In this document: one piece after another, positions 1-64,000 of the stretch
Position numbering within the stretch: the first letter of the stretch is position 1
How the letters are laid out: every line of letters starts with the position of its first letter
Source of the DNA: Candidatus Micrarchaeia archaeon
GTDB lineage: Archaea; Micrarchaeota; Micrarchaeia; Anstonellales; VGKX01
Direction of reading: 5' to 3'
Length of the DNA stretch: 64,000 nt
Assembly: GCA_041650395.1 (NCBI GenBank)
Contig: JBAZLG010000003.1
Span: 182,917 to 246,916 of the forward strand
The notes under the pieces: model-generated
What the model saw: the letters and a program-made list of their open reading frames with translations, nothing else
The model's database searches: none
What the model was told of the DNA's origin: nothing
Program-made: the position numbers and the translations under genes

Positions 1-20
1 ACCTCACGGGGCTCACGCTA

Positions 21-51
21 TTTTAAAGGAAACAAGGCGGGCAGGCCCGCC
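21..51 (-). terminator. Possible terminator for the minus-strand gene 96..440: GC hairpin (ggcgggc..gcccgcc, 36-51) followed on the minus strand by a T-rich run
   Basis: Inverted repeat at 36-51 seen in sequence. Minus-strand reading gives ttgtttcctttaaaa directly downstream. Archaeal terminators are usually T-tracts. Confidence 0.3.
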
Positions 52-95
52 GTCCCGGAAAAAGCTTGAAAAAAAAGGGGAATCGAAAAGTGCCC

Positions 96-440
96 TCACA
101 TGTACTGGGGCTGTTGCTGCTGCGCCGCGGCAGGCTTGTTAGCGCGCTTTAGCCTGTCAAACTCGTCCCTGTAAATCGACCAGAGCCCGGAACCTTCCTT
201 GGAGTCAAGCACGCGCACTATCTTCTGGCGCGGGTGGAAGACTGACAGGCCTTCGACGGGCCTGTAATCCACAAGCACGTAGGAGCCTTCCTTGAGCTGT
301 TTGGCTATTTTCGGGTTTGCCTCAAGCGTAAGCAGGTTCTCGTCCCACATCAGGCATGTCGCCTGGATGCCTGAAACTGCCGGATTTGAAGAAAAGACTT
401 TTTTGACCTTTGCAAGATGGAACACGGCAACACCTCTCAA
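96..440 (-). CDS. Small hypothetical protein (114 aa) with a C-terminal poly-Gln tail
   Basis: Intact ORF, divergent from the Lrp-like gene. No recognisable motif. The track start may be an alternative codon. Confidence 0.4.
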   Translation of the reverse strand: MRGVAVFHLAKVKKVFSSNPAVSGIQATCLMWDENLLTLEANPKIAKQLKEGSYVLVDYRPVEGLSVFHPRQKIVRVLDSKEGSGLWSIYRDEFDRLKRANKPAAAQQQQPQYM

Positions 441-567
441 TAGTTGTATCCCCTATTTGCACGCATGGGTTTATGAATATGCTGCACTATCCCGGCGATT
501 AATCATATTGCAGGCGGAGGTGGCAGGGCCGGCAAAATTTATATTCTGGGAAGGCGAGAGTATCCGC

Positions 568-1572
568 ATGGGAGAACAGATAGACAAGACAGACAGGCAC
601 ATACTCGAAGAGTTGTCGATAGACTCGAGGGCCCTTCTCACCAAACTCGCCAAGAAAATCAGGACATCCAAGCAGACGCTCCAGTACAGGATGCAGAGGA
701 TGGAGAAGGACGGCGTGGTTAACGCCTACATAACCTACGTTGACTGGTCAAGGATAGGATACATGAGGAGGGAAATGCTTGTCAAGCACGCGCCCATGGG
801 GGAGAGCCTCTACAAGGGCATAATAGAGACATGCATGAGGCAGGGCGGCGTGCACATAACCCGCTGCGATGGCGAGTGGAACATGCTTGTGGGCTACCTC
901 GGGGCAAGCAACAAGGAGTTATACGAAAAGGCGAACGAGATAAGAAGGGCTTTTGGCAGCCATATGATAGAGACCAGGGCCGCGACGCTTGTGGACGTCT
1001 ACGTGAAATCGATGCAGAAATACGACAATGAGAACGAGTCCGGCGAAGTTGTCGGCGTGCTCGGGGCAGCGGAGAAGAGATACGCGCTCGACGACAAGGA
1101 CAGGCTCGTGCTTGGCGCCCTGGCAGTCAACGCGCGCGCGCCATACGCCCAGATAGCCGAGATGACGGGGCTTGCGCCGGAAACCGTCAGGTTCAGGATA
1201 AAGAGGCTCGAGAAGGAGAAGGTCATCGTATCCTACGGCGTGAGCATCAACCCGGAGCTTGATGGATTCAACCATTTCATGATTCTTGTCAGGCTTTCGG
1301 ACCCGCAAAACGAAAGGATTGAGAAATTCATCAAGTACCTGCTTGCCATACCAAAGGTCAGGCGCGTGGCGAGGGTGATATCCACCGTAGACCTGATTTA
1401 CGAGGCGCGCTTTAGCGACGAGCGCGAGCTTAGGGAGACAAAGGCGCGCATTGAAAGGGATTATGGCGACATGATACACAGCCAGACTGTCCTGCGCCTC
1501 TACGGCGAAAACCTGTTCGCGTTCTTCCCGCCACTCCGGCGGGACAAGGCGGGGAAAAAGCAGGGGAACTGA
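568..1572 (+). CDS. Lrp/AsnC-family transcriptional regulator made of two complete HTH+RAM modules fused in one polypeptide
   Basis: Two copies of the AsnC-type HTH signature: DRHILEELSIDSRALLTKLAKKIRTSKQTLQYRMQRMEKDGVV and DKDRLVLGALAVNARAPYAQIAEMTGLAPETVRFRIKRLEKEKVI. The first in-frame ATG is at 568, since the track ORF starts upstream in overlap with the divergent gene. Confidence 0.75.
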   Translation: MGEQIDKTDRHILEELSIDSRALLTKLAKKIRTSKQTLQYRMQRMEKDGVVNAYITYVDWSRIGYMRREMLVKHAPMGESLYKGIIETCMRQGGVHITRCDGEWNMLVGYLGASNKELYEKANEIRRAFGSHMIETRAATLVDVYVKSMQKYDNENESGEVVGVLGAAEKRYALDDKDRLVLGALAVNARAPYAQIAEMTGLAPETVRFRIKRLEKEKVIVSYGVSINPELDGFNHFMILVRLSDPQNERIEKFIKYLLAIPKVRRVARVISTVDLIYEARFSDERELRETKARIERDYGDMIHSQTVLRLYGENLFAFFPPLRRDKAGKKQGN

Positions 1573-1633
1573 AGCAGGGCTGCAAGCCGCCCGCGCAATG
1601 CTATTTAACAGGCAATGCCCAAATCCCCCCTCA

Positions 1634-2467
1634 ATGGCAAGGAAAATGATATTCACCAGGGGATACTGGCCCCTCCCGGTTTTCAAGTCGGCCTATGCAA
1701 ACGGCAAATGGCACGCCGCAGCCAGCAGGAAAACAAGCCCGAAAGAGGCAAGCATGGAACTCCCAAAAAGGCTTTCAGGGGTGGTGGTCCTCGAGGCGCG
1801 CATTGGAAAGGCGCTCTCGAAAAAAATATGCCTCAAGTCGGGCGGCAAAAACATCCTTTTCTCGAGATGGTTTGGCGGCCTTTACAGCAATGCCAGCACC
1901 AGAAGCCCTTCGCAGGTCAGGGAATATTACAATGCCATAGCCGCGAGGTACGAGCACAACACTGAGCCGGAGCGCGAAAAGCAGCTTGAGACAATCGCGA
2001 TACACCTGAAAAAAATCCTCCCAAAAAACGCCAGCGTGCTCGACGCCAGCGCGGGCAGGTGCCTCTTCGCCCGCGTGGCAAAAAAGCACGGGCTTGTCGT
2101 CACGAGCATGGACATATCAGAAAAAATGCTCTCCTCAAATGGCTGGCGCGGCAAAAAGGTCCTGGGCAGCATAACACGGCCGCCGTTTGCAAAGGGGAGT
2201 TTTGATTGCGTAGTGCACCTGTTCTCGAACCTGCTATCCTATGACAGGAAGGCGTTCCCGGCTTTCCATTCAATGCTTGCCAAGGGGGGCGTGCTTGTCT
2301 ATCTCCCGGTCAAAAGCCCGGGGGAGCAATGGCTTCCCGGATGGCGTGAAAAGGCGATGGCGCGCCTGGAAGGGTCTGGCTTTGAAAAAATGGAGAAAAT
2401 ATCCATCCCCAGCATTGGCAGGAAAAAAAGCGTGCTGACCTTCATACAGGCAAGGAAAAAAGCCTGA
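1634..2467 (+). CDS. Class I SAM-dependent methyltransferase (type 11-like)
   Basis: Motif I-like VLDASAGRC and an REYYNAIAARYEH region. A TATA-like tatttaac lies about 28 nt upstream of ATG 1634, suggesting a leaderless start. The start is uncertain (alternatives at 1598 and 1754). Confidence 0.5.
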   Translation: MARKMIFTRGYWPLPVFKSAYANGKWHAAASRKTSPKEASMELPKRLSGVVVLEARIGKALSKKICLKSGGKNILFSRWFGGLYSNASTRSPSQVREYYNAIAARYEHNTEPEREKQLETIAIHLKKILPKNASVLDASAGRCLFARVAKKHGLVVTSMDISEKMLSSNGWRGKKVLGSITRPPFAKGSFDCVVHLFSNLLSYDRKAFPAFHSMLAKGGVLVYLPVKSPGEQWLPGWREKAMARLEGSGFEKMEKISIPSIGRKKSVLTFIQARKKA

Positions 2468-2511
2468 AAAAACCAGGGAAAAAAGGAAAGAAGGGAAAAA
2501 AGAAAAAAACC

Positions 2512-3567
2512 TCACTGGACTTCAAGAGAGCCGCAGGGCACGGAGTCTATTGTAACAGGCGCAACAGACACTGGCGGAGGCGCGCTATACTGGCAGTAGA
2601 TGTTTATAGAGCCTGAAACCCCCTTCTCGCCAATCAGGCCCGACGCTCCAAGCTTTTGCGAGAATACGGCGCCAAAGCAGTCCCATTTGAGCACGCTTCC
2701 GTCCTGGAACCCGCTGTACGTGACCTTGCCCTCATACCTCATTGCCACGCTGTCCTTCTTGGTAGTCTCGACAGAGCAGGCAGGCTGCGCTGATGGCTGG
2801 CCTGGCGCCTGTTGTGGCAGGACTGTCACGCTCGCATTGGCGCACTCCTTTGAATCCACGTAAAGCGCCACCCGCGCGGTGCCTGCGGAATTGAAAGTGC
2901 AGGACGTTGATTTTTCCACGACGCCGCTTTCAATCTGCTTTTGCTCGCCGCCGCAGTCAAGCACTACGTTTGAGCCAGTGGGAGTAGACGCGCTTATGTC
3001 CACAAACGCGTTCCCGCCCGCATAAATGCTTGAAGGGGACACCGAAAGGCTGCACCTTGACACAGTTCCAGGCTCCGTTGAGGAGCCTGAATCGCCAGCG
3101 GACGCGCCTGAATTGAAACTCGCGCCCCCGCACCTGGCGCCGGAAAGGAATGCGGTAACTGAAGAGCCTGCTGTGAGCTTTTCGCAAAGGAACAGGTTGC
3201 TCCCCTTGTCAACCCCCTGGCTTCCGTCAGGGCACTGGACAGTGACAAGCCCGCTTTGGGGCGAGGCGAAATTGACCTTTACAAGATATACGTTTGAAGA
3301 CGAGAGCTGGAAGCCCACATCGCATGGGGTGCCTGATGCGGGGGGCTGGCTTGGGGCTGAAGTATTTCCGCCTACGGAGGGCACCTGGTCCCCCTGGCCA
3401 GTCACCTGCCCGCCAATCCCCGCGCTTGGGGGCGCGGGCGGGGCCGCTGTGTTTCCAGTATCATTGCCTGCGGCAGGCGCGCCCTGGCCGCCATTGCCAT
3501 TGGACGTGCAGCCTGCGAAAAAGAGCATCAGCACAAGAAGGACTGGCAGGATAAGACTTTTTCTCAT
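2512..3567 (-). CDS. Secreted S/G/T/P- and Cys-rich protein with a lipobox-like signal peptide (MRKSLILPVLLVLMLFFAGC)
   Basis: The signal peptide sits at the internal Met. The upstream part of the track ORF has no coding features. Low-complexity polar repeats. Confidence 0.6.
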   Translation of the reverse strand: MRKSLILPVLLVLMLFFAGCTSNGNGGQGAPAAGNDTGNTAAPPAPPSAGIGGQVTGQGDQVPSVGGNTSAPSQPPASGTPCDVGFQLSSSNVYLVKVNFASPQSGLVTVQCPDGSQGVDKGSNLFLCEKLTAGSSVTAFLSGARCGGASFNSGASAGDSGSSTEPGTVSRCSLSVSPSSIYAGGNAFVDISASTPTGSNVVLDCGGEQKQIESGVVEKSTSCTFNSAGTARVALYVDSKECANASVTVLPQQAPGQPSAQPACSVETTKKDSVAMRYEGKVTYSGFQDGSVLKWDCFGAVFSQKLGASGLIGEKGVSGSINIYCQYSAPPPVSVAPVTIDSVPCGSLEVQ

Positions 3568-3706
3568 TAAAACCACCCACAAAATTTGAATATTATGGCT
3601 AATTATTTGCACAACCTGATTTAAACGTGCCTGAAGGAAAAAAAGCGGAAAGAAAAAAAACAAGGGAATGGATGTTCTCATAGCCTGAACTCGCGCAAGA
3701 GAGCGC

Positions 3707-3847
3707 CTATTCGGGGGCTTTTTCATTCGGAAGCTTGGCCGCGCACTCCTTGCAATACGTATGGGTGTATCCTGCCAAATCAAGCTTTTGCACCCTGCCG
3801 GAGTAGTCAATGTCGGCCTTGCACATTTCGCATGTGAAAGTAATCAT
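3707..3847 (-). CDS. Candidate 46-aa C4 zinc-ribbon mini-protein (MITFTCEMCKADIDYSGRVQKLDLAGYTHTYCKECAAKLPNEKAPE)
   Basis: ATG..TAG ORF hand-translated from the minus strand. It is below the track's size cutoff. It has two CxxC pairs (CEMC, CKEC) and sits in the gap between the secreted-protein gene and the YraN-like gene. Confidence 0.35.
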   Translation of the reverse strand: MITFTCEMCKADIDYSGRVQKLDLAGYTHTYCKECAAKLPNEKAPE

Positions 3848-3962
3848 GCCGGTCACCTCAATTTTGCCTGTTGCAGATATTGAAGATTACAATTTAAAAA
3901 CTCGCATTTGCGGATGCGGCATGGAAAAGTCCCAAAACCCCCAGCAGGAAGGCCTCTGGCGC

Positions 3963-4373
3963 TCATTCCTTCTTCAGGTCAATCCTAAGCTCTTCCCACC
4001 TGACATTCTTCCGTTCAATGCAGTTTTTCAGCGTCCTTTCCGCGTGGTTGAGGCCCGCCTTGCCTGTCTTTACCTCAAGGAAAACAATCTCCTCAATCTC
4101 CTTGGCGTCCATGCCCTTGAATATGACAAAGTCTATCGGCTTGCCAAGGAAGCGCGCCTCTGTGGGCGGGTAATTGAACCCTGGCAAGTAGGGGGCGAGC
4201 TGTTCCGAGAACTGCCCGCCAAGCACGGAGCGCGATTTCTTTATGGCGTCCTCGCGTATAAGCGGCACCCTGTCCCTTTGCCACAGAATGTCCGAGTATT
4301 TCATGCCTATGATTATGCCTGCGAGCACAAGCAGGGCAGAAACTATGGCAGCGAGGATTATTAGGGGGTCCAT
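3963..4373 (-). CDS. YraN/Hjc-like PD-(D/E)xK nuclease-fold protein (UPF0102-like) with an N-terminal transmembrane anchor
   Basis: Motif PIDFVIFKG...EIEEIVFLEVKTGKAG matches the GEIDLIA...FVEVKTR core of the YraN / Holliday-junction-resolvase-like fold. The N-terminal hydrophobic helix is LIILAAIVSALLVLAGIIIG. Start set at the internal Met 4373. Confidence 0.5.
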   Translation of the reverse strand: MDPLIILAAIVSALLVLAGIIIGMKYSDILWQRDRVPLIREDAIKKSRSVLGGQFSEQLAPYLPGFNYPPTEARFLGKPIDFVIFKGMDAKEIEEIVFLEVKTGKAGLNHAERTLKNCIERKNVRWEELRIDLKKE

Positions 4374-4435
4374 GGGTTCACCTGCATTGAAAATGCATGG
4401 CCCTGAATTTAAAACAGCCAGGAGAAAAGCATAGC

Positions 4436-5011
4436 ATGCCTTTGGAAACCATATTCGCCACGTCCTCGCCGCAAAGAAAATCCATTTGCCGCAGGCACGG
4501 GATAAGATGCTCGTTTCGCTCAAGCAATGCCAGCGAGGCGGCAAAAGGGAGAAGCGCCAGGCATGTTGCCATTTCAAATGCAATGAAAAAGGCGCGGAAA
4601 TGCCTTCGCAGGCGGCAAGACGCCATTGTGATAGGGGCGGACACAGTAGTCTCCTTCAGGGGAAAAATAATAGGCAAGCCGAAAAGCAAGGGAGAAGCCA
4701 GGCGCATAATATCGGCATTGGCGGGAAAAAGCCACAGGGTAATAACAGGCGTATGCATGCTCCACGCTGGCATGGAAAAATGCTATTCCGACTGTTCAAG
4801 CGTAAAATTCCGCGGGCTAAGCAGGCAAGGCGTGGAAAAGTTCGTGGCAAGCGGGAGTTGGAAGGGAAAGGCGGGCGGCTACGGCGTGCAATCTGATTCA
4901 AGGGAACTAATCGCAAGCGTGGGCGGGAGCAGGGAGAACGTAGAAGGCCTTGACGGGAAAAGGCTGAAAAAAGAGCTGAAGGCGTTCATTGCCAGAATTG
5001 GAAGGGCATGA
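4436..5011 (+). CDS. maf: Maf-like nucleoside triphosphate pyrophosphatase
   Basis: IFATSSPQRK...DAIVIGADTVV...GKPKSKGEARRII pattern typical of Maf/Ham1-type proteins. Start at the in-frame ATG 4436. Confidence 0.65.
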   Translation: MPLETIFATSSPQRKSICRRHGIRCSFRSSNASEAAKGRSARHVAISNAMKKARKCLRRRQDAIVIGADTVVSFRGKIIGKPKSKGEARRIISALAGKSHRVITGVCMLHAGMEKCYSDCSSVKFRGLSRQGVEKFVASGSWKGKAGGYGVQSDSRELIASVGGSRENVEGLDGKRLKKELKAFIARIGRA

Positions 5012-5018
5012 TGGGAGT

Positions 5019-5792
5019 TCATTTCCCGCCCTTTATTTCAAGGATTTGGCGATGCACCCTGCCATTTGAAACCGCGAAATCGGCTGTCCCGAGATTCCAC
5101 TTCCCGCCTGACAAGTCTGTCACCTTGCCACCCGCCTCCTCGACAATCAACGCGCCCGCGGCAAAATCAACGACTTTAAGCCCGCTCATGATGCTTATGT
5201 CGGCACTGCCAAGCGCGACAAAGCCGAAATTGAACACAGCCACTCCAAGCACGCGTATGCCAAATGCCTTCCTCGAAACGTCAAAAAGCGCCCTGATTCT
5301 CTTCCTGTCAGCCGAGCGGGCAAGCCTTGACTCGAAAAGCACGAGGCAGTCGGAGAGTTTCGACCTTTTCGAAACGCGGATTTTCCTGCCATTGCAATAC
5401 GCGCCTTTTCCCTTCCGGGCGCAAAACGCCAATCCCAGTTCGGGAATGGCTATGGCGCCTGCCTGCACAATGCCGTTTTTGGCATAGGCGAGGGATACGC
5501 CCCAGAGCGGCAGGCCAAATGAATAGTTGTTTGTCCCGTCTATGGGATCGAGAATCCACAAATCGCCCTTGCTTTTGCCCTCAAGCCCCCCCATTTCCTC
5601 GGAATAAACCGAATGGGACGGGAATTCCCCGCGTATCCTTCCGACAACGTATTTTTCAACTGCTAGGTCAGCGTCAGTGACGAAATCATGCGCGTCCTTG
5701 TGGCGCCTGAAGGCGAGCCTGCCTTTTTTTGCAAGCGCCATTTTGGCAGCGCCTGCGACAGCGCTTTCCATGAATCCCATTATCTTGTCCAT
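5019..5792 (-). CDS. suhB: Inositol monophosphatase / fructose-1,6-bisphosphatase family protein (archaeal IMPase/FBPase)
   Basis: Canonical WILDPIDGT metal-binding motif plus an HSVYSEE region. Confidence 0.85.
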   Translation of the reverse strand: MDKIMGFMESAVAGAAKMALAKKGRLAFRRHKDAHDFVTDADLAVEKYVVGRIRGEFPSHSVYSEEMGGLEGKSKGDLWILDPIDGTNNYSFGLPLWGVSLAYAKNGIVQAGAIAIPELGLAFCARKGKGAYCNGRKIRVSKRSKLSDCLVLFESRLARSADRKRIRALFDVSRKAFGIRVLGVAVFNFGFVALGSADISIMSGLKVVDFAAGALIVEEAGGKVTDLSGGKWNLGTADFAVSNGRVHRQILEIKGGK

Positions 5793-5904
5793 GCCACCCT
5801 ATTGCTTCAAAATGGTTAAAACCATTGCAGCCGCCTTGCCAGATAAATATATGTTTTGACACACTAAACCACGTGTTTATTAAGGCTAATTGAGAAATAA
5901 GGAC

Positions 5905-7788
5905 ATGCAAAAAGCCATTACGCCAGCTACAAGCATGAACATTGGAGGCAAGAAACTGTCCCTATCAATAAGCGAGATAGACGAATTCAGGAAAGCCATG
6001 CTAAAAAACCCGAGAATGCCCGGCTACGAGCGCTGGAAAAACCATTCAAACACCAGCCATGAGAGCTTCCTCGGGGCTTATGCGAAAAAAATAAGCTCCA
6101 CCATTGAGACAGCCAGGGCCGACAAAAAAAGAACGGAAGTGGAATTGTCAAGCCTCAATGCCAACAAGCAACAGCAGGACGTGAGGCGCGCCGAGCTGGA
6201 AGTGAAGATTTCAAGGGTTCAAAAAAACATTGACAAGGACATAGAAGCCATGCAGGCCATAGAAGCAGAATGTGCCTCCATGATAAAGAACGCATCCCGC
6301 ATTCTCAAAGAATCGTTCGACATCAGGGAAGAGATAAAAAACAATACTTTCCTGGCGCGCAAGGGGCAAAGCAGCCTCAACACGTTTTGGCAGGAATTCG
6401 CAAAGGACCTGGACGACGTGCCCGATGAGTTCAGGGAAGTGCTGCTTTCCGGGGAAGATTCGCCCCAGCTCACCGAAGTCTTCCTGCTGGGCCATCCGGC
6501 CTACCGACTCCTCTTCGATGTGCAGGAGGTCCTCAAGGATTACGATGAAATCAGCCCGGTCAGGGCGATGCCAAGGCTCGCAGAAGAATTCGGCTATAAA
6601 ATGCCCGATTTCAGCCAGGTGAAAACCCTGGCTGACATGGACCCGGGCTTTTTGAAGGACAATCTTGAGATTTACACAAGGTTCCAGAATGCAAAGGGCG
6701 AGTTCAAGGGCTCATTCAAGAAAATGGATGCTAAAATCGCCAAGGCGAAAAAATACCTGGACGGAAAGAGCAGGGCATACGAGATTTACCAAAACCATGC
6801 CAAAAATGGCAGGATAAAGAAACTGAAGATGCTTGAAGGCCTGGACATCAAGGACTACGAAACCATGATGGAACTGGAATTGAAATATTCCGGCAAGGCG
6901 CACGCGCTGGCGGCGGAGATGAACGCGCAGTCAAAAAGGACCTACAACATCAGCGTAGAATACTCGAAAACAGTGCTTGACATAGTGGAGAGGATGCTCA
7001 CCAAGGAAGAGCTTGAAAAAGAGCTTGCCGGGCTTCCTGTTGACGCCTCATATGTCGCCAAGCACGAAAAACTCGTAACCAAGCTCGCAATCCAGCAATC
7101 CAGGCTTGAAGACCTGGAAAACACGCGCTGCAAGGCGCAAGGAGAATTGAAAAAGGAGCTTGACAGGCTGGCAGCCAAGGAAACCTCGAGAAAATCAAGG
7201 AGGACAAGCGAGGAAAACCTTCATGCATATTTCGAAAAAATCGAGGCAGGGGAAAAGCCGGGCGGGAGGGACCCCAAATTCGTGTTCGAGGGAAAACACA
7301 ATGGCGAGAATGACCTGCTGCCGGAAGCGCGCCAGATAAGCGGGGAGGCAATGGAGAATTTCATAAACGTGATTTCAGGGGAATTCCCGGTCATTGAGAA
7401 AAGCTATACCAAATACACGGGCCAGTTCAGGGAGACAATGGAAACCCTCGCGCTTGCATACGCGGAAAACGGGTTCAGGCTGTCCCTGAAGGCCCTGTTC
7501 ATGGCATTCCCGGGGAAAGTTAAGGTCGAATCGACATACAAGAAATTCCCGTACAAGCCGGTAAGGATTGCGATAGAATCCAGCGCGATGCTAAGGCTCC
7601 TCGTGGACATGACAGACAATGAAAAGCCAGTGATTTTCTTCGTGGGCTCCAAGTCAGAATCAGAGAAAATCATGCCGAGGGACAGCCTGAAGCAGGCTAT
7701 CGAATCCGCGAAAAACAACCCGAATCTTGCCGGGCTATTTGAAACCCTCAAGCAGCCAGAAAAGGAAAGGCAGTTCTCTGCAAAATAG
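5905..7788 (+). CDS. Large K/E-rich coiled-coil hypothetical protein (about 627 aa)
   Basis: Long intact ORF. The track start 5890 is TTG and the first ATG is at 5905. No TM and no recognised catalytic motif. GC is slightly lower than the neighbours. Confidence 0.5.
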   Translation: MQKAITPATSMNIGGKKLSLSISEIDEFRKAMLKNPRMPGYERWKNHSNTSHESFLGAYAKKISSTIETARADKKRTEVELSSLNANKQQQDVRRAELEVKISRVQKNIDKDIEAMQAIEAECASMIKNASRILKESFDIREEIKNNTFLARKGQSSLNTFWQEFAKDLDDVPDEFREVLLSGEDSPQLTEVFLLGHPAYRLLFDVQEVLKDYDEISPVRAMPRLAEEFGYKMPDFSQVKTLADMDPGFLKDNLEIYTRFQNAKGEFKGSFKKMDAKIAKAKKYLDGKSRAYEIYQNHAKNGRIKKLKMLEGLDIKDYETMMELELKYSGKAHALAAEMNAQSKRTYNISVEYSKTVLDIVERMLTKEELEKELAGLPVDASYVAKHEKLVTKLAIQQSRLEDLENTRCKAQGELKKELDRLAAKETSRKSRRTSEENLHAYFEKIEAGEKPGGRDPKFVFEGKHNGENDLLPEARQISGEAMENFINVISGEFPVIEKSYTKYTGQFRETMETLALAYAENGFRLSLKALFMAFPGKVKVESTYKKFPYKPVRIAIESSAMLRLLVDMTDNEKPVIFFVGSKSESEKIMPRDSLKQAIESAKNNPNLAGLFETLKQPEKERQFSAK

Positions 7789-7789
7789 G

Positions 7790-8746
7790 CTATTTTTTAA
7801 CAAGCTTCGCCTGCCTGTGCTTTTTCAGGTCAGATGCGAGCTCTACCACGAACCGTGCATAATAGCCGGAATGGTTGTAGGCGAAAGCCGCCTTGTAATT
7901 GGTGCCTTCCCTGGAAAAGCCGGAATGCATGGAAGCGCCGGCATCCCTTAAGTATCTTGATACCAAAGAGATAGAATATTGCACTGAAAACGCGTATTCG
8001 AAGCTTGTGCCTTCAGGCAAGACGTCGTATTTGAGGAAAGACGACGGGAGGAACTGGCCAGGGGTGAAAGCCCCGCGCTCCGAGCCCTTGACTGAAAACG
8101 GGTCGATATGGTACTTGTCGCAGATTTGAAGGAAACAGGACAATTCGCGCTTTGCAAAGGCCTTCCACGCCCTTGAATCCTCCATCAGAGAAAGGAAGAC
8201 ATTGACGCATGCGAGCTCGCCCGTGTATCCTGCGTAAATTGTTTCTATGCCATGGACAGCAGTTACCAACTCCTCCGGAGTGCCTGTGGAGTCCTGCGCC
8301 GCTGCAAGGTCTAAAGAGTATTTTTCCTGGAATTTTATGCCTTTTTCCAGCAACTTGTCATAATGGTACAATTCCTTGTATCTCTCATATGTGAACGGCT
8401 TTTTCACCTTGGAGGTGTCAGGCTTTGGCTTTTTGAAAAGCACGTATTTCTCAAGCTGTGAATCAGAAAGCAGGGAGTCCACGGAAACCGCACCCCTGCC
8501 CGTATGCAGCAGGAATTTCCTGGCTTCCTTGAGAGTTGCCTCCTTGAAAACAAGCATTGGCTTGGTGGAATCCTTTCTTGCCGCTTGTTTTATAGATGGC
8601 TTTGCAATGCAGGTGTCAACCAGCGGCGCGGGCGGCTTGAAAGAAGCCTGCTTCTGGAAAGTGGAAAAAACCCTGTAGCTTAGTATTGACGAGCCAATCA
8701 TCAGGCCTACAATAATGCCTGTTCTGGCTTTTTGCGGTATTTTCAA
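7790..8746 (-). CDS. Membrane-anchored MltB-like lytic transglycosylase (SLT_2 family)
   Basis: AVHGIETIYAGYTGE matches the catalytic GVET region. KGSERGAFTPGQFLPSSF matches KGSFAGAMGYGQFMPSSY. C-terminal YNHSGYYARFV matches YNHSTHYAMAV of E. coli MltB. N-terminal TM helix. The start codon is TTG. Confidence 0.6.
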   Translation of the reverse strand: MKIPQKARTGIIVGLMIGSSILSYRVFSTFQKQASFKPPAPLVDTCIAKPSIKQAARKDSTKPMLVFKEATLKEARKFLLHTGRGAVSVDSLLSDSQLEKYVLFKKPKPDTSKVKKPFTYERYKELYHYDKLLEKGIKFQEKYSLDLAAAQDSTGTPEELVTAVHGIETIYAGYTGELACVNVFLSLMEDSRAWKAFAKRELSCFLQICDKYHIDPFSVKGSERGAFTPGQFLPSSFLKYDVLPEGTSFEYAFSVQYSISLVSRYLRDAGASMHSGFSREGTNYKAAFAYNHSGYYARFVVELASDLKKHRQAKLVKK

Positions 8747-8844
8747 GCTGGCACCTTCTCTGGAGGGTTGATTGTTCCTTGCAAACGTGTTGTAATTGGT
8801 GTCAAATTAACCGACTTAGATATATAAGCCTTGGTTCGGAAAAG

Positions 8845-8969
8845 GGATAGAGTTGCCCCCGTAGTCCAACCTGGATAGGACGCAAGCCTCCGAATGGCAT
8901 GCCCGCACGTTTGATGCGGCAGACTTGCACAAATGCAAGAAGAAAGTTTGTGGTCCGGGTTCAAATCCC
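8845..8969 (+). tRNA. Candidate intron-containing tRNA-Arg (anticodon CCG). It is 125 nt long, so about 50 nt must be intronic, probably as two introns. No encoded CCA.
   Basis: Acceptor stem GCCCCCG/CGGGGGC. D-arm GUCC-AACCUGGAUA-GGAC. Anticodon stem-loop CAAGC-CUCCGAA. T-arm CCGGG-UUCAAAU-CCCGG at the 3' end. A TATA-like gatatataag sits about 30 nt upstream. The 3' half of the anticodon stem is not contiguous (ACUUG at 8913-8917), and a further 22 nt intervenes before the T-arm. Confidence 0.55.
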
Positions 8970-9009
8970 GGCGGGGGCGTTGACATTTTACTACTCAGCG
9001 GGGCGTGTT

Positions 9010-11061
9010 TTACTTCTTGAGATGGGTTATTGCTGGCCGCAACCCTCTTACAAGCTCCTCAAACGAGGCGTCAAGGAGTTCAGCGTACTTTTTAATATCA
9101 ATTTCCCTCCTGCTTGCCTGCCTGGCAGGCCTGGGGCCGAACAGGGAATAAACAAAGACCGAGACATTTGCCGCATTGGGCTCCTGCCTGAACGCCACCA
9201 CGTGGGGCGCATTTGACACATAATCGCCAATATCCCTTCCAATAGCCTTTGTTATGGCAAAATCTGCCAGGACGAATTCCCCTTCCTTTAGCCTTTTCTT
9301 GAAATCCGCAAGCAACCCTTTCGCCTCCTTTATGCCAGCACATGCATCAGGGGCTGAAAGAATTGCTTTCGCCATCCTCTCCTGGCACTGGACTGCAAGG
9401 GCGCATGAATCCGAATGCCTGACAGCTATTCCTCGCGCCTCCATCCTGCCGTCCTGCATGAGGCCATAATAGTGATTGGCAACTCCTGACGCGTCCTTGG
9501 CTGCTGGGAATACAAGCCTTGAAAAAATGCAATCGAGTTCCAGAGTTATGCCTGTCTCTGCGCTCACTTTCCTGACATAATCCAGATACTGCTTCTCATT
9601 CCCGCCTGACACGAAAACGCTGTCCACCATGCCATACAATGCCTCAAACCCTGCATCTTCGGCAATCTCCTTTGCCATGGAGAGGATATGCCTGCCATAG
9701 AGCATTACGCATTCCTTGCACTCCACATTTGAGAATATGAAGTTGGAGAATCCCAGGTATCCAAAGCAGGTTACTAAGATATTTTTCAGGGCTCTCTGCC
9801 TCATGTCAAACTCCGCCCTCTTAGCCGGGTCAGTTGATGTCTTTGCAAGATGCTTCAGCTCAAGCCTCCGCCTAAGGACTTCCTCGATTCCCTGAGGTAT
9901 TATGCCTTTCCTCTCTGTGCAGGTCTTCCAGCCAGCTTCAGGCACTATCATTGGCTCTTTGCAGCACGTGCATGTGATGGTTTCGGGGCTGATGTTGTAT
10001 TTCACTATGATATTGGGGTACATGGAAGCAAAATCGCATTTTGCCACATTCTCGTAAATCCCCGGAGTCGGATAGATTATGGAGCCGCCCTTGTCCAGCT
10101 GCATGAGGAGCTTGAGGGATTTGGGCCTCTCCATCTCCTTTCGCAAGTCAGGGACAAGGTAGCCATTCCTCTTAGCCGCCCGTATATGAAGATAGGTATT
10201 GAGCCGCCCGGGTGTAATCCTGCAAATTGTGTCAGGCTTTGCGCCCGTCATTTGAGAAAGCTCGATAAGCCTTGCTATCCTGCTTTTCCCTATCCCCAGA
10301 ATCTCCTTTGCCGAGTCTTGCCCGATTGGCAGGTTATGCTCGTTGTAAATGTCGTATCCAATGTCCTTTCTCAGGTCAATATGGGCGCAGGAATCAAAGA
10401 ACACGCCAAAGATATTCCCAAGCGAGCTTGCGGCTCCGTATCGTTTAAGATAAGAGTCCCCGCCATAGGAGAATATCATGTCCGTGCCTGTTTCCCTTAG
10501 AGCCTCTGCCAGCTTGGCAGGATGGATTACCATCTGCGGTTTCCCCTCCAGGACAAGGTTCAAGTATTTGGGATTGACACTTGTAGGGGCTATTGCACCG
10601 CAGGAGAGGGGCGGCAGTTCCAGGGAGCTTGTCTTTTCCATTGATATGAGTTTCCCCTGCTCCGCAACAACGTCGTAGAGCGAGAAGAAGGCGGCATCTT
10701 TTTCCATCACGTACTTGAAATACTGAGGTATTGCCGTTTCGGCTATCTCCTTGATTCCTGGGATAATTTTCATGTCCTTGACTACCCTTTTGTAATTTCT
10801 GGCGTAGTCCACCACTACCTTTATGGCATCAGTCTTGCCCTTCGCGTCCAAGGACACGTACTTCTGCTCTATCTCCGCGTCAAGGACATGGGGGTGCTTT
10901 GAGGCATAATCCTCCGCTTCCTGTGGATTGCCTGACACGAGATAAAACGAATGCCTGAATCTGTCCGAGAGCACTATGTTCCCGCCATCCCGTGTCTTGA
11001 AGCCAAGGCTCACGCTGTCCTGGCCTTCCCGTATATCCAGAAGCCAGCCTTGGAATCGCAT
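9010..11061 (-). CDS. Family-B DNA polymerase-like protein with substituted catalytic motifs (probably an inactivated PolB paralog)
   Basis: Motif A DFASMYPNII is present. The motif B region KNILVTCFGY replaces KxxxNSxYG. The motif C region LYGMVDS replaces YxDTDS. Exo I (FDIET) is not recognisable, with LSCGAIAP at that position. The ATG at 11059-11061 overlaps the upstream gene's TGA stop as ATGA. Confidence 0.6.
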   Translation of the reverse strand: MRFQGWLLDIREGQDSVSLGFKTRDGGNIVLSDRFRHSFYLVSGNPQEAEDYASKHPHVLDAEIEQKYVSLDAKGKTDAIKVVVDYARNYKRVVKDMKIIPGIKEIAETAIPQYFKYVMEKDAAFFSLYDVVAEQGKLISMEKTSSLELPPLSCGAIAPTSVNPKYLNLVLEGKPQMVIHPAKLAEALRETGTDMIFSYGGDSYLKRYGAASSLGNIFGVFFDSCAHIDLRKDIGYDIYNEHNLPIGQDSAKEILGIGKSRIARLIELSQMTGAKPDTICRITPGRLNTYLHIRAAKRNGYLVPDLRKEMERPKSLKLLMQLDKGGSIIYPTPGIYENVAKCDFASMYPNIIVKYNISPETITCTCCKEPMIVPEAGWKTCTERKGIIPQGIEEVLRRRLELKHLAKTSTDPAKRAEFDMRQRALKNILVTCFGYLGFSNFIFSNVECKECVMLYGRHILSMAKEIAEDAGFEALYGMVDSVFVSGGNEKQYLDYVRKVSAETGITLELDCIFSRLVFPAAKDASGVANHYYGLMQDGRMEARGIAVRHSDSCALAVQCQERMAKAILSAPDACAGIKEAKGLLADFKKRLKEGEFVLADFAITKAIGRDIGDYVSNAPHVVAFRQEPNAANVSVFVYSLFGPRPARQASRREIDIKKYAELLDASFEELVRGLRPAITHLKK

Positions 11062-11744
11062 CAGAGCCACCTGGCAAGCGAATGCTGGCTTTGGATTTCC
11101 ACAACGCATTCCGCCTTGCATGGGTGTTTTTGAACCTCAAAATGAAATCTAGGGCGTCCCTTTACCTCTATTATCACTGCCGAATGCTCCCCCAGGTAGG
11201 GATGGATTGGCTGGGGCGAGTTGTCAAACACCACTCCGTGGCAGCTGTTCATGGCGCATAGCCTGGCAAACATGCCTATGGCATGCGTCATTGACATCAG
11301 GCTGGCGTCTTTCTTCCCAGGCTCCTTGTACAAGTCTGATATGGAATCCAAGATAACAAGGTTGAGTCCCGTGCCAAAGTCAAATATGCGCTGCCAGTTC
11401 TGCCGCATTTCCACGGTGTCCCTTGAAAATACCCTCAAGAAAAAGACCGATTCAAGCAGGTTGTCCACGTCCGCGCCCTGCATCTTGGCAGCCTGCACTA
11501 TGCCGTCTATGTCTATAGTCCAGTACCTGTCGTGGTATTCCACGAAGTGAAGGTATAGAATCCTCTTGCCCGGCCTGCATGCCCTCACAAGCATGGCGGT
11601 TGCCAATGGCGAGAGTAGCCGAGGGTCACTGGCGCGCAGCGTGATTATTCCGTCCCCTATGTCCAGGAAACTGTCAAGTGCCCCTATCCCCGTCTTCAAG
11701 CCTTGCCTGCTTGCCTGTTGAGTCCAGTTTTCTTGCTGTTTCAT
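11061..11744 (-). CDS. RadB/KaiC-like RecA-superfamily protein with a degenerate Walker A
   Basis: GIGALDSFLDIG...LVILDSISDLY gives a RecA-fold Walker B, but the P-loop position reads ASDPRLLS with no GKT/S. Translationally coupled to the PolB-like gene by an ATGA overlap. Confidence 0.55.
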   Translation of the reverse strand: MKQQENWTQQASRQGLKTGIGALDSFLDIGDGIITLRASDPRLLSPLATAMLVRACRPGKRILYLHFVEYHDRYWTIDIDGIVQAAKMQGADVDNLLESVFFLRVFSRDTVEMRQNWQRIFDFGTGLNLVILDSISDLYKEPGKKDASLMSMTHAIGMFARLCAMNSCHGVVFDNSPQPIHPYLGEHSAVIIEVKGRPRFHFEVQKHPCKAECVVEIQSQHSLARWL

Positions 11745-11961
11745 CCCTATCACGCTTCAGATAAACAGCTGCGGCAAGCACCATGGCTATGCCTATGTCC
11801 GCCTCGTTTGCCGCGTCTATGGCAGTCCGCCTGTCGCGAATGACTGACATGATTTCATCAAACGCCTTCCTGTCGCTTTTGCCAAGCGCCCTCCCGAATG
11901 CCTCCCACTGGGCTATCTTGGCGTCAATGCGCGCAGTAGCTGACGGTATGCTTCGCCCCAT
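11674..11961 (-). CDS. 95-aa ORF overlapping the 5' end of the RadB-like gene by about 70 nt in another frame (possible N-terminal fragment or frameshift)
   Basis: ATG-initiated ORF with protein-like composition. The overlap suggests either a shadow ORF or a frameshifted RadA-like N-terminus. Confidence 0.25.
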   Translation of the reverse strand: MGRSIPSATARIDAKIAQWEAFGRALGKSDRKAFDEIMSVIRDRRTAIDAANEADIGIAMVLAAAVYLKRDRDETARKLDSTGKQARLEDGDRGT

Positions 11962-12067
11962 CTGAAAACCGCATGAGTTCGCAAGGCTTCAGTTAATAAA
12001 CAGGCAAAGGGGTGGTTTTCCAGTATGTTTCGGTAGGTTAAAATACGCCAAAATCCGTAGTATTTCC

Positions 12068-12733
12068 ATGTGCCTCCGATATGCGTTTAGCGTCATGGAC
12101 AGGGACGAAGTGAAGCAGAGGTTCGCACTGGTTCAGATAGCATACGAGCTTGAAGCCAGGTATAACATAGCTCCAACCCAATCTGTCCCCGCCATATTCA
12201 ACGATTCAAAGAATACGCTGTCTGGCGCACTCTGGGGAATGCCAGCTCAATGGGCAAATGAGCCGGGCAAGCTCCTGTTCAATGCGCGCGCGGAGTCAAT
12301 TGACTCAAAGCCCACATTCAGGCGGCATTTTGAGGAAAGCCGGTGCCTGATGCCTGCCAATGCATTCTACGAGTGGAAACACCCTGAAAAGAGGCCTTTC
12401 AGGTTCTCACTGAAGGATGATGCCATGTTCGCATTTGCAGCCATATACTCAATTGACAAGGAAAGCCAAAGGCGCTCGTGCTGCATGATTACCACGGAAA
12501 ATAATGCCCTTGTGGGCCAGGTCCATAATCGGATGCCTGTTATCCTGCCTCTCATGCGTGAAAAAGAGTTTCTTGATGCCACTCCAAAGGAGGCCAAGGC
12601 CATGCTAGTGCCATTCCCTGACAGCCTGATGGGCATGTATGAGCTTACCTCGCGGATTAACTCGTCAAGGGTGGATTCGCCCGAAATAATCAAGCCCCAA
12701 ACTGAAAAGGGGACATTGAAGGAGTATTTTTGA
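12068..12733 (+). CDS. yedK: SOS-response-associated peptidase (SRAP/YedK/HMCES family, DUF159), abasic-site DNA-protein crosslink protein
   Basis: N-terminal MCLRY matches the MCGRY-type start, with the catalytic Cys at position 2. Conserved ARAES...FRR and YEWK motifs. A TATA-like ttaaaata lies about 28 nt upstream. Confidence 0.8.
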   Translation: MCLRYAFSVMDRDEVKQRFALVQIAYELEARYNIAPTQSVPAIFNDSKNTLSGALWGMPAQWANEPGKLLFNARAESIDSKPTFRRHFEESRCLMPANAFYEWKHPEKRPFRFSLKDDAMFAFAAIYSIDKESQRRSCCMITTENNALVGQVHNRMPVILPLMREKEFLDATPKEAKAMLVPFPDSLMGMYELTSRINSSRVDSPEIIKPQTEKGTLKEYF

Positions 12734-12857
12734 TTGCACTAAATAAGAGACACGCACAGGGCATTTCTGCGGAAATGCCTGCGATGAAGGGGCTTTGTAC
12801 AAAAGGTGAAAGGACAGCAGGATTTGCAGGGGTGTTAAGAATACTGCCATACAAATT

Positions 12858-15593
12858 ATGATTGATGCTATGGAAAATGAGTCGTTAATTAATGAAGACA
12901 AAATTAAACTGCTTGCAAAAAAACAATTGGATCAATATCCTTTAGACAAAGATTTAAGTGCAGAGTGGGATCGGTTCTTGTCTAGTAAATATAATCTACA
13001 ACGTTATAGAGCTCTGGCAAATCTTTTATATAAAAGTTCATTATTAACTCTAAAAAAAGAAACAGAGATTAAAGATAGTGATCAGCGTATTATTCTTTTT
13101 AATAACGCCTATGAAGCAGTAAAACAGGCAGAACTAATTTTTCGAACTATAAACCTTCTTGTTTTAAGTTATGGATGTAGGTCTGTATCCTTACAATTAA
13201 AAATAAAAATTATCTTTGATTCGAACTCTATTTCTATCACTGCTGATTCTTTTAACAAAGAAGTAAATTCGATCATAGATGAAATTAGAATATTCATAAA
13301 TGATTTTGATAAGTATGGAGAAGATATTGCTTCGAAACAAATTCAGATTATTTTGTTATTTGGTTCAGTCATACATTCTCCAGTTATTAAATTGAATAAA
13401 CTTAAAATGTTTAATAAGGCGGAAGAAATAATTCAGTTTATCAAAGAAAATACAGATAAGTTAGATCTGAGATCTGGAAAATATTCTCCATCATTCGAAA
13501 ATACAGCAAAAACAATTTTTGATCAGATACTCTTAGTTAATGCTGAGACTTTGTCCCGAAAAGAACAATCAATAAATGGTTATTCATTAAAAGCGGCAGA
13601 TTATTATCTTGATGTGAGTAATAAAATTGAATCCGAAGCTATCAAAACAGAAGCTCTCCAACATTATTATCGAATTCTGGCTTTTCGTAACAAATATACT
13701 GGTGCAAATAATGATCAACAAAATTTTATTAGTTATATTGACTCTGCGATTGTGACTTCAGAAAAATTCAACCCTAAACAGGCAGTCTTTTTAAAAGGTT
13801 TTAAAAATCAGCATCTTTCAAGATTTAGATCAAGAAGTCTCGAAGATAGAATTGACCTAATTGGGCGAGCGATTGGTTTTTTTAAAATGGCTGGGCCTAA
13901 TCATATATCAGATCTCAAAATATCTAATTTTTATTCATTATATCTACAGTCATTACAATCTGAACTTCTGAATGTTGAACGTTTAAGTTTAATTGAGCGT
14001 GCACTTGTAAATGTTGAGACAACCCCATCAATAAAATCCTTATATCGCATTGAATATAGTGAATTACTACTTCAGTTCCATTTCTTTTCATTTATAAAAA
14101 ATGTTAAAACTATGAATTATCATTCTGCCTTTAAGCATTTGAATGAATTAAATAATCTGGGGGGAAATCGTTCATCAATTAGGTCATATTATTGGATTGG
14201 TCGTATTATTGGTCAATCGTCAAGGGATCAACAGAAAATAAATTTAATTAATTGGAAAGTTGAACTAGAGACTCTTAAGGAAAGTGGTTCGATAGATAAT
14301 CCCAAACTTCGTAATTTCATTGATGATGTCATTTCATATGCTCAACTTGCACAAAACGATTCTTCAGGGATTGTCGAGAAAAAAAGATTAGAGCTAATAA
14401 GTCTGTTTGCTGGTGAACAACTAAATTTGTCTGAAATATACGATATTCGTTCATTACTTGGTTATCCTAAACTTAGTGCGTTGTTACCCAAAAAATTAAA
14501 AGAGCGCATTGAAAAAAACTCTACCATTTCCAATCAAATTTCAGATCCAAATATAAAATTAGAAATTGCCGGATTTTTTAACTATCGATTGATTGGTAAT
14601 TTATTGGACATATTAATTGAAGGTTATTCAAAATTTCTTTATGATGAGGAATGGGAGAAAAAAATAATTGAAATTACCCAAAAAGATCCGGAAAGAATTA
14701 CTATAGGGGATCAATTAAAATTATTAAAAAAATTCTGTCATGAATACTGCCCACTAGAAGGTATGCCGATTGAGTGGTTGGCAGAGCTCGAAGATGATCA
14801 TTTAAACAGTCGAAATTCTATAATCCATGATTTCGAACCCGAAATTGCAAATTTAGAATTGGAACATCTTCAGCAAGCAATTTATTCAATATTAAAATAT
14901 ATTCCATTGCCTCTATATGTAGAAAATAATTCATATTTCTTATTTGAAAAAAAAGAACCCGTAGATCTAAAAATTCAAGATATCCCAGATGGAATCTACG
15001 GTGCTATAATCGCGCCATCTAATGACCGCCCACGTGAACAACAGAAAATTATTTTTGTCTGTAATCTAACTTTGGCAAGCTCCAAACAAATTGGTTATAG
15101 CGAGGGTACCAAAAAAATTCATATTATGCATTACTCAAAAAATAGAGATAATTTTGATGGCACACAATTATTTGAAAAAAAATTGACAATCGATATACCG
15201 ATTGAATTCTGGGCTGAAAAAAATAATGAAAATTTTGATAAGGCATTTATTAAAATTGAAGATAGTGCTAAAAGAGAATTTGGTGAAGCTTATGCAAAAG
15301 ACTATTGTATTTGTAATCAGTTTATAACAGCAACTAGAAAAGCTGCTGATTTAGATGAACATAAACTTATGAATTATATGGAGGGCGCATTATATCATTT
15401 AAGTCGTCATCTTAACTTGAATTATTATACTGGACGTGGATTATTATCAAAAGAAATTATTTTTGGAATAAATAGAGGTCGAATATTGGATTTAAGTAAT
15501 AAAGAAGTGGCTATATTTAAATTTAAAAAAATGAAAAATGTTCTGATAAAAATGAGGGTACGGATTGATACTCCTGATGTTCTATTAAATTAA
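12858..15593 (+). CDS. Large (911 aa) hypothetical protein encoded in a low-GC island, with a single HEPN-like Rx4H motif (SRNSIIHD)
   Basis: About 30% GC against about 57% in the flanks. Single uninterrupted ORF. The only recognisable motif is R-N-S-I-I-H near residue 650. No Walker motifs and no TM. Confidence 0.7.
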   Translation: MIDAMENESLINEDKIKLLAKKQLDQYPLDKDLSAEWDRFLSSKYNLQRYRALANLLYKSSLLTLKKETEIKDSDQRIILFNNAYEAVKQAELIFRTINLLVLSYGCRSVSLQLKIKIIFDSNSISITADSFNKEVNSIIDEIRIFINDFDKYGEDIASKQIQIILLFGSVIHSPVIKLNKLKMFNKAEEIIQFIKENTDKLDLRSGKYSPSFENTAKTIFDQILLVNAETLSRKEQSINGYSLKAADYYLDVSNKIESEAIKTEALQHYYRILAFRNKYTGANNDQQNFISYIDSAIVTSEKFNPKQAVFLKGFKNQHLSRFRSRSLEDRIDLIGRAIGFFKMAGPNHISDLKISNFYSLYLQSLQSELLNVERLSLIERALVNVETTPSIKSLYRIEYSELLLQFHFFSFIKNVKTMNYHSAFKHLNELNNLGGNRSSIRSYYWIGRIIGQSSRDQQKINLINWKVELETLKESGSIDNPKLRNFIDDVISYAQLAQNDSSGIVEKKRLELISLFAGEQLNLSEIYDIRSLLGYPKLSALLPKKLKERIEKNSTISNQISDPNIKLEIAGFFNYRLIGNLLDILIEGYSKFLYDEEWEKKIIEITQKDPERITIGDQLKLLKKFCHEYCPLEGMPIEWLAELEDDHLNSRNSIIHDFEPEIANLELEHLQQAIYSILKYIPLPLYVENNSYFLFEKKEPVDLKIQDIPDGIYGAIIAPSNDRPREQQKIIFVCNLTLASSKQIGYSEGTKKIHIMHYSKNRDNFDGTQLFEKKLTIDIPIEFWAEKNNENFDKAFIKIEDSAKREFGEAYAKDYCICNQFITATRKAADLDEHKLMNYMEGALYHLSRHLNLNYYTGRGLLSKEIIFGINRGRILDLSNKEVAIFKFKKMKNVLIKMRVRIDTPDVLLN

Positions 15594-16050
15594 TTATGAT
15601 TTGAATGTTTGATAATCTTTAACTTAAGTAAAAAATTAAATCACCCTATTTCAACTATTACTTTTTTTTTAAATCATTTAGAGATTTCTTGTTTAATACT
15701 CAGAAAAAATCGAATATACAAATTAGCTTTCATAGGCGTTTATGTTTTATTGCCATAGCAACTATGGGCGAACCTCAAAGCAAATAAACGTGCGGAAAGG
15801 AGCAAATCAAGCGCGTAGGGCATTTTGGCCATATTCATTTTTCATCACTAACGGCGATTATAATTACCCGTCAAATATCACTTTGGCACTTCAGACCGTC
15901 CTCTCTCTGCACATTAATCCCAAATTCTCCATGAAGACTAATTGCATCTCTCTACTTCAATAAGAGCATGAAATGCCTCGCTTTTGCTCTCATTCTCGTT
16001 CTCGTCTTTGTCTTCGTCCTGCCTGCGCTGGTGCACGCAGCCTCAAAAAG

Positions 16051-17076
16051 TCAGAAAACCCGGAAATCGATTACGACCTGCTGGACGTGCGGCGAGAAGG
16101 GCCGCACCACCCGCTTGTTGATTATCTCGAACTTCCTGCCAGCATCTGCACATGCTTTCCCTATTGCCGCAAGCGGCTTTTCAAAGCCTGATTCTATTTC
16201 AGAGAATGAGTAGAGATGTATCATGGCGCCAATTTTTGCGAAACTGATGGCTTCAGGGAGGAAAAGTTCCGCGTCCTTTGGAAGAGGCATGGCAATCCTG
16301 TCATACGCGCCGAGATATTCCCCGCCAAGCCTTCGCACGTCTGCGTGCACGCACCTGACATTTGAAAGCTTGTTGAGCCTTATGTTCCTCTCGAAATATT
16401 CGCATGCCACGGGATTCAGTTCAACGCCGGTTATTTTCGCGCCCCTGCAGAACCTGCCGGCGACAAGCGCGAACGGCCCGCAGCCGGCAAAAAGCACGAG
16501 ATAATTCTCGCCGGGCTTCACCTGCCGCGCTATGCGCATCCTCTCCGTGGCAAGGCGCGGGGAAAAATACATCCTTGCAAGGTCGATTTTCATGCGCGCG
16601 CCGTTTTCCACGTAAAGCGTTTCAGTCCGCTTTTCCCCTGCCACGTGTGAGAATTTCCTCACCCTGTACTCGCCTTCCATCGGGCTTGACTTTGAGAGCA
16701 CCGCCTTGACGTTGTGATGGACAGCAAGCACCGCCTCCCCTATTTTTTTCGCATATTTGGCAATGGAACCTGAAATCTCAAGGACCGCGATGTCGCCTAT
16801 TATGTCAAACGACCTCTTGACCTCATCAAGCTGTTTTGCAGGTATGGAGCCATACAGGGCCTCAAACACGGATTTGGGCTTTGCCTCCTCTTCCTTGAAT
16901 GCGAAATTGCCAAAGGACGCATCAAGCCATTTGGGGATTTCAAACCGCCCCGACACTGGAAAAGAGATTGAACCCGCGGATTTCACCGGCTTGTAGCCGT
17001 GGGCGAAATGCCCGCCGGAAATTAGGAAGAGCTTGAGCCTCTGGGCATTAGCAACCTTTGTTTTGATTCCAAGCAT
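16051..17076 (-). CDS. trm5: tRNA (m1G37) methyltransferase Trm5 / TYW2-like (Met-10+ family)
   Basis: Class I MTase with DIIGDIAVLEI and VLFAGCGPFALVAG motifs typical of the Trm5/Taw2 family. Start set at the internal Met to avoid overlap with the upstream gene. Confidence 0.7.
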   Translation of the reverse strand: MLGIKTKVANAQRLKLFLISGGHFAHGYKPVKSAGSISFPVSGRFEIPKWLDASFGNFAFKEEEAKPKSVFEALYGSIPAKQLDEVKRSFDIIGDIAVLEISGSIAKYAKKIGEAVLAVHHNVKAVLSKSSPMEGEYRVRKFSHVAGEKRTETLYVENGARMKIDLARMYFSPRLATERMRIARQVKPGENYLVLFAGCGPFALVAGRFCRGAKITGVELNPVACEYFERNIRLNKLSNVRCVHADVRRLGGEYLGAYDRIAMPLPKDAELFLPEAISFAKIGAMIHLYSFSEIESGFEKPLAAIGKACADAGRKFEIINKRVVRPFSPHVQQVVIDFRVF

Positions 17077-17101
17077 TGGAAAAGAGCACCTGCGAAACTG
17101 G

Positions 17102-18454
17102 TTACGGGCAGGAGTAGGCCGCAGCCACTGGATTGATATGGTCTGAAGGTATGACAGGAGTGCTTGTGTCCTGCACCGTGTTTTCAAGATAGTTCAGGTT
17201 CAAGAGGAAACTGCACTGCCTGTCCGCGCTGCCATTTGCCGCAAAGCCCGCAAACACGTTCATTTTGGGCACCATGTACTTCTGGCACGAGCCGAACCAG
17301 CCGTTGAATTCGGGATGGATTTGCTGGCCTGAAGTGCTGACAAGCCCATAATCGCACGCCTGTGAAGTGCATGTGCGCGGCATAGAATCAAGCCCGTAAT
17401 AAGCAACGCCAATCACGCCGCTTTGTGCAAGTATCTGCTTGAGCTCGAACACCCTCTGGAACGCGGTTGCCACGTCCTGCTCCGTGTAGGTGCACATGCC
17501 GTCGTCGGACTTGCCCGGGCTTGCGGCAAAGTAATACCACAGTATAGGCTTTCCATATGTCTGGCGAAGGTATTTTGCGAACTGGACGTTTTGCATTATG
17601 GCGATTTCAAGATCGCACGTGCCGGAATAGTTGTTGAGTATGATACCCTGGCCGACAATGTCAACGTACTTGGAATTGTGGCTGCCCCCAGAATCATTGA
17701 GGAAATAATTTATCGTCTTCAAGTCGAGCCTCTGCGCGGCAAGCATTGTCAGGCACTTGGTGCAGTTTGCCTTTACAGCCGCAAGCTGGTCAAGCACCTT
17801 GTACCTGTCGGCATAGCCCGCGTCGACCTCGCTTGAGACTATCACAGGCCCCTCGCCGTCAAGCTCATGCGCTATTGCGCCGCTGGCGCTCGCGTTTATG
17901 TTAAGCCCTGCGCTGTAATAGAGATATACGGGCAACGCGTTCTGGCGCAGGTAGCAGATTGCCATGTCAGCAGACGAGAGCGCCGGCGGGCTTGTCGAGT
18001 TCCCTTTCAGCCAGATTACAGGCATTGTCAGGGAATTGTTGCAGTATGTCTGCGCCCGGGCAAAGTCGGTTGCATTTGGCCCCTGGCCTATCATGAAAAG
18101 CATGGGGAACGAGCCGTCGGAATTCGACGAATCGTTGAGCGCGCTGAAAGTGGAATAGTTCATGCGCGTGAACGAGCAGTTGCCGTAGTGCAGGTTTGAC
18201 GAGAGGCCGAGGAAGCCAGAATCGTTCTTGCACTCGAACACAGTGCATGGCGTCATGTTGCTGTCGGAGCAGACTCGGGTTATGTTGGTTATGTTGAACT
18301 CGACAAGCTTGTCAGGATTGACAGGCCCGCTGACGCAGCCAAGCGAGAGCAGGGCTAAAGAAACAATGGCGGCAAGGAAAATGGCTCGAAGCCACAGCCT
18401 GCCTGCAAAAATTGTCCTGACAGAGTCCATGATAACAATACCTTTATAGCTCAT
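17102..18454 (-). CDS. Secreted or membrane-anchored Cys-rich glycoprotein with many N-x-S/T sequons
   Basis: N-terminal hydrophobic segment AIFLAAIVSLALLSLGC. More than 15 NxS/T sequons. Its ATG overlaps the upstream giant gene's TGA stop as ATGA at 18451-18454. Confidence 0.6.
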   Translation of the reverse strand: MSYKGIVIMDSVRTIFAGRLWLRAIFLAAIVSLALLSLGCVSGPVNPDKLVEFNITNITRVCSDSNMTPCTVFECKNDSGFLGLSSNLHYGNCSFTRMNYSTFSALNDSSNSDGSFPMLFMIGQGPNATDFARAQTYCNNSLTMPVIWLKGNSTSPPALSSADMAICYLRQNALPVYLYYSAGLNINASASGAIAHELDGEGPVIVSSEVDAGYADRYKVLDQLAAVKANCTKCLTMLAAQRLDLKTINYFLNDSGGSHNSKYVDIVGQGIILNNYSGTCDLEIAIMQNVQFAKYLRQTYGKPILWYYFAASPGKSDDGMCTYTEQDVATAFQRVFELKQILAQSGVIGVAYYGLDSMPRTCTSQACDYGLVSTSGQQIHPEFNGWFGSCQKYMVPKMNVFAGFAANGSADRQCSFLLNLNYLENTVQDTSTPVIPSDHINPVAAAYSCP

Positions 18455-21400
18455 TGAGAGAGATTATAATGGCAGTTGGGGCACTCGCCAGTGCCCAGTG
18501 CAAGCGCCCTGCCGCAGCTTGGGCATGAGAAGTGGGTCCTGTCCAAAAGCTTCTTGTGGGAGGACTTGGTGAATGGCTTGATTGGAGCCTTTAACAGGTT
18601 CTTGCCGCTCTCCCCCATGACCTTGCCTATTGCCTCGCCCTTAGTTGCGCCCGTGGCCTCCACGTGGTGCTCCACGTTCTGCTTTATCTCCTTGTATGAG
18701 AACAACGGCCAGAGGAGGGGGACTGCGAAGGCCATCGGCCTGAACCTGCCCTGGAAGCCAAAGCCCGCAAGCTCGTGTTCCCTGTCGCCGAGGTGGAATT
18801 CAGCAAGCTTGTCGCGTTTCCATACGTCCACTGTCGAATCGCGCTGGAAATTGGCCCGCTCGTTCCTGTAATAAAGATTCTTGTAAATGTTAAGCTCCGG
18901 ATTGGCATTGAGCGTCTGGGCAATGCGCGGGTGCATGCGGTCATAACTGTCCTCAAAGTCCTTGAAGAACATGCCCGGCGGGCCGAACTTGTTGACGTTC
19001 TGGTAGTGCACCTTGAACATTTCATAATGCCTCATGGAGCCGCCCGACTGGAAGTAATTGTAGCCGGAGCGGTTGATGTAGGAATAATGGCCCTTTTCAA
19101 AGAACCACTTGTACCATGGAGCGTCAGGGTTCCTGATGTCAGTGCCGTACTTGTCCTCGTAATCCTTTGCAAAGCGCCTCCTGTCATATTCGCCGCTGTT
19201 ATTAAACATGGGCTCGAAAGTCCATGGCAGGGGGGCCTTGAACTTGGTGCCGCCGCCAAGGTCATTTCCGACGTCCCGGTTCACTAGGGAAAATCCTTCC
19301 TCTGTTGAGAACTCGCCCCATCTCCTCGACCGCGGGGCTGCATACCTGTTGAAGCGGTTGAACGACTCCCAGGGGGTCAAAAGCGACATGACAGCCTCGC
19401 CATAGGCTGGGCGCCTTGCCTGCGCCTGGTCGGAAACCACAGGATAGCCAACTGCAAGGGAGAAGAAAGACCTTGTGTGCTGCCCGAATAGCTGGGCAAA
19501 TGGCTTTGTCACCTTTAAGCTCATCTTGTTTATGAAATCCCCGGGCAAGAGGTTGTGGCCGAGGATGATGTTCGGGTTTTCATACATGCCCTGCCCGGTA
19601 TGGTAACCCGTAGCAAGCATCTGGTACATGCCGTAGCTTGAAGAGCCGAAGCGCGGGTCACGCATCTGGCTCGACTCCATTACGTTGTAGAAGTTCTGGA
19701 ACTGCCTGCCCATTTTCCGTGCCATGAGGAATTCGTCGTAATATGACGCGGTCTTTATGCCCTTCTGGACAGAGCGCAGGTCGTCATAAGTCATGTTGTA
19801 ATCGCGCAGGCTTTTCCTGGCCTCGTCCAGTTGTTTCCCTATCTTCGCATGTTCGACAGGGTTCCCGGCACTTGCGCTGTACTTGCCCTGCAATGCAACG
19901 ACATTGTGCTCAAGGGCCTTGGGATCCGTGCCTGCGATCTTGGACTTCAGCCCGGAGAGGACTATTTGGACATCAATGTCGCCATTTTTGACCCTTTCGG
20001 CCAGTTTCTTGCCCTCTGTGGAAGAGAGAGGCGGCAGTTCCGCGTTCCCGCCTTTTGGGAGGTATTTGCCCGAATTGAAGGCGTCCATGTATTGCTGGAG
20101 TATCAGCCTGTTTGCGGCCTGCGTGGCAAAGGAATCCTGCAATGACTTGGTCTTGTTTGAAATGCCGCCAATCATGACAGCTTCCGCGAACAGGCCGAGG
20201 TTTGCTATCTTCCGCGTAATGGAATTGTCCCCGCCCATCTGGGGCGCCTTTTCGCGTATCTGGAGCTTGTCCGAAGTGAAGGCGGCTATCTTATCAGTCC
20301 TTGAAAGGCCGTTAAACTGCGCGAGCGTGGATATGGTGTTGCCGTTTTTGTCCTTCAGGTTCAATGCCTTGACCGCCGCGTCGGTTTTTATCGCCCCGCC
20401 GTCGACGGCATCGGAGAACTGCTGTATGCTGTTTTTCAGCATGGCGACGGCGTTGTCATGGTCGCGCTTGAACGGCTTGTACTTGACCCATTCGCCATTG
20501 TTGTTGAAATACAATTTGCCGTTTAGGACCTTGTCGCCTTCCGCAAGGGACATGCCTGCAAAATAGGGCATCATCTTCATGTCGATGTCCCCGACCCAGA
20601 CGCCCTGGCGCAGCATGCCGCCGGTTATTCCGCGCTTTATTACGTCGGAATAGGCTTCCTCAAACGTCTTGCCCTTGTACCTTGAATCGTCCTTGCCATA
20701 AGCGTCAAACCAGTTCTTGTAGCCCGAGTAAAGCCCGACATTGAACTCCCTCGTGCTGTCAAGCCTCTTGTACAGGTTCTGGTTGCGCGAGTCCAAAACG
20801 CCGACAACCCTGTCAGTGACTCCGTCAAGATAGGCCAGCTGCCTTGCGCGGGATTTCGTCTCCGGAGTGCCGGCATCTGTTCCGGCCGCCACCGCGTACC
20901 TGTTCATTATCAGGCCGTGGCCGGATTTCATTGCCTGGTCCACCCAGCCGTCCCTGCCTATAAGCTTGCCGGCCGCGCCATTGATCCTATCGAATGTCTT
21001 GGAAGCCGCCTCCCTGACGGCAGAATTGTAATCCTTGCCGGATTTCATGGCCATTGCCACTTCGTCCATCATCATAGCAGCCACGGCGCTCTTCCTCTTG
21101 CCGGACAGGGCGTCGTTGTACTGCCTGTTTATCTCGGCCATAGTCTTTTCGGCCAATTCTTCCTTCTTCTTGCCTGACAAGCCGGGCTCGTTGAACGAAT
21201 ATATGCGCGAATATATCTTCCTGTCCGTAAGCGAGGACATTGAAACCGATTTGACGTCCTCGCCGAAAAGGAAGGAGAACTTGTTGGAGAAGCCCTTCAT
21301 CATGTCCGAGAGCTTCTTGTCAATGTTCGCGAGGTCGTCAAAGCCCTTTGAGAGCGAGGACGGGTTCACGAGATTGTCGATTACCTTCATCGTCTTTGCC

Positions 21401-23415
21401 AGGTCGACGGAGCCGCCCCTGGAGGTGTTGACCTTGGATACGAGGGCCGCTGCGAACTTGCCCATGTCAAGCCCGGAACCCTGGGAATTGGCTTTGCTGA
21501 CAAAGCTTCCCATGGTTTTTTGAATTTCATCAAATGCCTTTGACTGGGCAGTAAGGGTTTTTGCCGCAGCAAGGTCGGAGTAGAGTTTGGCGAATTCCTT
21601 GTCAAGGGCGCTTAGTTTCCCCTGGACGGCCTTGCTCGATACTGCTGCGATATAAGCCTGCCTTTGGGCATCCAGGATATTGCGTTCCAGAGACATGAAT
21701 TGTTTCCTGTCGGATGCGCTCATGGAACGAATCAGGTTCCTCTCGTCGCCTGCAAAAATCTCAAGGCTTTTGAGTTTGCGCTCGTATTGCTTTTGATTAA
21801 GCGAACCGCTGTCAAGCTTGCCCTTCAAGTCCTTCTTTAATGCCTCAATCTTGGCTCTCTCCGCATCAAGCAGCTTGTTCCTCTCGCCTGAAACCTGTGC
21901 AAGGGCCACGAGTGCAAGCCTTTCCTTCAGGGCCTTCGTGGCGTCGTCAATCTTGCGCCTCAGCTCTACCACCGGGTCCTTGGCGTCTGCCACCTTGCGC
22001 GTCTTGAAGGACTTGCCATCCACAGTTATCCACTCAAACGGGTTGGCGCCATGGCCCTTGAATATGCCCGTGATGAAATGGTCCTTCTTGCCAAGCACTT
22101 TCTTGAATCCCATGCGCTCTGCCATTTCGACGGCAAACTGCCTGCGTATGTCCTTTTTGAGGCCATGGACAGACCTGCGCGAGGCAATGGCGGAAGCTGT
22201 GTAGAGCACGACCTTGTTGACAAGGGGGACCTTGCCAAGCACGTTGCTGTCGCTGTAAATCATCTTGCCTGCGACCTTGTCAAAGCCATAGGCCTTTGAA
22301 TAATACTGTTTTGTCATGAGATGGGAATTGAGCACGCCCGAAAGGTCAGCGGAGTGCAAAAGAGCCGACTGGAGGTTCTTGTCGCCAAGGCCGCCTATCT
22401 GCTTGAGGTAAAGCTCCCTGTTGAGGGCCGCAAGCTCGTATTTGGAATTGACCTTGTTTGCAAGGTAGCGCATGAGCCTGTCGAGAAGGCCCGTGTCTTT
22501 TACTTTTTCGAGTGCTATCCGCCTTAAAAGGGCCGCCTTTGCGACGTCGGACAGGTTGCTTTGCATGACCTTGTTGACCAGGTTGCGCTTCCCTGCCTCC
22601 TTGCCAAGAAGCATGGCAACGCGGGCATTTGCAAGCCTTAATGCCGCCGACGCCTCGCGAATCTGGCGCTTGTTAAGCCTTAGTGCCATAAGCAGGTTGG
22701 TGCCGACAGTAACCTTGTGCATCTTCGCCTTTTTGCCCTTTGGCAGCCTCGGGGTGGTAATGTCGAAAAGAGACAGGGGGTTCCTGCCGGAATAATACAT
22801 GGAAGCTATGAGAAGCCCTATTATCAGGGATATGGGGAAACAGGCTACTATGTTCGCCGGGTCTGAAACCAGGTTTGCAATTGAGGTGCCTATGGCATTG
22901 ACCCCGACATTGTTCTGGTCGCACACTATTATCGACGAGTCAGCAGGCAGCCTCTTGGGGGCCATATTGTTGCCCGCGTAGGAGACATAGACGGACTTGC
23001 ACGTGCCTGCGAGGCTTGAAGTGCCGATGGTGCATTTTGCCACGCCGTTGGAATCAGTGACGAGGTTCTCGCAGCCCGATATTGCTGCTCCAGTCGAGGG
23101 GTCGTCAAAGTGGAAGTGCAGGGTCTCGCCTGCAAGGGGCAAGACGTCAAATGTCGCAAAGCCGTAAGAGTTTGAAGACGGGTCGCCTGTGCCAGTTGTC
23201 AGGTATTGCTTGTCGTTTTGGAAATCCTGCGAATTGAGCAGGTCAAGTGACGATACATTGACAAAAGTCGCGGCTGCAGTTATCTGGTAGCTTGAAGAAT
23301 TGTAATACAGGCTGATGGTAGTCCGCCCGCATATGTCGCATGGGACATTCTGCCCGAAAGAGGGGTAGAGCAGCAAAGTCAAGACTAAAAGCCCAATTAT
23401 CTTATGTCCCTGCAT
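18451..23415 (-). CDS. Giant (about 1654 aa) membrane protein with signal peptide, Cys/sequon-rich ectodomain, one TM, a very long coiled-coil-rich region and a C-terminal zinc ribbon (CPSCGRALALGTGECPNC)
   Basis: Start set at internal Met 23415 (MQGHKIIGLLVLTLLLYPSFG signal peptide), because the track ORF runs into the leuS 3' end. A TATA-like tttaaaataaag lies about 30 nt upstream on the minus strand. Confidence 0.6.
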   Translation of the reverse strand: MQGHKIIGLLVLTLLLYPSFGQNVPCDICGRTTISLYYNSSSYQITAAATFVNVSSLDLLNSQDFQNDKQYLTTGTGDPSSNSYGFATFDVLPLAGETLHFHFDDPSTGAAISGCENLVTDSNGVAKCTIGTSSLAGTCKSVYVSYAGNNMAPKRLPADSSIIVCDQNNVGVNAIGTSIANLVSDPANIVACFPISLIIGLLIASMYYSGRNPLSLFDITTPRLPKGKKAKMHKVTVGTNLLMALRLNKRQIREASAALRLANARVAMLLGKEAGKRNLVNKVMQSNLSDVAKAALLRRIALEKVKDTGLLDRLMRYLANKVNSKYELAALNRELYLKQIGGLGDKNLQSALLHSADLSGVLNSHLMTKQYYSKAYGFDKVAGKMIYSDSNVLGKVPLVNKVVLYTASAIASRRSVHGLKKDIRRQFAVEMAERMGFKKVLGKKDHFITGIFKGHGANPFEWITVDGKSFKTRKVADAKDPVVELRRKIDDATKALKERLALVALAQVSGERNKLLDAERAKIEALKKDLKGKLDSGSLNQKQYERKLKSLEIFAGDERNLIRSMSASDRKQFMSLERNILDAQRQAYIAAVSSKAVQGKLSALDKEFAKLYSDLAAAKTLTAQSKAFDEIQKTMGSFVSKANSQGSGLDMGKFAAALVSKVNTSRGGSVDLAKTMKVIDNLVNPSSLSKGFDDLANIDKKLSDMMKGFSNKFSFLFGEDVKSVSMSSLTDRKIYSRIYSFNEPGLSGKKKEELAEKTMAEINRQYNDALSGKRKSAVAAMMMDEVAMAMKSGKDYNSAVREAASKTFDRINGAAGKLIGRDGWVDQAMKSGHGLIMNRYAVAAGTDAGTPETKSRARQLAYLDGVTDRVVGVLDSRNQNLYKRLDSTREFNVGLYSGYKNWFDAYGKDDSRYKGKTFEEAYSDVIKRGITGGMLRQGVWVGDIDMKMMPYFAGMSLAEGDKVLNGKLYFNNNGEWVKYKPFKRDHDNAVAMLKNSIQQFSDAVDGGAIKTDAAVKALNLKDKNGNTISTLAQFNGLSRTDKIAAFTSDKLQIREKAPQMGGDNSITRKIANLGLFAEAVMIGGISNKTKSLQDSFATQAANRLILQQYMDAFNSGKYLPKGGNAELPPLSSTEGKKLAERVKNGDIDVQIVLSGLKSKIAGTDPKALEHNVVALQGKYSASAGNPVEHAKIGKQLDEARKSLRDYNMTYDDLRSVQKGIKTASYYDEFLMARKMGRQFQNFYNVMESSQMRDPRFGSSSYGMYQMLATGYHTGQGMYENPNIILGHNLLPGDFINKMSLKVTKPFAQLFGQHTRSFFSLAVGYPVVSDQAQARRPAYGEAVMSLLTPWESFNRFNRYAAPRSRRWGEFSTEEGFSLVNRDVGNDLGGGTKFKAPLPWTFEPMFNNSGEYDRRRFAKDYEDKYGTDIRNPDAPWYKWFFEKGHYSYINRSGYNYFQSGGSMRHYEMFKVHYQNVNKFGPPGMFFKDFEDSYDRMHPRIAQTLNANPELNIYKNLYYRNERANFQRDSTVDVWKRDKLAEFHLGDREHELAGFGFQGRFRPMAFAVPLLWPLFSYKEIKQNVEHHVEATGATKGEAIGKVMGESGKNLLKAPIKPFTKSSHKKLLDRTHFSCPSCGRALALGTGECPNCHYNLSQ

Positions 23416-23656
23416 ATCAGATATAAGATAATTCTTTATTTTAAACCTATGTTTAAGGGGACAAATGCGCCCAATCCATGGCAGGGCGCATGTGTTTAAA
23501 AATGCTTTTGTGTGGAGCGTTACGCATTTAGCCCGAAACCCCGCCCGGCCATGCCGGCCTAAATCAGAAAAAAGCAAAAAACATGCCAAAAAGGCTGCAA
23601 GCGGGTTGCCTGCGCACAGGTAAGCGGCATTTTTAGCCATCATGGCCGCCCGAAAA

Positions 23657-26419
23657 TCAGGCCGAAACAAGTATGGCGCATTTGCCGGGCATGGCATTGC
23701 GTGCCTTCTGCGCCTGTTCCTTGCCTGCCTCCTCTTCAGGGACAAGGCTGACAGGGCAGCCAAATTCCCTTGAATAGAAATCGCACGCGTCCTTGAGAGC
23801 CTCGACCTCGCTTGCGCGCGGGAGGGACTTGTCAAGCCCGCCGATGTTTTTCATGTAGGAAGCCACGAGTTTTGGCACTTCATTGCCATGGCTTCTCAAG
23901 GCAGGGTCTGCCATTGCGGCCTTTATGGCCAAGGAAGGGTTGCGCTCCCTTGCAACTATCGCCTTCAGAACGTATTTCCACTCTGATGCGGCAAACAGGG
24001 TTATGCCTTTGGGCTTGCCTGGAATCTTCAATATGCCAAGAATCTGCTCGATGTCTCCTTTCGACTGGGCCACAAGCTCCTCCATTGCTTCAAGGGACTT
24101 GTCAATGCGCGCCTTTTCCGCTTCAGGGAACGCGGCAAGGGAGACAAACCCTTTCCCGCCGAGTTTCTGCCAGCACTCCTCTGCAAAATGCGGCATTATA
24201 GGCGCTATCGCAGGCACCCAGAGCGAGAAGAACCCGCGCAGGCGCGGCTTGGGGCACCTTTTCATGTACCATGACAGGTCGTTTGAAGTGTTGAAGAAGA
24301 ACTCCTGGCCAAGCTCGCGAAGAGAGAGAGAATCGTAAAGTGCGGGGGCGTTTGCCACGCGCTCGTGCAGCCTGGACATGAGCCATCTTTGTATGAGCGA
24401 GCCCTCGCCTGAATCGCCGGGCGTTTCAGCGCACGCCATGTCAAGAAGCGCAGTCAACTGCCTAAGCCGCGCGGCGACGCCGTTAGCCGCAGTCTGGGAA
24501 AAGTCAGAGTCCTCCTTAAGTTCCGCGCCATTGACCACGGAAAAGCGGACAACGTCCGCGCCGTACTGGCCGATTGCCTTTCTCAATGGCAGGATGTTTC
24601 CCATGGACTTTGACATTTTCTTGCCGTCCATTGTGACAAAGCCGTTTGCGACAATCTGTTTTGGCCAGCCGGACTTGGGGAAAATGGCTACATGGTTGAA
24701 TATGAAGAATGCCAGGTGGTTGTAAATCAGGTCTGCGCCTGAATGCCTTGAATCGAGAGGGTACCAGTAGAGGAATTCCTTCCTTGCGGATTCCATTTCA
24801 GCTGACACCTGCCCGCCCGCCGGCTTCACGCCGAAAAACGCATAGTCGAAGAACTCGTCATTGGCTTTCTCAACCGGCATCGCTTTTACTATATGGGCAA
24901 TAGTGTAGAACGCCATGTAGATTGTGGAATCTGAAAGGGACTCGATTATCTGGGCAGTGTCAAAGGGCAGTTTGGTGCCAAGCCCCTGCGCGCGGCTGCA
25001 CGCCTTTTTTTGCAGCCAGTCGAGCGTATAGTTCAGGTCAGCCCTGGACTTTTCAGGCAGTATTGACATGGAATCCAGGCACTCGTGCGCGAGTTTTTTC
25101 CATTCAGGGTCTCCATAGTCTATGAACCACTGGCCTGTGACGTTTTTCACAACAATGCGCGCGCCGCACCTGCAAAAGACAGGCGAATTGGCTATTTCAT
25201 GGAACTTGAGCGCGAACCCCTGCTCCAGCAATTCCTTTTTCACTTCGTCCTTTGCTATCGAGACCTTCATTCCCTTGAACTTGCCAACTGCCATGATGCC
25301 TTCGTGGGCCTCTTTCCTGTATATTTCCTTTGTGGCTTCCTCGGCCCTGGGGTCGTTTTGGTCCTTGACGCCCATCTGTTCCACGATTTCCTTTGCGGGG
25401 AACTCGCCAAATCCTGCCAGTGAAATGACGTTTTTCATGGTTATTTCCGGCAGGTTGGCGTCGCGAAGCGCGAGATAGTCGTAAGGCGCGTGGGCAGGCA
25501 CGCTCATTACAATGCCCGTCCCGTGCGCCGGGTCGACGAAAGTCGCGGATATGATAGGGACCTTCTCGCCTGTGGCAAGGTTGGTAGCCTTTGACCTTGA
25601 AAGCCTGTCAAACCCGATTTCCTCGATGACTTTCAAGCCCTCGAACTGGTTTGAGAAATATTCGACCTGGTTTGTCGAAATGTAATAAGTTGAGCCCGCA
25701 AACGACACCTTGGCATATTTGGCGTCGGGGTGCGCCCAGATGTTTGTCACGCCATAGACCGTTTCGGGCCTGTAAGTGCTTGCGAGCAGGAACCCGTCGC
25801 CATACGCGAACTTGACAAGGGTTACCTCCTCAAGCGTAGGGTCGACGTCCCCCCTGGTGTCGTGCGCGGATACGGAATTGTTGTCCGCCGGGCACCACGG
25901 GACCGGGTGCGAGCCTTTCTTTATGTAGCCCTTTTTCTCAAGCATCCTAAACTGCCATTCAATGAACCTGTTGAACGCCGGGTCGTTTGAATAGAACTTC
26001 CTGCGCCAGTCAATCGAGAACCCGATTTCTTTCATGCCAAGCTCTATCTCGTTTGAGAAGTGCATGACAAGGGAAATGGGGTCAGTGAGTTTGGCGGCTG
26101 TATCAGCGGGTATGCCGTAAATCTTGTCAAAAACGCCGAGTATGTCCGGGTCTTTTTGCGCAATCCGCTTTGCCATGGCGAGTATGGGCGTGCCCGTGAC
26201 GTGGAATCCCATGGGGAAAAGCACGTTGAATCCTTTCATGCGCTTGTATCTCGCGTAGATGTCGGTAGTGGTGTAAGTCCTCGCATGGCCGATGTGCTGG
26301 GGCGAATTGGGGTATGGGAACGCCGCTGTAAGGTAGAATTTGGGCATGCTTGAAGGGGAAGGGTTGAAGATGCCCCCGTCCGCCCATTTTTTCTGCCAAG
26401 TCAAAGCTATCTCGTCCAT
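23657..26419 (-). CDS. leuS: Leucyl-tRNA synthetase (archaeal type)
   Basis: Class I aaRS signatures: a HIGH-like PNSPQHIGHARTY region and KMSKSMGN. About 920 aa with an editing-domain-sized insertion. Confidence 0.9.
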   Translation of the reverse strand: MDEIALTWQKKWADGGIFNPSPSSMPKFYLTAAFPYPNSPQHIGHARTYTTTDIYARYKRMKGFNVLFPMGFHVTGTPILAMAKRIAQKDPDILGVFDKIYGIPADTAAKLTDPISLVMHFSNEIELGMKEIGFSIDWRRKFYSNDPAFNRFIEWQFRMLEKKGYIKKGSHPVPWCPADNNSVSAHDTRGDVDPTLEEVTLVKFAYGDGFLLASTYRPETVYGVTNIWAHPDAKYAKVSFAGSTYYISTNQVEYFSNQFEGLKVIEEIGFDRLSRSKATNLATGEKVPIISATFVDPAHGTGIVMSVPAHAPYDYLALRDANLPEITMKNVISLAGFGEFPAKEIVEQMGVKDQNDPRAEEATKEIYRKEAHEGIMAVGKFKGMKVSIAKDEVKKELLEQGFALKFHEIANSPVFCRCGARIVVKNVTGQWFIDYGDPEWKKLAHECLDSMSILPEKSRADLNYTLDWLQKKACSRAQGLGTKLPFDTAQIIESLSDSTIYMAFYTIAHIVKAMPVEKANDEFFDYAFFGVKPAGGQVSAEMESARKEFLYWYPLDSRHSGADLIYNHLAFFIFNHVAIFPKSGWPKQIVANGFVTMDGKKMSKSMGNILPLRKAIGQYGADVVRFSVVNGAELKEDSDFSQTAANGVAARLRQLTALLDMACAETPGDSGEGSLIQRWLMSRLHERVANAPALYDSLSLRELGQEFFFNTSNDLSWYMKRCPKPRLRGFFSLWVPAIAPIMPHFAEECWQKLGGKGFVSLAAFPEAEKARIDKSLEAMEELVAQSKGDIEQILGILKIPGKPKGITLFAASEWKYVLKAIVARERNPSLAIKAAMADPALRSHGNEVPKLVASYMKNIGGLDKSLPRASEVEALKDACDFYSREFGCPVSLVPEEEAGKEQAQKARNAMPGKCAILVSA

Positions 26420-26494
26420 GCTGGAATTTAACCCCAGACAATTTATAAAGATAATATAAGATATATCAAATGTTTAGCAATCGCAGGGTTTCAC
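26420..26494. promoter_or_regulatory. AT-rich bidirectional promoter region between divergent leuS and the membrane-paralog operon (tttataaagataatataagatatatc)
   Basis: TATA-like boxes sit 25-50 nt upstream of both divergent start codons. This is the only AT-rich stretch in the vicinity. Confidence 0.45.
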
Positions 26495-27697
26495 ATGGTC
26501 TTAGAACAGGCATTGCCATTGCTCCAATCAGGCATTGGAGCCGTATTCACAACCAATTTTATCAATCTGGGCTGGATGGGCATAGCAGTCCTCGCCCTGA
26601 TGATTTCCGTCTTCACGGTGGCGCTTGCGTACATCGCGGGCGAAGGCCTCTCCATGCCGTCGCTGAAGGCATGGTCGAAGACGGAGTTGTACGAACTCCT
26701 GCTCTCGGCAATGATAATTGGCTCCACAGGCGCGGGCCTCGCGTTCTTGGCCATAGTGTCCTATGGCATCACCGGCAGCCCGAGCATATTCGCCCCCGGC
26801 GAGCTCTACCTGTCCCAGATGACTTCGACCTCTACAAGCATCTATGCCTCGCTTTTGCAGCACGAGGCCATAATCGGCATACTCTCGACTTCGGGCATAT
26901 CCATCTACGCGCCGGAGGTCATTATCTCCCTCGCGTCGTTTAGCATGGTCCCAAGCGCGGGGCTAAGCGTAGTCAGCGACGCGCTCATCACAATCATAGA
27001 CGCCATCGGCATATCAATCGTGGCGTTCATAGGCCAGAAGGTCATATTGCAGTTTTTCAAGGACACCATGCTCAACTTCTTCATGCCGGCAGGCATCGCG
27101 CTTCGCGCCTTCCCGATATCAAGAAGGCTCGGCTCGAGCCTGATAGCCCTTGCCCTGGCGTGCTATTTCGTATACCCGCTCTCACTCGCATTCAACCAGG
27201 CGATTTTCGAGAACGCCAAGCCGATAAACTACGAGCATTACCAGAACCTGATAGACGTGTGCTCGCAGGACAAGGGCGACATACTAGGCAGCAGCAATTC
27301 CAATTACGACGCGTACATGCAGGGCATCAGCCAGGCAACAACCGACGCGGAAAACCAGTATTACGCAAGCCCGCCGCCTGCGCAGGACGAGAGCCTGTGG
27401 AACACGCTCACGTCGCCTTTCAAGTGGGTCTACAACCAGGCCAAATTCGCCATCGACGCCATCGTGACCCTGACAAAATACGCGCTGCAATATTCGTTTT
27501 TCCTTGTCGACGTCAGGCGGGCCACTGCGGTCATTTACATTTCCGTCATTGACCAGATTACGCCGGCCATGCAGTTCCTCGTCTATGCCGTCATGTCCCC
27601 GATAATAAGCATTGTGATAACGGTGACCGCGTACAGGAGCATAGCCTCATCCCTAGGCGGGGAAGAGGAGATATTCGGGCTTGGGAAGCTGATTTGA
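26495..27697 (+). CDS. Paralog 1 of 6: polytopic membrane protein of an unrecognised family (LRxFPxTRxxGGxLIAxAxGxY motif; C-terminus ...GLGKLI)
   Basis: Shares an N-terminal KxELY(Q/E) segment, the central IALRAFPISRRLGSSLIALALACYFVYP motif, and the C-terminal hydrophobic tail with the five downstream genes. Confidence 0.65.
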   Translation: MVLEQALPLLQSGIGAVFTTNFINLGWMGIAVLALMISVFTVALAYIAGEGLSMPSLKAWSKTELYELLLSAMIIGSTGAGLAFLAIVSYGITGSPSIFAPGELYLSQMTSTSTSIYASLLQHEAIIGILSTSGISIYAPEVIISLASFSMVPSAGLSVVSDALITIIDAIGISIVAFIGQKVILQFFKDTMLNFFMPAGIALRAFPISRRLGSSLIALALACYFVYPLSLAFNQAIFENAKPINYEHYQNLIDVCSQDKGDILGSSNSNYDAYMQGISQATTDAENQYYASPPPAQDESLWNTLTSPFKWVYNQAKFAIDAIVTLTKYALQYSFFLVDVRRATAVIYISVIDQITPAMQFLVYAVMSPIISIVITVTAYRSIASSLGGEEEIFGLGKLI

Positions 27698-28656
27698 TGG
27701 GCTGCACCGTAGGATTGTCGCAAACCGCCCTTGCAGCCACAGGGCCCATATTCGCCACCAGCCTTGCCGCCATAATATTCATACTCGCCCTTGTCTTCAT
27801 GTTCTCGCAGCTTTTCAGGAAGCCAGAATGGGAAGGCGCCGTTAAGATGGAGCTTTACCAGGTCGTGGTTTCGGTAATCATCTTCATATCCATCTACGCG
27901 CTCGTGGGATTCAGCTGCGAGATATCGCAGGGCTTCAACAGCGGAGTGGATTATTTCACCACAGCGCAGAACTACCTCAACCTCATGATTTACAGGGTGA
28001 CCATACCGGAGCTTTTCAAGCTCGAGACTCTCGCCACTCTCATGCAGTACGCGGGGAACATGATAAGCAAGTACGGCGCCGGCGCGTGGGGCTATAACTT
28101 CCCGCTGTTCCCCGGAGCGCCTATAATCGAGGCCGCGGTCAATTTCGTTGTCTTTGTCATCTCGCCTTTCACGGCAAGCCTGATGGTCCAGGTATTGATA
28201 CTCCAGGCGATACAGGGCATAGCCCTGACAATAATGCTTCCCGCCGGGGTCCTGCTGCGCGTGTTCACGCCCACAAGGGACGCAGGCTCTTTCCTGATAG
28301 CCTCGGCATTCGCGTTCTACGTGATTTACCCCATGACTTACGTGATGCACGCGAACGTCATGGATTACGTCATATCCAATAGCTCGAGCCTTACCTGGAA
28401 GCAGGAATTCAACCAGTACATCTCGGGGCAGAACGTCAATGGCATACAGACGGCGCCCGCGTCGCCGCAAAGCCAGCAGCAGCTTCTGGACCTGGTGTTC
28501 CTGCGGGGGCTATTGGACCTCGACTTGCTGTTCCAGCCGCTTGAGAGCCTTTCATACACCATACTTGCCGCCATTTTCCTGCCGGCGCTGTCAATGATAA
28601 TCACTACCACGTTCATCAAGGGGACCTCAAAGTTCCTCTCGCAAAAGCTCGAATGA
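27697..28656 (+). CDS. Paralog 2 of 6 of the membrane protein family
   Basis: VLLRVFTPTRDAGSFLIASAFAFYVIYP, with KMELYQVV and a C-terminal membrane tail. The ATG overlaps the paralog 1 stop (TGATG). Confidence 0.65.
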   Translation: MGCTVGLSQTALAATGPIFATSLAAIIFILALVFMFSQLFRKPEWEGAVKMELYQVVVSVIIFISIYALVGFSCEISQGFNSGVDYFTTAQNYLNLMIYRVTIPELFKLETLATLMQYAGNMISKYGAGAWGYNFPLFPGAPIIEAAVNFVVFVISPFTASLMVQVLILQAIQGIALTIMLPAGVLLRVFTPTRDAGSFLIASAFAFYVIYPMTYVMHANVMDYVISNSSSLTWKQEFNQYISGQNVNGIQTAPASPQSQQQLLDLVFLRGLLDLDLLFQPLESLSYTILAAIFLPALSMIITTTFIKGTSKFLSQKLE

Positions 28657-30233
28657 AAAACACGGGCAACAGGAGAAACAAAAAAGAGATGCAAAAAATG
28701 GACAGGAAAAGCCTGGCAATGATAGCCGCAATCGCAGTCGTGGTTGCGATATCGGGCTGCACGGCAATGGCGGGCACGCCGGCATACAAGACAGCGGAGC
28801 TTACAAACTTCGCGTCCTCATGGCAGGTCCTTGCGGTACTCGCGGTAATGATATCCCTGTTCTTCGTGGCCATAGGATACATGGCGGCGAGCCTGACCTC
28901 CGACGAGCCGTTCAAGGCCAAGGTCAAGTCGGAATTCGTCCAGGTGTTCTATTCAGCCCTCATAATCGTTTTCGCCATTGCCCTGTTCGCATCCATTGAC
29001 AGCCTTGCAAAAAGCGTGGCGCTAATAGGCGTGGACCCCGACTGGACAGCGCAGGTCAATGCGCTTTGCAAGCTTCCAAGCGACCCGGCATACCAGGGGC
29101 CCTGCCACATAGCAATCGCGCGGAATTACCTCGACATACTGTTCCAGACCGCAAAGCAGGCAAACCTGCGCATAGCAATGATAAACTCCATGGTGGCATG
29201 GCTCTCAAGCATGAGCGTTGAGTTCAGGCAGCTTGTGGACCCGTCGCCAAACTTCGTAGTCCAGCCGTTTGCAGGCATGGGCGTAATGTCAGAAACGCTT
29301 GGGACCGTATTTGACACCCTTGTCAAGCTGATGATGTTTGTCAGGTTCCAGCAGCTTTTCCTCGACCTGATTTACACGTCCATATTCCCCCTGTTCCTCT
29401 TCACGGGCGTGATACTAAGGACTTTCTTTTTCACGCGCAAGCTTGGCGGGCTGATGATTGCCATAGCCCTCGGCATGTTCATCACCTTCCCGGCGATGTA
29501 CGCGTTCACGGGTTATATACTGTACAAGACCACTGATACCACCTACAACGCGCTTCTCTTCAATGTGTCCTACGACCCCACGCAGACTGCGGCGATAGGG
29601 CAGGACAGCGGCTATGACGCTTACAAGGACGTGGGGCAGGACCCGTATTACCAGGCGGCAAGCCCGCCCGCAGTGGGGGCGTCCAATAAAATCAGCTTTG
29701 GCACGTGCCTGTCAAACCTGAAATACATGTTCACAAGCAACCAGACAATAACTGCCGCATGGCCAGGCGGGTTCGGGGGCGTGACGCTTGAGAACAGGTA
29801 TGATTCTACCGACAGGGTCAAGATATACGCTCTCGGCACGAGCAATGCCGACGAGATGAATTTCACGGACGTCAAGGGCGACAAGTACATGGTCAGGCCG
29901 GTAGTCGGCGCGCAGGGGGACCAGCTTTACATGGTATACGCCAGGTATGACGGCACGGGCGGGACCACTTTCGCGCCGCTTGAGATTATCAATTCCATAG
30001 TCAGCACTGTCACGTGGTATTTCAAAAACGACGTTTCAAGCTCGTTCGAGGCCATGGTGGCAGGAGATGACATAATAGGCTTCAACGGCCTGATTGACCA
30101 GACGTCAAGGCTGTTCCTGTTCACGCTCGTCATGCCTTTCGTCTCCCTGATGGTGACGATAGCAAGCATAAAGGTCGCGTCCCCGCTCCTTGGCGGCGAC
30201 ACCGAAATCGCGGGCCTTACAAGGATTATATAG
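28653..30233 (+). CDS. Paralog 3 of 6 (largest, 526 aa) of the membrane protein family
   Basis: VILRTFFFTRKLGGLMIAIALGMFITFP, with KSEFVQVF and C-terminus ...AGLTRII. ATGA overlap with paralog 2. Confidence 0.65.
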   Translation: MKNTGNRRNKKEMQKMDRKSLAMIAAIAVVVAISGCTAMAGTPAYKTAELTNFASSWQVLAVLAVMISLFFVAIGYMAASLTSDEPFKAKVKSEFVQVFYSALIIVFAIALFASIDSLAKSVALIGVDPDWTAQVNALCKLPSDPAYQGPCHIAIARNYLDILFQTAKQANLRIAMINSMVAWLSSMSVEFRQLVDPSPNFVVQPFAGMGVMSETLGTVFDTLVKLMMFVRFQQLFLDLIYTSIFPLFLFTGVILRTFFFTRKLGGLMIAIALGMFITFPAMYAFTGYILYKTTDTTYNALLFNVSYDPTQTAAIGQDSGYDAYKDVGQDPYYQAASPPAVGASNKISFGTCLSNLKYMFTSNQTITAAWPGGFGGVTLENRYDSTDRVKIYALGTSNADEMNFTDVKGDKYMVRPVVGAQGDQLYMVYARYDGTGGTTFAPLEIINSIVSTVTWYFKNDVSSSFEAMVAGDDIIGFNGLIDQTSRLFLFTLVMPFVSLMVTIASIKVASPLLGGDTEIAGLTRII

Positions 30234-30238
30234 TTCGC

Positions 30239-31507
30239 ATGGGAAAAATGAAAACAAAGGCAAAAGTTGGTAGGATGGCAAGGAAAAGCGGAATGAAAAA
30301 AGGGAAGGCGTCCCCTGTTGCGTTAATTGCAGCCATGGCATTCCTTGCCCTGCTTGCCACCCCGGCATTCGCCTCCATCATACCCGACCTGGGGCTCACG
30401 ACCGACGGCCTGTTCTCTAACCTCTACGCCGTGGTTTCAGGCCCGGGTGCAGACCTGTACAGCTGGGTGCCGCTGACCTCGCTCACTCTCGCGACCGCAA
30501 TACTCCTGATAGGCCTCGCCTACATGGCGGGCAGTTTCCTGCAAAACCCAAAGATAATCGCATGGGCAAAGGAAAACCTGTTCCAGGCGGGGGGCTCGGC
30601 AGTGCTGATAATCGGGTTCTTCTTCCTCCTGACAACGGTCAACGGGATTTCGCATGCCACGTTCTGCTCGCCTTCAGACCCTGCGGACTGCAACCACATA
30701 TACAAGGCCAAGGAATACGCCACGGTCGTAGGCAAGACGCTTGTCGCAAACTTCATATCCCTGAACATATTCAACATAGCGCTTAGCGTCTATGGCACTC
30801 TGCAAATCAACATCAGGCCGGGCGGGTTTGGCCTGTCCTTCTCAATTGCGCCCATGTTCAGGCCCATCATGGACGCAATGGGGCTTATCATGAACTTCCT
30901 GACTGCCGCATGGGCGGAATGGGTAGCCCAGACATTCCTGCTGGACTTCATTGAAAAGCAGATGCTTGCCATTTTCCTTCCGATAGGCATACTCCTGCGC
31001 TCGTTCCCGTTCACAAGGAGCGCGGGCGGCGCCCTGCTAGCGCTCGTGTTCGGGCTTTATTTCGTATATCCGGTCACGCTTGTGGCGAACAAGGCTATCG
31101 CGGACGCGCATTACGGCGCCTACGTGGACGGCAGCGGGAACAGCTGCACGTTCAGTTTCCTTGTGCCATGCCTTTACCAGCTGCAGGTGGGAGGCTCGAT
31201 AACGGAGTTCATACACAGCTCCGGCATCGTGGCAGGAAGCGTGGGCAGCATCGGACTGGCAGGGTACCTGATAGGCATCAAGGCATACGGCCTGCTCGCG
31301 CTTGCTGCGCCGTTGTTCGCCGCCCTCGTGCTAGGCGCGCTTGCAATCATGCTCAAGAACTTCGTGATGCAGCTCTCGTACATCATACTGGTACTGTCGC
31401 TTATGCTGCCGATATTCAACCTGTTCATAGTGATGACTTCAATAAGGGAAATGGCAAAGTTCCTCGGCTCCGACCTGAACATATCGGCGCTTTTGAGGCT
31501 GATTTGA
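30239..31507 (+). CDS. Paralog 4 of 6 of the membrane protein family (with a cleavable-looking signal peptide)
   Basis: ILLRSFPFTRSAGGALLALVFGLYFVYP, with WAKENLFQ and C-terminus ...SALLRLI. Confidence 0.65.
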   Translation: MGKMKTKAKVGRMARKSGMKKGKASPVALIAAMAFLALLATPAFASIIPDLGLTTDGLFSNLYAVVSGPGADLYSWVPLTSLTLATAILLIGLAYMAGSFLQNPKIIAWAKENLFQAGGSAVLIIGFFFLLTTVNGISHATFCSPSDPADCNHIYKAKEYATVVGKTLVANFISLNIFNIALSVYGTLQINIRPGGFGLSFSIAPMFRPIMDAMGLIMNFLTAAWAEWVAQTFLLDFIEKQMLAIFLPIGILLRSFPFTRSAGGALLALVFGLYFVYPVTLVANKAIADAHYGAYVDGSGNSCTFSFLVPCLYQLQVGGSITEFIHSSGIVAGSVGSIGLAGYLIGIKAYGLLALAAPLFAALVLGALAIMLKNFVMQLSYIILVLSLMLPIFNLFIVMTSIREMAKFLGSDLNISALLRLI

Positions 31508-31520
31508 AAGCGGAAGATTG

Positions 31521-32588
31521 ATGGGAATGGCGCAATTCGCAAACATTGCATTCGACGTATGCCAGAATTTCGGCAGCTTCCAGTCAGGCTTTGCCCCGTG
31601 GCAGGTCAACACGTTCCTTGCCCTGCTTGTGACAACCCTGTTCATAGCCATAATATACATGTTTTCGCACTTTTACAGGAACCCGCAGATGTCGGCATGG
31701 GCAAAGTTCGAGCTTTTCCAGGTAATCGTCACAGCCGTCATAGCCATAGGCGCAGTGGCGTTCATAGGCGCCACGTGCAGCTTCTCGCCCGGGGTTTTCG
31801 GGCTTACGCCGGACGCGGCGGCGAGGTATTCGGGCCAGACAATGTATTCCGCGGCGCAAAACTACCTTGAATGGCTAAGGACAACCACCCTGCTCTCCTT
31901 CACGGTTTCCTTCGCGGTCAACAGCATGCTTGGCAGGGCGCAGGGCATCACTTGGAACATGAGGCCGACGGGCGTGGGTTTCAGCACCCAGCCGTTCGCA
32001 GGAGTCACGCCCATCAGCGGTTCGGTGAACATACTCATAAACGGCATAACCCTGGCGTTCATGATAACTGTCGCGCAAAAGGCAATACTGAACTACATAA
32101 GCATAGCAATGCTCAACTACCTGCTGCCGCTTGGCATATTCTTCCGCGCGTTCGCCCCGACGCGGCAGTTCGGAGGGGCCATGATAGGCATGGCCATAGG
32201 CATGTTCATATTCTATCCAATGATGCTCGTGTTCAATGACTTTGCCGTGAGGTCGGCGATGGACCAGCTGACAAGCACAGCCACGAACCAGATGCTAAGC
32301 AACTTCAACTCCGGATTCCCGACAGACAAGGCGGGCGCGGAGGCGGCAAGGTCGGATTCGACCTCGAACATACTAAGCGACGCCACGCCCGACGCAGGAG
32401 GCAACATACCGTCCGCGGAAAATTCCTCGATAATGGTGTTCTACGTGATTAGGATAGCGTTCAACGTGTTCGTCGCCTCCGTGGTCCTGGTGGCAATAAA
32501 CTTTGCAGTGCTGATAACGGTCGTAAGGGAACTCTCAAGGATATTTGGCGAGGAAGTGGACGTGTCCTCGCTCACAAGGATGATTTGA
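31521..32588 (+). CDS. Paralog 5 of 6 of the membrane protein family
   Basis: IFFRAFAPTRQFGGAMIGMAIGMFIFYP, with WAKFELFQ and C-terminus ...SSLTRMI. The track start 31518 is TTG and the ATG is at 31521. Confidence 0.65.
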   Translation: MGMAQFANIAFDVCQNFGSFQSGFAPWQVNTFLALLVTTLFIAIIYMFSHFYRNPQMSAWAKFELFQVIVTAVIAIGAVAFIGATCSFSPGVFGLTPDAAARYSGQTMYSAAQNYLEWLRTTTLLSFTVSFAVNSMLGRAQGITWNMRPTGVGFSTQPFAGVTPISGSVNILINGITLAFMITVAQKAILNYISIAMLNYLLPLGIFFRAFAPTRQFGGAMIGMAIGMFIFYPMMLVFNDFAVRSAMDQLTSTATNQMLSNFNSGFPTDKAGAEAARSDSTSNILSDATPDAGGNIPSAENSSIMVFYVIRIAFNVFVASVVLVAINFAVLITVVRELSRIFGEEVDVSSLTRMI

Positions 32589-32589
32589 C

Positions 32590-33579
32590 ATGGCAGACCC
32601 GATAGCTATACTTTCAGGCTCCATTCTGCCCACTTGGGAGCCTTTGATACTGCTTGCGGCGTTTTCCACGTTCATGCTCGTGACCCTGCTTTACATGTTC
32701 GCGCACGTATTCAACCTGCAATCCCTCAAGCAATGGTGCAAGTCCGAATACGCGCAGGTCCTTGTGACCTTCCTGATAGCGATATTCCTCATAGGCCTTG
32801 TGACCCTCGGGCTAAGGGTCGCAACGGAATTCACCGGCTCCGTGATAAGCTCGATAGGGCTGGTAGGCTATCCGACAGGCACTACCTTATGGCCTTTTGA
32901 CATAGCAAAGGCATACGTGAACACCACTGTCCAGTGCTCGACCGAGATGTACAGGTGGATATACCACGTCAACGGCTTTGTCGAGTTCTCCGAGGGAATA
33001 AACATGGACGTCGGAGGCATAGAGCCTGCGATGGCATGGCACCTGTCAGGCCTTGTGGGCATGTTCCACATAATAGAGAGCAGGCTGAGCTATGTCATGA
33101 TGTTCGAGTACGGGTTTTACAGGCTCTTGGAGCTTTTCGAGGCCACGATGTTCACGTTCTTCCTGCCAGTGGGCCTCATACTAAGGACTTTCCCCATGAC
33201 GCGCGGCGTAGGCGGCTTCCTGATCGCCCTTGCAATAGGCGGCTACATAATTTTCCCGCTCTCGGTGGTGGCGATAGTGGCATTGCAGGGCAATGTCGCA
33301 AGCTCGTGCACAGTCAATTTCGCCGCCCTGCCAGGCATACAGACGTGCGGTGATTCGCTCACGGACGCATACCTTGTCCAGGACTACACGAGGCAGAACA
33401 TATCGCTGATATCAAACTACGCCCAACTTGCCGCAAACAAGGTGGCACTCATATATCTCCAGTCGTTCTTCTACCCGCTTGTATCGCTTGTAATACTTTT
33501 CACATTCGTCAGGCAGACGTCAAGCGTAATGGGTGCTGACCTGGCGGAACTGGGCACCGGCCTTGTGAAAATAATATAA
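32590..33579 (+). CDS. Paralog 6 of 6 of the membrane protein family
   Basis: LILRTFPMTRGVGGFLIALAIGGYIIFP, with WCKSEYAQ and C-terminus ...GTGLVKII. One nucleotide separates it from the paralog 5 stop. Confidence 0.65.
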   Translation: MADPIAILSGSILPTWEPLILLAAFSTFMLVTLLYMFAHVFNLQSLKQWCKSEYAQVLVTFLIAIFLIGLVTLGLRVATEFTGSVISSIGLVGYPTGTTLWPFDIAKAYVNTTVQCSTEMYRWIYHVNGFVEFSEGINMDVGGIEPAMAWHLSGLVGMFHIIESRLSYVMMFEYGFYRLLELFEATMFTFFLPVGLILRTFPMTRGVGGFLIALAIGGYIIFPLSVVAIVALQGNVASSCTVNFAALPGIQTCGDSLTDAYLVQDYTRQNISLISNYAQLAANKVALIYLQSFFYPLVSLVILFTFVRQTSSVMGADLAELGTGLVKII

Positions 33580-33624
33580 ACAACGTAGCGGAAGCAATAT
33601 GCAGATACCCAAAAGGTGATTTGA

Positions 33625-34269
33625 ATGCCGGCTCCTCCAAGCACTCCAAGATACTCGACTACCCCGTCGGCTTATGCGAAGCCGCCCGCGGCGACTGCGC
33701 ATTACGCGTCCCCGCCCGCGCCGCCAAAGGCCCCCGCGGGATACGCGGCCGAAGATGGCGGCAGGAAATCCTCGCCCCTCCTCTCAAGGCTCGCATTCGC
33801 GCTCGCCATAATAAGCCTTATGCTGAACGCATACCTTTTCCTTAGCGTCTCGGCCATGAAAAGCGAGGCAAGAGGGCTCATTGACGACCTCGAGGCAATG
33901 AAAAACATCCAGACCAAGGTCACTGTGCCCATAAAGCAGGACATACCCATTCAAAAGGACATCCAGGTGGCAAGCCTGTTCTCAAACAGCGTGGAGATAC
34001 CACTTGAGTTTTCCCTGCCTGTAAACGGAGTAGTTACGGGAATAACGCCGCAGGGCCTGCCCCAGTCGTTCACTTTCTCGGACCAGAAGATTCCCGTGAA
34101 GACAAGCGTGCCTGCCAACATATCCATAGGGGACGGGCAGGGCTCTACAATAAGCATAAACGAGCAGATTCCTATCGACACGAGCCTGACACTCACGGTT
34201 TCCGCAGGAGACGCGTACAAGAGCCAGCTAGACTCGATGATTTCAAGGCTGCAAAAAATAGCGGGGTAA
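33625..34269 (+). CDS. Pro/Ala-rich N-terminus, single TM, beta-rich C-terminal domain. Probably the last gene of the membrane operon.
   Basis: MPAPPSTPRYSTTPSAYAKPP... followed by the LAFALAIISLMLNAYLFLSV TM helix. Same strand, 45 nt after paralog 6. Confidence 0.5.
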   Translation: MPAPPSTPRYSTTPSAYAKPPAATAHYASPPAPPKAPAGYAAEDGGRKSSPLLSRLAFALAIISLMLNAYLFLSVSAMKSEARGLIDDLEAMKNIQTKVTVPIKQDIPIQKDIQVASLFSNSVEIPLEFSLPVNGVVTGITPQGLPQSFTFSDQKIPVKTSVPANISIGDGQGSTISINEQIPIDTSLTLTVSAGDAYKSQLDSMISRLQKIAG

Positions 34270-34354
34270 GGCACGCATGGGGCCTTCCGGCCTTTCCCCC
34301 TGATTTTTCTTTTCTTCTTCTTTCTGTTACCGCTTGACATGCGCTTAGTTTCCA

Positions 34355-35026
34355 TTATGCCTTGAGATGCTTGACGACAGCCTTCATCTGCGAGATTGCA
34401 AGAGTATGGGAATCCCCGTCCTTTTCCACGAGCGAGCTGGTTATTTCTAGCCTTTTTGAGTAGAACGGCGCGTCAAGCACGAAAGTCTCGCCTTCCCCGC
34501 CTTCAAGCGAGGGATTGATTTGCATGCGCGAGGATTTTGCCATCCTGACAAAGCCGGAGTCAAACCTCTTTCCAAGCCATTCAGGCCCGAGCCCGCCCGC
34601 TGCAACCCTAGAAAACACGGCATTGAAGTATTCCGTGACCTCCGAAACATAGGAGTCATACGTGCGCCACAGGGGGGCAAAGCTTGCAAGCCCAAGCCTG
34701 GCGCATATCTGCTCAATGCGCTGTTTTTGGTATTCGGACTCGATTGCGCCTGCCACCACGCCTTCGCAATGCCCTGCCTTTGCCTGTTTTGACAGGAAAG
34801 CCTCAAGTTCTGCAAGCTCGTTGCGGTTTTCCACGTGCAAAAAGTCAATCCCAACGCCCATTGCGCCGGCCTGTTCCCTGCAATATTTGACATTGGGGAA
34901 ATGGAACATCATCGAGTCGGATTCAGGGACGAGCGAGAGCAACCGCACTTCATGGCCCTGATACATTGCCCAGAAAGCCGAGAAGACGCTGTCCTTCCCC
35001 CCTGAAAACAACACGGTCAGTTTCAT
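34355..35026 (-). CDS. dph6: Diphthine-ammonia ligase-like PP-loop ATPase (Dph6 / MJ0570 family)
   Basis: PP-loop VLFSGGKDS at the N-terminus with an overall alpha/beta ATP pyrophosphatase pattern. Start set at Met 9 (MKLTVLF). Confidence 0.65.
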   Translation of the reverse strand: MKLTVLFSGGKDSVFSAFWAMYQGHEVRLLSLVPESDSMMFHFPNVKYCREQAGAMGVGIDFLHVENRNELAELEAFLSKQAKAGHCEGVVAGAIESEYQKQRIEQICARLGLASFAPLWRTYDSYVSEVTEYFNAVFSRVAAGGLGPEWLGKRFDSGFVRMAKSSRMQINPSLEGGEGETFVLDAPFYSKRLEITSSLVEKDGDSHTLAISQMKAVVKHLKA

Positions 35027-35236
35027 AAGAAAACCAGATAGGATATGCATTGGCGGGTTTAAATCAGCATAGGAAAATACCCAGAGGTTAGAAAGGGCAT
35101 AGAAAGTTTTCTAAGGGGGGTAGGGGGGAAATCAAGGAATCTACATTTCGCCCAGAAGCGAAATGTCAGAAGCATGTCGCAAAGCGACATGTTCTAAACC
35201 GCCAGGGGGGCGCAGCCCCCCTATGAGGTTTGTCTG

Positions 35237-35308
35237 TGGACGAGAGGGGATTTGAACCCCTGGCCTCTTCGTTGCGAACGAAGCGCTCTACCACTGAGCT
35301 ACACGCCC
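35237..35308 (-). tRNA. tRNA-Ala (anticodon CGC), 72 nt, no encoded CCA
   Basis: Reverse complement folds as GGGCGUG acceptor with the G3:U70 Ala identity pair. D GCUC/GAGC. Anticodon arm CUUCG-UUCGCAA-CGAAG. T arm AGGGG-UUCAAAU-CCCCU. Confidence 0.85.
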
Positions 35309-35469
35309 TTATCCTGCAAATAAAGTGCAAAAATCGCTACGTTAGATTAACATCTAAGTTTTTTAAAAAGCATGTTTTGGCTAAAATAAAGAATAAAGAA
35401 AAAAGGGAGGGTTTGGCGATCCAGTATGGAAAGGTTTGGATATGCTGGAGCTTAAACTCCGCCAGCCCA

Positions 35470-36567
35470 TCAGAATATGGAACTGGCGGACTCCATTGCA
35501 AACATTCCCTTCTGGGATGCCGCGCCATCGCTCGACTCCTTCGGCTTGCCGAATATGCTCGGGGACTGCTTCAGTCCAGTGACTATGGATGTCACTGTCA
35601 CGAGGTCGCCCATGTCCGGCACGAGCCTTGCCCCTATCTTCACGTTGGCGTTGGCGTCGAAGGATTCGGAAACCTTGTCGCCTATCGTTATCGCCTCGCC
35701 AAGCGTGAGGGAGGTGCTGCCCTCTACGTGCAGGAGCGCGCCAGTGGCCCCTTCATAGGAAACGTCAAGCAGCGGGTGGGAAAGTGTGGATGTCACCACC
35801 TGCTCGACCCTGTCGGAGCCCTTGCCTTCTCCTACCGAGATGAGTGCGACGCCGCCGCCCGTCATGACGCTTTTTACGTCCGCATAGTCGACATTCATGA
35901 GGGACGGGAACATGATGGTGTCCGCAATGCCCTTGACTGCGCGAGCTGTGATGGCGTCCGCCAGGTTGAAGGCGTCGTTTATCGGGATGTTGGGCGCGTA
36001 ATTGACAAGCCTGTTGTTGTCTATGACAATCACTGTGTCCGACGCCTCGACAAGCTGCTCTAGGCCCCACTGCGCTTTTTTTATCCTCGCCCTTTCAAGC
36101 GCGAACGGGTAAGTGACTATAGAGACCACGACAGCGCCCGCGTCGCGGGCCATTTTTGCCACAATGGGCGCAGCGCCAGTGCCGGTGCCGCCGCCCATGC
36201 CAGCGGTCAGGAAGACTATCTCGTTCTCGCCGAGGGCCTCTGAAAGCTTTTCCCTGGACGCTTCGGCGCACTTCTGCGCTATTTCCGGGAAGCCGCCCGC
36301 GCCAAGGCCCTTTGTGATAGACGCGCCTATGAGAACCTTCTTCTGGGACTCGATTGTCTTGAGCTGAAGATAATCAGTATTGATCGCGATTGTCGTTGCG
36401 CTCTTTATGCCCGACCTTGCTATGCGGTTGACTGTATTGCAGCCGCCGCCGCCAACGCCCACTACGGCTATCCTGACCGAATCGTTGCTCATCAGGCCCT
36501 CGTCGGGCTTGGGGGCAACTGCGGCGCCCGTGTTTTCCAGCGCCGAATTCACTATACCCTCCAGCAT
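35470..36567 (-). CDS. ftsZ: FtsZ/tubulin-family cell division GTPase (paralog A)
   Basis: GGGTGTGAAP tubulin signature plus the NTDxxAL... and VGVGGGGCNTVNR N-terminal GTP-binding loops. Confidence 0.9.
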   Translation of the reverse strand: MLEGIVNSALENTGAAVAPKPDEGLMSNDSVRIAVVGVGGGGCNTVNRIARSGIKSATTIAINTDYLQLKTIESQKKVLIGASITKGLGAGGFPEIAQKCAEASREKLSEALGENEIVFLTAGMGGGTGTGAAPIVAKMARDAGAVVVSIVTYPFALERARIKKAQWGLEQLVEASDTVIVIDNNRLVNYAPNIPINDAFNLADAITARAVKGIADTIMFPSLMNVDYADVKSVMTGGGVALISVGEGKGSDRVEQVVTSTLSHPLLDVSYEGATGALLHVEGSTSLTLGEAITIGDKVSESFDANANVKIGARLVPDMGDLVTVTSIVTGLKQSPSIFGKPKESSDGAASQKGMFAMESASSIF

Positions 36568-36675
36568 ATATCCACACCTCTTGGTTTTTCCCTGGTCGCC
36601 AATTCCGCTGAAACCCTCTGGAAATGCTTTCCTGTAAAAAAAATAAAATAAAAAAGAAAAAAGGGGGAAATCAAA

Positions 36676-37737
36676 TCAGATGATTTCTATGTCATCCGCG
36701 TATGACTTCGCCTTTGGCTCTTCCTCGTAGCTTGAGCCGCCGACCGAGGCGCCCTTCACGCCCGTGACTATCGCGACAATTTCCAGTTTGCCGTCATAGC
36801 CGGGTATGAGCCTTGCGCCCCATTTGACGTTCGCCTGCGCGTCCATCTTCTCGGTGATGATTTCACCGGCTTTGATGGCGTCGCCAAGCGTCAGGTCGGA
36901 GCCTCCGGAGATGTGGATGAGTGCGCCGTTCGCGCCTTCAAAGTCCACGTCAAGCAGCCTGTTCTTCAGGACGCCTTCCGCAGCTCCCCTTACCTTGTCG
37001 TTGCCCTTGCCTTCCCCTACGGATATGAAACCGACTCCGCCGCCCTGCATGATAGAGCGAACATCTGCAAAGTCGATGTTTATGAGTGAGGGTTGCGTGA
37101 TTGTCCAGACAAGCCCGCCAATCGCCTTGGCAAGTATCTCGTCTGCAACAGAGAACGCCTCGTTCATAGGCAGGTTTGGAACTAGTTTCACCAAGCGGTT
37201 GTTGTCAAGGATGATGACCGAGTCGCAGGACTTCTTCATCTTGGATATGCCCTCGTCGGCCTTCGCGCGCCTCGCGCGCTCAAGTGCGAACGGGTACGTA
37301 ACCATTGCGACTACTATCGCGCCCTGTTCCTTGGCTATTTCCGCTATTATCGGTGCCGCGCCAGTGCCTGTGCCACCGCCCATGCCGCAGCATACGAACA
37401 CGAGGTGCGCCCCTTCAAGCTCCTTCTGGAGAAGTGGCCTGTCTACCTCTGCGGCCTTCGAGCCCGTCTCCGGGTAGCCGCCCGCGCCCAATCCCTTGGT
37501 AATGGACCTGCCAATCAGGACCTTCTTCGCCTTCTCGTGGATGAGGTTCAGGTGCTGCTTGTCGGTGTTGACCGCCACCAGCTCCGTGCCCTTCACGCCC
37601 GCGCGAATGAGCCTGTTGACTGTGTTGTTTCCGGCACCGCCTACGCCTACTGTCACTATCTTAATCTGGTCCGAGCCGAATGATTCTGCCTGAGCGGGCT
37701 CACGCTCACCTAGGACTGACTTTACAAGACTTTCCAT
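36676..37737 (-). CDS. ftsZ: FtsZ/tubulin-family cell division GTPase (paralog B)
   Basis: GMGGGTGTGAAPIIAEIAKE, VGVGGAGNNTVNRL. In tandem with paralog A, as in the FtsZ1/FtsZ2 pairs of many Euryarchaeota. Confidence 0.9.
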   Translation of the reverse strand: MESLVKSVLGEREPAQAESFGSDQIKIVTVGVGGAGNNTVNRLIRAGVKGTELVAVNTDKQHLNLIHEKAKKVLIGRSITKGLGAGGYPETGSKAAEVDRPLLQKELEGAHLVFVCCGMGGGTGTGAAPIIAEIAKEQGAIVVAMVTYPFALERARRAKADEGISKMKKSCDSVIILDNNRLVKLVPNLPMNEAFSVADEILAKAIGGLVWTITQPSLINIDFADVRSIMQGGGVGFISVGEGKGNDKVRGAAEGVLKNRLLDVDFEGANGALIHISGGSDLTLGDAIKAGEIITEKMDAQANVKWGARLIPGYDGKLEIVAIVTGVKGASVGGSSYEEEPKAKSYADDIEII

Positions 37738-37910
37738 ACTGGATCGCCAATGGATACATTTGAGCGGAGTATTTAAATAGCTTTGCTTTTACGCCGTAGA
37801 ACGGCCCCGGAACATGCCACGATATGAATAATATAATGGCACGCCGGAACAACGCCGTAGGATTTCCCTGACACATTTTCGGGTATAATCAGGTTATGAA
37901 AATGTTTTTT

Positions 37911-39380
37911 TCATCCCAGGAAATTGCGCATCCACGCGGCTGTAGAGACGTGCTCGGGCACAATGGACGTGTTGTCCGCCTTCAGGTCCTTGAATATGTA
38001 CGAGGTAACCTCGATGTACTCGTCGTCGGTCTCCGTAGGGACCAATGAAAGCGCCCGCTTGAGCCGCTTTGACACAGAAGCGGGCAGGGCCTCGATATTT
38101 TTCGGGTTGGCAAAGCGGAACGCGTCTTGCAGGTCCTCCCGCGCGTGCACGTACATGGAGCACAGCTCGTCGAATTCCTTTTCCGAAAGCGCGGAAAGCC
38201 CGAGAGCCTCGGGCGGGATGCCCAACGAATACATGCTCGCGCAGAAATTTATCGCGCGCGGCAGTTTTATGCCCTGCACGGAGCGGTTGTAGCCGAACAG
38301 GCCGATGTGCAGTTTCCTTGCCCGCTTTGACGGGATGAATTTGGTCATCTTGCCAATCAGCGGGAGCATGCCTTCTATCTCCTCCTTGTACGCCTTAGTC
38401 ATTTTCCCGACAAGGGCCAATGCCTTTTCATAGTCGATTTCAAGCGGCCCGGCGCGCGGGGCGGAGGAGAGGGCCTCGATGCTTTTCCTCACGAGGTATT
38501 CCGGATGGTCGTACTTGAAGGACGACTGGAGAGTGAACGTCTGCACGGACGGGTATTCGCCTGCGCAGTTCTGCACGTTTGTCGGCTTGAGGTTGCCCCT
38601 GAAAGGGGCCGAGCCCACGCCGAGTATGGGCAGGATTTTGACCGAGCTTTGCTCTTCAAGCTCGTGCAGCCTTTCAAGCGCGATTTTAAGGAGCAGGACC
38701 GCGGACGCGGAGCCGTAGTTCAATGCCGGGTCCGACCTGGCAAGGAAAACGCGCTGGTATTCCAAGTCCTTTTGGGGCCGCATGTACGCGCCGACCATAG
38801 CGGCGCTACCGAGTATGCTCTCCCTGTCCTCGAAAAGCGGGATTACGTTTAGCGATTTGGGCTCGAATTCCCCTATCCACTCGGATACGGTTATGTCCCC
38901 GGCCATTACCGGCTTTGACGCCTTGCCCGAAACGAAGTTCCGGTAATAGGAGTCTATCCTCTGGATTTCCTTGACAGACGAAGTCATGGGAAGGATTACT
39001 TCGAAAATGGGCGGCACGTCCTGCCCGAAAACCTTTGCTGCGTCGAAATTGCGCGGGAAGCTCTCAAGGGTTTCCAAAAGCAGCTTCCCTGAAGTCTTTT
39101 GCACGGAAGGGTTTGGCACGCGAAGCGTGATGAAGTTGTCCCTGCCAAGCGTGTGGGCGCGGAAATACCTGTTGTACTTTGAGAAGAGCTTTTCGACCAC
39201 GAAATTGTCGACGTCCTTGCCTTCATAGTCCCACATCTGCTCGCGGCAGGCCAGGTGGGAAAAAACGTAATATGCCTCCTTGATTTCCGAATCGCCCGAC
39301 ACTATCTCCGAATCGGAAAAGAACGGGGTCTGCACGTTGTCAGGGTGCTGGGTCGACATTGTGCGCGAAACGTCAATCAT
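37911..39380 (-). CDS. ppcA: Archaeal-type phosphoenolpyruvate carboxylase
   Basis: N-terminal RTMSTQHPDN signature of atPEPC. Length about 490 aa. Start at Met 6. Confidence 0.75.
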   Translation of the reverse strand: MIDVSRTMSTQHPDNVQTPFFSDSEIVSGDSEIKEAYYVFSHLACREQMWDYEGKDVDNFVVEKLFSKYNRYFRAHTLGRDNFITLRVPNPSVQKTSGKLLLETLESFPRNFDAAKVFGQDVPPIFEVILPMTSSVKEIQRIDSYYRNFVSGKASKPVMAGDITVSEWIGEFEPKSLNVIPLFEDRESILGSAAMVGAYMRPQKDLEYQRVFLARSDPALNYGSASAVLLLKIALERLHELEEQSSVKILPILGVGSAPFRGNLKPTNVQNCAGEYPSVQTFTLQSSFKYDHPEYLVRKSIEALSSAPRAGPLEIDYEKALALVGKMTKAYKEEIEGMLPLIGKMTKFIPSKRARKLHIGLFGYNRSVQGIKLPRAINFCASMYSLGIPPEALGLSALSEKEFDELCSMYVHAREDLQDAFRFANPKNIEALPASVSKRLKRALSLVPTETDDEYIEVTSYIFKDLKADNTSIVPEHVSTAAWMRNFLG

Positions 39381-39470
39381 CCAAGGGCCTCCCAACCCCT
39401 ATATGATTGAATGAGTTAAAAAAAGTTGGCAACCGGCATGCCGGGGAAACCGGGGCAGAACTGGAACAAA

Positions 39471-40412
39471 TCAGTAGTTTATGTCGGACATTGACGCCTT
39501 CTTCACGTACGCATATGCGGACGCGGCGGCAACGCAGCCCTCTGCCTCCGAAGTGACAATCTGCTTGACATTCGCCATGCCGCCCGTGATGTCGCCCGCG
39601 GCGAAAAAGCCCGCTACGTTGGTCTCCATTGCCTCGTTGCGCTTGACAAAGCCGGCGGGCGTGAGTTCGGCGCCAAGCTGCTTGGCAAGTGAGTTGAGAG
39701 GCTCGAAGCCCACGTTGATGAAAATGCCCTGCGCAGGCAATGAGGATTTCTCCTTCGTGTTCACGTCCTCCACTTCAACGGAGGTGACGAACTTATCGCC
39801 CTTGATTTCAACGGGCGCCTTGTTGAGGACGAATTCTACCTTCTTGTCCTTCAACTGCTGGACAAGGACCGCCTCTCCGCGGAATTCCGCCCGCCTGTGC
39901 ACAAGCTTCACGGTTTTGCAGTGCTCCGAGAGCAGAAGCGCGCTTGTGAGCGCCGTGTTCCCGCCGCCAATCACGATGACGTCCTTGTTCTTGAAAAACG
40001 GCGCGTCGCACGTGGCGCAAAACGAGATGCCCCTGCCCTTGAACGCGTCCTCGCCAGGTATTCCAAGCTTCCTGTATTCCGAGCCGGTGGCGAGTATTAC
40101 CGCCTTTGCAAAATAAGCAGAGCCTGACTCGCATGAGAGTTCAAAGCCCTTTTCAACTTTCTTTATGCCTGTGACGGAATCGAATTTCTTCGCGACTTTC
40201 AGGAAGTCGAGCTGCTGCTCGTATTTGGCGCCAAGGTCCGGGCCCTGAATGGAATTGAAGCCCGGCGCGTTCTCGACCGCGGTGGTGGTCGATATGGCCC
40301 CGCCAATGAGCTTGTGCTCGAAGACAACTGTCGAGAGGTTGTTCCTCTGCGTGTATATTGCAGCCGTGACCCCTGCTGGCCCGCCGCCGATTACCGCGAT
40401 GTCAAAGTTCTC
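39471..40412 (-). CDS. trxB: Thioredoxin-disulfide reductase
   Basis: FAD GxGxxG (DIAVIGGGPAG), redox-active CATCD motif, and a second NAD(P)H GGGNTA motif. Confidence 0.9.
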   Translation of the reverse strand, partial: ENFDIAVIGGGPAGVTAAIYTQRNNLSTVVFEHKLIGGAISTTTAVENAPGFNSIQGPDLGAKYEQQLDFLKVAKKFDSVTGIKKVEKGFELSCESGSAYFAKAVILATGSEYRKLGIPGEDAFKGRGISFCATCDAPFFKNKDVIVIGGGNTALTSALLLSEHCKTVKLVHRRAEFRGEAVLVQQLKDKKVEFVLNKAPVEIKGDKFVTSVEVEDVNTKEKSSLPAQGIFINVGFEPLNSLAKQLGAELTPAGFVKRNEAMETNVAGFFAAGDITGGMANVKQIVTSEAEGCVAAASAYAYVKKASMSDINY

Positions 40413-40646
40413 CATGGAAACCACCGTAGAATTTAGATAAGGCCGCAGCCCTTTATATTTCTCACACAGGCAGGAAACGGCTGCCTATTTTGCCGCTTCC
40501 CCGCCATTACGTTAGGCAGGCATAGTTTATAATTATTAGCTATAAACCAAGAGCCCGAAAGCCCACTGTTGCCCAAAAGATGGCTGCGCGGGCATTGCCT
40601 GTGGATTCATTTTTCCAAGGTTTTTGGCGCTGCGCCGCCAAAAAGC

Positions 40647-42047
40647 TTACTTTATAATCCACGGGAGGAAGTTCGAGGCGAACGCCACGCCCACGACAAC
40701 CGCTATTGCAAGCACTATGCGCTTGTCATTGAGCACGATTTCCACAATCCTCTGCCCGTCAAACATTGGCAGGGGCAGGAGGTTGACAGTGCCCACTAGG
40801 AAATTGAGCACGAACGCGAGCACGAGGAACCTGAATATGAACCCGAGGAAGGAATACTGCGGGGGATAGACGGGGCTCAAGGCGAATGCGCCAGCAGGGA
40901 CGTAATGCGAGGTTATCCCCAGATGCCCGCCTGAATCGGCCGCAAGGGTCTTTTCCCCGGCGGACGTTGCAATGCCCACTTCCTGCCCCGGCTCGAAAAC
41001 GTGGCCTTTGAGCTGGGAAGCCGGGATGCCGCCCATGGAAAACACGTAAGTGCCGTTTTGTATGGGGCCTGAAACCACGTAGAGCGCGTCAGCCCTGTAG
41101 CCATAAGTGCCTATGGCGAATGCCACGAGCAGCGCGAAGAAAAATATGGACGCCAGGAAATTGGAAGTAGAGCCCGCGACCATCACGCGCAACTGCTCTA
41201 TCCTGCTTTTTTTTGCCAGCTGTTTCTCGTCCGGCTCGACAAACGCGCCCATGGGCAGGAAACCGAAAAGCGCGACGCCTGCGGAGTCCACCTTGATTTT
41301 CGCCACGCGGGAGAGGACGCCGTGGGCGGCCTCATGGACAATAAGCAGCACTCCGAGCGCGAGTATCCCCTCGACCAGCGGGAGGTTTATGCCCGGCAGC
41401 AGGAATGACGCGCCTGGCGCCGCATTGCTTGCAACGCCCGCGGCCGCGGAAACGGTCACCTCCTTTATTATGAGCGCTGCGTAGGTGACTATGCTCACGA
41501 CCGCAGAGAGCGACATGCCGCCTATGATGAGCACAAGGAATGCGAAAACAGCGAAAAAGGGTATGCCCGAAGTCGCGGCCCTGACCTGCGAAGTGGCGGA
41601 TGACACGTCAAGATTGGAAATGACAGTGCCTGCAAGCTCGAACACGAATGGCGCCACGAAAATCGATACCAGCATAAGGGCTATGAGGGAGACCACGTAG
41701 ACCGTGAAAAACCTCTTCGGGTTGGTTTTCCTCCCGTCAATCATGAAATACGAGAGAAGGCCATAGCCGAAAACAAGCCCGAAGTCTGCAAGGAGTTTCC
41801 ACAGTTCCGGGTTGAACTCCGCAATCTTGTCCAAAAGCCCTAGCGTGCTCTTGTTCTTGAACATGAGAAGGCCGTATTCGCCTTCAATGCCGTGCGCGAG
41901 CTGGAGGTATAGTCCTGAAAGCATGAGCACTGAAACAGAAAGGAAGAAAGCCCCGAGGGCTGGAAGTTTGGCGTCAAGTATCGCTATGAAAGCGGCGATG
42001 CAGGCTAGCATCACAGCTATGGTAATGGCTATTTTCTTGTAAGTCAT
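40647..42047 (-). CDS. Site-2 protease (M50 family intramembrane metalloprotease)
   Basis: HEAAHGV (HExxH) in a TM helix. LLPLPMFDGQRIV matches the LDG motif. Multiple TM helices. A TATA-like tttatattaa lies about 25 nt upstream of Met 42047. Confidence 0.75.
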   Translation of the reverse strand: MTYKKIAITIAVMLACIAAFIAILDAKLPALGAFFLSVSVLMLSGLYLQLAHGIEGEYGLLMFKNKSTLGLLDKIAEFNPELWKLLADFGLVFGYGLLSYFMIDGRKTNPKRFFTVYVVSLIALMLVSIFVAPFVFELAGTVISNLDVSSATSQVRAATSGIPFFAVFAFLVLIIGGMSLSAVVSIVTYAALIIKEVTVSAAAGVASNAAPGASFLLPGINLPLVEGILALGVLLIVHEAAHGVLSRVAKIKVDSAGVALFGFLPMGAFVEPDEKQLAKKSRIEQLRVMVAGSTSNFLASIFFFALLVAFAIGTYGYRADALYVVSGPIQNGTYVFSMGGIPASQLKGHVFEPGQEVGIATSAGEKTLAADSGGHLGITSHYVPAGAFALSPVYPPQYSFLGFIFRFLVLAFVLNFLVGTVNLLPLPMFDGQRIVEIVLNDKRIVLAIAVVVGVAFASNFLPWIIK

Positions 42048-42236
42048 GGGATTATCTTGATGGAAAATTAATATAAATGCCATTATTTGGCATGGCCGCG
42101 CCAAAGCCCCCCGGAACTGCGCAATGAACCGGCTTTTTAATACAATATTTGCCTATATAACATGGAAAGGGCAGTTTTAGCGCTGCCAGCCTGCACTGCG
42201 GACAGGCAACTTGATTTTTCAAAAAAGGTGTATTTC

Positions 42237-42719
42237 ATGGAATGCGACATATGCGGCAGGCCCGACGCGGGCATTTTTGCGCTTATAGAAGGGGCGAAGC
42301 TTCGCGTGTGCGGCTCGTGCGCGCGCGGCGGCAAGATACTCTACGTGGAGCACGAGGAGGCGCCCCAGCGCGGCGGCAATACCCAGCCGGGCGCGCCGCA
42401 GGCTGAAAAACACACTATGGACAAGGACGAGCTCGACCTTGTGGACGATTACGGCGCCAAGATAAAATCCGCCAGGGAAAAGCTCGGGCTGCCATTGCCC
42501 GTCCTTGGCGAGAGGATTGCGGAGAAGGAATCCTTCCTCGACAGGATAGAGAAGGGCCACGCGCGGCCTTCCGACCAGCTTGCAAGGAAGATTGAGAAGG
42601 AGCTTGGCATCGAACTGCTCGAGAAAGCCTCAAGCATGCCGTTCCAGGCGCCTGGGAAGCCGGGCAAGGACATCACGCTTGGCGACGTGATAGAGATTGT
42701 CAGGAAGAAAAAGAAATAA
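42237..42719 (+). CDS. mbf1: Archaeal MBF1-like protein (N-terminal zinc ribbon plus Cro/C1-type HTH)
   Basis: MECDICGRP...CGSC zinc ribbon followed by REKLGLPLPVLGERIAEKESFLDRIEKG, an HTH_3-like segment. Confidence 0.7.
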   Translation: MECDICGRPDAGIFALIEGAKLRVCGSCARGGKILYVEHEEAPQRGGNTQPGAPQAEKHTMDKDELDLVDDYGAKIKSAREKLGLPLPVLGERIAEKESFLDRIEKGHARPSDQLARKIEKELGIELLEKASSMPFQAPGKPGKDITLGDVIEIVRKKKK

Positions 42720-42829
42720 GGCAGGCAGGGGAAGCAGTCGCAATGCCCGCAAATCCATGAAAAATAACGGAACAGCACGTTAATCCAGCCATTTGAAATA
42801 TGATGTCTTGAAAAGGAGTATGATGTATT

Positions 42830-43867
42830 GTGGGTGTCTCGCTCTCCGACTTGGTGAATCCCAGGCAGACCTCGTTCTCCGAGTTTTCAGGCAAAGTTGT
42901 CGCGATAGACGCGTACAACACGCTCTACCAGTTCCTCACCTCCATCAGGCAGCCCGACGGGACTCCGCTCTCCGACACCAATGGAAACCCGACGGGGCAT
43001 CTCACGGGGCTATTTTACAGGACAGTGAAGCTTCTCGAAGCCGGCGTCAAGCCGGTGTTCGTATTTGACGGCGTGCCCCCGGAATTCAAGCGCGCAACCC
43101 TTGACAAGAGGCACGAGATTAAAGTTGCCGCGCATGAGAGCATGGAAGCGGCGCTGAAGGCGGGGGATTTCGACGCTGCGAAGAAGTTCTCCGCGCGCAC
43201 TGTCAGGCTCACAAAGCCTATGGCCGCCGAGGCCCGCGAGCTTTTGGGATTCATGGGCGTGCCTTCAGTGCAGGCGCCAAGCGAGGGCGAGGCGTGCGCG
43301 TCCGTCATGGTGCGCGAGGGCATCGCATACGCCGTGGCATCGCAGGACTATGACGCGCTGATGTTCGGCGCGCCACGGCTTATCAGGAACCTTTCTGTTT
43401 CAGGGAAGCGCAAGATGCCAGGCAGGCATGAATGGGTCGAGACAAGCCCCGAACTCCTGGAACTTCCCGAAGTCCTGAAACAATTGGGCCTTACGCAAAA
43501 GCAATTGATTTGGATTGGCATACTCATTGGGAACGACTTCAACTCCGGGATAAAGGGGATTGGCCCGAAAAAGGCATTGAAAATCGTGAAGGAGTGCAAG
43601 TCCCTTGAGGACATTGTGAATTACGCGCGGGTTGAATTGGAATACGAGTTCCCAGAGGACGTCTTCGGGATTGAAAGGTTTTTTTTGGACCCGCCTGCTG
43701 TGCATGACGAGTTCCTGGATTTTGGCAAGATAGACAAGCAGGCGGTGGTGGAATTTCTTTGCAGGAAGCACGACTTCTCGGAAGAGCGCGTGTCGCGCAC
43801 CCTCGACTCGCTTGTGAAAAACGTCACTGAAAAAAAGGCGCAGAAGGGACTTGGAGAATGGTTTTAG
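42830..43867 (+). CDS. fen: Flap endonuclease FEN-1
   Basis: MGVSLSDLV N-terminus, VVAIDAYNTLYQFL, VFVFDGVPPEFK, and an H3TH region. GTG start. Confidence 0.9.
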   Translation: MGVSLSDLVNPRQTSFSEFSGKVVAIDAYNTLYQFLTSIRQPDGTPLSDTNGNPTGHLTGLFYRTVKLLEAGVKPVFVFDGVPPEFKRATLDKRHEIKVAAHESMEAALKAGDFDAAKKFSARTVRLTKPMAAEARELLGFMGVPSVQAPSEGEACASVMVREGIAYAVASQDYDALMFGAPRLIRNLSVSGKRKMPGRHEWVETSPELLELPEVLKQLGLTQKQLIWIGILIGNDFNSGIKGIGPKKALKIVKECKSLEDIVNYARVELEYEFPEDVFGIERFFLDPPAVHDEFLDFGKIDKQAVVEFLCRKHDFSEERVSRTLDSLVKNVTEKKAQKGLGEWF

Positions 43868-43879
43868 AAGAGGAATAAA

Positions 43880-44692
43880 ATGAATATTGTCAAAGAATAT
43901 TTAATATTGGCTATTGGAGATCTCAAAGCAGCAGAAATACTTCAGAAAAATAAGCTTTACCCCTATGCAATATATTTTACCATTCAAGCATTGGAAAAAG
44001 TAACAAAAGCTCAATTAATCTTGAATAACACGATACCACCAGAACAGCTAAAAAAGAAAATAGGGCATAACCTTTTTTTAGGATTTGCCCGATATTGGCG
44101 CCAAAATAAAACCATGTGGGATGCTCATAAAATAATGATGTCAAACCCTAAATTTAAAATAATGTTTAACGATTCAGAAAGCCACATAAAAAATGAAAAA
44201 GAAATTGCAGCAAACATAAAGGCGATAGAATCACACATAAAAAAATTGGAGATAACTGCACTGGACAAAAATAGAAAACAAGAAGAAGCTGAAAAAACCA
44301 TAGAAAGATTAGATAAATACTATAGTAAAACAGGAGAAGAATACGAAAAACAAAGAAAACAAGTAGAAAATATTTGTTCTGAACTTAATGAAAAGATTAT
44401 GACAACTGAGAACGAAGAGCAAAGAAAAAAACTAGAAGAAAACATTAGAATTATTAAAAATGCAAAAGGCTATCTCACAGGAATCATTAGTTCAGATTAT
44501 ATTTTGAAAGTAATACAAGAATTAGCAGAGATAATGCCTAATCAAGATGAGTTAAGATATCCTGAAAGCAACCCATTAGACAAATTTAATGAAAACCATC
44601 CATTAGTAAAGAATTTGGAAGGAGTAAATAGACATCTAAAAAACAGTATAGAATTCACGCTTAGATTAGATCTTAGCAGTTGGGACAACTAA
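43880..44692 (+). CDS. HEPN-domain protein with a C-terminal K/E-rich coiled-coil extension. First gene of low-GC island 2.
   Basis: LILAIGDLKAAEILQKNKLYPYAIYFTIQALEKVTKAQLIL...KIGHNLF aligns with the canonical HEPN helix pattern (L..A..DL.AA..LL....Y..AvfhaqQAvEKalKAlL...tHdL). About 30% GC. Confidence 0.65.
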   Translation: MNIVKEYLILAIGDLKAAEILQKNKLYPYAIYFTIQALEKVTKAQLILNNTIPPEQLKKKIGHNLFLGFARYWRQNKTMWDAHKIMMSNPKFKIMFNDSESHIKNEKEIAANIKAIESHIKKLEITALDKNRKQEEAEKTIERLDKYYSKTGEEYEKQRKQVENICSELNEKIMTTENEEQRKKLEENIRIIKNAKGYLTGIISSDYILKVIQELAEIMPNQDELRYPESNPLDKFNENHPLVKNLEGVNRHLKNSIEFTLRLDLSSWDN

Positions 44693-44697
44693 ACATC

Positions 44698-45288
44698 CTA
44701 GCTGGTTTTTTTAGAAATTTCATCAAAGATTTGGTCGGCTCCCCACGCTTGAGCTGCCGCCCATGCCATCTTACGTTTCTTTTCACGAGTTAAAGCGGCA
44801 GCAGGTTTGTAACCAAGATCGTGATTAGCCTCAGCCCATGCATATTGGAAAAGAGTGCAAATTTGAATTTCAAAAAAATCGATAGGAAGAGAATATTTTT
44901 CGACCATAGCTCGCGGAATTAGACAAATTATTTTTTTCCCTTCATAACCAAAAGAAGTTGGATCCTCTGGCTCAGCAAATCTGTCTTCTACAATTGCAAA
45001 TAATTTTAATATTTTAGTTGTTGCTGGAGTAATATTTGAACGATATTTAACAACAATACGAATACCTATTTGGTCTTGTATTTCAGATACTGGTGAATTA
45101 TATTTAAAGGTACCATCCTTATTCATTGTTTTTGACTTCTTAGAAAAACTATGGATAGACTTAACACGATACTTAACCTGGTCAACATATTCAGACTTCA
45201 AAAAGGAAGCTTGTAGTTGATTAAATAAATCTTTAGCTGGTCTTTCTAATTTTGGGAATAATGATTTATACTGAATTTCTTTTACCAT
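44698..45288 (-). CDS. RelA/SpoT-homolog (RSH) synthetase-fold nucleotidyltransferase, small alarmone synthetase-like (toxSAS-like)
   Basis: YRVKSIHSFSKKSK matches the RxKxxxSxxxK motif. IGIRIVVKY matches the G-x-R-I-V motif. FFEIQICTLFQYAWAEANHDLGYKP matches EIQIRT..QH.WAE..H...YK. About 30% GC. The start overlaps the upstream gene's stop by 1 nt. Confidence 0.75.
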   Translation of the reverse strand: MVKEIQYKSLFPKLERPAKDLFNQLQASFLKSEYVDQVKYRVKSIHSFSKKSKTMNKDGTFKYNSPVSEIQDQIGIRIVVKYRSNITPATTKILKLFAIVEDRFAEPEDPTSFGYEGKKIICLIPRAMVEKYSLPIDFFEIQICTLFQYAWAEANHDLGYKPAAALTREKKRKMAWAAAQAWGADQIFDEISKKTS

Positions 45289-46346
45289 TATTCCAACCTT
45301 TTCCGTCTAGACGTTGATAGCTTAGTCGAACTTACTTTTCCAGTTAATGTAAACTGGGTTTTGCCATTCTGGAGCTTCTCACGCTTAACTCTCTGGTCAA
45401 AACTATTAACAGGGCCACTTATTGTAAAAGCATTATCTATTTCAACAGATTTGAGATTTATAGTTCGTAATAGCTGAGAAGTATCAATAACAAATGGATC
45501 ACTGTGGTATGCAGACGGAATCTTTTTTAAGAACATAGGGCGGGCAGATGCTGGAAGATAATCATTAGCGATTTGAGGAAAGGTTAAACTCTTATTTTTT
45601 TGACTAAGTAATGTTGTCGCAGCAGCAACAATTATTTGTTTGTCACCAATATTTTTAGATGAAGAAATTGCCGAAGTGAGAGCTTTCGATAACAAACTCG
45701 TGCCATATGAAGATTTGAGCGTAGGCATCGACAGTAGAAAGTCGTCTATCCAATAATTAGAAACACCTTTTAATTGCTGCTTGGCTTGCTTATCTTCAAC
45801 ATAGCCCTTCCAAAAGCTTCTTCTGGAAGAAATATCCCCATCATAAGTTGCAGCTTTAAAAAATGCAGATTCCTGAGAAAATGCATCACTTAAAACATTA
45901 ATTATGACATTTGTGCTAGCCGAATCCTTTTTGAAAGAAAGTACAGCTCCATGGGGAAATGTGAGCAACACTAAACGATTACCAGATGGAGAAGTCCCAA
46001 CTAAAATAATAAGTAATACAGTATTAGAACGTTTATCCATTGATTGAGATAAACGAACAGCCAACTGTTCAGAATTAGTTTGAAAATTCGCTTGATCTTG
46101 AATAATAAGATGAATCATATCTCTGACTTTATTTGTTTGTATATTATTTTCAGGGATAAAAGAAATTTCAATCGGAAATAAAGATGTTTTGAGATAAAAT
46201 GGTTTCAAAAAAGTTAGTAAGTCGGGAGATAAATTTGCGATAGACCCATTAACACAAGCAGAGAGAGATTTACCAGTAAGATGTTTGCCTGGCTTAACTA
46301 CATAAGCAGCACAGTGCTGTATATGCGATATACTTAGAGATGACAT
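45288..46346 (-). CDS. Hypothetical 352-aa protein, first gene of the RSH operon (candidate antitoxin, sensor or partner)
   Basis: Intact low-GC ORF with no TM and no recognised motif. A TATA-like aaatatataaaaat lies 40-60 nt upstream on the minus strand. Confidence 0.55.
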   Translation of the reverse strand: MSSLSISHIQHCAAYVVKPGKHLTGKSLSACVNGSIANLSPDLLTFLKPFYLKTSLFPIEISFIPENNIQTNKVRDMIHLIIQDQANFQTNSEQLAVRLSQSMDKRSNTVLLIILVGTSPSGNRLVLLTFPHGAVLSFKKDSASTNVIINVLSDAFSQESAFFKAATYDGDISSRRSFWKGYVEDKQAKQQLKGVSNYWIDDFLLSMPTLKSSYGTSLLSKALTSAISSSKNIGDKQIIVAAATTLLSQKNKSLTFPQIANDYLPASARPMFLKKIPSAYHSDPFVIDTSQLLRTINLKSVEIDNAFTISGPVNSFDQRVKREKLQNGKTQFTLTGKVSSTKLSTSRRKRLE

Positions 46347-46428
46347 TCTATCGTCACAGAAAACTTATGACTTCTAAGGTTATAAATGCGTGCATTTGAA
46401 TATAATTTTTATATATTTAAGTTTCTCT

Positions 46429-47244
46429 CTACCACCCGTAAATCTTCCTGATTGAGGCTTCAAGAAGCACGCAGATTACCTCGCCTTCGTCCTCTGAAAT
46501 GGGAACGACTATTGACTGGACAGAGCCGTTAGTGCCCTGCTCCGACGCCTTCAAGGTGTAGCCGAATGAAATGCCCTTAGAGAATTCAAGCACTGTGTTT
46601 CTCGTGTCCTTCGCGGATTCGTATTGCCCCTTGGACGGGTCGTGGTATAATTTCGAATTCTTGAGCGAGCCTGTGAGCACGGCAAGCATCTTGCCGATGT
46701 CAGTGATTGAGAGTTTCATTGTTATCTTGTTGTCCCAGTCGAATTTCTGCTCGCCTATTTGCTTTGATATGTCTATGAATATGCTCTGTTTCTCCGCGTT
46801 CAGGTCAAGCGACATCGCGCTTCCCGAATTCGCCTTTGTGGCCTTGTAGAGCCTGAATGGGATTCCCCTCCTCTCATAAGAGGTGCCAGAAGTCGAAGAG
46901 CCTGAACCCGCATAGGAATTTTTCCATGAGGATTGCGGATACTTGGGCTGGGCCTGCTGGCCTTGCGGATACCTCGGAGTAGATTCATAGGACGGCTTTG
47001 AAGGCGAGGCCGCCTGGGCTTGGCTTTTCCATGAAGGCTGGGCTGAAGATGGATTGGCAGGCTGGATGGGCGGCTTGATTTCCTGCTTTTGCGCAGGCTC
47101 CGGGGGCTTTGGCTCCTGTGAAACTGGCTTTTTCTCATCCTGCGCCGGCGCCTGGCTTGCCGGCTGTTGCGACTGGCTGAAACTTGATAGAGAGGGGTAA
47201 ATCTTTTTCTTGTTATCCTGCAATGCAGAGTTGATGTCCGCCAT
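46429..47244 (-). CDS. Hypothetical protein with a Pro/Gln-rich disordered N-terminus and a C-terminal globular domain of about 150 aa
   Basis: Intact ORF. A TATA-like ttatatat lies about 30 nt upstream. Function unknown. Confidence 0.5.
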   Translation of the reverse strand: MADINSALQDNKKKIYPSLSSFSQSQQPASQAPAQDEKKPVSQEPKPPEPAQKQEIKPPIQPANPSSAQPSWKSQAQAASPSKPSYESTPRYPQGQQAQPKYPQSSWKNSYAGSGSSTSGTSYERRGIPFRLYKATKANSGSAMSLDLNAEKQSIFIDISKQIGEQKFDWDNKITMKLSITDIGKMLAVLTGSLKNSKLYHDPSKGQYESAKDTRNTVLEFSKGISFGYTLKASEQGTNGSVQSIVVPISEDEGEVICVLLEASIRKIYGW

Positions 47245-47483
47245 TTTTTCATTCCCCGATTGTCATAAGATTCACAGGATATATAATTGTGGGCGTGGAA
47301 GCCCGGCCGCCTTGATGAAAAATGATGATGAGGTGGGAGGGGATGCGCCGGAAGAGGGTATCAAGCCGGACGCACCGCCCAAACACATAATACGGCTTAT
47401 GTTGCCGTTGACATGATAATGGTAGGAAAAAGCCTGCCTTTTAAAGAGGCGAAGGGGCATGTTTCCAGTGGTTTTGCACAAGG

Positions 47484-48026
47484 CTATGCAGAAAAAGAAG
47501 ATATTGGAGGGCAACCTGGCCCGGAATCAGAACTGACCAGTGCATTATGTGAGACGTAATGGTTGTATGTCCCATTGGAATAGCACACAACTGCTTCAAA
47601 CGATTGCCAGTCGTCAACACTACTTAGAGCCATGCTTGTGAAAGTCTCAAGAGTAGGAGCTGCGCAAGTCTCTTCCTTGCACTTGTAACTGGTGGAAGTA
47701 AAGATTGGCCCGGAATAAGAGTGCCCATAGGCATCATATGAGAGTGAAGAATCATCATACTTCAGATAATAATACGGACCTCCTTTAGTATCGCATCTGG
47801 TATATTCAATCTTCGCAGACTCGCGCGAATAATAGCTGGTGCAGTCGCCGCCCAAACCAAAAGAGGAATAAAGAGTCACGTTCTCGCCTGAATGCGGAAG
47901 AGTGATACTGGCGGTATAGACAGGCCTGAAGTATAATGCCCATACCCCGGCAACAACTATAACAAGTCCGGCAAGCACTGCAAGCAGTGCAAGCAATGCC
48001 TTTTTTTCCATGAAGGGTTCACTCAT
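47484..48026 (-). CDS. Small membrane-anchored Cys/Tyr/Ser-rich secreted protein
   Basis: Signal-anchor ALLALLAVLAGLVIVVAGVWALYF. Start uncertain (Met 17 or 22 of the track ORF). Confidence 0.45.
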   Translation of the reverse strand: MSEPFMEKKALLALLAVLAGLVIVVAGVWALYFRPVYTASITLPHSGENVTLYSSFGLGGDCTSYYSRESAKIEYTRCDTKGGPYYYLKYDDSSLSYDAYGHSYSGPIFTSTSYKCKEETCAAPTLETFTSMALSSVDDWQSFEAVVCYSNGTYNHYVSHNALVSSDSGPGCPPISSFSA

Positions 48027-48136
48027 ATGGCGTATATAAATGTAGCGCAATCGCAAAATAAATGCCGTATTCATGAGTGCCGTTGCCCTCGTAGGCGGAC
48101 AGCAGGCTTAATAAAGGGCAATTGCATCTTCATACC

Positions 48137-48751
48137 ATGGAAAACCAAGAAACCAACGTCAAGGTTTATACGCGCAAGGGCGATTCAGGCTCAACCGGCC
48201 TCTACGGAGGCATGAAGGTGAGAAAGGACGAGTCCAGGATAGAGGCGGTCGGGACCATAGACGAGCTCAATTCCGTAATCGGGCTCGCGCTTGTCCACGC
48301 CAAGACGCCCCAAAGCGTGGCGCTCTCGGTCGTGCAGGAAGACCTCTTCGACATAGGGGCGATAATTGGCACCACTCCGGGCATTCCCCAGCCGGTAGAC
48401 GACGGGTTTTTGGAATGGCGCGTAAAGGAGATAGAGGCGGAAATAGACGAGATGGACAAGAAACTCCAGCCATTGAAATCATTCATACTCCCGGGAGGCT
48501 GCGACGCGTCGGCGCACCTCCACCACGCAAGGACAGTGTGCAGGCGCGCAGAGCGCTGCCTTGTCAGGCTCGATGAGGACGAGAAAATACCGCAGGCATT
48601 GATTGGCTACGTGAACAGGCTCTCCTCATACCTTTTCGTGCTTGCGAGGTTTGAGAACCTCCATGCAGGCAGGCCGGACCTCAAATGGGAGGCGAGGAAG
48701 AAGTCCGAGAAGACCGATACGACCCTCACTTCATTCGAGAAAAAGGAATAA
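48137..48751 (+). CDS. PduO-type ATP:cob(I)alamin adenosyltransferase
   Basis: TRKGDSGSTGLYGG...RIEAVGTIDELNSVIG matches the PduO/MMAB family N-terminal signature. Confidence 0.75.
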   Translation: MENQETNVKVYTRKGDSGSTGLYGGMKVRKDESRIEAVGTIDELNSVIGLALVHAKTPQSVALSVVQEDLFDIGAIIGTTPGIPQPVDDGFLEWRVKEIEAEIDEMDKKLQPLKSFILPGGCDASAHLHHARTVCRRAERCLVRLDEDEKIPQALIGYVNRLSSYLFVLARFENLHAGRPDLKWEARKKSEKTDTTLTSFEKKE

Positions 48752-48759
48752 GGTGAAAA

Positions 48760-50355
48760 ATGCCCGATCCCGTCTACGACAGCCTCAACAAGGGCTGGAA
48801 AAGCACGTGCAAGATAGTATTCGGCGAGGACATAGGCGAACTCGAGGATTTCGGCCCCTGGCTTGAAAAGGACATACACCCCCTCAGGCTGGAAAAATCG
48901 GCAGTTTCCGGCAGGGAAGTCGAAATATCCATACCCGATTACGCCCCTTCTTCCAGGTTCATGAGTTTCGACGAGATAGACTTCGGCAGGAAATTCCAGC
49001 CCCTGTCCATAAACGAGGTCAAGGACATCGACTCCATAGTGGAGGCCGTCAGGGAGAGGATATATTACACTGGCAACCTGGTCCTCGGGAACTCCTCGAA
49101 TGTAGGGCGCTCGAACAACATAGTGGACAGCCATTATATCTGGAAGTCCAACCGCATTTCTGACTCGAAATACATAGCATATTCCCAGGATTCCAGGTAC
49201 TGCGAGTATTTCTTTGGCGGCTGGGTAGGGGCAATAAACAGCTTCTGCATAAAGTCCGGAGGCGGCAGGCTGCAAAGGTGCTTCGAGGCGTTCGACTGCG
49301 AATCCACTACTTCAGCCTACTACTGCGCCCTTGTCCAAAACAGCCAGGAATGCATGTTCTCGTTCGGCTGCAGGTCGAAAAACTACATCATAGGGAACCT
49401 TCCCCTGCCAAAGGGCAAGTATGAAAGGATTAAACAGGAAATCCTTGCGGAGATAGCCCAGGCGCTCGGGCGCGACAAGAGGGTATTCTCGCTTTTCGAC
49501 ATCATAGAGAGGGCGGGCAAATACGGGAAAAGCACACTGAAGGTTCCGCCGCAAAAAGAGGAGAAATTCAACAAGCAGGCAATTGAATCCGCGTTTTCCC
49601 ATACAACCGCCCTAGTGCTTGGCAGGGAATTGTCAGGGATCGACGATTATTCCAAATTCCTGCTTGGCCACGTGCAGGCTAACAGGAGCGCCAAGTCGCC
49701 CCTGACAGGAAAGAAAGTCATTGCCGCCGGGTTCCAGGCATATTTCATGGACCTTTATGACATAGGGAAGAGGACAATCGACCAATATGAGATAGACGAG
49801 ATTGGCAAAACCGCGATTTCAATGGAAGAGGCCACAGGCGTTGGACTTGAAATGGACAAGCTTGCCCGGGCGCTCTATCCGATAGCCTACGCATGCTTCC
49901 AGAAAAACAACGGGACTATCACGAACGTGAAAAATGGCGCTGTAGTGCTTGACAGCTCCGACTGCTACGAAGGGTGCGCGTACTCAAGCTCGAAAAAATG
50001 CGCCTATTGCTTCTGGCCGAGGGAGTCCGAGAACATATTCGGCTCTGAAATCACGTGGAGCTGCTCGTTTTGCATAAAATGCTTCCATTCAAAGAAGCTC
50101 ACGCGCTGCTTCGAGTGCGACAACTGCGAATCGTGCTCCGACACGTATTATTCCCACAACTGCGAGAATTCGAGGGATTCCATGTTCTGCTTCAATGCGA
50201 AAAACCTTGCCCATTCCATAGGGAATGCGCAGCTCCCGCCTGAAAAGTACAAAGGCGTCAAGTCAGCGGTGCTGGAACAGATAGCAACGGAACTCGAGAA
50301 GAAAAAGACGCTAAAGTGGGACATATTCACGCTTGGAGCTGGCAAAGCCAAATAA
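48760..50355 (+). CDS. Cys-rich repeat protein A (531 aa), cytoplasmic, beta-solenoid-like repeats with Cys ladders. Paralog of 53430..55034.
   Basis: Repeating 11- to 22-residue units such as NVGRSNNIVDS / HYIWKSNRISDS / KYIAYSQDSRYC and CxxC-rich blocks. About 65-70% aa identity to paralog B, with blocks of identical nucleotides. Confidence 0.6.
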   Translation: MPDPVYDSLNKGWKSTCKIVFGEDIGELEDFGPWLEKDIHPLRLEKSAVSGREVEISIPDYAPSSRFMSFDEIDFGRKFQPLSINEVKDIDSIVEAVRERIYYTGNLVLGNSSNVGRSNNIVDSHYIWKSNRISDSKYIAYSQDSRYCEYFFGGWVGAINSFCIKSGGGRLQRCFEAFDCESTTSAYYCALVQNSQECMFSFGCRSKNYIIGNLPLPKGKYERIKQEILAEIAQALGRDKRVFSLFDIIERAGKYGKSTLKVPPQKEEKFNKQAIESAFSHTTALVLGRELSGIDDYSKFLLGHVQANRSAKSPLTGKKVIAAGFQAYFMDLYDIGKRTIDQYEIDEIGKTAISMEEATGVGLEMDKLARALYPIAYACFQKNNGTITNVKNGAVVLDSSDCYEGCAYSSSKKCAYCFWPRESENIFGSEITWSCSFCIKCFHSKKLTRCFECDNCESCSDTYYSHNCENSRDSMFCFNAKNLAHSIGNAQLPPEKYKGVKSAVLEQIATELEKKKTLKWDIFTLGAGKAK

Positions 50356-50381
50356 TAACCTTGCAGGGCATATAATGCAGA

Positions 50382-51296
50382 GTGTTTTCCATGAGGCTTA
50401 TTACGCACACGGACCTTGACGGGGTAGCCTGCGCAGTGCTTTTGACCACTGTCGAGCAGATAGACCAGGTAAAATTCATAGACCCTGGCACAATCCAGTC
50501 TGGCAAGATAGAGATAACGGGGAACGACATACTCGCAGACCTGCCATTTGACAAGAGGGCGGGAATGTGGTTCGACCACCACGAATCGTCAAAGCCAAAG
50601 GACGGGCAGGAATTCGAGGGCATGTTCAGGATAGCCCCGAGCGCCGCGAGGGTGGTCTACGAGTATTACGACAACCCATACCTTGCAAAATACGAGAGGC
50701 TTGTCGAGGGGACGGACAGGATAGATTCCGGCCAGGTCTCAAAGGAGGAGGCCACAAGCCCCACAGGGCTTTTCCTGCTCTCAAACACGCTTGAGACTGC
50801 GGCGCCAAAGGCCGAGGACGACGATTACAGGCGGCATGTCATAAGGCTTTTGAGGCACCACTCCATCGAGGAGACGCTTGAGAACCCCCGCGTGAAGGAC
50901 AGGTGCGCCAATGTGAAAAACGAGCTTGAGGCTTTCAGGAGGCTGCTCGAGGAAAACACGGTCATGATTGGCAAGGTGGCGTTCTCGGACCTGCGCGAAA
51001 AGCCCGAGCTTCCAAGGGGCAACAATTACGTGGTATATTCCCTTTTCCCGCAAGCTGTCACTTCGGTGCGGCTCATGCCGCTTGACGAGGGCAAGGATGA
51101 TGCGAAGATTTCAGTCGGGCATAACATTTACGGGAAAAAGTCGGAGTTCAACGTGGGCGAGGCAATGAGGCGCATTGGCGGGGGCGGGCACAGGCCGGTT
51201 GGGGGCGCCACAGTGAAAAAAGAGGCGGCATACGAGATTGCGATGCGGATTGCCAAGGAGATTAATGATTTTGAGGAAAAACAGGGGAAAGGATAG
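50382..51296 (+). CDS. DHH/DHHA1-family phosphoesterase (NrnA / nanoRNase-like)
   Basis: HTDLDGVACAVLL (DHH motif I), WFDHHES (DHH), and GGGGHRPVGGA (the DHHA1 GGGH motif). Confidence 0.75.
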   Translation: MFSMRLITHTDLDGVACAVLLTTVEQIDQVKFIDPGTIQSGKIEITGNDILADLPFDKRAGMWFDHHESSKPKDGQEFEGMFRIAPSAARVVYEYYDNPYLAKYERLVEGTDRIDSGQVSKEEATSPTGLFLLSNTLETAAPKAEDDDYRRHVIRLLRHHSIEETLENPRVKDRCANVKNELEAFRRLLEENTVMIGKVAFSDLREKPELPRGNNYVVYSLFPQAVTSVRLMPLDEGKDDAKISVGHNIYGKKSEFNVGEAMRRIGGGGHRPVGGATVKKEAAYEIAMRIAKEINDFEEKQGKG

Positions 51297-51401
51297 CGGC
51301 TTGCCGGGAAATGGCGCATTAGCCAAAGGCACGAAACCCATTGCCGGCAGGGGCATAAGGGCACATGCGACATATTTTATATTATAAGGGCATAAAGTGT
51401 T

Positions 51402-53384
51402 ATGATGGTTGAGAGAAAACTCATTTACCTCCTTTGCATGGCATTCGCCCTTGCAGGCATTGCCAGTGCGTATAATGTCTCATTTGTCAATTCAGCGGGC
51501 AGCCCGACCACGCTCAACTACGACTCGCCGTCCCAGTCATACATAGACGCAAACACGAACCCGGACATTTACGTCCGCGCCTGCGGGCTGGACACATCAG
51601 GCAAGTACGCGGCCCTCGCCTATCCTGGAGGCAATGCCACTCTTGTCATAAGCCAGCAGTCAAGCGTGCTTGGGAACGCAATCAGGATACCCGCAAGCGC
51701 GGGCGGCTGCGTGGACATCGGCCTTGACGTGTCAAGCTTCCTTGCGGCATACCCGGGCCAGCCTTACCTTGTGATTTCAAATGACACTTTCGTCTCCGCG
51801 GACGACGAGTTCTACCCTGTCGACTCAGGGAGCCTGGCCGGGTTCTACTCGGCCTCCGGCACCGCGGATTCGGAAAACCTCACAATAGACATTGCCCAGA
51901 TAGGCACCACCGCGGGGTGCACGCAGGGCAATGCGATTACTGGGCAGAAAAGCCTGATAGTGGCGTGCGCCCACGGGGCGGCAAATGAGACATCGTGCGT
52001 GCTTGCAAGCCCTAACGGGACAATAACAGTGCCGCTCAACGGCATGGCATATTCATATTTCACCCTCAATGGCATGCAGCCCGTAGTCTGCGCAATCGGC
52101 TGCCCGTCAGGCACTGTCATGTGCTCCGATGGCGCGTGCAGGGACAACTGCGGAGGCGGCGGCGGGCCCACGGATTTGACGCTTAACGCGCAGGTGGCTG
52201 CCAACTGCACCAATGAGACCGCCAACGTGACAATCAGGAGCTCGTCAGGCACAACCTTCTCCCCAAGCACGGTAACAATCGTCAATTCCCAGACGCAGGA
52301 GGCCCTGACATTGCAGCTTGTGTCTTCAGGCGTTTACGTTTTCACGCCTACAAAGGCAGGCACTTACAGCCTGACTGCGTCAAACGTGGGCTTTACCACC
52401 CTTGAAACCGGCTTTGACGTCAATGACTGCGCAGTGCCTGTGCAGTGCAAGGAAAACGACCTCTCGTGCACGCTGGACTATGACTGCTGCTCTGGATTCT
52501 GCAATTCTTTTGGCGTGTGCGCCAACCAGACCGTGAATAACACGAACAACCAGACCGAAGGCAACCCGCCGGGTTCCATGGACAAGCAGATTACGATAAG
52601 CATAGACGCCACATGCACTGACGCCGAAGGCACGGTGCTTGTGGACCCCAAGGACTCGACAATGGCGGTCTACAGGATTGACGGCGGCTCCACTGTCCAG
52701 GTGTCAACCACGCGGACTGCGATAGGGTATTCGTTCGTGCCGCACCTGGCAGGCTCATACGAGGCGCGCGCGTTCAAGCCGGGCTATACAAGCTCCACAC
52801 TGCCATTCAAGATATTCGACTGCACCCAGACGCCCACTTGCACAGACAACGGGCTTGCCTGCGTGTCGGACGCGGAATGCTGCTCCGCGTTCTGCAACCA
52901 GACTTCCAACTTGTGCGGGCAGAGGGCCCCCCTCTCCACATGCATTGAGAAAAACGGGTTCTGCAACAGCACAGCGGACTGCTGCGTTGGCGCGTGCGTG
53001 GCAAACGCGTGCTCCGTCTGTTCCCAGACTCTAAGCCTGTGCAGGACGAGTTCCGACTGCTGCGAAGGCTACTGCTCGGACAACAAGTGCATAATCCCGT
53101 CCTCTAGCGCGACCACCATAATCGGGACGCTTGCTGACAAGGACAAGACCCAAAGCCTCTGGCCAGTTGTGGTTGGCCTTGCTGCCATAGCTGCGTACGC
53201 AGGCGTGACCACGGGCGTGAGGATACTCCCTCCGACCGTTTTCGCAATACCAATACTTGTCGGCTTTGTGACTGTGCCCTTCCTCGGGATACTCGCAGGC
53301 CTTGCAGAAATCATACTTGAGAAGACAAGGCTTATGGACACGGTGTTCAGGAAGAAGGACTCCAAGGGCAGGAAAAAGCAGTGA
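51402..53384 (+). CDS. Secreted Cys-rich protein with knottin-like CxxxxxxCCSxFC modules and a C-terminal TM anchor
   Basis: Signal peptide MMVERKLIYLLCMAFALAGIASA. Repeated modules such as CKENDLSCTLDYDCCSGFCNSFGVC and CTDNGLACVSDAECCSAFCNQ. Hydrophobic C-terminal segments. Confidence 0.6.
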   Translation: MMVERKLIYLLCMAFALAGIASAYNVSFVNSAGSPTTLNYDSPSQSYIDANTNPDIYVRACGLDTSGKYAALAYPGGNATLVISQQSSVLGNAIRIPASAGGCVDIGLDVSSFLAAYPGQPYLVISNDTFVSADDEFYPVDSGSLAGFYSASGTADSENLTIDIAQIGTTAGCTQGNAITGQKSLIVACAHGAANETSCVLASPNGTITVPLNGMAYSYFTLNGMQPVVCAIGCPSGTVMCSDGACRDNCGGGGGPTDLTLNAQVAANCTNETANVTIRSSSGTTFSPSTVTIVNSQTQEALTLQLVSSGVYVFTPTKAGTYSLTASNVGFTTLETGFDVNDCAVPVQCKENDLSCTLDYDCCSGFCNSFGVCANQTVNNTNNQTEGNPPGSMDKQITISIDATCTDAEGTVLVDPKDSTMAVYRIDGGSTVQVSTTRTAIGYSFVPHLAGSYEARAFKPGYTSSTLPFKIFDCTQTPTCTDNGLACVSDAECCSAFCNQTSNLCGQRAPLSTCIEKNGFCNSTADCCVGACVANACSVCSQTLSLCRTSSDCCEGYCSDNKCIIPSSSATTIIGTLADKDKTQSLWPVVVGLAAIAAYAGVTTGVRILPPTVFAIPILVGFVTVPFLGILAGLAEIILEKTRLMDTVFRKKDSKGRKKQ

Positions 53385-53429
53385 GCATGCGGGGGACTGG
53401 CGGCCGCAAGCGCCTCTGCGGGTTGAAGC

Positions 53430-55034
53430 TTGATGGCATCTGCAGTCTACGAAACATTGAACAGGAGCTGGAAAGGCGCATGCAAGGCCCTGTTTGGCAG
53501 GGAAGTCGGGGAGCTTTCCGGCTTCGAGCCGTGGCTTGAGGAATACGCCCAGCACCCGCCAAGGTTCGAGAAGTCCTTTTTTTCAGGCAGGGAGGTCGAG
53601 GTCTCGATAGAGGATTACGCGCCTGGCTCGAGGTTCATAAGCTTTGACGAGGCGGACTTCGGGAAAAAGTTCCGGCCGCTCACGATAAACGAGATAAAGG
53701 ACATTGACGGCATAATAGGCGCAATCGGCGAGAGGATGCAATACACTGGCAACCTCGTGCTTGGGAATTCCGCGAATGTCGAGCGGTCGGGAAGCGTTGT
53801 AGACAGCCATTTTGTCTGGAAATCAAGCAGGGTGTCGGATTCGAAGTACATCGCATGCTCCCAGGACGCGAGGTATTGCGAACACTGCTTCGGGCTCGGG
53901 GTGAGCTCGAAATCGAGTTTTTGCGTCAGGTCCACGTCCGGCAGGATGACGCGCTGCTTTGAGACCCTGAACTGCGAACTCCTCACGGACGCGTATTACT
54001 GCGCCCTTGTCCAAAACAGCCAGGAATGCATGTTCTCGTTCGGCTGCAGGTCGAAAAACTTCATAATAGGCAACCTGCAGCTGCCAAAGGACAAGTACAT
54101 GGGCGTCAAGCGCAAGCTGCTGGCGGAAATGGCGGATTTGCTTGAGAGGGACAAGAGGATATTCTCGCTTTTCGACGTTATCGAGCAGGCGGGGAGGAGG
54201 GGCGGGAAGGCGGCAAAAATCGCCCCAGCAAAAGAAGGCGAGTTTGACAAGCAGGCCATTGAAAAGGCGTTTTCAAAGACCACGGGGCTCGTGCTTGGGA
54301 GGGAATTGTCAGGCATTGACAGCTACTCGAAATTCCTCTTCGGGCACGTGCCCGCCCCAAGGCGCTCAAAGTCCCCTCTGACAGGCAAGGAAGTGATGGT
54401 CGCAGGTTTCCACGCGTATTTCATGGACAAGTACGACATTGGGAAAAGGACAGTTTCCCAGAGGGAGATGGACGAGATAGGCAATACCGCCATATCCCTA
54501 AAGGACGCCGAAGGGCTTGGAATGGACCCTGAAATGCTTGGCGCGGCCCTGGGCCCGGTGGCTTATGCGTGCTTCCAAAAGGACAATGGCGCGATAACAA
54601 ACGTGAAAAACTGCGCCGTAGTAATGGACAGCTCCGACTGCTACGAGGGGACGGCATACGTGAATTCGAAAAAATGTTCGCATTGCTCGTGGCCGAGGGA
54701 GTCTGAATACACGTTCGGCTCCGCCATCGCGTGGAGCTGCGCCTTCTGCCTGAAATGCTTCTACTCCAAGAAACTGACGCGCTGCTTCGAGTGCGACAAT
54801 TGCGAATCGTGCTCCGACACGTATTATTCCCACAACTGCGAGAATGCGAGGGAAGCGATGTTCTGCTTCAATGCGAAAAACCAGGCTTACAGCATTGGAA
54901 ACGCCCCGCTGCCCCAGGATAAATACAAAAGCGCCAAGGCAGCCGTGCTGGAGCAGATTGCAACGGAACTCGAGTGCAAAAAGGCGCTGAAATGGGACAT
55001 TTTCAGCCTCGCAGCAGGGAAAAGGGGGAAATAG
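53430..55034 (+). CDS. Cys-rich repeat protein B (534 aa), paralog of 48760..50355
   Basis: Collinear with paralog A throughout. Shares identical nucleotide blocks of 60-70 nt (for example 53997-54060 against 49320-49384). Confidence 0.6.
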   Translation: MMASAVYETLNRSWKGACKALFGREVGELSGFEPWLEEYAQHPPRFEKSFFSGREVEVSIEDYAPGSRFISFDEADFGKKFRPLTINEIKDIDGIIGAIGERMQYTGNLVLGNSANVERSGSVVDSHFVWKSSRVSDSKYIACSQDARYCEHCFGLGVSSKSSFCVRSTSGRMTRCFETLNCELLTDAYYCALVQNSQECMFSFGCRSKNFIIGNLQLPKDKYMGVKRKLLAEMADLLERDKRIFSLFDVIEQAGRRGGKAAKIAPAKEGEFDKQAIEKAFSKTTGLVLGRELSGIDSYSKFLFGHVPAPRRSKSPLTGKEVMVAGFHAYFMDKYDIGKRTVSQREMDEIGNTAISLKDAEGLGMDPEMLGAALGPVAYACFQKDNGAITNVKNCAVVMDSSDCYEGTAYVNSKKCSHCSWPRESEYTFGSAIAWSCAFCLKCFYSKKLTRCFECDNCESCSDTYYSHNCENAREAMFCFNAKNQAYSIGNAPLPQDKYKSAKAAVLEQIATELECKKALKWDIFSLAAGKRGK

Positions 55035-55110
55035 CGCGCGCAGGGGATACGCCCAACGCATGAAAAATAAGCTGGTGCCGATTTGGCGGGCATGCTGGCT
55101 TTTTCTTTCC

Positions 55111-55758
55111 TTAATATCCCATGCTCGAGATTATCTTCGAGCTTTTGAGCATTTCTGAATCCATGTCCAGGTCGAGCTTGACTGTCCTGAACTGGCCCGT
55201 CCTTACTGTCTGGAGCTTCTGGTCATAGCCGAATACCACAATGTCCGGCGCCACGCGCTCCAAAGTGTCCTCCTTGCGCCCGACGCCCGGCATTGCTATG
55301 TCAACGGCCTTGAGGTTCGAGACAAGATAGAGCCTGTACGCCTGCGGGTGCAGCAACTTTCCCTTGGACTTCATGGCGGTCTCGTCGGTTGCCACCACTG
55401 CCACCAGGAAATTGCCAAGCTTTGCGGCCTCATTGAGCGTGAACACATGGCCCGCATGGAGAACGTCGAACACGCCGCCGGTCATGACCACAGTGAGCTT
55501 TTTCCTTGATTCCTGTTTCAGGCAATACGAGCCGCCTTTAATCTCAAGGTGCTCCTTTTCTTCGCCTGAAAGCCTGGAAAAATCAGATGCCGATATGCCA
55601 TTGCCTGAAAGCTGGAGCGCGAAAAGCCGCTTCACGATTGCAAGTTCCGGTTTCTCAGCTTCCATTATTTTGCCTTCGAATAATTTCTTGTTGCCCGAAG
55701 AGGGCACTGTGCCGCCAATCCCGGCAGTTGCCTGTTTGGCCATTGGGACCGCCTGCAA
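55111..55758 (-). CDS. Cytidylyltransferase-fold nucleotidyltransferase (FAD synthase RibL-like) with an N-terminal extension of about 90 aa
   Basis: VVMTGGVFDVLHAGHV carries the HxGH nucleotidyltransferase motif. VAVVATDE and PDIVVFGYDQ resemble RibL. Confidence 0.55.
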   Translation of the reverse strand: MQAVPMAKQATAGIGGTVPSSGNKKLFEGKIMEAEKPELAIVKRLFALQLSGNGISASDFSRLSGEEKEHLEIKGGSYCLKQESRKKLTVVMTGGVFDVLHAGHVFTLNEAAKLGNFLVAVVATDETAMKSKGKLLHPQAYRLYLVSNLKAVDIAMPGVGRKEDTLERVAPDIVVFGYDQKLQTVRTGQFRTVKLDLDMDSEMLKSSKIISSMGY

Positions 55759-55761
55759 GCC

Positions 55762-57084
55762 TTACGGGTATACCCTGTTTATGGTGCGCGGGAACGGGAT
55801 GGCGTCCCTGATGTGGTCGAGGTTGAGCATCCACTTGACAAGCCGCTCTATGCCAAGCCCGAAGCCGGAGTGCGGCACTGAGCCGTATTTTCTCAAGTCG
55901 AGGTACCACTCGTAGTTCTTCACGTCGAGGTTCTCCTCCTTTATCCTCTGGAGGAGGTAATCGTATTCCCAAATCCTCTCCGAGCCGCCGATTATCTCGC
56001 CGTGCCCGAAGGGAGCTATCATGTCCGCGTTGAGGACAGTGTCGGGCTTCGCAGGGTCCGGCCTCATGTAGAATGACTTGATTTTTTTCGGGAAATTGTG
56101 GACAAAGACGGGCATCTGCTTGCCCTTTGTGAGAAGTGCCTCCTCGTCGGCGCCGAAATCCTCGCCCCACTCCATCTTGCCGCCGTTCTGGTTGACGATA
56201 TCGATGGCATTGTCGTAGGGTATGCGCTCGAAAGGCGCCTTGATTGACGCGAGATAGGCTGGGTCCTGCCCGCACGCCCTGACAATGTCGGGGTAGCGCG
56301 ACGCGAGGCCGTTTGCCACGAATTCGATCATTTTCTCCTGGAGGTCCATGTTCATCCTGTTGTCGTAGAAAGCCATTTCAGGCTCGAGATGCCAGTACTC
56401 GGCCAAGTGCCTGACGGTCCTTGACGGCTCCGCCCTGAAAGAAGGGGCGAGGACATAGACCTTCTCGAGCGAAGTGATGTAGATTTCCGCGTAAAGCTGG
56501 CTTGACTGGGTAAGGTATGCCTTGTCCCCGAAATAGTCGATTTCAAAAAGCGTCGAGCCGCCCTCGCAGCCCGCCTTCGTGATTATCGGCGGCGCCACCT
56601 CGTAAAACCCGTCCTTGTCAAAGAACCCGCGCAGGAGGTTGACCATCCTATAGCGCGCCTTCATCACGTTTGTAAGTTTTTGGGAGCGAAGCCAGAGGTG
56701 CCTAGTGTCAAGCAGGAACTCGGTTGACTGGTCCTTTGCTATAGGGAACGCTTCCCCCTGCCAGATTATGCCAATGTTGTCGCAGGACAGCTCGAACCCG
56801 CCGGGGGCGCGAGAGTCCGCGCGCACGGTGCCTTCGGCCCAAAGGGACGATTCGACATAGACCCCCTTGGCCTTGTCGAAGATGCCTGCGGGTATCGATT
56901 CCTTCTTGAACGCGCACTGTATGGTGCCGGAAGAGTCCCTGATTACGATGAACGCGAGGTTGTTTGACGAGCGCGCCCTGTACGCCCAGCCCCTGACGCG
57001 GACCTTTTTCCCGTCCATGCCGCCGGAGAGCACGTCGCCGATTTTCGTTATGCCTTCATACCCAACGCTTCCTTCAACATCCAT
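55762..57084 (-). CDS. aspS: Aspartyl-tRNA synthetase (archaeal/eukaryotic type, class II)
   Basis: N-terminal OB-fold (VRVRGWAYRARSSNNLAFIVIRD). Class II motifs FRAEPSRTVRHLAEYWHLEPE, and GSVPHSGFGLGIERL as motif 3. Confidence 0.9.
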   Translation of the reverse strand: MDVEGSVGYEGITKIGDVLSGGMDGKKVRVRGWAYRARSSNNLAFIVIRDSSGTIQCAFKKESIPAGIFDKAKGVYVESSLWAEGTVRADSRAPGGFELSCDNIGIIWQGEAFPIAKDQSTEFLLDTRHLWLRSQKLTNVMKARYRMVNLLRGFFDKDGFYEVAPPIITKAGCEGGSTLFEIDYFGDKAYLTQSSQLYAEIYITSLEKVYVLAPSFRAEPSRTVRHLAEYWHLEPEMAFYDNRMNMDLQEKMIEFVANGLASRYPDIVRACGQDPAYLASIKAPFERIPYDNAIDIVNQNGGKMEWGEDFGADEEALLTKGKQMPVFVHNFPKKIKSFYMRPDPAKPDTVLNADMIAPFGHGEIIGGSERIWEYDYLLQRIKEENLDVKNYEWYLDLRKYGSVPHSGFGLGIERLVKWMLNLDHIRDAIPFPRTINRVYP

Positions 57085-57112
57085 AATAACACCATGATAT
57101 TCAAATGCGCCG

Positions 57113-59236
57113 TCATTTCCTGCGCTTTGCCGCTGCCTTCCTGGCCCCGGCGCCTGGCCTTCCCTTCTTTGCCGCAGGCCCCGACGCTGCCAAGGCCGAG
57201 TCTGCGGGGTAAGGCGAGAAACTGGATATCAGCCTGTCCTTTTGCGGCCCCGGCTTGAGGCATGCCTTAAGTATCTGGACAATGTTTGAAACCGGGGTTA
57301 TGTCCATCTTGCTTTTCATGTTCGGGGGCAGGTAGATGTCCTCCGCATTGGTCTTTGGGACTATGCCGTGCTTGAGCCCGGACCCTATTGCTGCCTCTAT
57401 CTTGGCGGTGGTGCCGCCCACAGGCAGGACCTCGCCCCTTACTGTGAGCGAGCCGGTCATTGCGTACGACTGGTCCACTGGTATGCCTTCCATTGCCGAA
57501 ATGACAGCCACTGCTATTGAAACCGAGGCGGAATCGCCTTCCACGCCCTCGTATGTCTGGATGAACTGGACGTGGATGTCGTATTGCGACACGTCCTTGC
57601 CAATGTGCTTCTTGATTATCGCGGAGACGTTTTCCACAGCCTCCTTTGCTATTGTGCCAAGCTTGCCAGTAACTATGAGCTTGCCCTCGCTTTTTGACGA
57701 GGCGGGGGTGACTTCGGCCACTATGGGCATTACAAGCCCGCTCGAGCCGTCGCCAAGCACCGCGAGGCCATTGACCTTGCCAACTTCCCAGCCGTCTATT
57801 GAATACATGCTGTATTCCTTCCTGTACTCTATGCTGCGGCTTGAAATCTGGTGCTCGAGCGTTTGGGCTATGGGCTTTGCGCGAAGGACTATGTCGGCGT
57901 CCACGAGCTGCTTCCCCTCGTCCCTGGCAAGGTCGCCTGCTGCCCTGACAAGCCCGCCAAGCTCCCTCAAATTCAGCGTGAGCCTGTTTTTCCTGCCCGC
58001 CTTGCGCCGGGCCTCGTCTACTATCTCAAGGACCGCGTCGTAGGAGAAGTGCGGTATTTTCCCGTCCTTTGTCACTTCCTGCGCTATGAACTGGACAAGC
58101 TTCTCGCGGTTGGCGTCTGTGTCGGGCATGGAGTCCTCGACGTAAATCTCATAGCCGTTGCCGCGTATCCTTGAGCGCAGCGCAGGATGCATGCGCACCA
58201 TGTCATGGACATTCCCAGCGGCAACGAGCACGAAGTCGCATGGGACCTCCTCGGTCTTGACTATTGCGCCGGAGGACATTTCGGACTGGCCTGTGATTGG
58301 ATATTTCTTCTCCTGCATGGCTGTGAGGAGTTCCTGCTGGCTGTGCGGCTTGAGCGAGGCAATCTCGTCGATGAAAAGCACGCCCTTGTTGGCGCGGTGT
58401 ATGGCGCCCGCCTCTACGCGCAGGTGCGCTGGCGTTCCAAGGCCGCCCGACTGGAGCGGGTCGTGGCGCACGTCGCCAAGCAGGGCGCCCGCGCGGGCGC
58501 CTGTGGCGTCCATGAAAGGCGCGGTGCGCTTGCCCGTGTTGTCCACTATGAGCTTGGGGTCCATGTATTCCGTGGCGCCCATCCTCTTGCCAAGGGAATT
58601 CGTGAACCTCCAGAGAAGGTAAATCACTGTAAGGCCGAATATGATTGCGAGCAGGAACCACTTGTTGGAGTCCGTAAGCCCGCCAGTGGCTATTGTCACT
58701 ATCACTGCCGCCATTATTATGAGAAGGAAAATCATGGCGGGGTTGATGCCCTTGCCCTGCACGGATATCTGGGAATTCCTGCCCAGGTAGAGTATGCGCC
58801 TGCCCTGGCCCCACTCTGACATGTTGATTTTCTCGCGCGGGGTGGCGTCGTAGGGGTTTTCTGCGTTTTCCGGCTTGGCCTTTTGCACGTTCTGCTGGAT
58901 TTGCGTCTGGGCAAAGCCGCGATAAAGCCTTGAAAGGAAGGAGTTGGCGTTGATTTCGGTCTGGGTGGGGTATGTCTTGACAGTCTTTACCTGCGGCTTG
59001 TTCTCGTCATTGGGGTTGGGGTAGACAAGCACGTCGAGCAGGTCTTCGGCGGGCATGAGCTGCGCCATTGCGCGGGCAAGCATGCTCTTGCCAGTGCCGG
59101 GCGAGCCGAGGAGGAGCACGTTTCTCCTCTGCCTTGCCGCTTTCTTTATTATCTTGACTGCCGAGTCCTGGCCTATGACCTGGTCAATTAGCATGGGAGG
59201 CACTGAAATTTCCTGCGTAGTCTTGAACTGTTTCAT
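57113..59236 (-). CDS. lonB: Archaeal membrane-bound Lon protease (LonB)
   Basis: AAA+ Walker [12 protein letters not shown]. Two TM helices inserted in the ATPase domain. C-terminal Lon proteolytic domain with a Ser-Lys dyad region ([15 protein letters not shown]...K). Confidence 0.9.
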
Positions 59237-59291
59237 GAAAATAACCCCGCAAACAAAAGGAATCCCGGCGAGTGCCGGCAGAAACCGGGCT

Positions 59292-60620
59292 TTATGTTGA
59301 GCCCACTATCTCAACGCCTTCGAACATTATCCTTGGAGAAATGAGATTTAAAAACCTACCCTGGTTTCCACCGACGGGCGAGAAGGCGTTGAAGAGCCTG
59401 AAGGCATTGCCTGAAATCATCACGTTTTTGACTGGGACGCGCTCCCCGCCGGCAGGGCTTTTGGGATTGCACCAGAACGCCAGGTCGGATATGACCGAGA
59501 AATCGCCAGTAGTGGTGTTGGCAGTATGCGTCCCATGGAAAGAGTGAATTTCAATGTATTCTCCCGCCATGTCGGCAGCCCCGCCACTGGCGGATACGAC
59601 CAGGTTGGACTCGCCGCAGGACGGCATGGACTGGAAAGAGTTGCGCGCGCAGTTGCCTATCCCGCCACAGGCATCCTTGCCAAGCAGGCAGGCGGCCCTG
59701 CTGTCAAGCAGGAATCCTGAAACGGCGCCATTTTCCACAAGACGCTTGCCAGACGAGGGGACTCCCTCGCCGTCAAAGGCCGCGAAAAAGCCGCGGAGGT
59801 CGGCCGGGTCGTCAAGAAGCGTGAATGATTCTGAAAACATCCTCTCCCCCGCCCTTCCGGCAAGCATGGAGGATTTGGAAAGTATCGAGTCGCCGTCAAA
59901 TGATGGCAGGAGGATTTCGGACAAAAGGGAGTGGAGGGCCGGAAGCTCGAATAGGAGGTCGTATTTGCCGGAGGGCAGCGCCCTGGCGTCTGCTATTTCC
60001 CTGGCAAGAAGCGAGCTTTTCCTCCCTTCCTCAATAGAGCCGGCGGCAAAATCCCCAAGCCTCTGGCTGGAGTGCATGGCATAGGCGGAATTGTCATTGA
60101 ACTTGGTCTGCATAGAGGCTGACAGGGAACCGCCCGCAGACGAGGCGAAAAGCCCGTTCGAATTGGCTATGGAATGTTCGTGGGATTCCACGGAAAAGCC
60201 GCCTTCAAGCGCTATAGTTCCGCCTTCCTGGCACGAGGATATGAAATCATTGAACATGCCCATTGCGCCCGATGGCTGGAGGCAGCCTATTTCGCGCGCT
60301 TCGGAATCGAGCCATGAGGGGCTTGAAGGGTACTTGCCCGCCTGCGGGAATGAATAGCCCAAGCAGCCGGGCGAGTGCCCGACCATGCCCGCCGCCCTCC
60401 TGATTGCTGCTGCCAGTTGCGATTCCGACTGGCAATAGGAGAAGCCAACCCTGCCGTCCCTGTCGCAAACCCTTATGCCGAAACCCTCGAACTCCCTGCT
60501 CTCCTTGCTGGTTATGGAGCCGTTCAGGCAGAAAAAGGACGTTTCAGTGGATTTCTCATGGTAAAGCTCGAGCCCGAGCGAATCTGTCCCGTGCCTGCGC
60601 ACCAGTGTTTCAAGGTCCAT
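59292..60620 (-). CDS. TldD/PmbA-family metallopeptidase-like protein
   Basis: C-terminal [14 protein letters not shown] and GNAFRLF signatures of the PmbA/TldD fold. Confidence 0.65.
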
Positions 60621-60653
60621 ATTGACAACCGAGCCGTGCCGGATGAAGAAGGC

Positions 60654-61661
60654 TTAACTGTGCTTTGAAAGCCCGAAGGCGAAGTAGATTGCAGCCGAGA
60701 AGACGCCAATCACAAGCAGCGCTATAGGTATGCCGACATTCGCGCTGTTCGAAAGCGCCGCGGAGAGGCTTGCCGCATTCGAGATTGTGTTTGAAATCAG
60801 CGATTGGATGCCTGTTTCCTGCCCGGGCGCCTGCTTGCCGCCGGAAGCAGAAGCGAGCTTGTCGGCCGGGACTGCGACTACGGAGCCCGCGCCCGTCCTG
60901 CCCTCAACGTTTAGCATGTAAGTGCCTGTGCCTGCTGTCTCGAAAACTGCAACGCCCTTTGAATCAGTGTAAACCTTGCTGACAGAACCGTCCGGCCCTG
61001 TGATTGCGACCTGTGAATTCGGCAATGGGACGCCCTGCTGGTCAGTCACTGTGGCATGGGCCTGGGCGCCCGCCTTGACATTTTCGGATTCGGGCGAAAT
61101 CATCACTGCCCGCGGCTTGACGCTGTAGGTTATCGGGAGGTTGAGTTGGCGCGTGCCGGCCTCCGACACCGCGGTTATCAAAAGCGAGCTTTCATACGAG
61201 CCGCCCGGAGTTGCAGGCAATGGCTCGAGCCTGATTGCGACCGCCAGCCTGTCCGCGCTGTCCACGTAGCGCAGGTTGGTGCAGAGTATGACCGGGGCGT
61301 CAGTCACGTATGACTCGAAAGTGCCCTCGCACGACGGGCCGTTCTCGTCCTCCTTGTCGGAAGAGGTCTTGACGAACATTTTAACCCTTGCGGCCTCGCT
61401 TGATGACATTGTGACGTTCATGACCGTGTTGCCGTCGTTTTGTATGTAGAAGACCTGCGTCCTCCCGCCGGTTATGTCGCCAAAGTCGAGAGAGGTCATG
61501 TTCGGCTGGATTGAAAAGTAAGTGGTAGGGGTGATGTTGATGTTTATTTCCCACTGCGCATGGGCCACGAAGGAAAGCGAAAGAATGGCGAGCAGGAAAA
61601 CCCATGCATGGCTGGGGAATGGGGCTGCGGCAATTCGGCTGGGCGCCTTTGTGTTTGCCAT
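60654..61661 (-). CDS. Secreted protein with an Ig-like (CarboxypepD_reg / Big-like) domain and a C-terminal TM anchor
   Basis: Signal peptide VFLLAILSLSFVAHA. VTDQQGVPLPNSQVAITGPDGSVSKVYTDSKGVAVFE beta-sandwich pattern. C-terminal IALLVIGVFSAAIYFAF. Confidence 0.55.
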   Translation of the reverse strand: MANTKAPSRIAAAPFPSHAWVFLLAILSLSFVAHAQWEININITPTTYFSIQPNMTSLDFGDITGGRTQVFYIQNDGNTVMNVTMSSSEAARVKMFVKTSSDKEDENGPSCEGTFESYVTDAPVILCTNLRYVDSADRLAVAIRLEPLPATPGGSYESSLLITAVSEAGTRQLNLPITYSVKPRAVMISPESENVKAGAQAHATVTDQQGVPLPNSQVAITGPDGSVSKVYTDSKGVAVFETAGTGTYMLNVEGRTGAGSVVAVPADKLASASGGKQAPGQETGIQSLISNTISNAASLSAALSNSANVGIPIALLVIGVFSAAIYFAFGLSKHS

Positions 61662-61692
61662 GGTTGTTTGGGGGATTTCGAGCTTAAATATC

Positions 61693-62529
61693 TTACTGGT
61701 TTTGGCTGGAATTGCCGCCTGACGCGGCAGCAGGGCTCTCCCTTATTTCCTGTATCAGGAAAGTGCCCTCATACGTGCCAAGGCTTGTGTTCAGGGGTAT
61801 CAGGGCCTTGATCCAAATCTCGTGCGTCTCGCCAAGCGAGTACATTGTGAACGGCTCCGGGTAGACGAAGAAATCCGATATGTTGCCTGTGCCATTGAAG
61901 TGCACATAGACTGCCGAATCCTCCTCATTTGAGAGAATTACCTTCCTTGCAGAGGACTTGCCTTCGGATATAGTGCCAAGGCCGAGCACGTCCGAGCCTT
62001 CGGACACGTTGAATCCCAAAAACGCTGTCTCGTTCGTCACTGTGATTGAGACGGGTATGCTCTTTTCAGCCACAGTCCCGTTTTCAGGGACATAGGGCGG
62101 AAGGGAGCTGGAGTTGGACCCATTAAGCGTTGATGTATTGTAGCGCACCACCTTGACAAGGGTGTTCTTGTTGCCATAGCTGTCAGTGGCCTCGAACACG
62201 AACCTGTTTTGCCCCTCGGCAAGGCCGAGGTATGCCGAAAAAGAGCCGTTTGAGACTTCAAGCGCCTTCTGGTTGAGGGTCACCCGCGCGTCCCTGCTCA
62301 CCCTGCCTTCAATGTAAAGGGGGGTCGAATTTGAAATGTCTGGCACTGCCGCAAGCGTGATTTCAAGGGGAGGCAGGTTGGAAGGGATTGAAGTGGAATT
62401 GTTCATTGCCTGCGTCTGGTTGGAGGCCGGAGGCGCGGGCGGCTGTTGGGCACAGCCAAGGAAAAGCATTGCCATGGAGAGGATTGCGAACAGGAAAATG
62501 ATTTTTCCGGATTTCATGCTAAACACCAT
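61693..62529 (-). CDS. Lipobox-type (LFLGCAQQ) secreted glycoprotein with numerous N-x-S/T sequons
   Basis: Signal peptide ending LFLGC. Pro-rich linker. More than 12 sequons. Confidence 0.55.
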   Translation of the reverse strand: MVFSMKSGKIIFLFAILSMAMLFLGCAQQPPAPPASNQTQAMNNSTSIPSNLPPLEITLAAVPDISNSTPLYIEGRVSRDARVTLNQKALEVSNGSFSAYLGLAEGQNRFVFEATDSYGNKNTLVKVVRYNTSTLNGSNSSSLPPYVPENGTVAEKSIPVSITVTNETAFLGFNVSEGSDVLGLGTISEGKSSARKVILSNEEDSAVYVHFNGTGNISDFFVYPEPFTMYSLGETHEIWIKALIPLNTSLGTYEGTFLIQEIRESPAAASGGNSSQNQ

Positions 62530-62650
62530 TTAAGATAACTCCTTTCAGGAATGGTATTTATGCTGGCAAATATAAAATAACAGGGGGTTTGCAGGGGAAG
62601 GTTCCACTATGCGGGAAAATAAAAGAAAAAAGAAGGAAAAAAGGGAAGGC

Positions 62651-63427
62651 TTAGGAAGCCTGGCCCCTTGTCTCCACGAGGGAGATTGTGCCCGTCCTTG
62701 AGCCGTAGATTGTGCCTGCCGGGACTGTCAAGGATATCTGGACGGCCCTTACCTCGCCCTTCTTGAAGAGGGTTATGGCCGGAGTCGGGTTGACCATGTT
62801 CCCAGCGTCGCCTGACACCTTGAACTCAATGTGGACAGGAGAGTCTTCGCTGTTAGTCAGCTGGAGAGTGGCAACAGAGGTGCTGCCGGGCAGCACGTTG
62901 AGGAACTCTACCCTGCCAGGCGTGGAATTGAAGTTCGAAGGCGTCACGCCGACTGCCACGTATAGGGGCACGTCAGTAGTGCTCACGACTCCATTGGCCG
63001 GGACATAGCTGTCGTCCATTGCCACTGGCGGGGCGGGCTTGGCGTATGTCACAGTCTTTGTCGCCGTCGTCTTGAGGCCCGCGTTGTTCTCCGAGGCTAT
63101 AACAAGCGTGTTCTCGCCTTCAACAAGCGCCACGTCAGCAGTGAATGTGCCGTCGTCCGCCACATTGGCGGCCGCGCCATTGACAGTCACGAATGCGCCC
63201 TTGTCAGTCACGCCCGCTACAGTAATGGAAGACATATTGGTCTGCGAGACCACGTCGACCGAAAGCGCTGGCGGCGCCGCAGGCTGCGTCACGTTCTCCG
63301 CCGGAGGGGCCGGAGGCGTCACCGTGGTGTTCTCCCCCTGTGCCGGAGGCGCGGGAGGCTGCTGCTGCGCGCAGCCCAAAAATAGCATTGCCGCTATGAG
63401 CAACGCGAAAAACAATTTCATGTCCAT
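62651..63427 (-). CDS. Lipobox-type (MLFLGCAQQQPP) secreted Ig-like protein, paralogous in its leader to 61693..62529
   Basis: Shared signal-peptide / lipobox / PAPP linker with the downstream gene. Start set at internal MDMKLF. Confidence 0.55.
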   Translation of the reverse strand: MDMKLFFALLIAAMLFLGCAQQQPPAPPAQGENTTVTPPAPPAENVTQPAAPPALSVDVVSQTNMSSITVAGVTDKGAFVTVNGAAANVADDGTFTADVALVEGENTLVIASENNAGLKTTATKTVTYAKPAPPVAMDDSYVPANGVVSTTDVPLYVAVGVTPSNFNSTPGRVEFLNVLPGSTSVATLQLTNSEDSPVHIEFKVSGDAGNMVNPTPAITLFKKGEVRAVQISLTVPAGTIYGSRTGTISLVETRGQAS

Positions 63428-63431
63428 CCTA

Positions 63432-64000
63432 TCAATCCTCGTCGTAGTTTTGTTTTGGGGCAGTCGCCGGGGGCTGGCCTCCCATGGCGCCGTAGTCGCC
63501 CGCTGCATCCATTGAACCTGATTCCGGCTGCTGTGGCTTTTTCCTGCCAAAGAAAACCGCGTACAGGGCTATCAGCACGACAACGACAGCGCCCACCAAT
63601 ATGAGGCTGTCAAAGCCGCCGCCCGACTGTTGCTGCTGGCCCCCCTGGCTGCCAGTCTGGTTGCCAGTGCCCGTCTGGTTGTTGCCCGTGGAGTTCTGGC
63701 CTGATGGCTGGCCCGGTGTCTCGGTAATCTTTGAAACGACTTCAAGCTGGAAGTCCTTTGTGGCCTTCTTGCCGTTGAATGTCACTTCCGCCTGGGCATT
63801 GTATGCCCCAAGCGAAAGGCCTGAAGTGTCGACATATACAAGGAAGTCCTTTGTGCCCCAGCCGTCCACCGCGGAGGTGGCGCTTGGCACTGTCTCAAGC
63901 AATGGCTGGCCGTCCGTGCCGAATATCCTCAAGAGGGCTGTAGCGGATATTGGCTCGTTCCAAAGGCTTGAGACGGGTATTTTGTAAGGCTGTATAGAGC
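63432..64000 (-). CDS. Surface protein with a C-terminal TM anchor and a Gln/Gly-rich stalk. It is 5'-partial because the ORF runs off the window edge.
   Basis: The minus-strand frame stays open from 63932 to 64000 with no stop. The track start at 63932 is an internal TTG. C-terminal LILVGAVVVVLIALYAVFF anchor. Confidence 0.5.
   Translation of the reverse strand, partial: SIQPYKIPVSSLWNEPISATALLRIFGTDGQPLLETVPSATSAVDGWGTKDFLVYVDTSGLSLGAYNAQAEVTFNGKKATKDFQLEVVSKITETPGQPSGQNSTGNNQTGTGNQTGSQGGQQQQSGGGFDSLILVGAVVVVLIALYAVFFGRKKPQQPESGSMDAAGDYGAMGGQPPATAPKQNYDED

Follow-up and report, generated by a model that had tools for sequence, protein, structure and literature searches.

A nucleoid-associated protein and a RelA/SpoT synthetase encoded together in a low-GC island of a Micrarchaeia archaeon: a possible domain-reduced relative of type I PANGU

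The window analysed in this study, 64,000 nucleotides of contig JBAZLG010000003.1 from a Candidatus Micrarchaeia archaeon, contains a horizontally acquired low-GC island that carries a mobile two-gene module. Its genes encode a divergent YejK/NA37 nucleoid-associated protein (NAP) and a RelA/SpoT (RSH) synthetase (Table 1). The name type I PANGU was given in April 2026 to operons of NAP and toxSAS genes (bioRxiv 10.64898/2026.04.06.716658). Thus, the class of system, which an earlier note on this DNA had held to be undescribed, is already known. New in the short pair are an RSH without the C-terminal DNA-mimicking (DMK) domain of the PANGU effector, a NAP beyond the reach of Pfam NA37 and the occurrence in archaea. 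With a probability of about 0.5, the pair may be related to type I PANGU in domain-reduced form, with a sensor NAP that would activate the RSH against viruses.

Table 1. Features of the low-GC island and its borders (positions in the window)
Feature	Position	Strand	Remarks
fen-1 (flap endonuclease), native left border	42830..43867	+	XPG_N/XPG_I; GC 0.51-0.61; synteny with L030
Low-GC island	43868..46428	.	2,561 bp; GC about 0.30-0.35; composition and empty-site comparison
Orphan ORF, weak HEPN/AbiV-like N-terminal helical hairpin, K/E-rich coiled-coil middle	43880..44692	+	270 aa
RSH synthetase, single-domain, RelQ-sized small alarmone synthetase type	44698..45288	-	196 aa; PF04607 48.5 bits
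TAATG stop/start overlap, partner/RSH	45286..45290	-	1 nt; translational coupling
Divergent YejK/NA37-like nucleoid-associated protein	45288..46346	-	352 aa; proposed DNA-bound sensor/regulator of RSH
Putative archaeal promoter of the two-gene operon	46347..46428	-	82 bp, AT-rich, TATA-like boxes
Whirly-family protein gene, native right border	46429..47244	-	PF08536 45.5 bits

The fen-1 and Whirly-like genes are convergent, and the island occupies the whole space between their stop codons. Its GC content was 0.29-0.38 over positions 43800-46400 and 0.53 in the remaining window; the earlier estimate of 57% for the background was slightly high. In L030, the closest relative found, the gene order is the same (identities of 61% for fen-1, 52% for M50 and 52% for HTH), and the Whirly-like C-terminus (...IYGW, then stop) is kept and is also convergent to fen-1. 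The distance between the two stop codons is 56 bp in L030 versus 2,561 bp in the window. This independent empty-site comparison supports insertion of the island. As the earlier note had proposed, the island was acquired horizontally. It is AT-rich DNA of foreign origin, and its host is a tiny DPANN archaeon. No att-like repeats were found to flank it and no tRNA was found nearby, and a search for an RNA component in the island gave no Rfam match at E 0.1 or better. A second assembly (L029) was 100% identical over 12.5 kb and thus offers no polymorphism from which to read selection.

The three ORFs of the island, whose coordinates had been given exactly in the earlier note, account for a coding density of 96%. 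When the island was shuffled 300 times, no stop-free run exceeded 143 codons; the ORFs, at 196-352 codons, are therefore not due to chance.

The 196-aa protein is a genuine stand-alone RelA/SpoT synthetase with an intact catalytic core. RelA_SpoT (PF04607) scored 48.5 bits (cutoff 27), and the signature motifs RxKxxxSxxxK, DxxGxR, G-loop Y, ExQ and HxxxYK were all found, including those quoted in the earlier note. The catalytic residues R41, K43, K51, D72, G75, R77, Y115, E140, Q142, H156, Y160 and K161 are present. More than 1,284 homologs of about 200 aa each were identified, of which the top 120 ranged from 157 to 221 aa. In the comparison of the family profile with PDB, the best match was RelQ/YjbM (E 2.7e-18, aligned end to end); RelP was also matched, and the match to CapRel (7ztb; E 2.9e-5) was restricted to the synthetase core. 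The family also possesses its own conserved C-terminal AAQAWGADxIF helix. PADLOC returned only a weak PDC-S33 match (21.8 bits), which is non-discriminating since short and long RSHs both have it. In the window RSH, a G-loop His after the Tyr, 100% conserved in the family, is replaced by Lys (H119K), and five further conserved positions are altered. Moreover, its pI is 9.39 versus a maximum of 8.29 in the family, which is acidic. Given these substitutions and the outlying pI, the window RSH may be impaired or retargeted.

The 352-aa partner, for which an unknown and novel fold had been suggested, is a divergent YejK/NA37 nucleoid-associated protein, and its fold is not novel. Profile comparison matched the partner family at 98% to the NAP of an operon on a Klebsiella plasmid. 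The hhalign comparison with E. coli YejK alone was weak and collinear (18% probability, E 0.0013), so that the link to YejK is convincing only because of the plasmid NAP match and the structure comparison. The latter was required because the profile search of PDB by sequence yielded only centrin, a spurious match that was rejected. The single-sequence AF2 model of the partner had a pLDDT of 45 and was unusable; an alignment-based model was used instead. Pfam NA37 did not match the window partner even at E 0.1 and detected 9 of 62 family members, the best with an E of 7.4e-9. The family comprises at least 398 clusters at 50% identity. The window partner is basic, with a pI of 9.8.

The start of the RSH gene overlaps the stop of the upstream partner gene by 1 nt, in line with the translational coupling already noticed. 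The upstream region is a putative promoter by the archaeal TATA consensus: a TTTATAA box lies about 37 nt before the ATG, and TTAAATATATAAAAA lies farther upstream. Similarly tight junctions were found at 15 of the 16 other loci; most are overlaps of 4 nt, and the spacing ranges from -26 to +21 nt. All 12 loci of the genome scan have the partner gene followed directly by an RSH gene of 194-216 aa; in one of them, L016, the partner ORF is shortened and ends 249 nt before the RSH gene. The loci L001, L002, L006, L021, L024 and L026 show the same order, mostly with 1-4-nt overlaps. The paired RSHs of all 17 loci are 194-216 aa long and RelQ-like and lack a C-terminal DNA-mimic domain. The hosts are bacteria as well as archaea, the latter being Micrarchaeia and Bathyarchaeota (L009 and L004 represent one and the same contig of Bathyarchaeota). 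Pairwise identities of partners and of RSHs correlate (r = 0.78, 17 loci). Thus, partner and RSH are strictly coupled genetically across bacteria and archaea, and they co-diverge.

In 16 of 18 loci the pair has a GC content below that of the flanking DNA, and six conjugative Rhizobium/Agrobacterium plasmids carry it. Both proteins have PHROG relatives. The RSH matches in phages are weak (24-28% identity), and the partner had no match in IMG/VR and none in INPHARED at the BLAST level. Defence neighbors, namely type I MTases, a DpdJ/MkoA-like helicase, a mad3-like gene and AbiJ-NTD4, were found in about 5 of 15 loci, and about 10 of 15 lie among housekeeping genes rather than in defence islands. 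No conserved third gene was found around the pair.

In type I PANGU, the NAP (Pag1A) senses phage-induced genome damage and activates the pppGpp-making effector Pag1B/GRel, and abortive infection protects against the phage. Neither the single genes nor the pair are toxic, the partner being an activator and not an antitoxin; within the effector, the NAP was seen bound to the DMK domain alone, and this domain was termed a conserved architectural principle; and the system was reported from bacterial phyla (bioRxiv 10.64898/2026.04.06.716658). A YejK-domain defence system was also validated independently (PMC13092281). The Klebsiella plasmid NZ_CP092398.1, on which SLATT/DUF4231, an NA37 NAP and a 330-aa RSH are encoded, has the published Cluster 1 architecture of PANGU. 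Homology to PANGU was assessed through this plasmid operon, which fits the description. The window RSH is 31% identical (E 1e-13) to residues 30-208, the N-terminal domain, of the NAP-linked Klebsiella RSH, a putative protein of the GRel type, the subfamily of PANGU effectors. The C-terminal ~120 aa of the Klebsiella protein have no counterpart in the window RSH.

Similar to type I PANGU, the window pair is bicistronic and tightly coupled, with the same gene order: a NAP of the YejK/NA37 fold, then a RelA/SpoT synthetase with the catalytic G-loop Tyr (Y115). Its 1-nt overlap falls within the operon gap of <40 bp, and its NAP of 352 aa within the length of >=300 aa, that define the type. The module is likewise mobile and sometimes RM-linked. 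Different from type I PANGU, the effector has 196 aa (194-216 aa in the family) instead of about 330 aa and lacks the DMK domain, Pfam NA37 does not recognize the strongly diverged window NAP, and the hosts of the short pair include archaea (Micrarchaeia, Bathyarchaeota). With Pfam NA37 as a proxy for the filter of the PANGU authors (NdpA HMM, IPR007358, E<1e-10), that filter probably misses most of the partner family of the short pair. Surveys of NAP-based defence would thus undercount this family, since thresholds of this type miss its members.

Of the solved structures, RelQ and RelP (YjbM/YwaC of Firmicutes) are the closest to the window RSH, with the same size, a single domain and the catalytic motifs. 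They are, however, encoded by stand-alone housekeeping genes without a NAP partner and are only about 25% identical, and the window family differs by its AAQAWGADxIF C-terminal helix and its acidity. With toxSAS (FaRel, FaRel2, PhRel and PhRel2) and CapRel, the window RSH shares a stand-alone synthetase, a tightly coupled conserved neighbor and mobile cargo, and the conserved bicistronic arrangement of SAS and partner was found in 17 loci. The window partner is, in contrast, not an SAH, a Panacea/PanA domain or another known antitoxin. CapRel (about 370 aa versus 196 aa) has a fused pseudo-Zn-finger antitoxin domain that the window RSH lacks, and it matched the family far more weakly than RelQ. 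E. coli YejK (NdpA, PDB 9be2) is about 11% identical to the partner; it is acidic (pI 4.9) and encoded by a stand-alone housekeeping gene, whereas the partner is basic and encoded in an operon with an enzyme.

By analogy with PANGU, the 352-aa protein is proposed to be the counterpart of Pag1A, a putative DNA-bound sensor or regulator of the RSH, and the RSH to be the putative effector, a counterpart of the Pag1B toxSYNTH without the DMK domain. By homology, a NAP dimer would sit on chromosomal DNA. Degradation or remodeling of the host genome by a virus would free it to engage the RSH, and this contact would turn the RSH from an inert oligomer into an active enzyme. With ATP as the pyrophosphate donor, the active RSH would convert a purine nucleotide to (pp)pGpp or (pp)pApp; this would drain ATP/GTP and arrest the infected cell. 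We know of no (p)ppGpp regulon in archaea, and toxicity there would therefore come mainly from NTP depletion. As the effector has no DMK domain, the NAP must contact its synthetase domain, and the mode of recognition would differ from that of published PANGU. DNA binding, the direction of regulation (activator or inhibitor), the product, the trigger and the antiviral role of the pair are all inferred from such analogy.

A bolder, tentative version of this reading is that the short pair forms a mechanistically distinct NAP-sentinel branch, in which a YejK-like clamp gates a RelQ-like synthetase directly, without a DNA-mimic adaptor domain, and which is active in archaea, including genome-reduced DPANN episymbionts, where it would kill or arrest the cell by NTP depletion or through another substrate. 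The basic window copy with its H119K hints at retargeting of this kind. To our knowledge, stringent-response circuitry is absent in archaea. If true, this branch would be the first RSH-based and the first NAP-based immune system in Archaea; no characterized archaeal example was known to the earlier note either, which was right. If the pair is functional, the idea of NAPs as sentinels of genome integrity would extend from bacteria to archaea, the DNA-mimic domain would prove unnecessary across a large family, with no fewer than 398 partner clusters at 50% identity and >1,200 RSH relatives, and an RSH enzyme would have a likely immune role in a domain where RSHs are rare and (p)ppGpp signaling is unestablished. 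The archaeal pair also raises the question of what the toxic output of the effector is there. For the short pair, the Rhizobium and Agrobacterium plasmids are tractable test systems.

The PANGU-like reading has to be set against the missing DMK domain, the mostly housekeeping neighborhoods, the lack of IMG/VR or INPHARED records with the partner and the atypical window copy. The earlier proposal of a toxSAS toxin-antitoxin or antiviral module holds in so far as a toxin or antiviral role is plausible, but toxin-antitoxin is one of two live models. In that model, which we regard as rather unlikely, the RSH would be a constitutive toxin and the NAP-like protein its antitoxin, possibly an autorepressor through its DNA-binding fold, and the module would serve for addiction or stabilization or as a defence that fires once antitoxin synthesis stops. 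Before PANGU, every toxSAS studied was the toxin of a toxin-antitoxin system whose partner was tightly coupled (10.1101/575399; bioRxiv 10.64898/2026.04.06.716658). The upstream partner, the 1-4-nt overlaps, the small insertions among housekeeping genes and the conjugative plasmids are all typical of toxin-antitoxin pairs, and the DMK domain that makes Pag1B the target of its activator Pag1A is missing. However, the partner shares homology with PANGU-type NAPs, which are activators in pairs reported to be non-toxic, and is much bigger than typical antitoxins; the RSH family, moreover, is nearest to the housekeeping synthetases RelQ/RelP and not to known toxSAS structures. Many loci amid housekeeping genes could also point to a non-immune function, with a NAP-linked alarmone synthetase tying nucleotide signaling to the chromosome state in bacteria and persisting here as a recent inactive or decaying passenger. 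The loss of conserved residues (the invariant G-loop His among them), the charge outlier and the rarity of RSH enzymes and (p)ppGpp signaling in archaea (PMC3153485) agree with this. It is nevertheless unlikely: stop codons are common in this DNA, yet both ORFs are uninterrupted and full length; the catalytic core is kept; the pair behaves like mobile cargo, and its lower GC content than in the hosts and its patchy spread across phyla and domains resemble conflict systems rather than core physiology; and defence has been proven for relatives built from the same two components (bioRxiv 10.64898/2026.04.06.716658).

Least probable by far is a system of three genes whose HEPN-like protein and RSH would form a toxin-antitoxin pair akin to HEPN/MNT, as the earlier note had hinted. 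The genes are adjacent in the same island with stop codons 5 bp apart, and the 270-aa ORF has weak matches to HEPN (PF05168) and HEPN_AbiV. They are, however, convergent and not co-transcribed, and the RSH (PF04607) is not in the MNT family (PF01909). The ORF is also not the canonical HEPN protein it had been taken for: the HEPN match, at 22.0 bits, equals the cutoff exactly and covers 45 residues (10-54), HEPN_AbiV reached 18.3 bits versus a cutoff of 27.1, and a regular-expression search found no Rx4-6H motif. Deletion of a putative coiled-coil insert brought no gain (22.8 versus 22.0 bits). The C-terminal 'RYPES' segment had no match, and the ORF had no homolog among 5.8e9 proteins and no relative in PDB. 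In all 17 other loci, the pair occurs without a related gene beside it. Thus, the 270-aa ORF, which begins 12 nt past the fen-1 stop, is probably unrelated island cargo outside the module.

The AT-rich island carries three ORFs, whose products are named WC506_06080, WC506_06085 and WC506_06090 by NCBI (the source is a MAG of Candidatus Micrarchaeia, a DPANN archaeon), and re-calling returned the same three ORFs that had been read by eye. Similarly, the low GC content that had been described was found by computation to be non-uniform, being 0.29–0.38 from ~43800 to 46400 vs. 0.53 in the remainder of the window. Given that the island ORFs are 196–352 codons long at a coding density of 96% and that the maximum stop-free run in 300 shuffles of the island DNA was 143 codons, they are real genes. 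The nearest relative found in metagenomes, the contig L030, was used as the empty-site reference. Its gene order is the same as that of the window, and the identities were 61% for fen-1, 52% for the M50 peptidase and 52% for the HTH protein. In L030, 56 bp separate the stop of fen-1 from that of the Whirly-like gene (…IYGW*), which is convergent to it. In the window, the distance between these two stops is 2,561 bp, and the gap is exactly the island (43868–46428). The island was therefore inserted between these two genes, in agreement with its proposed horizontal acquisition. None of the three island genes was present in any of the 80 fen-1 loci compared. Searches at the island for att-like repeats, a tRNA close by or an Rfam match were also negative. 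The position of the Whirly-family gene convergent to fen-1 is kept in L030.

Coordinates of the island genes and of other features in the window
Feature	Position	Strand	Remarks
SRAP peptidase gene	12068–12733		
911-aa ORF	12858–15593	+	
TYW2/Trm5 methyltransferase gene	16051–17187	-	
HEPN-like ORF, 270 aa	43880–44692	+	ORF call
RSH, 196 aa	44698–45288	-	ORF call
NAP-like partner, 352 aa	45288–46346	-	ORF call
Whirly-family protein	46429–47244	-	PF08536, 45.5 bits; ssDNA-binding type; N-terminal half P/Q/S-rich; DPANN archaeon
531-aa Cys-rich ORF	48760–50355	+	Normal GC; no Pfam family

The partner of the RSH had no match in Pfam, NCBIfam or PADLOC. One relative was found by word-indexed search and 398 cluster representatives by exhaustive HMMER search, nearly all of which were ~340 amino acids (aa) long. 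The AlphaFold2 model built with the family alignment was confident (pLDDT 89.3, pTM 0.81), and its sole significant PDB match by Foldseek was 9be2, E. coli YejK (E 8.6e-8, probability 1.00, 349 aligned columns). Moreover, the family profile aligned with the NAP of a Klebsiella plasmid, which is positive for Pfam NA37 (65 bits), at an hhalign probability of 98% and an E-value of 2.6e-13. Because of this fold match and this profile alignment, the partner is a divergent YejK-like NAP, and its fold is not novel. In addition, the 975-aa protein P0206 has a NAP-like domain (residues ~64–340) followed by a ~630-aa C-terminal extension with no Pfam match, and may be a single-chain NAP-effector variant.

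The RSH scored 48.5 bits against Pfam RelA_SpoT (cutoff 27) and retains the catalytic core residues R41, K43, K51, D72-x-x-G75-x-R77, G-loop Y115, E140-x-Q142 and H156…Y160-K161, which bears out the full synthetase signature noticed earlier. The Cys of its EIQICT motif is inside the family variation, in which S, K, C and A were all seen. Its family consists of stand-alone proteins (>1,284 matches), and the lengths of the top 120 relatives ranged from 157 to 221 aa, with a median of 203 aa. The family profile matched RelQ/YjbM end to end (E 2.7e-18) as well as RelP, and CapRel (7ztb) far more weakly (E 2.9e-5). The G-loop His at position 119 is shared by all 119 relatives compared, by RelQ and by the Klebsiella homolog, and is replaced by Lys in the window RSH. 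Five other conserved positions are also altered (R10L, R34Y, D85N, D127A and H149Y). The family is acidic (median pI 5.55, maximum 8.29), and the window RSH, with a pI of 9.39, is more basic than all its other members.

At every locus recovered with either protein, an RSH gene of 194–216 codons comes immediately after the NAP-like gene on the same strand. The loci came from 12 species-representative genomes, several metagenome contigs and the Rhizobium plasmid pRetKim5a. The 12 genomes included those of Bathyarchaeota, Alphaproteobacteria, Sphingomonas, Sphingopyxis, Pirellulales, Eremiobacterota-type MAGs, Chitinophagales, Acidobacteriota and Chloroflexota, among others. In the window the two genes overlap by 1 nt (TAATG); elsewhere the junctions are mostly overlaps of 1–4 nt and range from -26 to +21 nt, except for locus L016, in which the partner ORF is shortened and a 249-nt gap precedes the RSH gene. 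The coupling is strict, the two proteins co-diverge (r = 0.78 between their pairwise identities across 17 loci) and the pair is mobile. The window pair is nearest to a group including the Bathyarchaeota locus, with identities of 32–33% for the partner and 46–48% for the RSH. In 16 of 18 loci, the GC of the pair is below that of the adjacent DNA (e.g., 0.32 vs. 0.59 in L018 and 0.46 vs. 0.66 in L011), and the module appears to keep its AT-rich composition across very different hosts. No third gene was found to be conserved around the pair. At two loci (L022, 7555–8624, and L023, 2558–3627), an RSH homolog of 44% identity lacks a NAP-like partner, overlaps a 149-aa DUF1667 gene by 4 nt and adjoins a UvrD-helicase/PD-(D/E)XK pair. 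Together with the fused extension of P0206, this suggests that components are exchanged modularly.

The pair is also found on six conjugative Rhizobium/Agrobacterium plasmids. On pRetKim5a of Rhizobium sp. Kim5 (NZ_CP021125.1), it lies at 3985–5612, is annotated merely as "hypothetical protein" and "RelA/SpoT domain-containing protein," and has DUF6035, AbiJ-NTD4 and AAA ATPase genes as neighbors. The carriers of pRetKim5a and the other five plasmids are cultivable hosts. PHROG relatives exist for both proteins, and no IMG/VR or INPHARED record was found for the partner at BLAST level.

The earlier note regarded the system as undescribed. However, NAP and toxSAS operons have been published as type I of PANGU, bicistronic operons that protect against phages and have a YejK-like NAP at their core (April 2026 preprint, bioRxiv 10.64898/2026.04.06.716658), and a YejK-domain defence system was independently validated by DefensePredictor (PMC13092281). 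In PANGU type I, the NAP dimer Pag1A clamps DNA and is freed once phage nucleases degrade the chromosome. The freed Pag1A binds Pag1B, a ~37.5-kDa GRel toxSAS, at an acidic C-terminal domain that mimics DNA (DMK domain). Upon this binding, the Pag1B tetramer, which is inert, gives way to a 2:1 complex, which is active, synthesizes (pp)pGpp from ATP and GTP/GDP/GMP and depletes NTPs; the SYNTH domain of Pag1B is inactive in isolation (bioRxiv 10.64898/2026.04.06.716658). Similar to PANGU type I, the window pair is bicistronic and combines a YejK-like NAP with a RelA/SpoT synthetase. Different from PANGU type I, its RSH is RelQ-sized and DMK-less, its NAP family is highly divergent, and the short pair occurs in archaea as well as bacteria, while PANGU systems were reported in bacterial phyla with an HMM search for the NAP at E<1e-10; the preprint contains no DMK-less variant (bioRxiv 10.64898/2026.04.06.716658). 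The Klebsiella plasmid NZ_CP092398.1 carries a DUF4231/SLATT gene, the NA37 NAP and a 330-aa RelA/SpoT protein, which fits PANGU Cluster 1 by its published description. The window RSH was 31% identical to residues 30–208 of this effector (E 1e-13) and lacks its remaining ~120 residues. Thus, the pair belongs to a kind that was described recently, of which it is a DMK-less variant, and does not represent a class of its own that had gone undescribed.

The components of the pair are a NAP and an RSH; its DNA binding, NAP–RSH contact, direction of control, product, trigger and antiviral role we infer. The best-supported reading, to which we give a probability of about 0.5, is by analogy with PANGU a NAP-gated RSH effector that would arrest the cell when a virus damages the genome. 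In an archaeal host, where RSH proteins are rare (PMC3153485), it would act mainly via depletion of ATP and GTP. Since the DMK domain is missing, the NAP would have to contact the synthetase domain itself. One speculation is that the NAP might hold the uniformly acidic RSHs of the family in its DNA clamp; the basic window RSH does not fit this idea. It is possible, at perhaps half that likelihood, that the pair is a TA module of the classical toxSAS type, in which the NAP-like protein would be the antitoxin; the tight coupling would suit this reading, too. In PANGU type I, neither gene alone is toxic, and the NAP activates the effector and does not serve as an antitoxin (bioRxiv 10.64898/2026.04.06.716658). 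Rather unlikely is a non-immune or decaying passenger. H119K and the basic pI could reflect decay or a substrate change of the window RSH, in which the catalytic core is kept. Defence-type neighbors (type I methyltransferases, a DpdJ/MkoA-like helicase, a mad3-like protein and AbiJ-NTD4) lie within 6 kb of the pair in ~5 of 15 independent loci, and the remainder are among housekeeping genes. As a NAP-gated effector, the pair would challenge the stated PANGU design principle of a DMK domain and would extend NAP- and RSH-based immunity to Archaea, with atypical substitutions in the window copy.

Pairing of the RSH with a HEPN protein is very improbable. The 270-aa ORF, called a canonical HEPN protein in the earlier note, reached 22.0 bits against Pfam HEPN, exactly the cutoff, over residues 10–54 alone; it fell under the cutoff of HEPN_AbiV and has no Rx4-6H motif. 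Removal of its K/E-rich middle gave no better match, and its C-terminal part matched nothing. No homolog was found among 5.8 billion proteins and no relative in the PDB. The ORF starts 12 nt past fen-1 and is convergent to the RSH gene, with their stops 5 bp apart. As its GC of 0.30 matches the island composition, it was probably brought in together with the pair or close to it. Comparisons of homology, motif and neighborhood provided no evidence tying it to the module, and no gene resembling it was found beside the pair elsewhere, which leaves the analogy to HEPN/MNT modules unsupported. Of the triad proposed in the earlier note, the NAP-like/RSH pair recurs and no HEPN-like gene was found alongside. 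The candidate TA or antiviral module retains its island, RSH and coupled partner, and loses the novelty of its partner, its HEPN role and its undescribed class.

A second low-GC island (GC ~0.30 over 13–16 kb) contains the single 911-aa ORF, which is flanked by the SRAP peptidase and TYW2/Trm5 methyltransferase genes and had no Pfam or PADLOC match and a marginal PHROG match. Finally, the 531-aa Cys-rich ORF lies directly 3' of a cobalamin adenosyltransferase gene.

What the first reader, a model, noticed from the sequence alone, without database searches (positions are those of the whole stretch)
44698..46346. Translationally coupled gene pair: unknown 352-aa protein followed by an RSH-fold NTase with a 1-nt stop/start overlap
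The stop of the upstream gene and the ATG of the RSH gene share one nucleotide (TAATG arrangement at 45288). Strict stoichiometric coupling of this kind is typical of toxin-antitoxin pairs. The upstream protein has no TM, no Walker motif and no recognisable fold from sequence alone. It is also three times larger than typical toxSAS antitoxins, so it might add a sensor function, by analogy with CapRel's fused C-terminal sensor.
Basis: inference. Interest (0 to 1): 0.7.

Follow-up and report, generated by a model that had tools for sequence, protein, structure and literature searches.

The report
YejK-like clamp paired with alarmone synthetase
The "unknown" 352-aa protein is a very divergent relative of the bacterial DNA-clamping nucleoid protein YejK, and with the small RelA/SpoT-type enzyme that follows it forms a mobile two-gene module, here in an archaeon, that resembles the recently described PANGU anti-virus system but lacks the domain that links PANGU's two proteins.

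Summary
Two minus-strand genes, 46346..45288 (352 aa) and 45288..44698 (196 aa, RelA_SpoT), share one base (TAATG). They lie in a 2.6-kb low-GC island of a Candidatus Micrarchaeia genome.

The pairing is not chance. In 82 of 83 related loci from many bacterial phyla and three archaeal MAGs, a homologue of the 352-aa protein lies directly upstream of the same ~200-aa RSH. The overlap is 4 nt in 49 loci and 1 nt in 4.

The closest known system is type I PANGU (bioRxiv, April 2026). There a YejK-like protein leaves the virus-degraded chromosome and activates the toxSAS Pag1B by binding its C-terminal DMK domain. It acts as an activator, not an antitoxin.

This RSH is a bare synthetase domain without DMK and is closest in fold to RelQ. 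I read the pair as a DMK-less, Pfam-invisible variant of a PANGU-like defence module. Fold, pairing and catalytic residues are shown. DNA binding, the direction of control, the product and defence itself are inferred. The toxin-antitoxin reading remains a live rival.

The parts
45288..46346 (-). Gene A: 352-aa divergent YejK/NA37-fold protein, the putative DNA-clamp sensor and regulator (Pag1A-like)
44698..45288 (-). Gene B: 196-aa single-domain RelA/SpoT-homologue synthetase (SAS/toxSAS-like), with no C-terminal DMK domain
   Evidence: Pfam RelA_SpoT, E 1.2e-12. R41, K43, K51, Q73, G75, Y115, E140 and Q142 are invariant in the 55-sequence family alignment, and D72 and R77 are present in 54 of 55. 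The AF2 model has pLDDT 88.2, and its best PDB matches are B. subtilis SAS1/RelQ at TM 0.74-0.78. It aligns only to residues 48-211 of a 330-aa Pag1B-like RSH.
45286..45290 (-). TAATG stop/start junction: the stop of gene A and the start of gene B share base 45288
   Evidence: The sequence is. Overlapping junctions are the family norm: 49 loci with -4 and 4 loci with -1, out of 83.
46347..46428 (-). AT-rich intergenic region upstream of gene A; likely promoter region (inferred, not tested)
   Evidence: The sequence is. The region contains TTTATAA and AATATATAAAAA on the minus strand. No experimental or comparative test was done.
43800..46400 (.). Low-GC island (about 0.29-0.39 GC, flanks 0.50-0.61) holding genes A and B and the HEPN-like gene, inserted between FEN-1-like and Whirly-domain genes
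   Evidence: Composition profile and ORFs. No flanking repeats and no adjacent tRNA.
43880..44692 (+). Island neighbour: 270-aa HEPN/AbiV-like protein with a coiled coil, convergent with gene B. It is not part of the conserved module.
   Evidence: Pfam HEPN 1.9e-4 and AbiV 2.7e-3. No homologue in any related locus.

Best explanation
This is a horizontally acquired two-gene module related to type I PANGU anti-virus defence.

Gene A encodes a very divergent member of the YejK/NA37 DNA-clamp fold. Gene B encodes a catalytically competent single-domain small alarmone synthetase. The two are made from one transcript in a coupled ratio.

By analogy with Pag1A-Pag1B, I infer the following steps:
1. 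A dimers sit on chromosomal DNA.
2. When a virus degrades or remodels the chromosome, A is freed.
3. Free A binds the RSH and switches it on.
4. The RSH pyrophosphorylates purine nucleotides, giving (pp)pGpp or (pp)pApp, and drains ATP/GTP. This stops growth of the infected cell.

Because the RSH has no DMK domain, A must contact the synthetase domain itself or its conserved N- and C-terminal helices. The coupling mechanism therefore differs from published PANGU.

Shown: fold and homology of A, the obligate pairing and overlap, co-divergence, conserved catalytic residues, the missing DMK domain, and the mobile-island context.

Inferred: DNA binding by A, activation rather than inhibition, the product, and defence function.
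For: Fold and homology of A:
- Foldseek E 3.5e-7, the only significant PDB match.
- YejK is a fold described as novel and unique (PMC11229321).
- hhalign to a Klebsiella-plasmid NA37 protein gives 96.9%, with YK[AS]A, D-x-Q and DFL motifs shared.
- A and that NA37 protein both hit phrog_1974.
- 4 of 107 family members weakly hit Pfam NA37.

Pairing:
- 82 of 83 loci have A directly upstream of the RSH, and 53 have a 4-nt or 1-nt stop/start overlap.
- 3 of 3 loci sampled from the A side have the RSH downstream.
- Mirror-tree r = 0.81, Mantel p = 0.001.

RSH:
- The R-x-K-x7-K motif, G-loop Tyr and catalytic Glu are invariant, and the Mg-Asp is present in 54 of 55 members.
- The closest fold is RelQ/SAS1, a (pp)pGpp synthetase.

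Precedent:
- The canonical architecture (SLATT + NA37 + 330-aa RSH with a 4-nt overlap) was found in L086.
- The PANGU preprint shows that the NAP activates the toxSAS, that the system is not a toxin-antitoxin pair, and that release follows genome degradation.

Mobility and defence context:
- Low-GC island.
- Conjugative Rhizobium and Agrobacterium plasmids.
- Neighbours include RM, MADS, Mrr, DndB, TIR, AbiJ, a Gabija-like pair, integrases and transposases.
- An intact orphan RSH without A exists (L015). That is easier to reconcile with an RSH that is inactive on its own.
Against: - The RSH lacks the DMK domain. In PANGU this domain is the Pag1A-binding element, is required for activation, and is called a conserved architectural principle. 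The isolated toxSYNTH domain of Pag1B was inactive.
- A is not detected by the NA37 Pfam model, so conservation of DNA binding and dimerisation is unproven.
- There is no acidic, DNA-mimic-like charge signature. Family median pI is 6.7 for A and 5.6 for the RSH, and both window proteins are basic (9.7 and 9.3).
- The immediate neighbours are heterogeneous and include housekeeping genes, and no control for defence enrichment was run.
- The window RSH deviates at 5 of 52 near-invariant columns, including H119K in the G-loop region.
- The host is an archaeon. (p)ppGpp signalling is not established in Archaea (general knowledge), and a YejK-type protein has not been studied on archaeal chromatin.
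- PANGU is so far a preprint.
Confidence: 0.55

Rival explanations
1. Classical type II toxin-antitoxin pair. The short RSH is a constitutively toxic toxSAS, and the YejK-fold protein is its protein antitoxin, neutralising it by direct binding. Loss or sequestration of A releases the toxin.
For: - The pair has a bicistronic, overlapping, regulator-first architecture like toxSAS toxin-antitoxin loci (PMC7229694).
- The RSH lacks the DMK domain through which PANGU-style activation works, so the sign of regulation cannot be transferred from Pag1A-Pag1B.
- The pair sits on plasmids and beside other toxin-antitoxin genes such as HipBA and RHH.
Against: - The closest characterised homologous pair is explicitly not a toxin-antitoxin system, and its NAP activates.
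- A is a large, well-ordered two-domain clamp fold (pLDDT 89), unlike known toxSAS antitoxins, which are SAH, Panacea or small proteins.
- An intact orphan RSH exists without A.
- The RSH is structurally closest to RelQ/RelP, which PMC7229694 validated as non-toxic.
Confidence: 0.22
2. Non-defensive physiological module. A chromosome-bound YejK-like protein couples chromosome or DNA state to alarmone synthesis as a stress-signalling circuit, with no role against viruses.
For: - Many loci are flanked by ordinary metabolic or repair genes such as TPP enzymes, UvrA and ThiC.
- The family is widespread in free-living soil and sediment bacteria.
- The RSH resembles the housekeeping enzymes RelQ and RelP.
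Against: - The distribution is patchy and cuts across phyla and domains, and the genomic context is not conserved.
- The pair occurs on conjugative plasmids.
- In the window it sits in a low-GC island next to a HEPN/AbiV-like gene.
- It occurs in archaea, which lack the stringent-response machinery (general knowledge).
- Related NAP-toxSAS operons protect against phage.
Confidence: 0.13
3. In this particular genome the pair is an inert or decaying relic of horizontal transfer: intact reading frames but impaired function.
For: - The island is strongly foreign in composition, 0.32 GC against 0.55.
- The RSH deviates at 5 of 52 near-invariant columns, including H119K and H149Y, and only 1 of 54 relatives is as deviant. 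A deviates at G110V and R129T.
- The nearest relatives are only 34% (A) and 49% (RSH) identical.
Against: - Both ORFs are full length with the family's start and stop register, and the overlap is preserved.
- All core catalytic residues are retained.
- Both models fold with high confidence.
Confidence: 0.1

Closest known systems
Type I PANGU (Pag1A YejK-like NAP + Pag1B/GRel toxSAS), bioRxiv 10.64898/2026.04.06.716658. An example was found here: K. pneumoniae plasmid NZ_CP092398 (L086).
   Same: - The gene order is the same, with a YejK-fold protein upstream and a RelA/SpoT synthetase downstream, joined by a stop/start overlap.
- A is homologous to the NA37 partner.
- The RSH is homologous to the toxSYNTH part of Pag1B-like proteins, at 98.5% hhalign probability, and shares phrog_9640 and phrog_32462 with them.
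- The G-loop Tyr is conserved.
- The context is mobile and defence-rich.
   Different: - The RSH is 196 aa and stops where Pag1B's linker and acidic DMK domain begin. The Pag1A-binding and activation element is therefore absent.
- A is not detected by PF04245/NA37. It would therefore very probably fail the preprint's screen, which used an IPR007358 HMM at E<1e-10.
- No SLATT gene is present.
- The hosts include Archaea and phyla such as Acidobacteriota, Planctomycetota and Chloroflexota, whereas the preprint reports mainly Bacillota and Pseudomonadota.
- The 'QIRT' arginine is replaced in this family by S, K, C or A.
E. coli YejK / NdpA (Pfam NA37, PDB 9be2)
   Same: Both have the two-domain fold of about 335-350 aa. 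YejK is the only significant structural match in the PDB. YK[AS]A, D-x-Q and DFL motifs are shared with an NA37 protein.
   Different: Sequence identity is about 10%. TM is only 0.42-0.44 over the full length, which probably reflects a different domain orientation. The protein is below the Pfam threshold. It is always operon-linked to an RSH, whereas YejK is a stand-alone housekeeping NAP. DNA binding and dimerisation were not tested.
toxSAS toxin-antitoxin systems (FaRel, FaRel2, PhRel, PhRel2; fused CapRel), PMC7229694 and PMC9712102
   Same: Both have an RSH synthetase-domain effector in a compact, often overlapping operon on mobile elements. The partner or fused domain acts as regulator or sensor.
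   Different: The partner is a YejK-fold protein, not an SAH, a Panacea domain or a small antitoxin. The RSH is closer in sequence and fold to RelQ/RelP (profile E 8.5e-18, TM 0.74-0.78) than to CapRel (E 1e-4, TM 0.63-0.65). Toxicity and neutralisation are untested.
Housekeeping small alarmone synthetases RelQ/SAS1 and RelP/SAS2
   Same: They have the same single-domain architecture and length, with long N- and C-terminal helices, and they give the best structural matches. The catalytic residues are the same.
   Different: Identity is only about 20-22%. The NCBIfam GTPPhKinYjbM score is 37 bits against a cutoff of 320. The RSH is obligately paired with gene A. Its C-terminal motif A-A-A-Q-A-W-G-A-D-x-I-F is strongly conserved and specific to this family.

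Membership tests
YejK/NA37 (PF04245) superfamily | Match to Pfam PF04245 above the gathering score | tested here: not met
   The window protein has no NA37 hit at E<=1. Only 4 of 107 family members hit it, with a best E of 5.6e-5.
YejK/NA37 (PF04245) superfamily | The two-domain YejK fold | tested here: met
YejK/NA37 (PF04245) superfamily | Sequence-profile homology to a bona fide NA37 protein | tested here: met
   hhalign of the family profile against L086 NA37 (itself PF04245, 9.9e-18) gives probability 96.9% and E 1.5e-10 over 235 columns. Both hit phrog_1974.
YejK/NA37 (PF04245) superfamily | Dimeric clamp with an electropositive pore that binds DNA without sequence specificity | not testable with these tools
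   No multimer prediction, coordinates or electrostatics were available. Conserved basic positions exist: R75, R98, R106, R/K129 (T in the window), K164 and K/R186.
Type I PANGU (Pag1A-Pag1B) | Bicistronic operon with the NAP gene immediately upstream of a toxSAS gene (intergenic distance under 40 bp) | tested here: met
   The window pair has a 1-nt overlap, and 82 of 83 related loci are paired.
Type I PANGU (Pag1A-Pag1B) | Effector architecture of toxSYNTH + helical linker + acidic C-terminal DMK domain bound by the NAP dimer | tested here: not met
   The window RSH is 196 aa and family members are 190-221 aa. It aligns to residues 48-211 of the 330-aa L086 RSH and to positions 42-201 of the 330-position phrog_32462. 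The model is a single domain.
Type I PANGU (Pag1A-Pag1B) | NAP detectable by the IPR007358-derived HMM at E<1e-10, length >=300 aa (the preprint's screen) | tested here: not met
   The proxy was Pfam PF04245: no hit for the window protein and a best family E of 5.6e-5. The length criterion is met. The preprint's own HMM was not available.
Type I PANGU (Pag1A-Pag1B) | RSH belongs to the GRel subfamily | not testable with these tools
   The subfamily HMMs of Atkinson and Hauryliuk are not available here. Identity to a Pag1B-like toxSYNTH domain is about 31%.
Type I PANGU (Pag1A-Pag1B) | Catalytic G-loop tyrosine and synthetase active site | tested here: met
   Y115, R41, K43, K51 and E140 are invariant and D72 is present in 54 of 55. 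The window has K in place of the near-invariant H119.
Type I PANGU (Pag1A-Pag1B) | Both genes are required for phage defence, neither is toxic alone, and the NAP activates pppGpp synthesis | not testable with these tools
   This needs experiments.
toxSAS type II toxin-antitoxin systems | Partner carries a known antitoxin module (SAH hydrolase, Panacea/DUF4065 or a small neutralising protein) | tested here: not met
   No such Pfam, NCBIfam or PADLOC domain was found. The fold is YejK.
toxSAS type II toxin-antitoxin systems | RSH is toxic alone and neutralised by the partner | not testable with these tools
   This needs experiments. One intact orphan RSH (L015) argues weakly against it.
RelQ/YjbM-type SAS (NCBIfam NF053588) | Score above the equivalog cutoff | tested here: not met
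   37.1 bits against a cutoff of 320. The fold is nevertheless closest to SAS1/RelQ.

The most novel reading that the evidence does not exclude
A second, DMK-independent way of wiring a YejK-type DNA clamp to an alarmone synthetase. It is invisible to current NA37 and defence HMMs and spread across many bacterial phyla and into Archaea. In a DPANN archaeon a bacterial-type nucleoid sensor would then read the integrity of archaeal chromatin and fire a (pp)pNpp-making or NTP-draining enzyme as an abortive-infection effector. That would be the first alarmone-synthetase immune effector described in Archaea.
Probability: 0.3. Interest if true: 0.75.

Novelty: new variant of a known kind. Interest (0 to 1): 0.55.

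Why it matters
If it is functional, this family has four consequences.

- It shows that the nucleoid-protein-plus-toxSAS defence design is much broader than the April 2026 description. The family has at least 649 clusters at 50% identity that standard NA37 models miss.
- It breaks the proposed rule that the nucleoid protein recognises its effector through a DNA-mimicking domain, so a different activation or inhibition interface must exist.
- It places a RelA/SpoT-type effector and a YejK-type clamp in Archaea, including a reduced-genome DPANN symbiont where (p)ppGpp biology is essentially unexplored.
- It gives annotators a name for a large "hypothetical protein" family.

Tried and rejected
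- **Sequence libraries for gene A.** Pfam, NCBIfam, PADLOC and PDB-sequence searches of the 352-aa protein or its profiles gave nothing significant.
- **Word-indexed homologue search.** It found only one relative. The exhaustive HMM search was needed to reveal the family.
- **Locus search with the A-family alignment.** The search for related loci failed because no stretch was conserved enough, so loci were fetched through the RSH instead.
- **afdb50 fold library.** It was unavailable.
- **Third conserved gene.** None was found among 140 nearest neighbours. The HEPN-like neighbour in the window recurs nowhere, so I rejected it as part of the module.
- **Island borders.** There are no convincing flanking direct repeats and no adjacent tRNA.
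- **Phage genomes.** The 352-aa protein has no tblastn match in 50,697 phage records.
- **Charge test for a hidden DNA-mimic.** pI values show no consistent acidic-RSH and basic-A pattern.
Neither domain searches nor fold searches support them.
- **Other distant RSH relatives on plasmids.** The Bacteroides, Cetobacterium, Paracoccus and Ralstonia relatives are longer stand-alone or fused proteins without a NAP partner. They do not bridge the two architectures.
- **Complex prediction.** A prediction of the A-RSH complex could not be run with the tools offered.
Full report
**1. The observation**

On the minus strand, a 352-aa ORF runs 46346..45288 and a 196-aa ORF runs 45288..44698. The junction reads ...GGAATAATGGTA... 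on the minus strand. The TAA stop (45290-45288) and the ATG (45288-45286) share base 45288.

The downstream protein carries a RelA_SpoT domain (PF04607, E 1.2e-12). The upstream protein has no significant Pfam, NCBIfam or PADLOC hit.

Both genes, plus a convergent 270-aa HEPN/AbiV-like gene (43880..44692), lie in a 2.6-kb island of about 0.29-0.39 GC. The neighbouring genes are at 0.50-0.61 GC. On one side is a FEN-1-like gene, identified by eye from its translation. On the other is a Whirly-domain gene.

An identical protein is recorded from a Candidatus Micrarchaeia MAG. No flanking repeats or tRNA mark the island borders.

**2. Is the pairing more than chance?**

The word-indexed search found only one relative of the 352-aa protein, at 30% identity. 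Its contig carries the same pair with the same 1-nt overlap.

An exhaustive HMM search then found 649 cluster representatives at E<=1e-3 and 226 at E<=1e-30. Nearly all are 330-345 aa.

The RSH has more than 1,280 relatives of 190-221 aa. I fetched 80 genomic loci through the RSH and called ORFs and family HMM hits in them.
- 82 of 83 loci have a homologue of the 352-aa protein directly upstream on the same strand.
- 49 of those loci have an ATGA/GTGA 4-nt overlap.
- 4 loci, including the window, have a 1-nt overlap.
- Most of the rest lie within about 20 nt.

Three loci fetched from the other side, through A-family proteins, all have a 202-209-aa RelA_SpoT gene directly downstream.

Pairwise identities of the two proteins across 76 loci correlate at r = 0.81 (Mantel p = 0.001). 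Only one locus, L015, has an intact RSH without the partner.

No third gene is conserved. The 140 nearest neighbours are heterogeneous. The HEPN-like gene of the window recurs nowhere.

**3. What the 352-aa protein is**

An AlphaFold2 model built on a 107-sequence family alignment is confident (pLDDT 89.3, pTM 0.80). Four lines of evidence place it with YejK.
- Foldseek against the PDB gives one significant match, E. coli YejK (9be2), at E 3.5e-7 and probability 1.0.
- YejK was described as a new two-domain fold that dimerises into a DNA clamp with an electropositive pore (PMC11229321). An exclusive match to it is therefore specific.
- At sequence level, the family profile aligns to a bona fide NA37 protein from a Klebsiella plasmid at 96.9% probability and E 1.5e-10 over 235 columns. 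That protein itself scores PF04245 at 9.9e-18. The YK[AS]A, D-x-Q and DFL motifs are shared.

Both proteins also hit phrog_1974, at 8.4e-9 and 2.5e-36. Four of 107 family members weakly hit Pfam NA37.

The protein is thus a very divergent member of the YejK/NA37 superfamily, lying below the Pfam threshold.

**4. What the RSH is**

In the 55-sequence family alignment the following are invariant:
- the ATP-binding R41-x-K43-x7-K51 pattern;
- Q73 and G75;
- the G-loop Y115;
- the catalytic E140, together with Q142.

The Mg-binding D72 and R77 are each present in 54 of 55 sequences.

The model (pLDDT 88.2) is a single domain flanked by long N- and C-terminal helices. Its best PDB matches are the (pp)pGpp synthetases SAS1/RelQ (TM 0.74-0.78) and RelP. 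CapRel is more distant at TM 0.63-0.65. The profile search agrees, with E 8.5e-18 for YjbM and 1e-4 for CapRel.

Two features are particular to this family.
- It has a strongly conserved C-terminal helix, AAAQAWGADxIF.
- It has lost the Arg of the usual 'QIRT' motif.

The window copy is an outlier. It deviates at 5 of 52 near-invariant columns, including H119K. H119 aligns with the His of GYRSYH in YjbM. The other notable change is H149Y.

**5. Comparison with what is known**

A full-text search for toxSAS together with YejK found one paper, bioRxiv 10.64898/2026.04.06.716658 of April 2026. It defines PANGU systems. In type I PANGU a YejK-like NAP (Pag1A) is encoded upstream of the GRel toxSAS Pag1B.

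The preprint reports the following:
- Pag1B (37.5 kDa) consists of toxSYNTH, a linker and an acidic C-terminal "DNA-mimicking" DMK domain.
- Alone it is an inactive tetramer.
- A Pag1A dimer binds the DMK domain with a KD of 9.4 nM, giving an active 2:1 complex that converts ATP + GTP to AMP + pppGpp.
- Pag1A is normally chromosome-bound and is released when phage nucleases degrade the genome.
- Neither gene is toxic alone, so the system is not a toxin-antitoxin pair.
- A DNA-binding-dead Pag1A makes the pair toxic.
- The isolated toxSYNTH domain is inactive.

I found a canonical example on K. pneumoniae plasmid NZ_CP092398. It carries a DUF4231/SLATT gene, then an NA37 gene (363 aa), then an RSH gene (330 aa), with a 4-nt overlap.

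The window RSH aligns only to residues 48-211 of that 330-aa protein (98.5% probability). It also aligns only to the N-terminal 42-201 of the full-length Pag1B-like profile phrog_32462. This family therefore lacks DMK.

The preprint's NAP screen used an IPR007358-derived HMM at E<1e-10. On the Pfam proxy this family would not pass.

PADLOC 2.0 has no model for A and gives only a weak PDC-S33 hit for the RSH. A second 2026 paper also reports a YejK domain in a validated E. coli defence system (PMC13092281).

**6. Context**

The family occurs in Acidobacteriota, Alpha-, Beta- and Gammaproteobacteria, Desulfobacterota, Planctomycetota, Chloroflexota, Gemmatimonadota, Bacteroidota and Ignavibacteria. 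It also occurs in MAGs assigned to Bathyarchaeota and Micrarchaeota and on conjugative Rhizobium and Agrobacterium plasmids.

Neighbours include type I RM subunits, methyltransferases, MADS genes, Mrr, DndB, a TIR protein, AbiJ-NTD4, an AAA-ATPase/UvrD pair, HipA, integrases, transposases and phage genes. They also include ordinary metabolic genes. This suggests a mobile defence module, but I ran no controlled enrichment test.

**7. Most likely mechanism**

Identity, with high confidence (about 0.9): the pair is a distant relative of type I PANGU. It joins a YejK-fold protein to a competent single-domain alarmone-synthetase-type enzyme, expressed as a coupled unit and acquired horizontally.

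Mechanism, inferred with moderate confidence: A acts as the DNA-bound sensor, and its release or altered state switches the RSH on. The result is (pp)pNpp synthesis and NTP drain, which arrest the infected cell.

Because DMK is absent, the interface must be different. Candidates are the family-specific C-terminal helix of the RSH or its oligomerisation surface.

The main rival is a true toxin-antitoxin arrangement with A as the antitoxin. The sequence data cannot exclude it. The orphan RSH, the RelQ-like fold and the PANGU precedent argue against it. The missing DMK domain removes the strongest argument by analogy against it.

It is open whether the window's own copy still works. It has an archaeal host, a foreign composition and an H119K substitution.

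**8. Verdict**

The "unknown" protein now has a fold and a family.

The system is a new variant of a kind described only months ago. Three things make it noteworthy: the missing DMK domain, its invisibility to current models, and its presence in Archaea.

Noticed in passing
window 43880-44692 (+): A 270-aa protein with a HEPN/AbiV-like N-terminus (Pfam HEPN 1.9e-4, AbiV 2.7e-3) followed by a long K/E-rich coiled coil. It lies in the same low-GC island, convergent with the RSH and ending 5 nt from the RSH stop. The usual R-x4-6-H position reads KKKIGH. It has no homologue in any related locus, so it is probably an independent cargo gene of the island.
   Followed up: partly
window 46429-47244 (-): A 271-aa protein with a P/Q/S-rich low-complexity N-terminal half and a C-terminal Whirly domain (PF08536, E 8.8e-12). 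It is encoded in host-GC DNA of a Micrarchaeia genome, immediately next to the island.
   Followed up: no
L015 4001-4552 (Anaerolineae MAG JAOSJO010000025): An intact RSH of this family (270 bits) with no A-family gene upstream. The preceding ORF looks like a CBS-domain protein (by eye, not tested). It is the only orphan among 83 loci.
   Followed up: partly
L086 2343-4906 (K. pneumoniae IncFIB plasmid NZ_CP092398): A canonical SLATT(DUF4231) + NA37 + 330-aa RelA/SpoT operon with 4-nt overlap, i.e. a type I PANGU-like system. It is annotated only as 'nucleoid-associated protein' and 'RelA/SpoT domain-containing protein', and lies next to a DEAD/DEAH helicase gene.
   Followed up: partly
L088 2969-12600 (Rhizobium sp. 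Kim5 plasmid pRetKim5a): The A-RSH pair sits beside an adenylosuccinate-synthetase-like gene, DUF6035, an AbiJ-NTD4 protein and an AAA-ATPase + UvrD-helicase pair. This looks like a plasmid defence island.
   Followed up: no
L001 166-411 and L002 158-403: A ribbon-helix-helix (RHH_1) gene lies about 170 nt upstream of the pair in the closest word-search relative. It could be a transcriptional regulator of the operon or half of an unrelated toxin-antitoxin pair.
   Followed up: no
P0155 (440 aa), P0185 (469 aa; L089 4001-5410): Some A-family proteins carry N-terminal extensions of 100-130 aa with no Pfam hit. L089 still has the RSH downstream with a 4-nt overlap.
   Followed up: partly
window 44698-45288 (-), residues 119 and 149; window 45288-46346 (-), residues 110 and 129: The window copies deviate at near-invariant family positions. 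In the RSH these are H119K (aligned with the G-loop His of YjbM), H149Y, R10L, L67V and L141I. In A they are G110V and R129T. Only 1 of 54 RSH relatives is as deviant.
   Followed up: partly
L087 3962-5422 (Ralstonia solanacearum megaplasmid CP047139): A 486-aa protein fuses a RelA_SpoT domain (1.7e-17) to TPR repeats, with no NAP neighbour. This is another RSH architecture that may pair an effector with a fused sensor.
   Followed up: no
L092 2971-4044 (Bacteroides finegoldii plasmid/phage-like element NZ_OY725946): A 357-aa '(p)ppGpp synthetase' sits between terminase/portal genes and an HNH endonuclease. It is a stand-alone long RSH in a phage-like element and one of the nearest relatives outside the family.
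   Followed up: no
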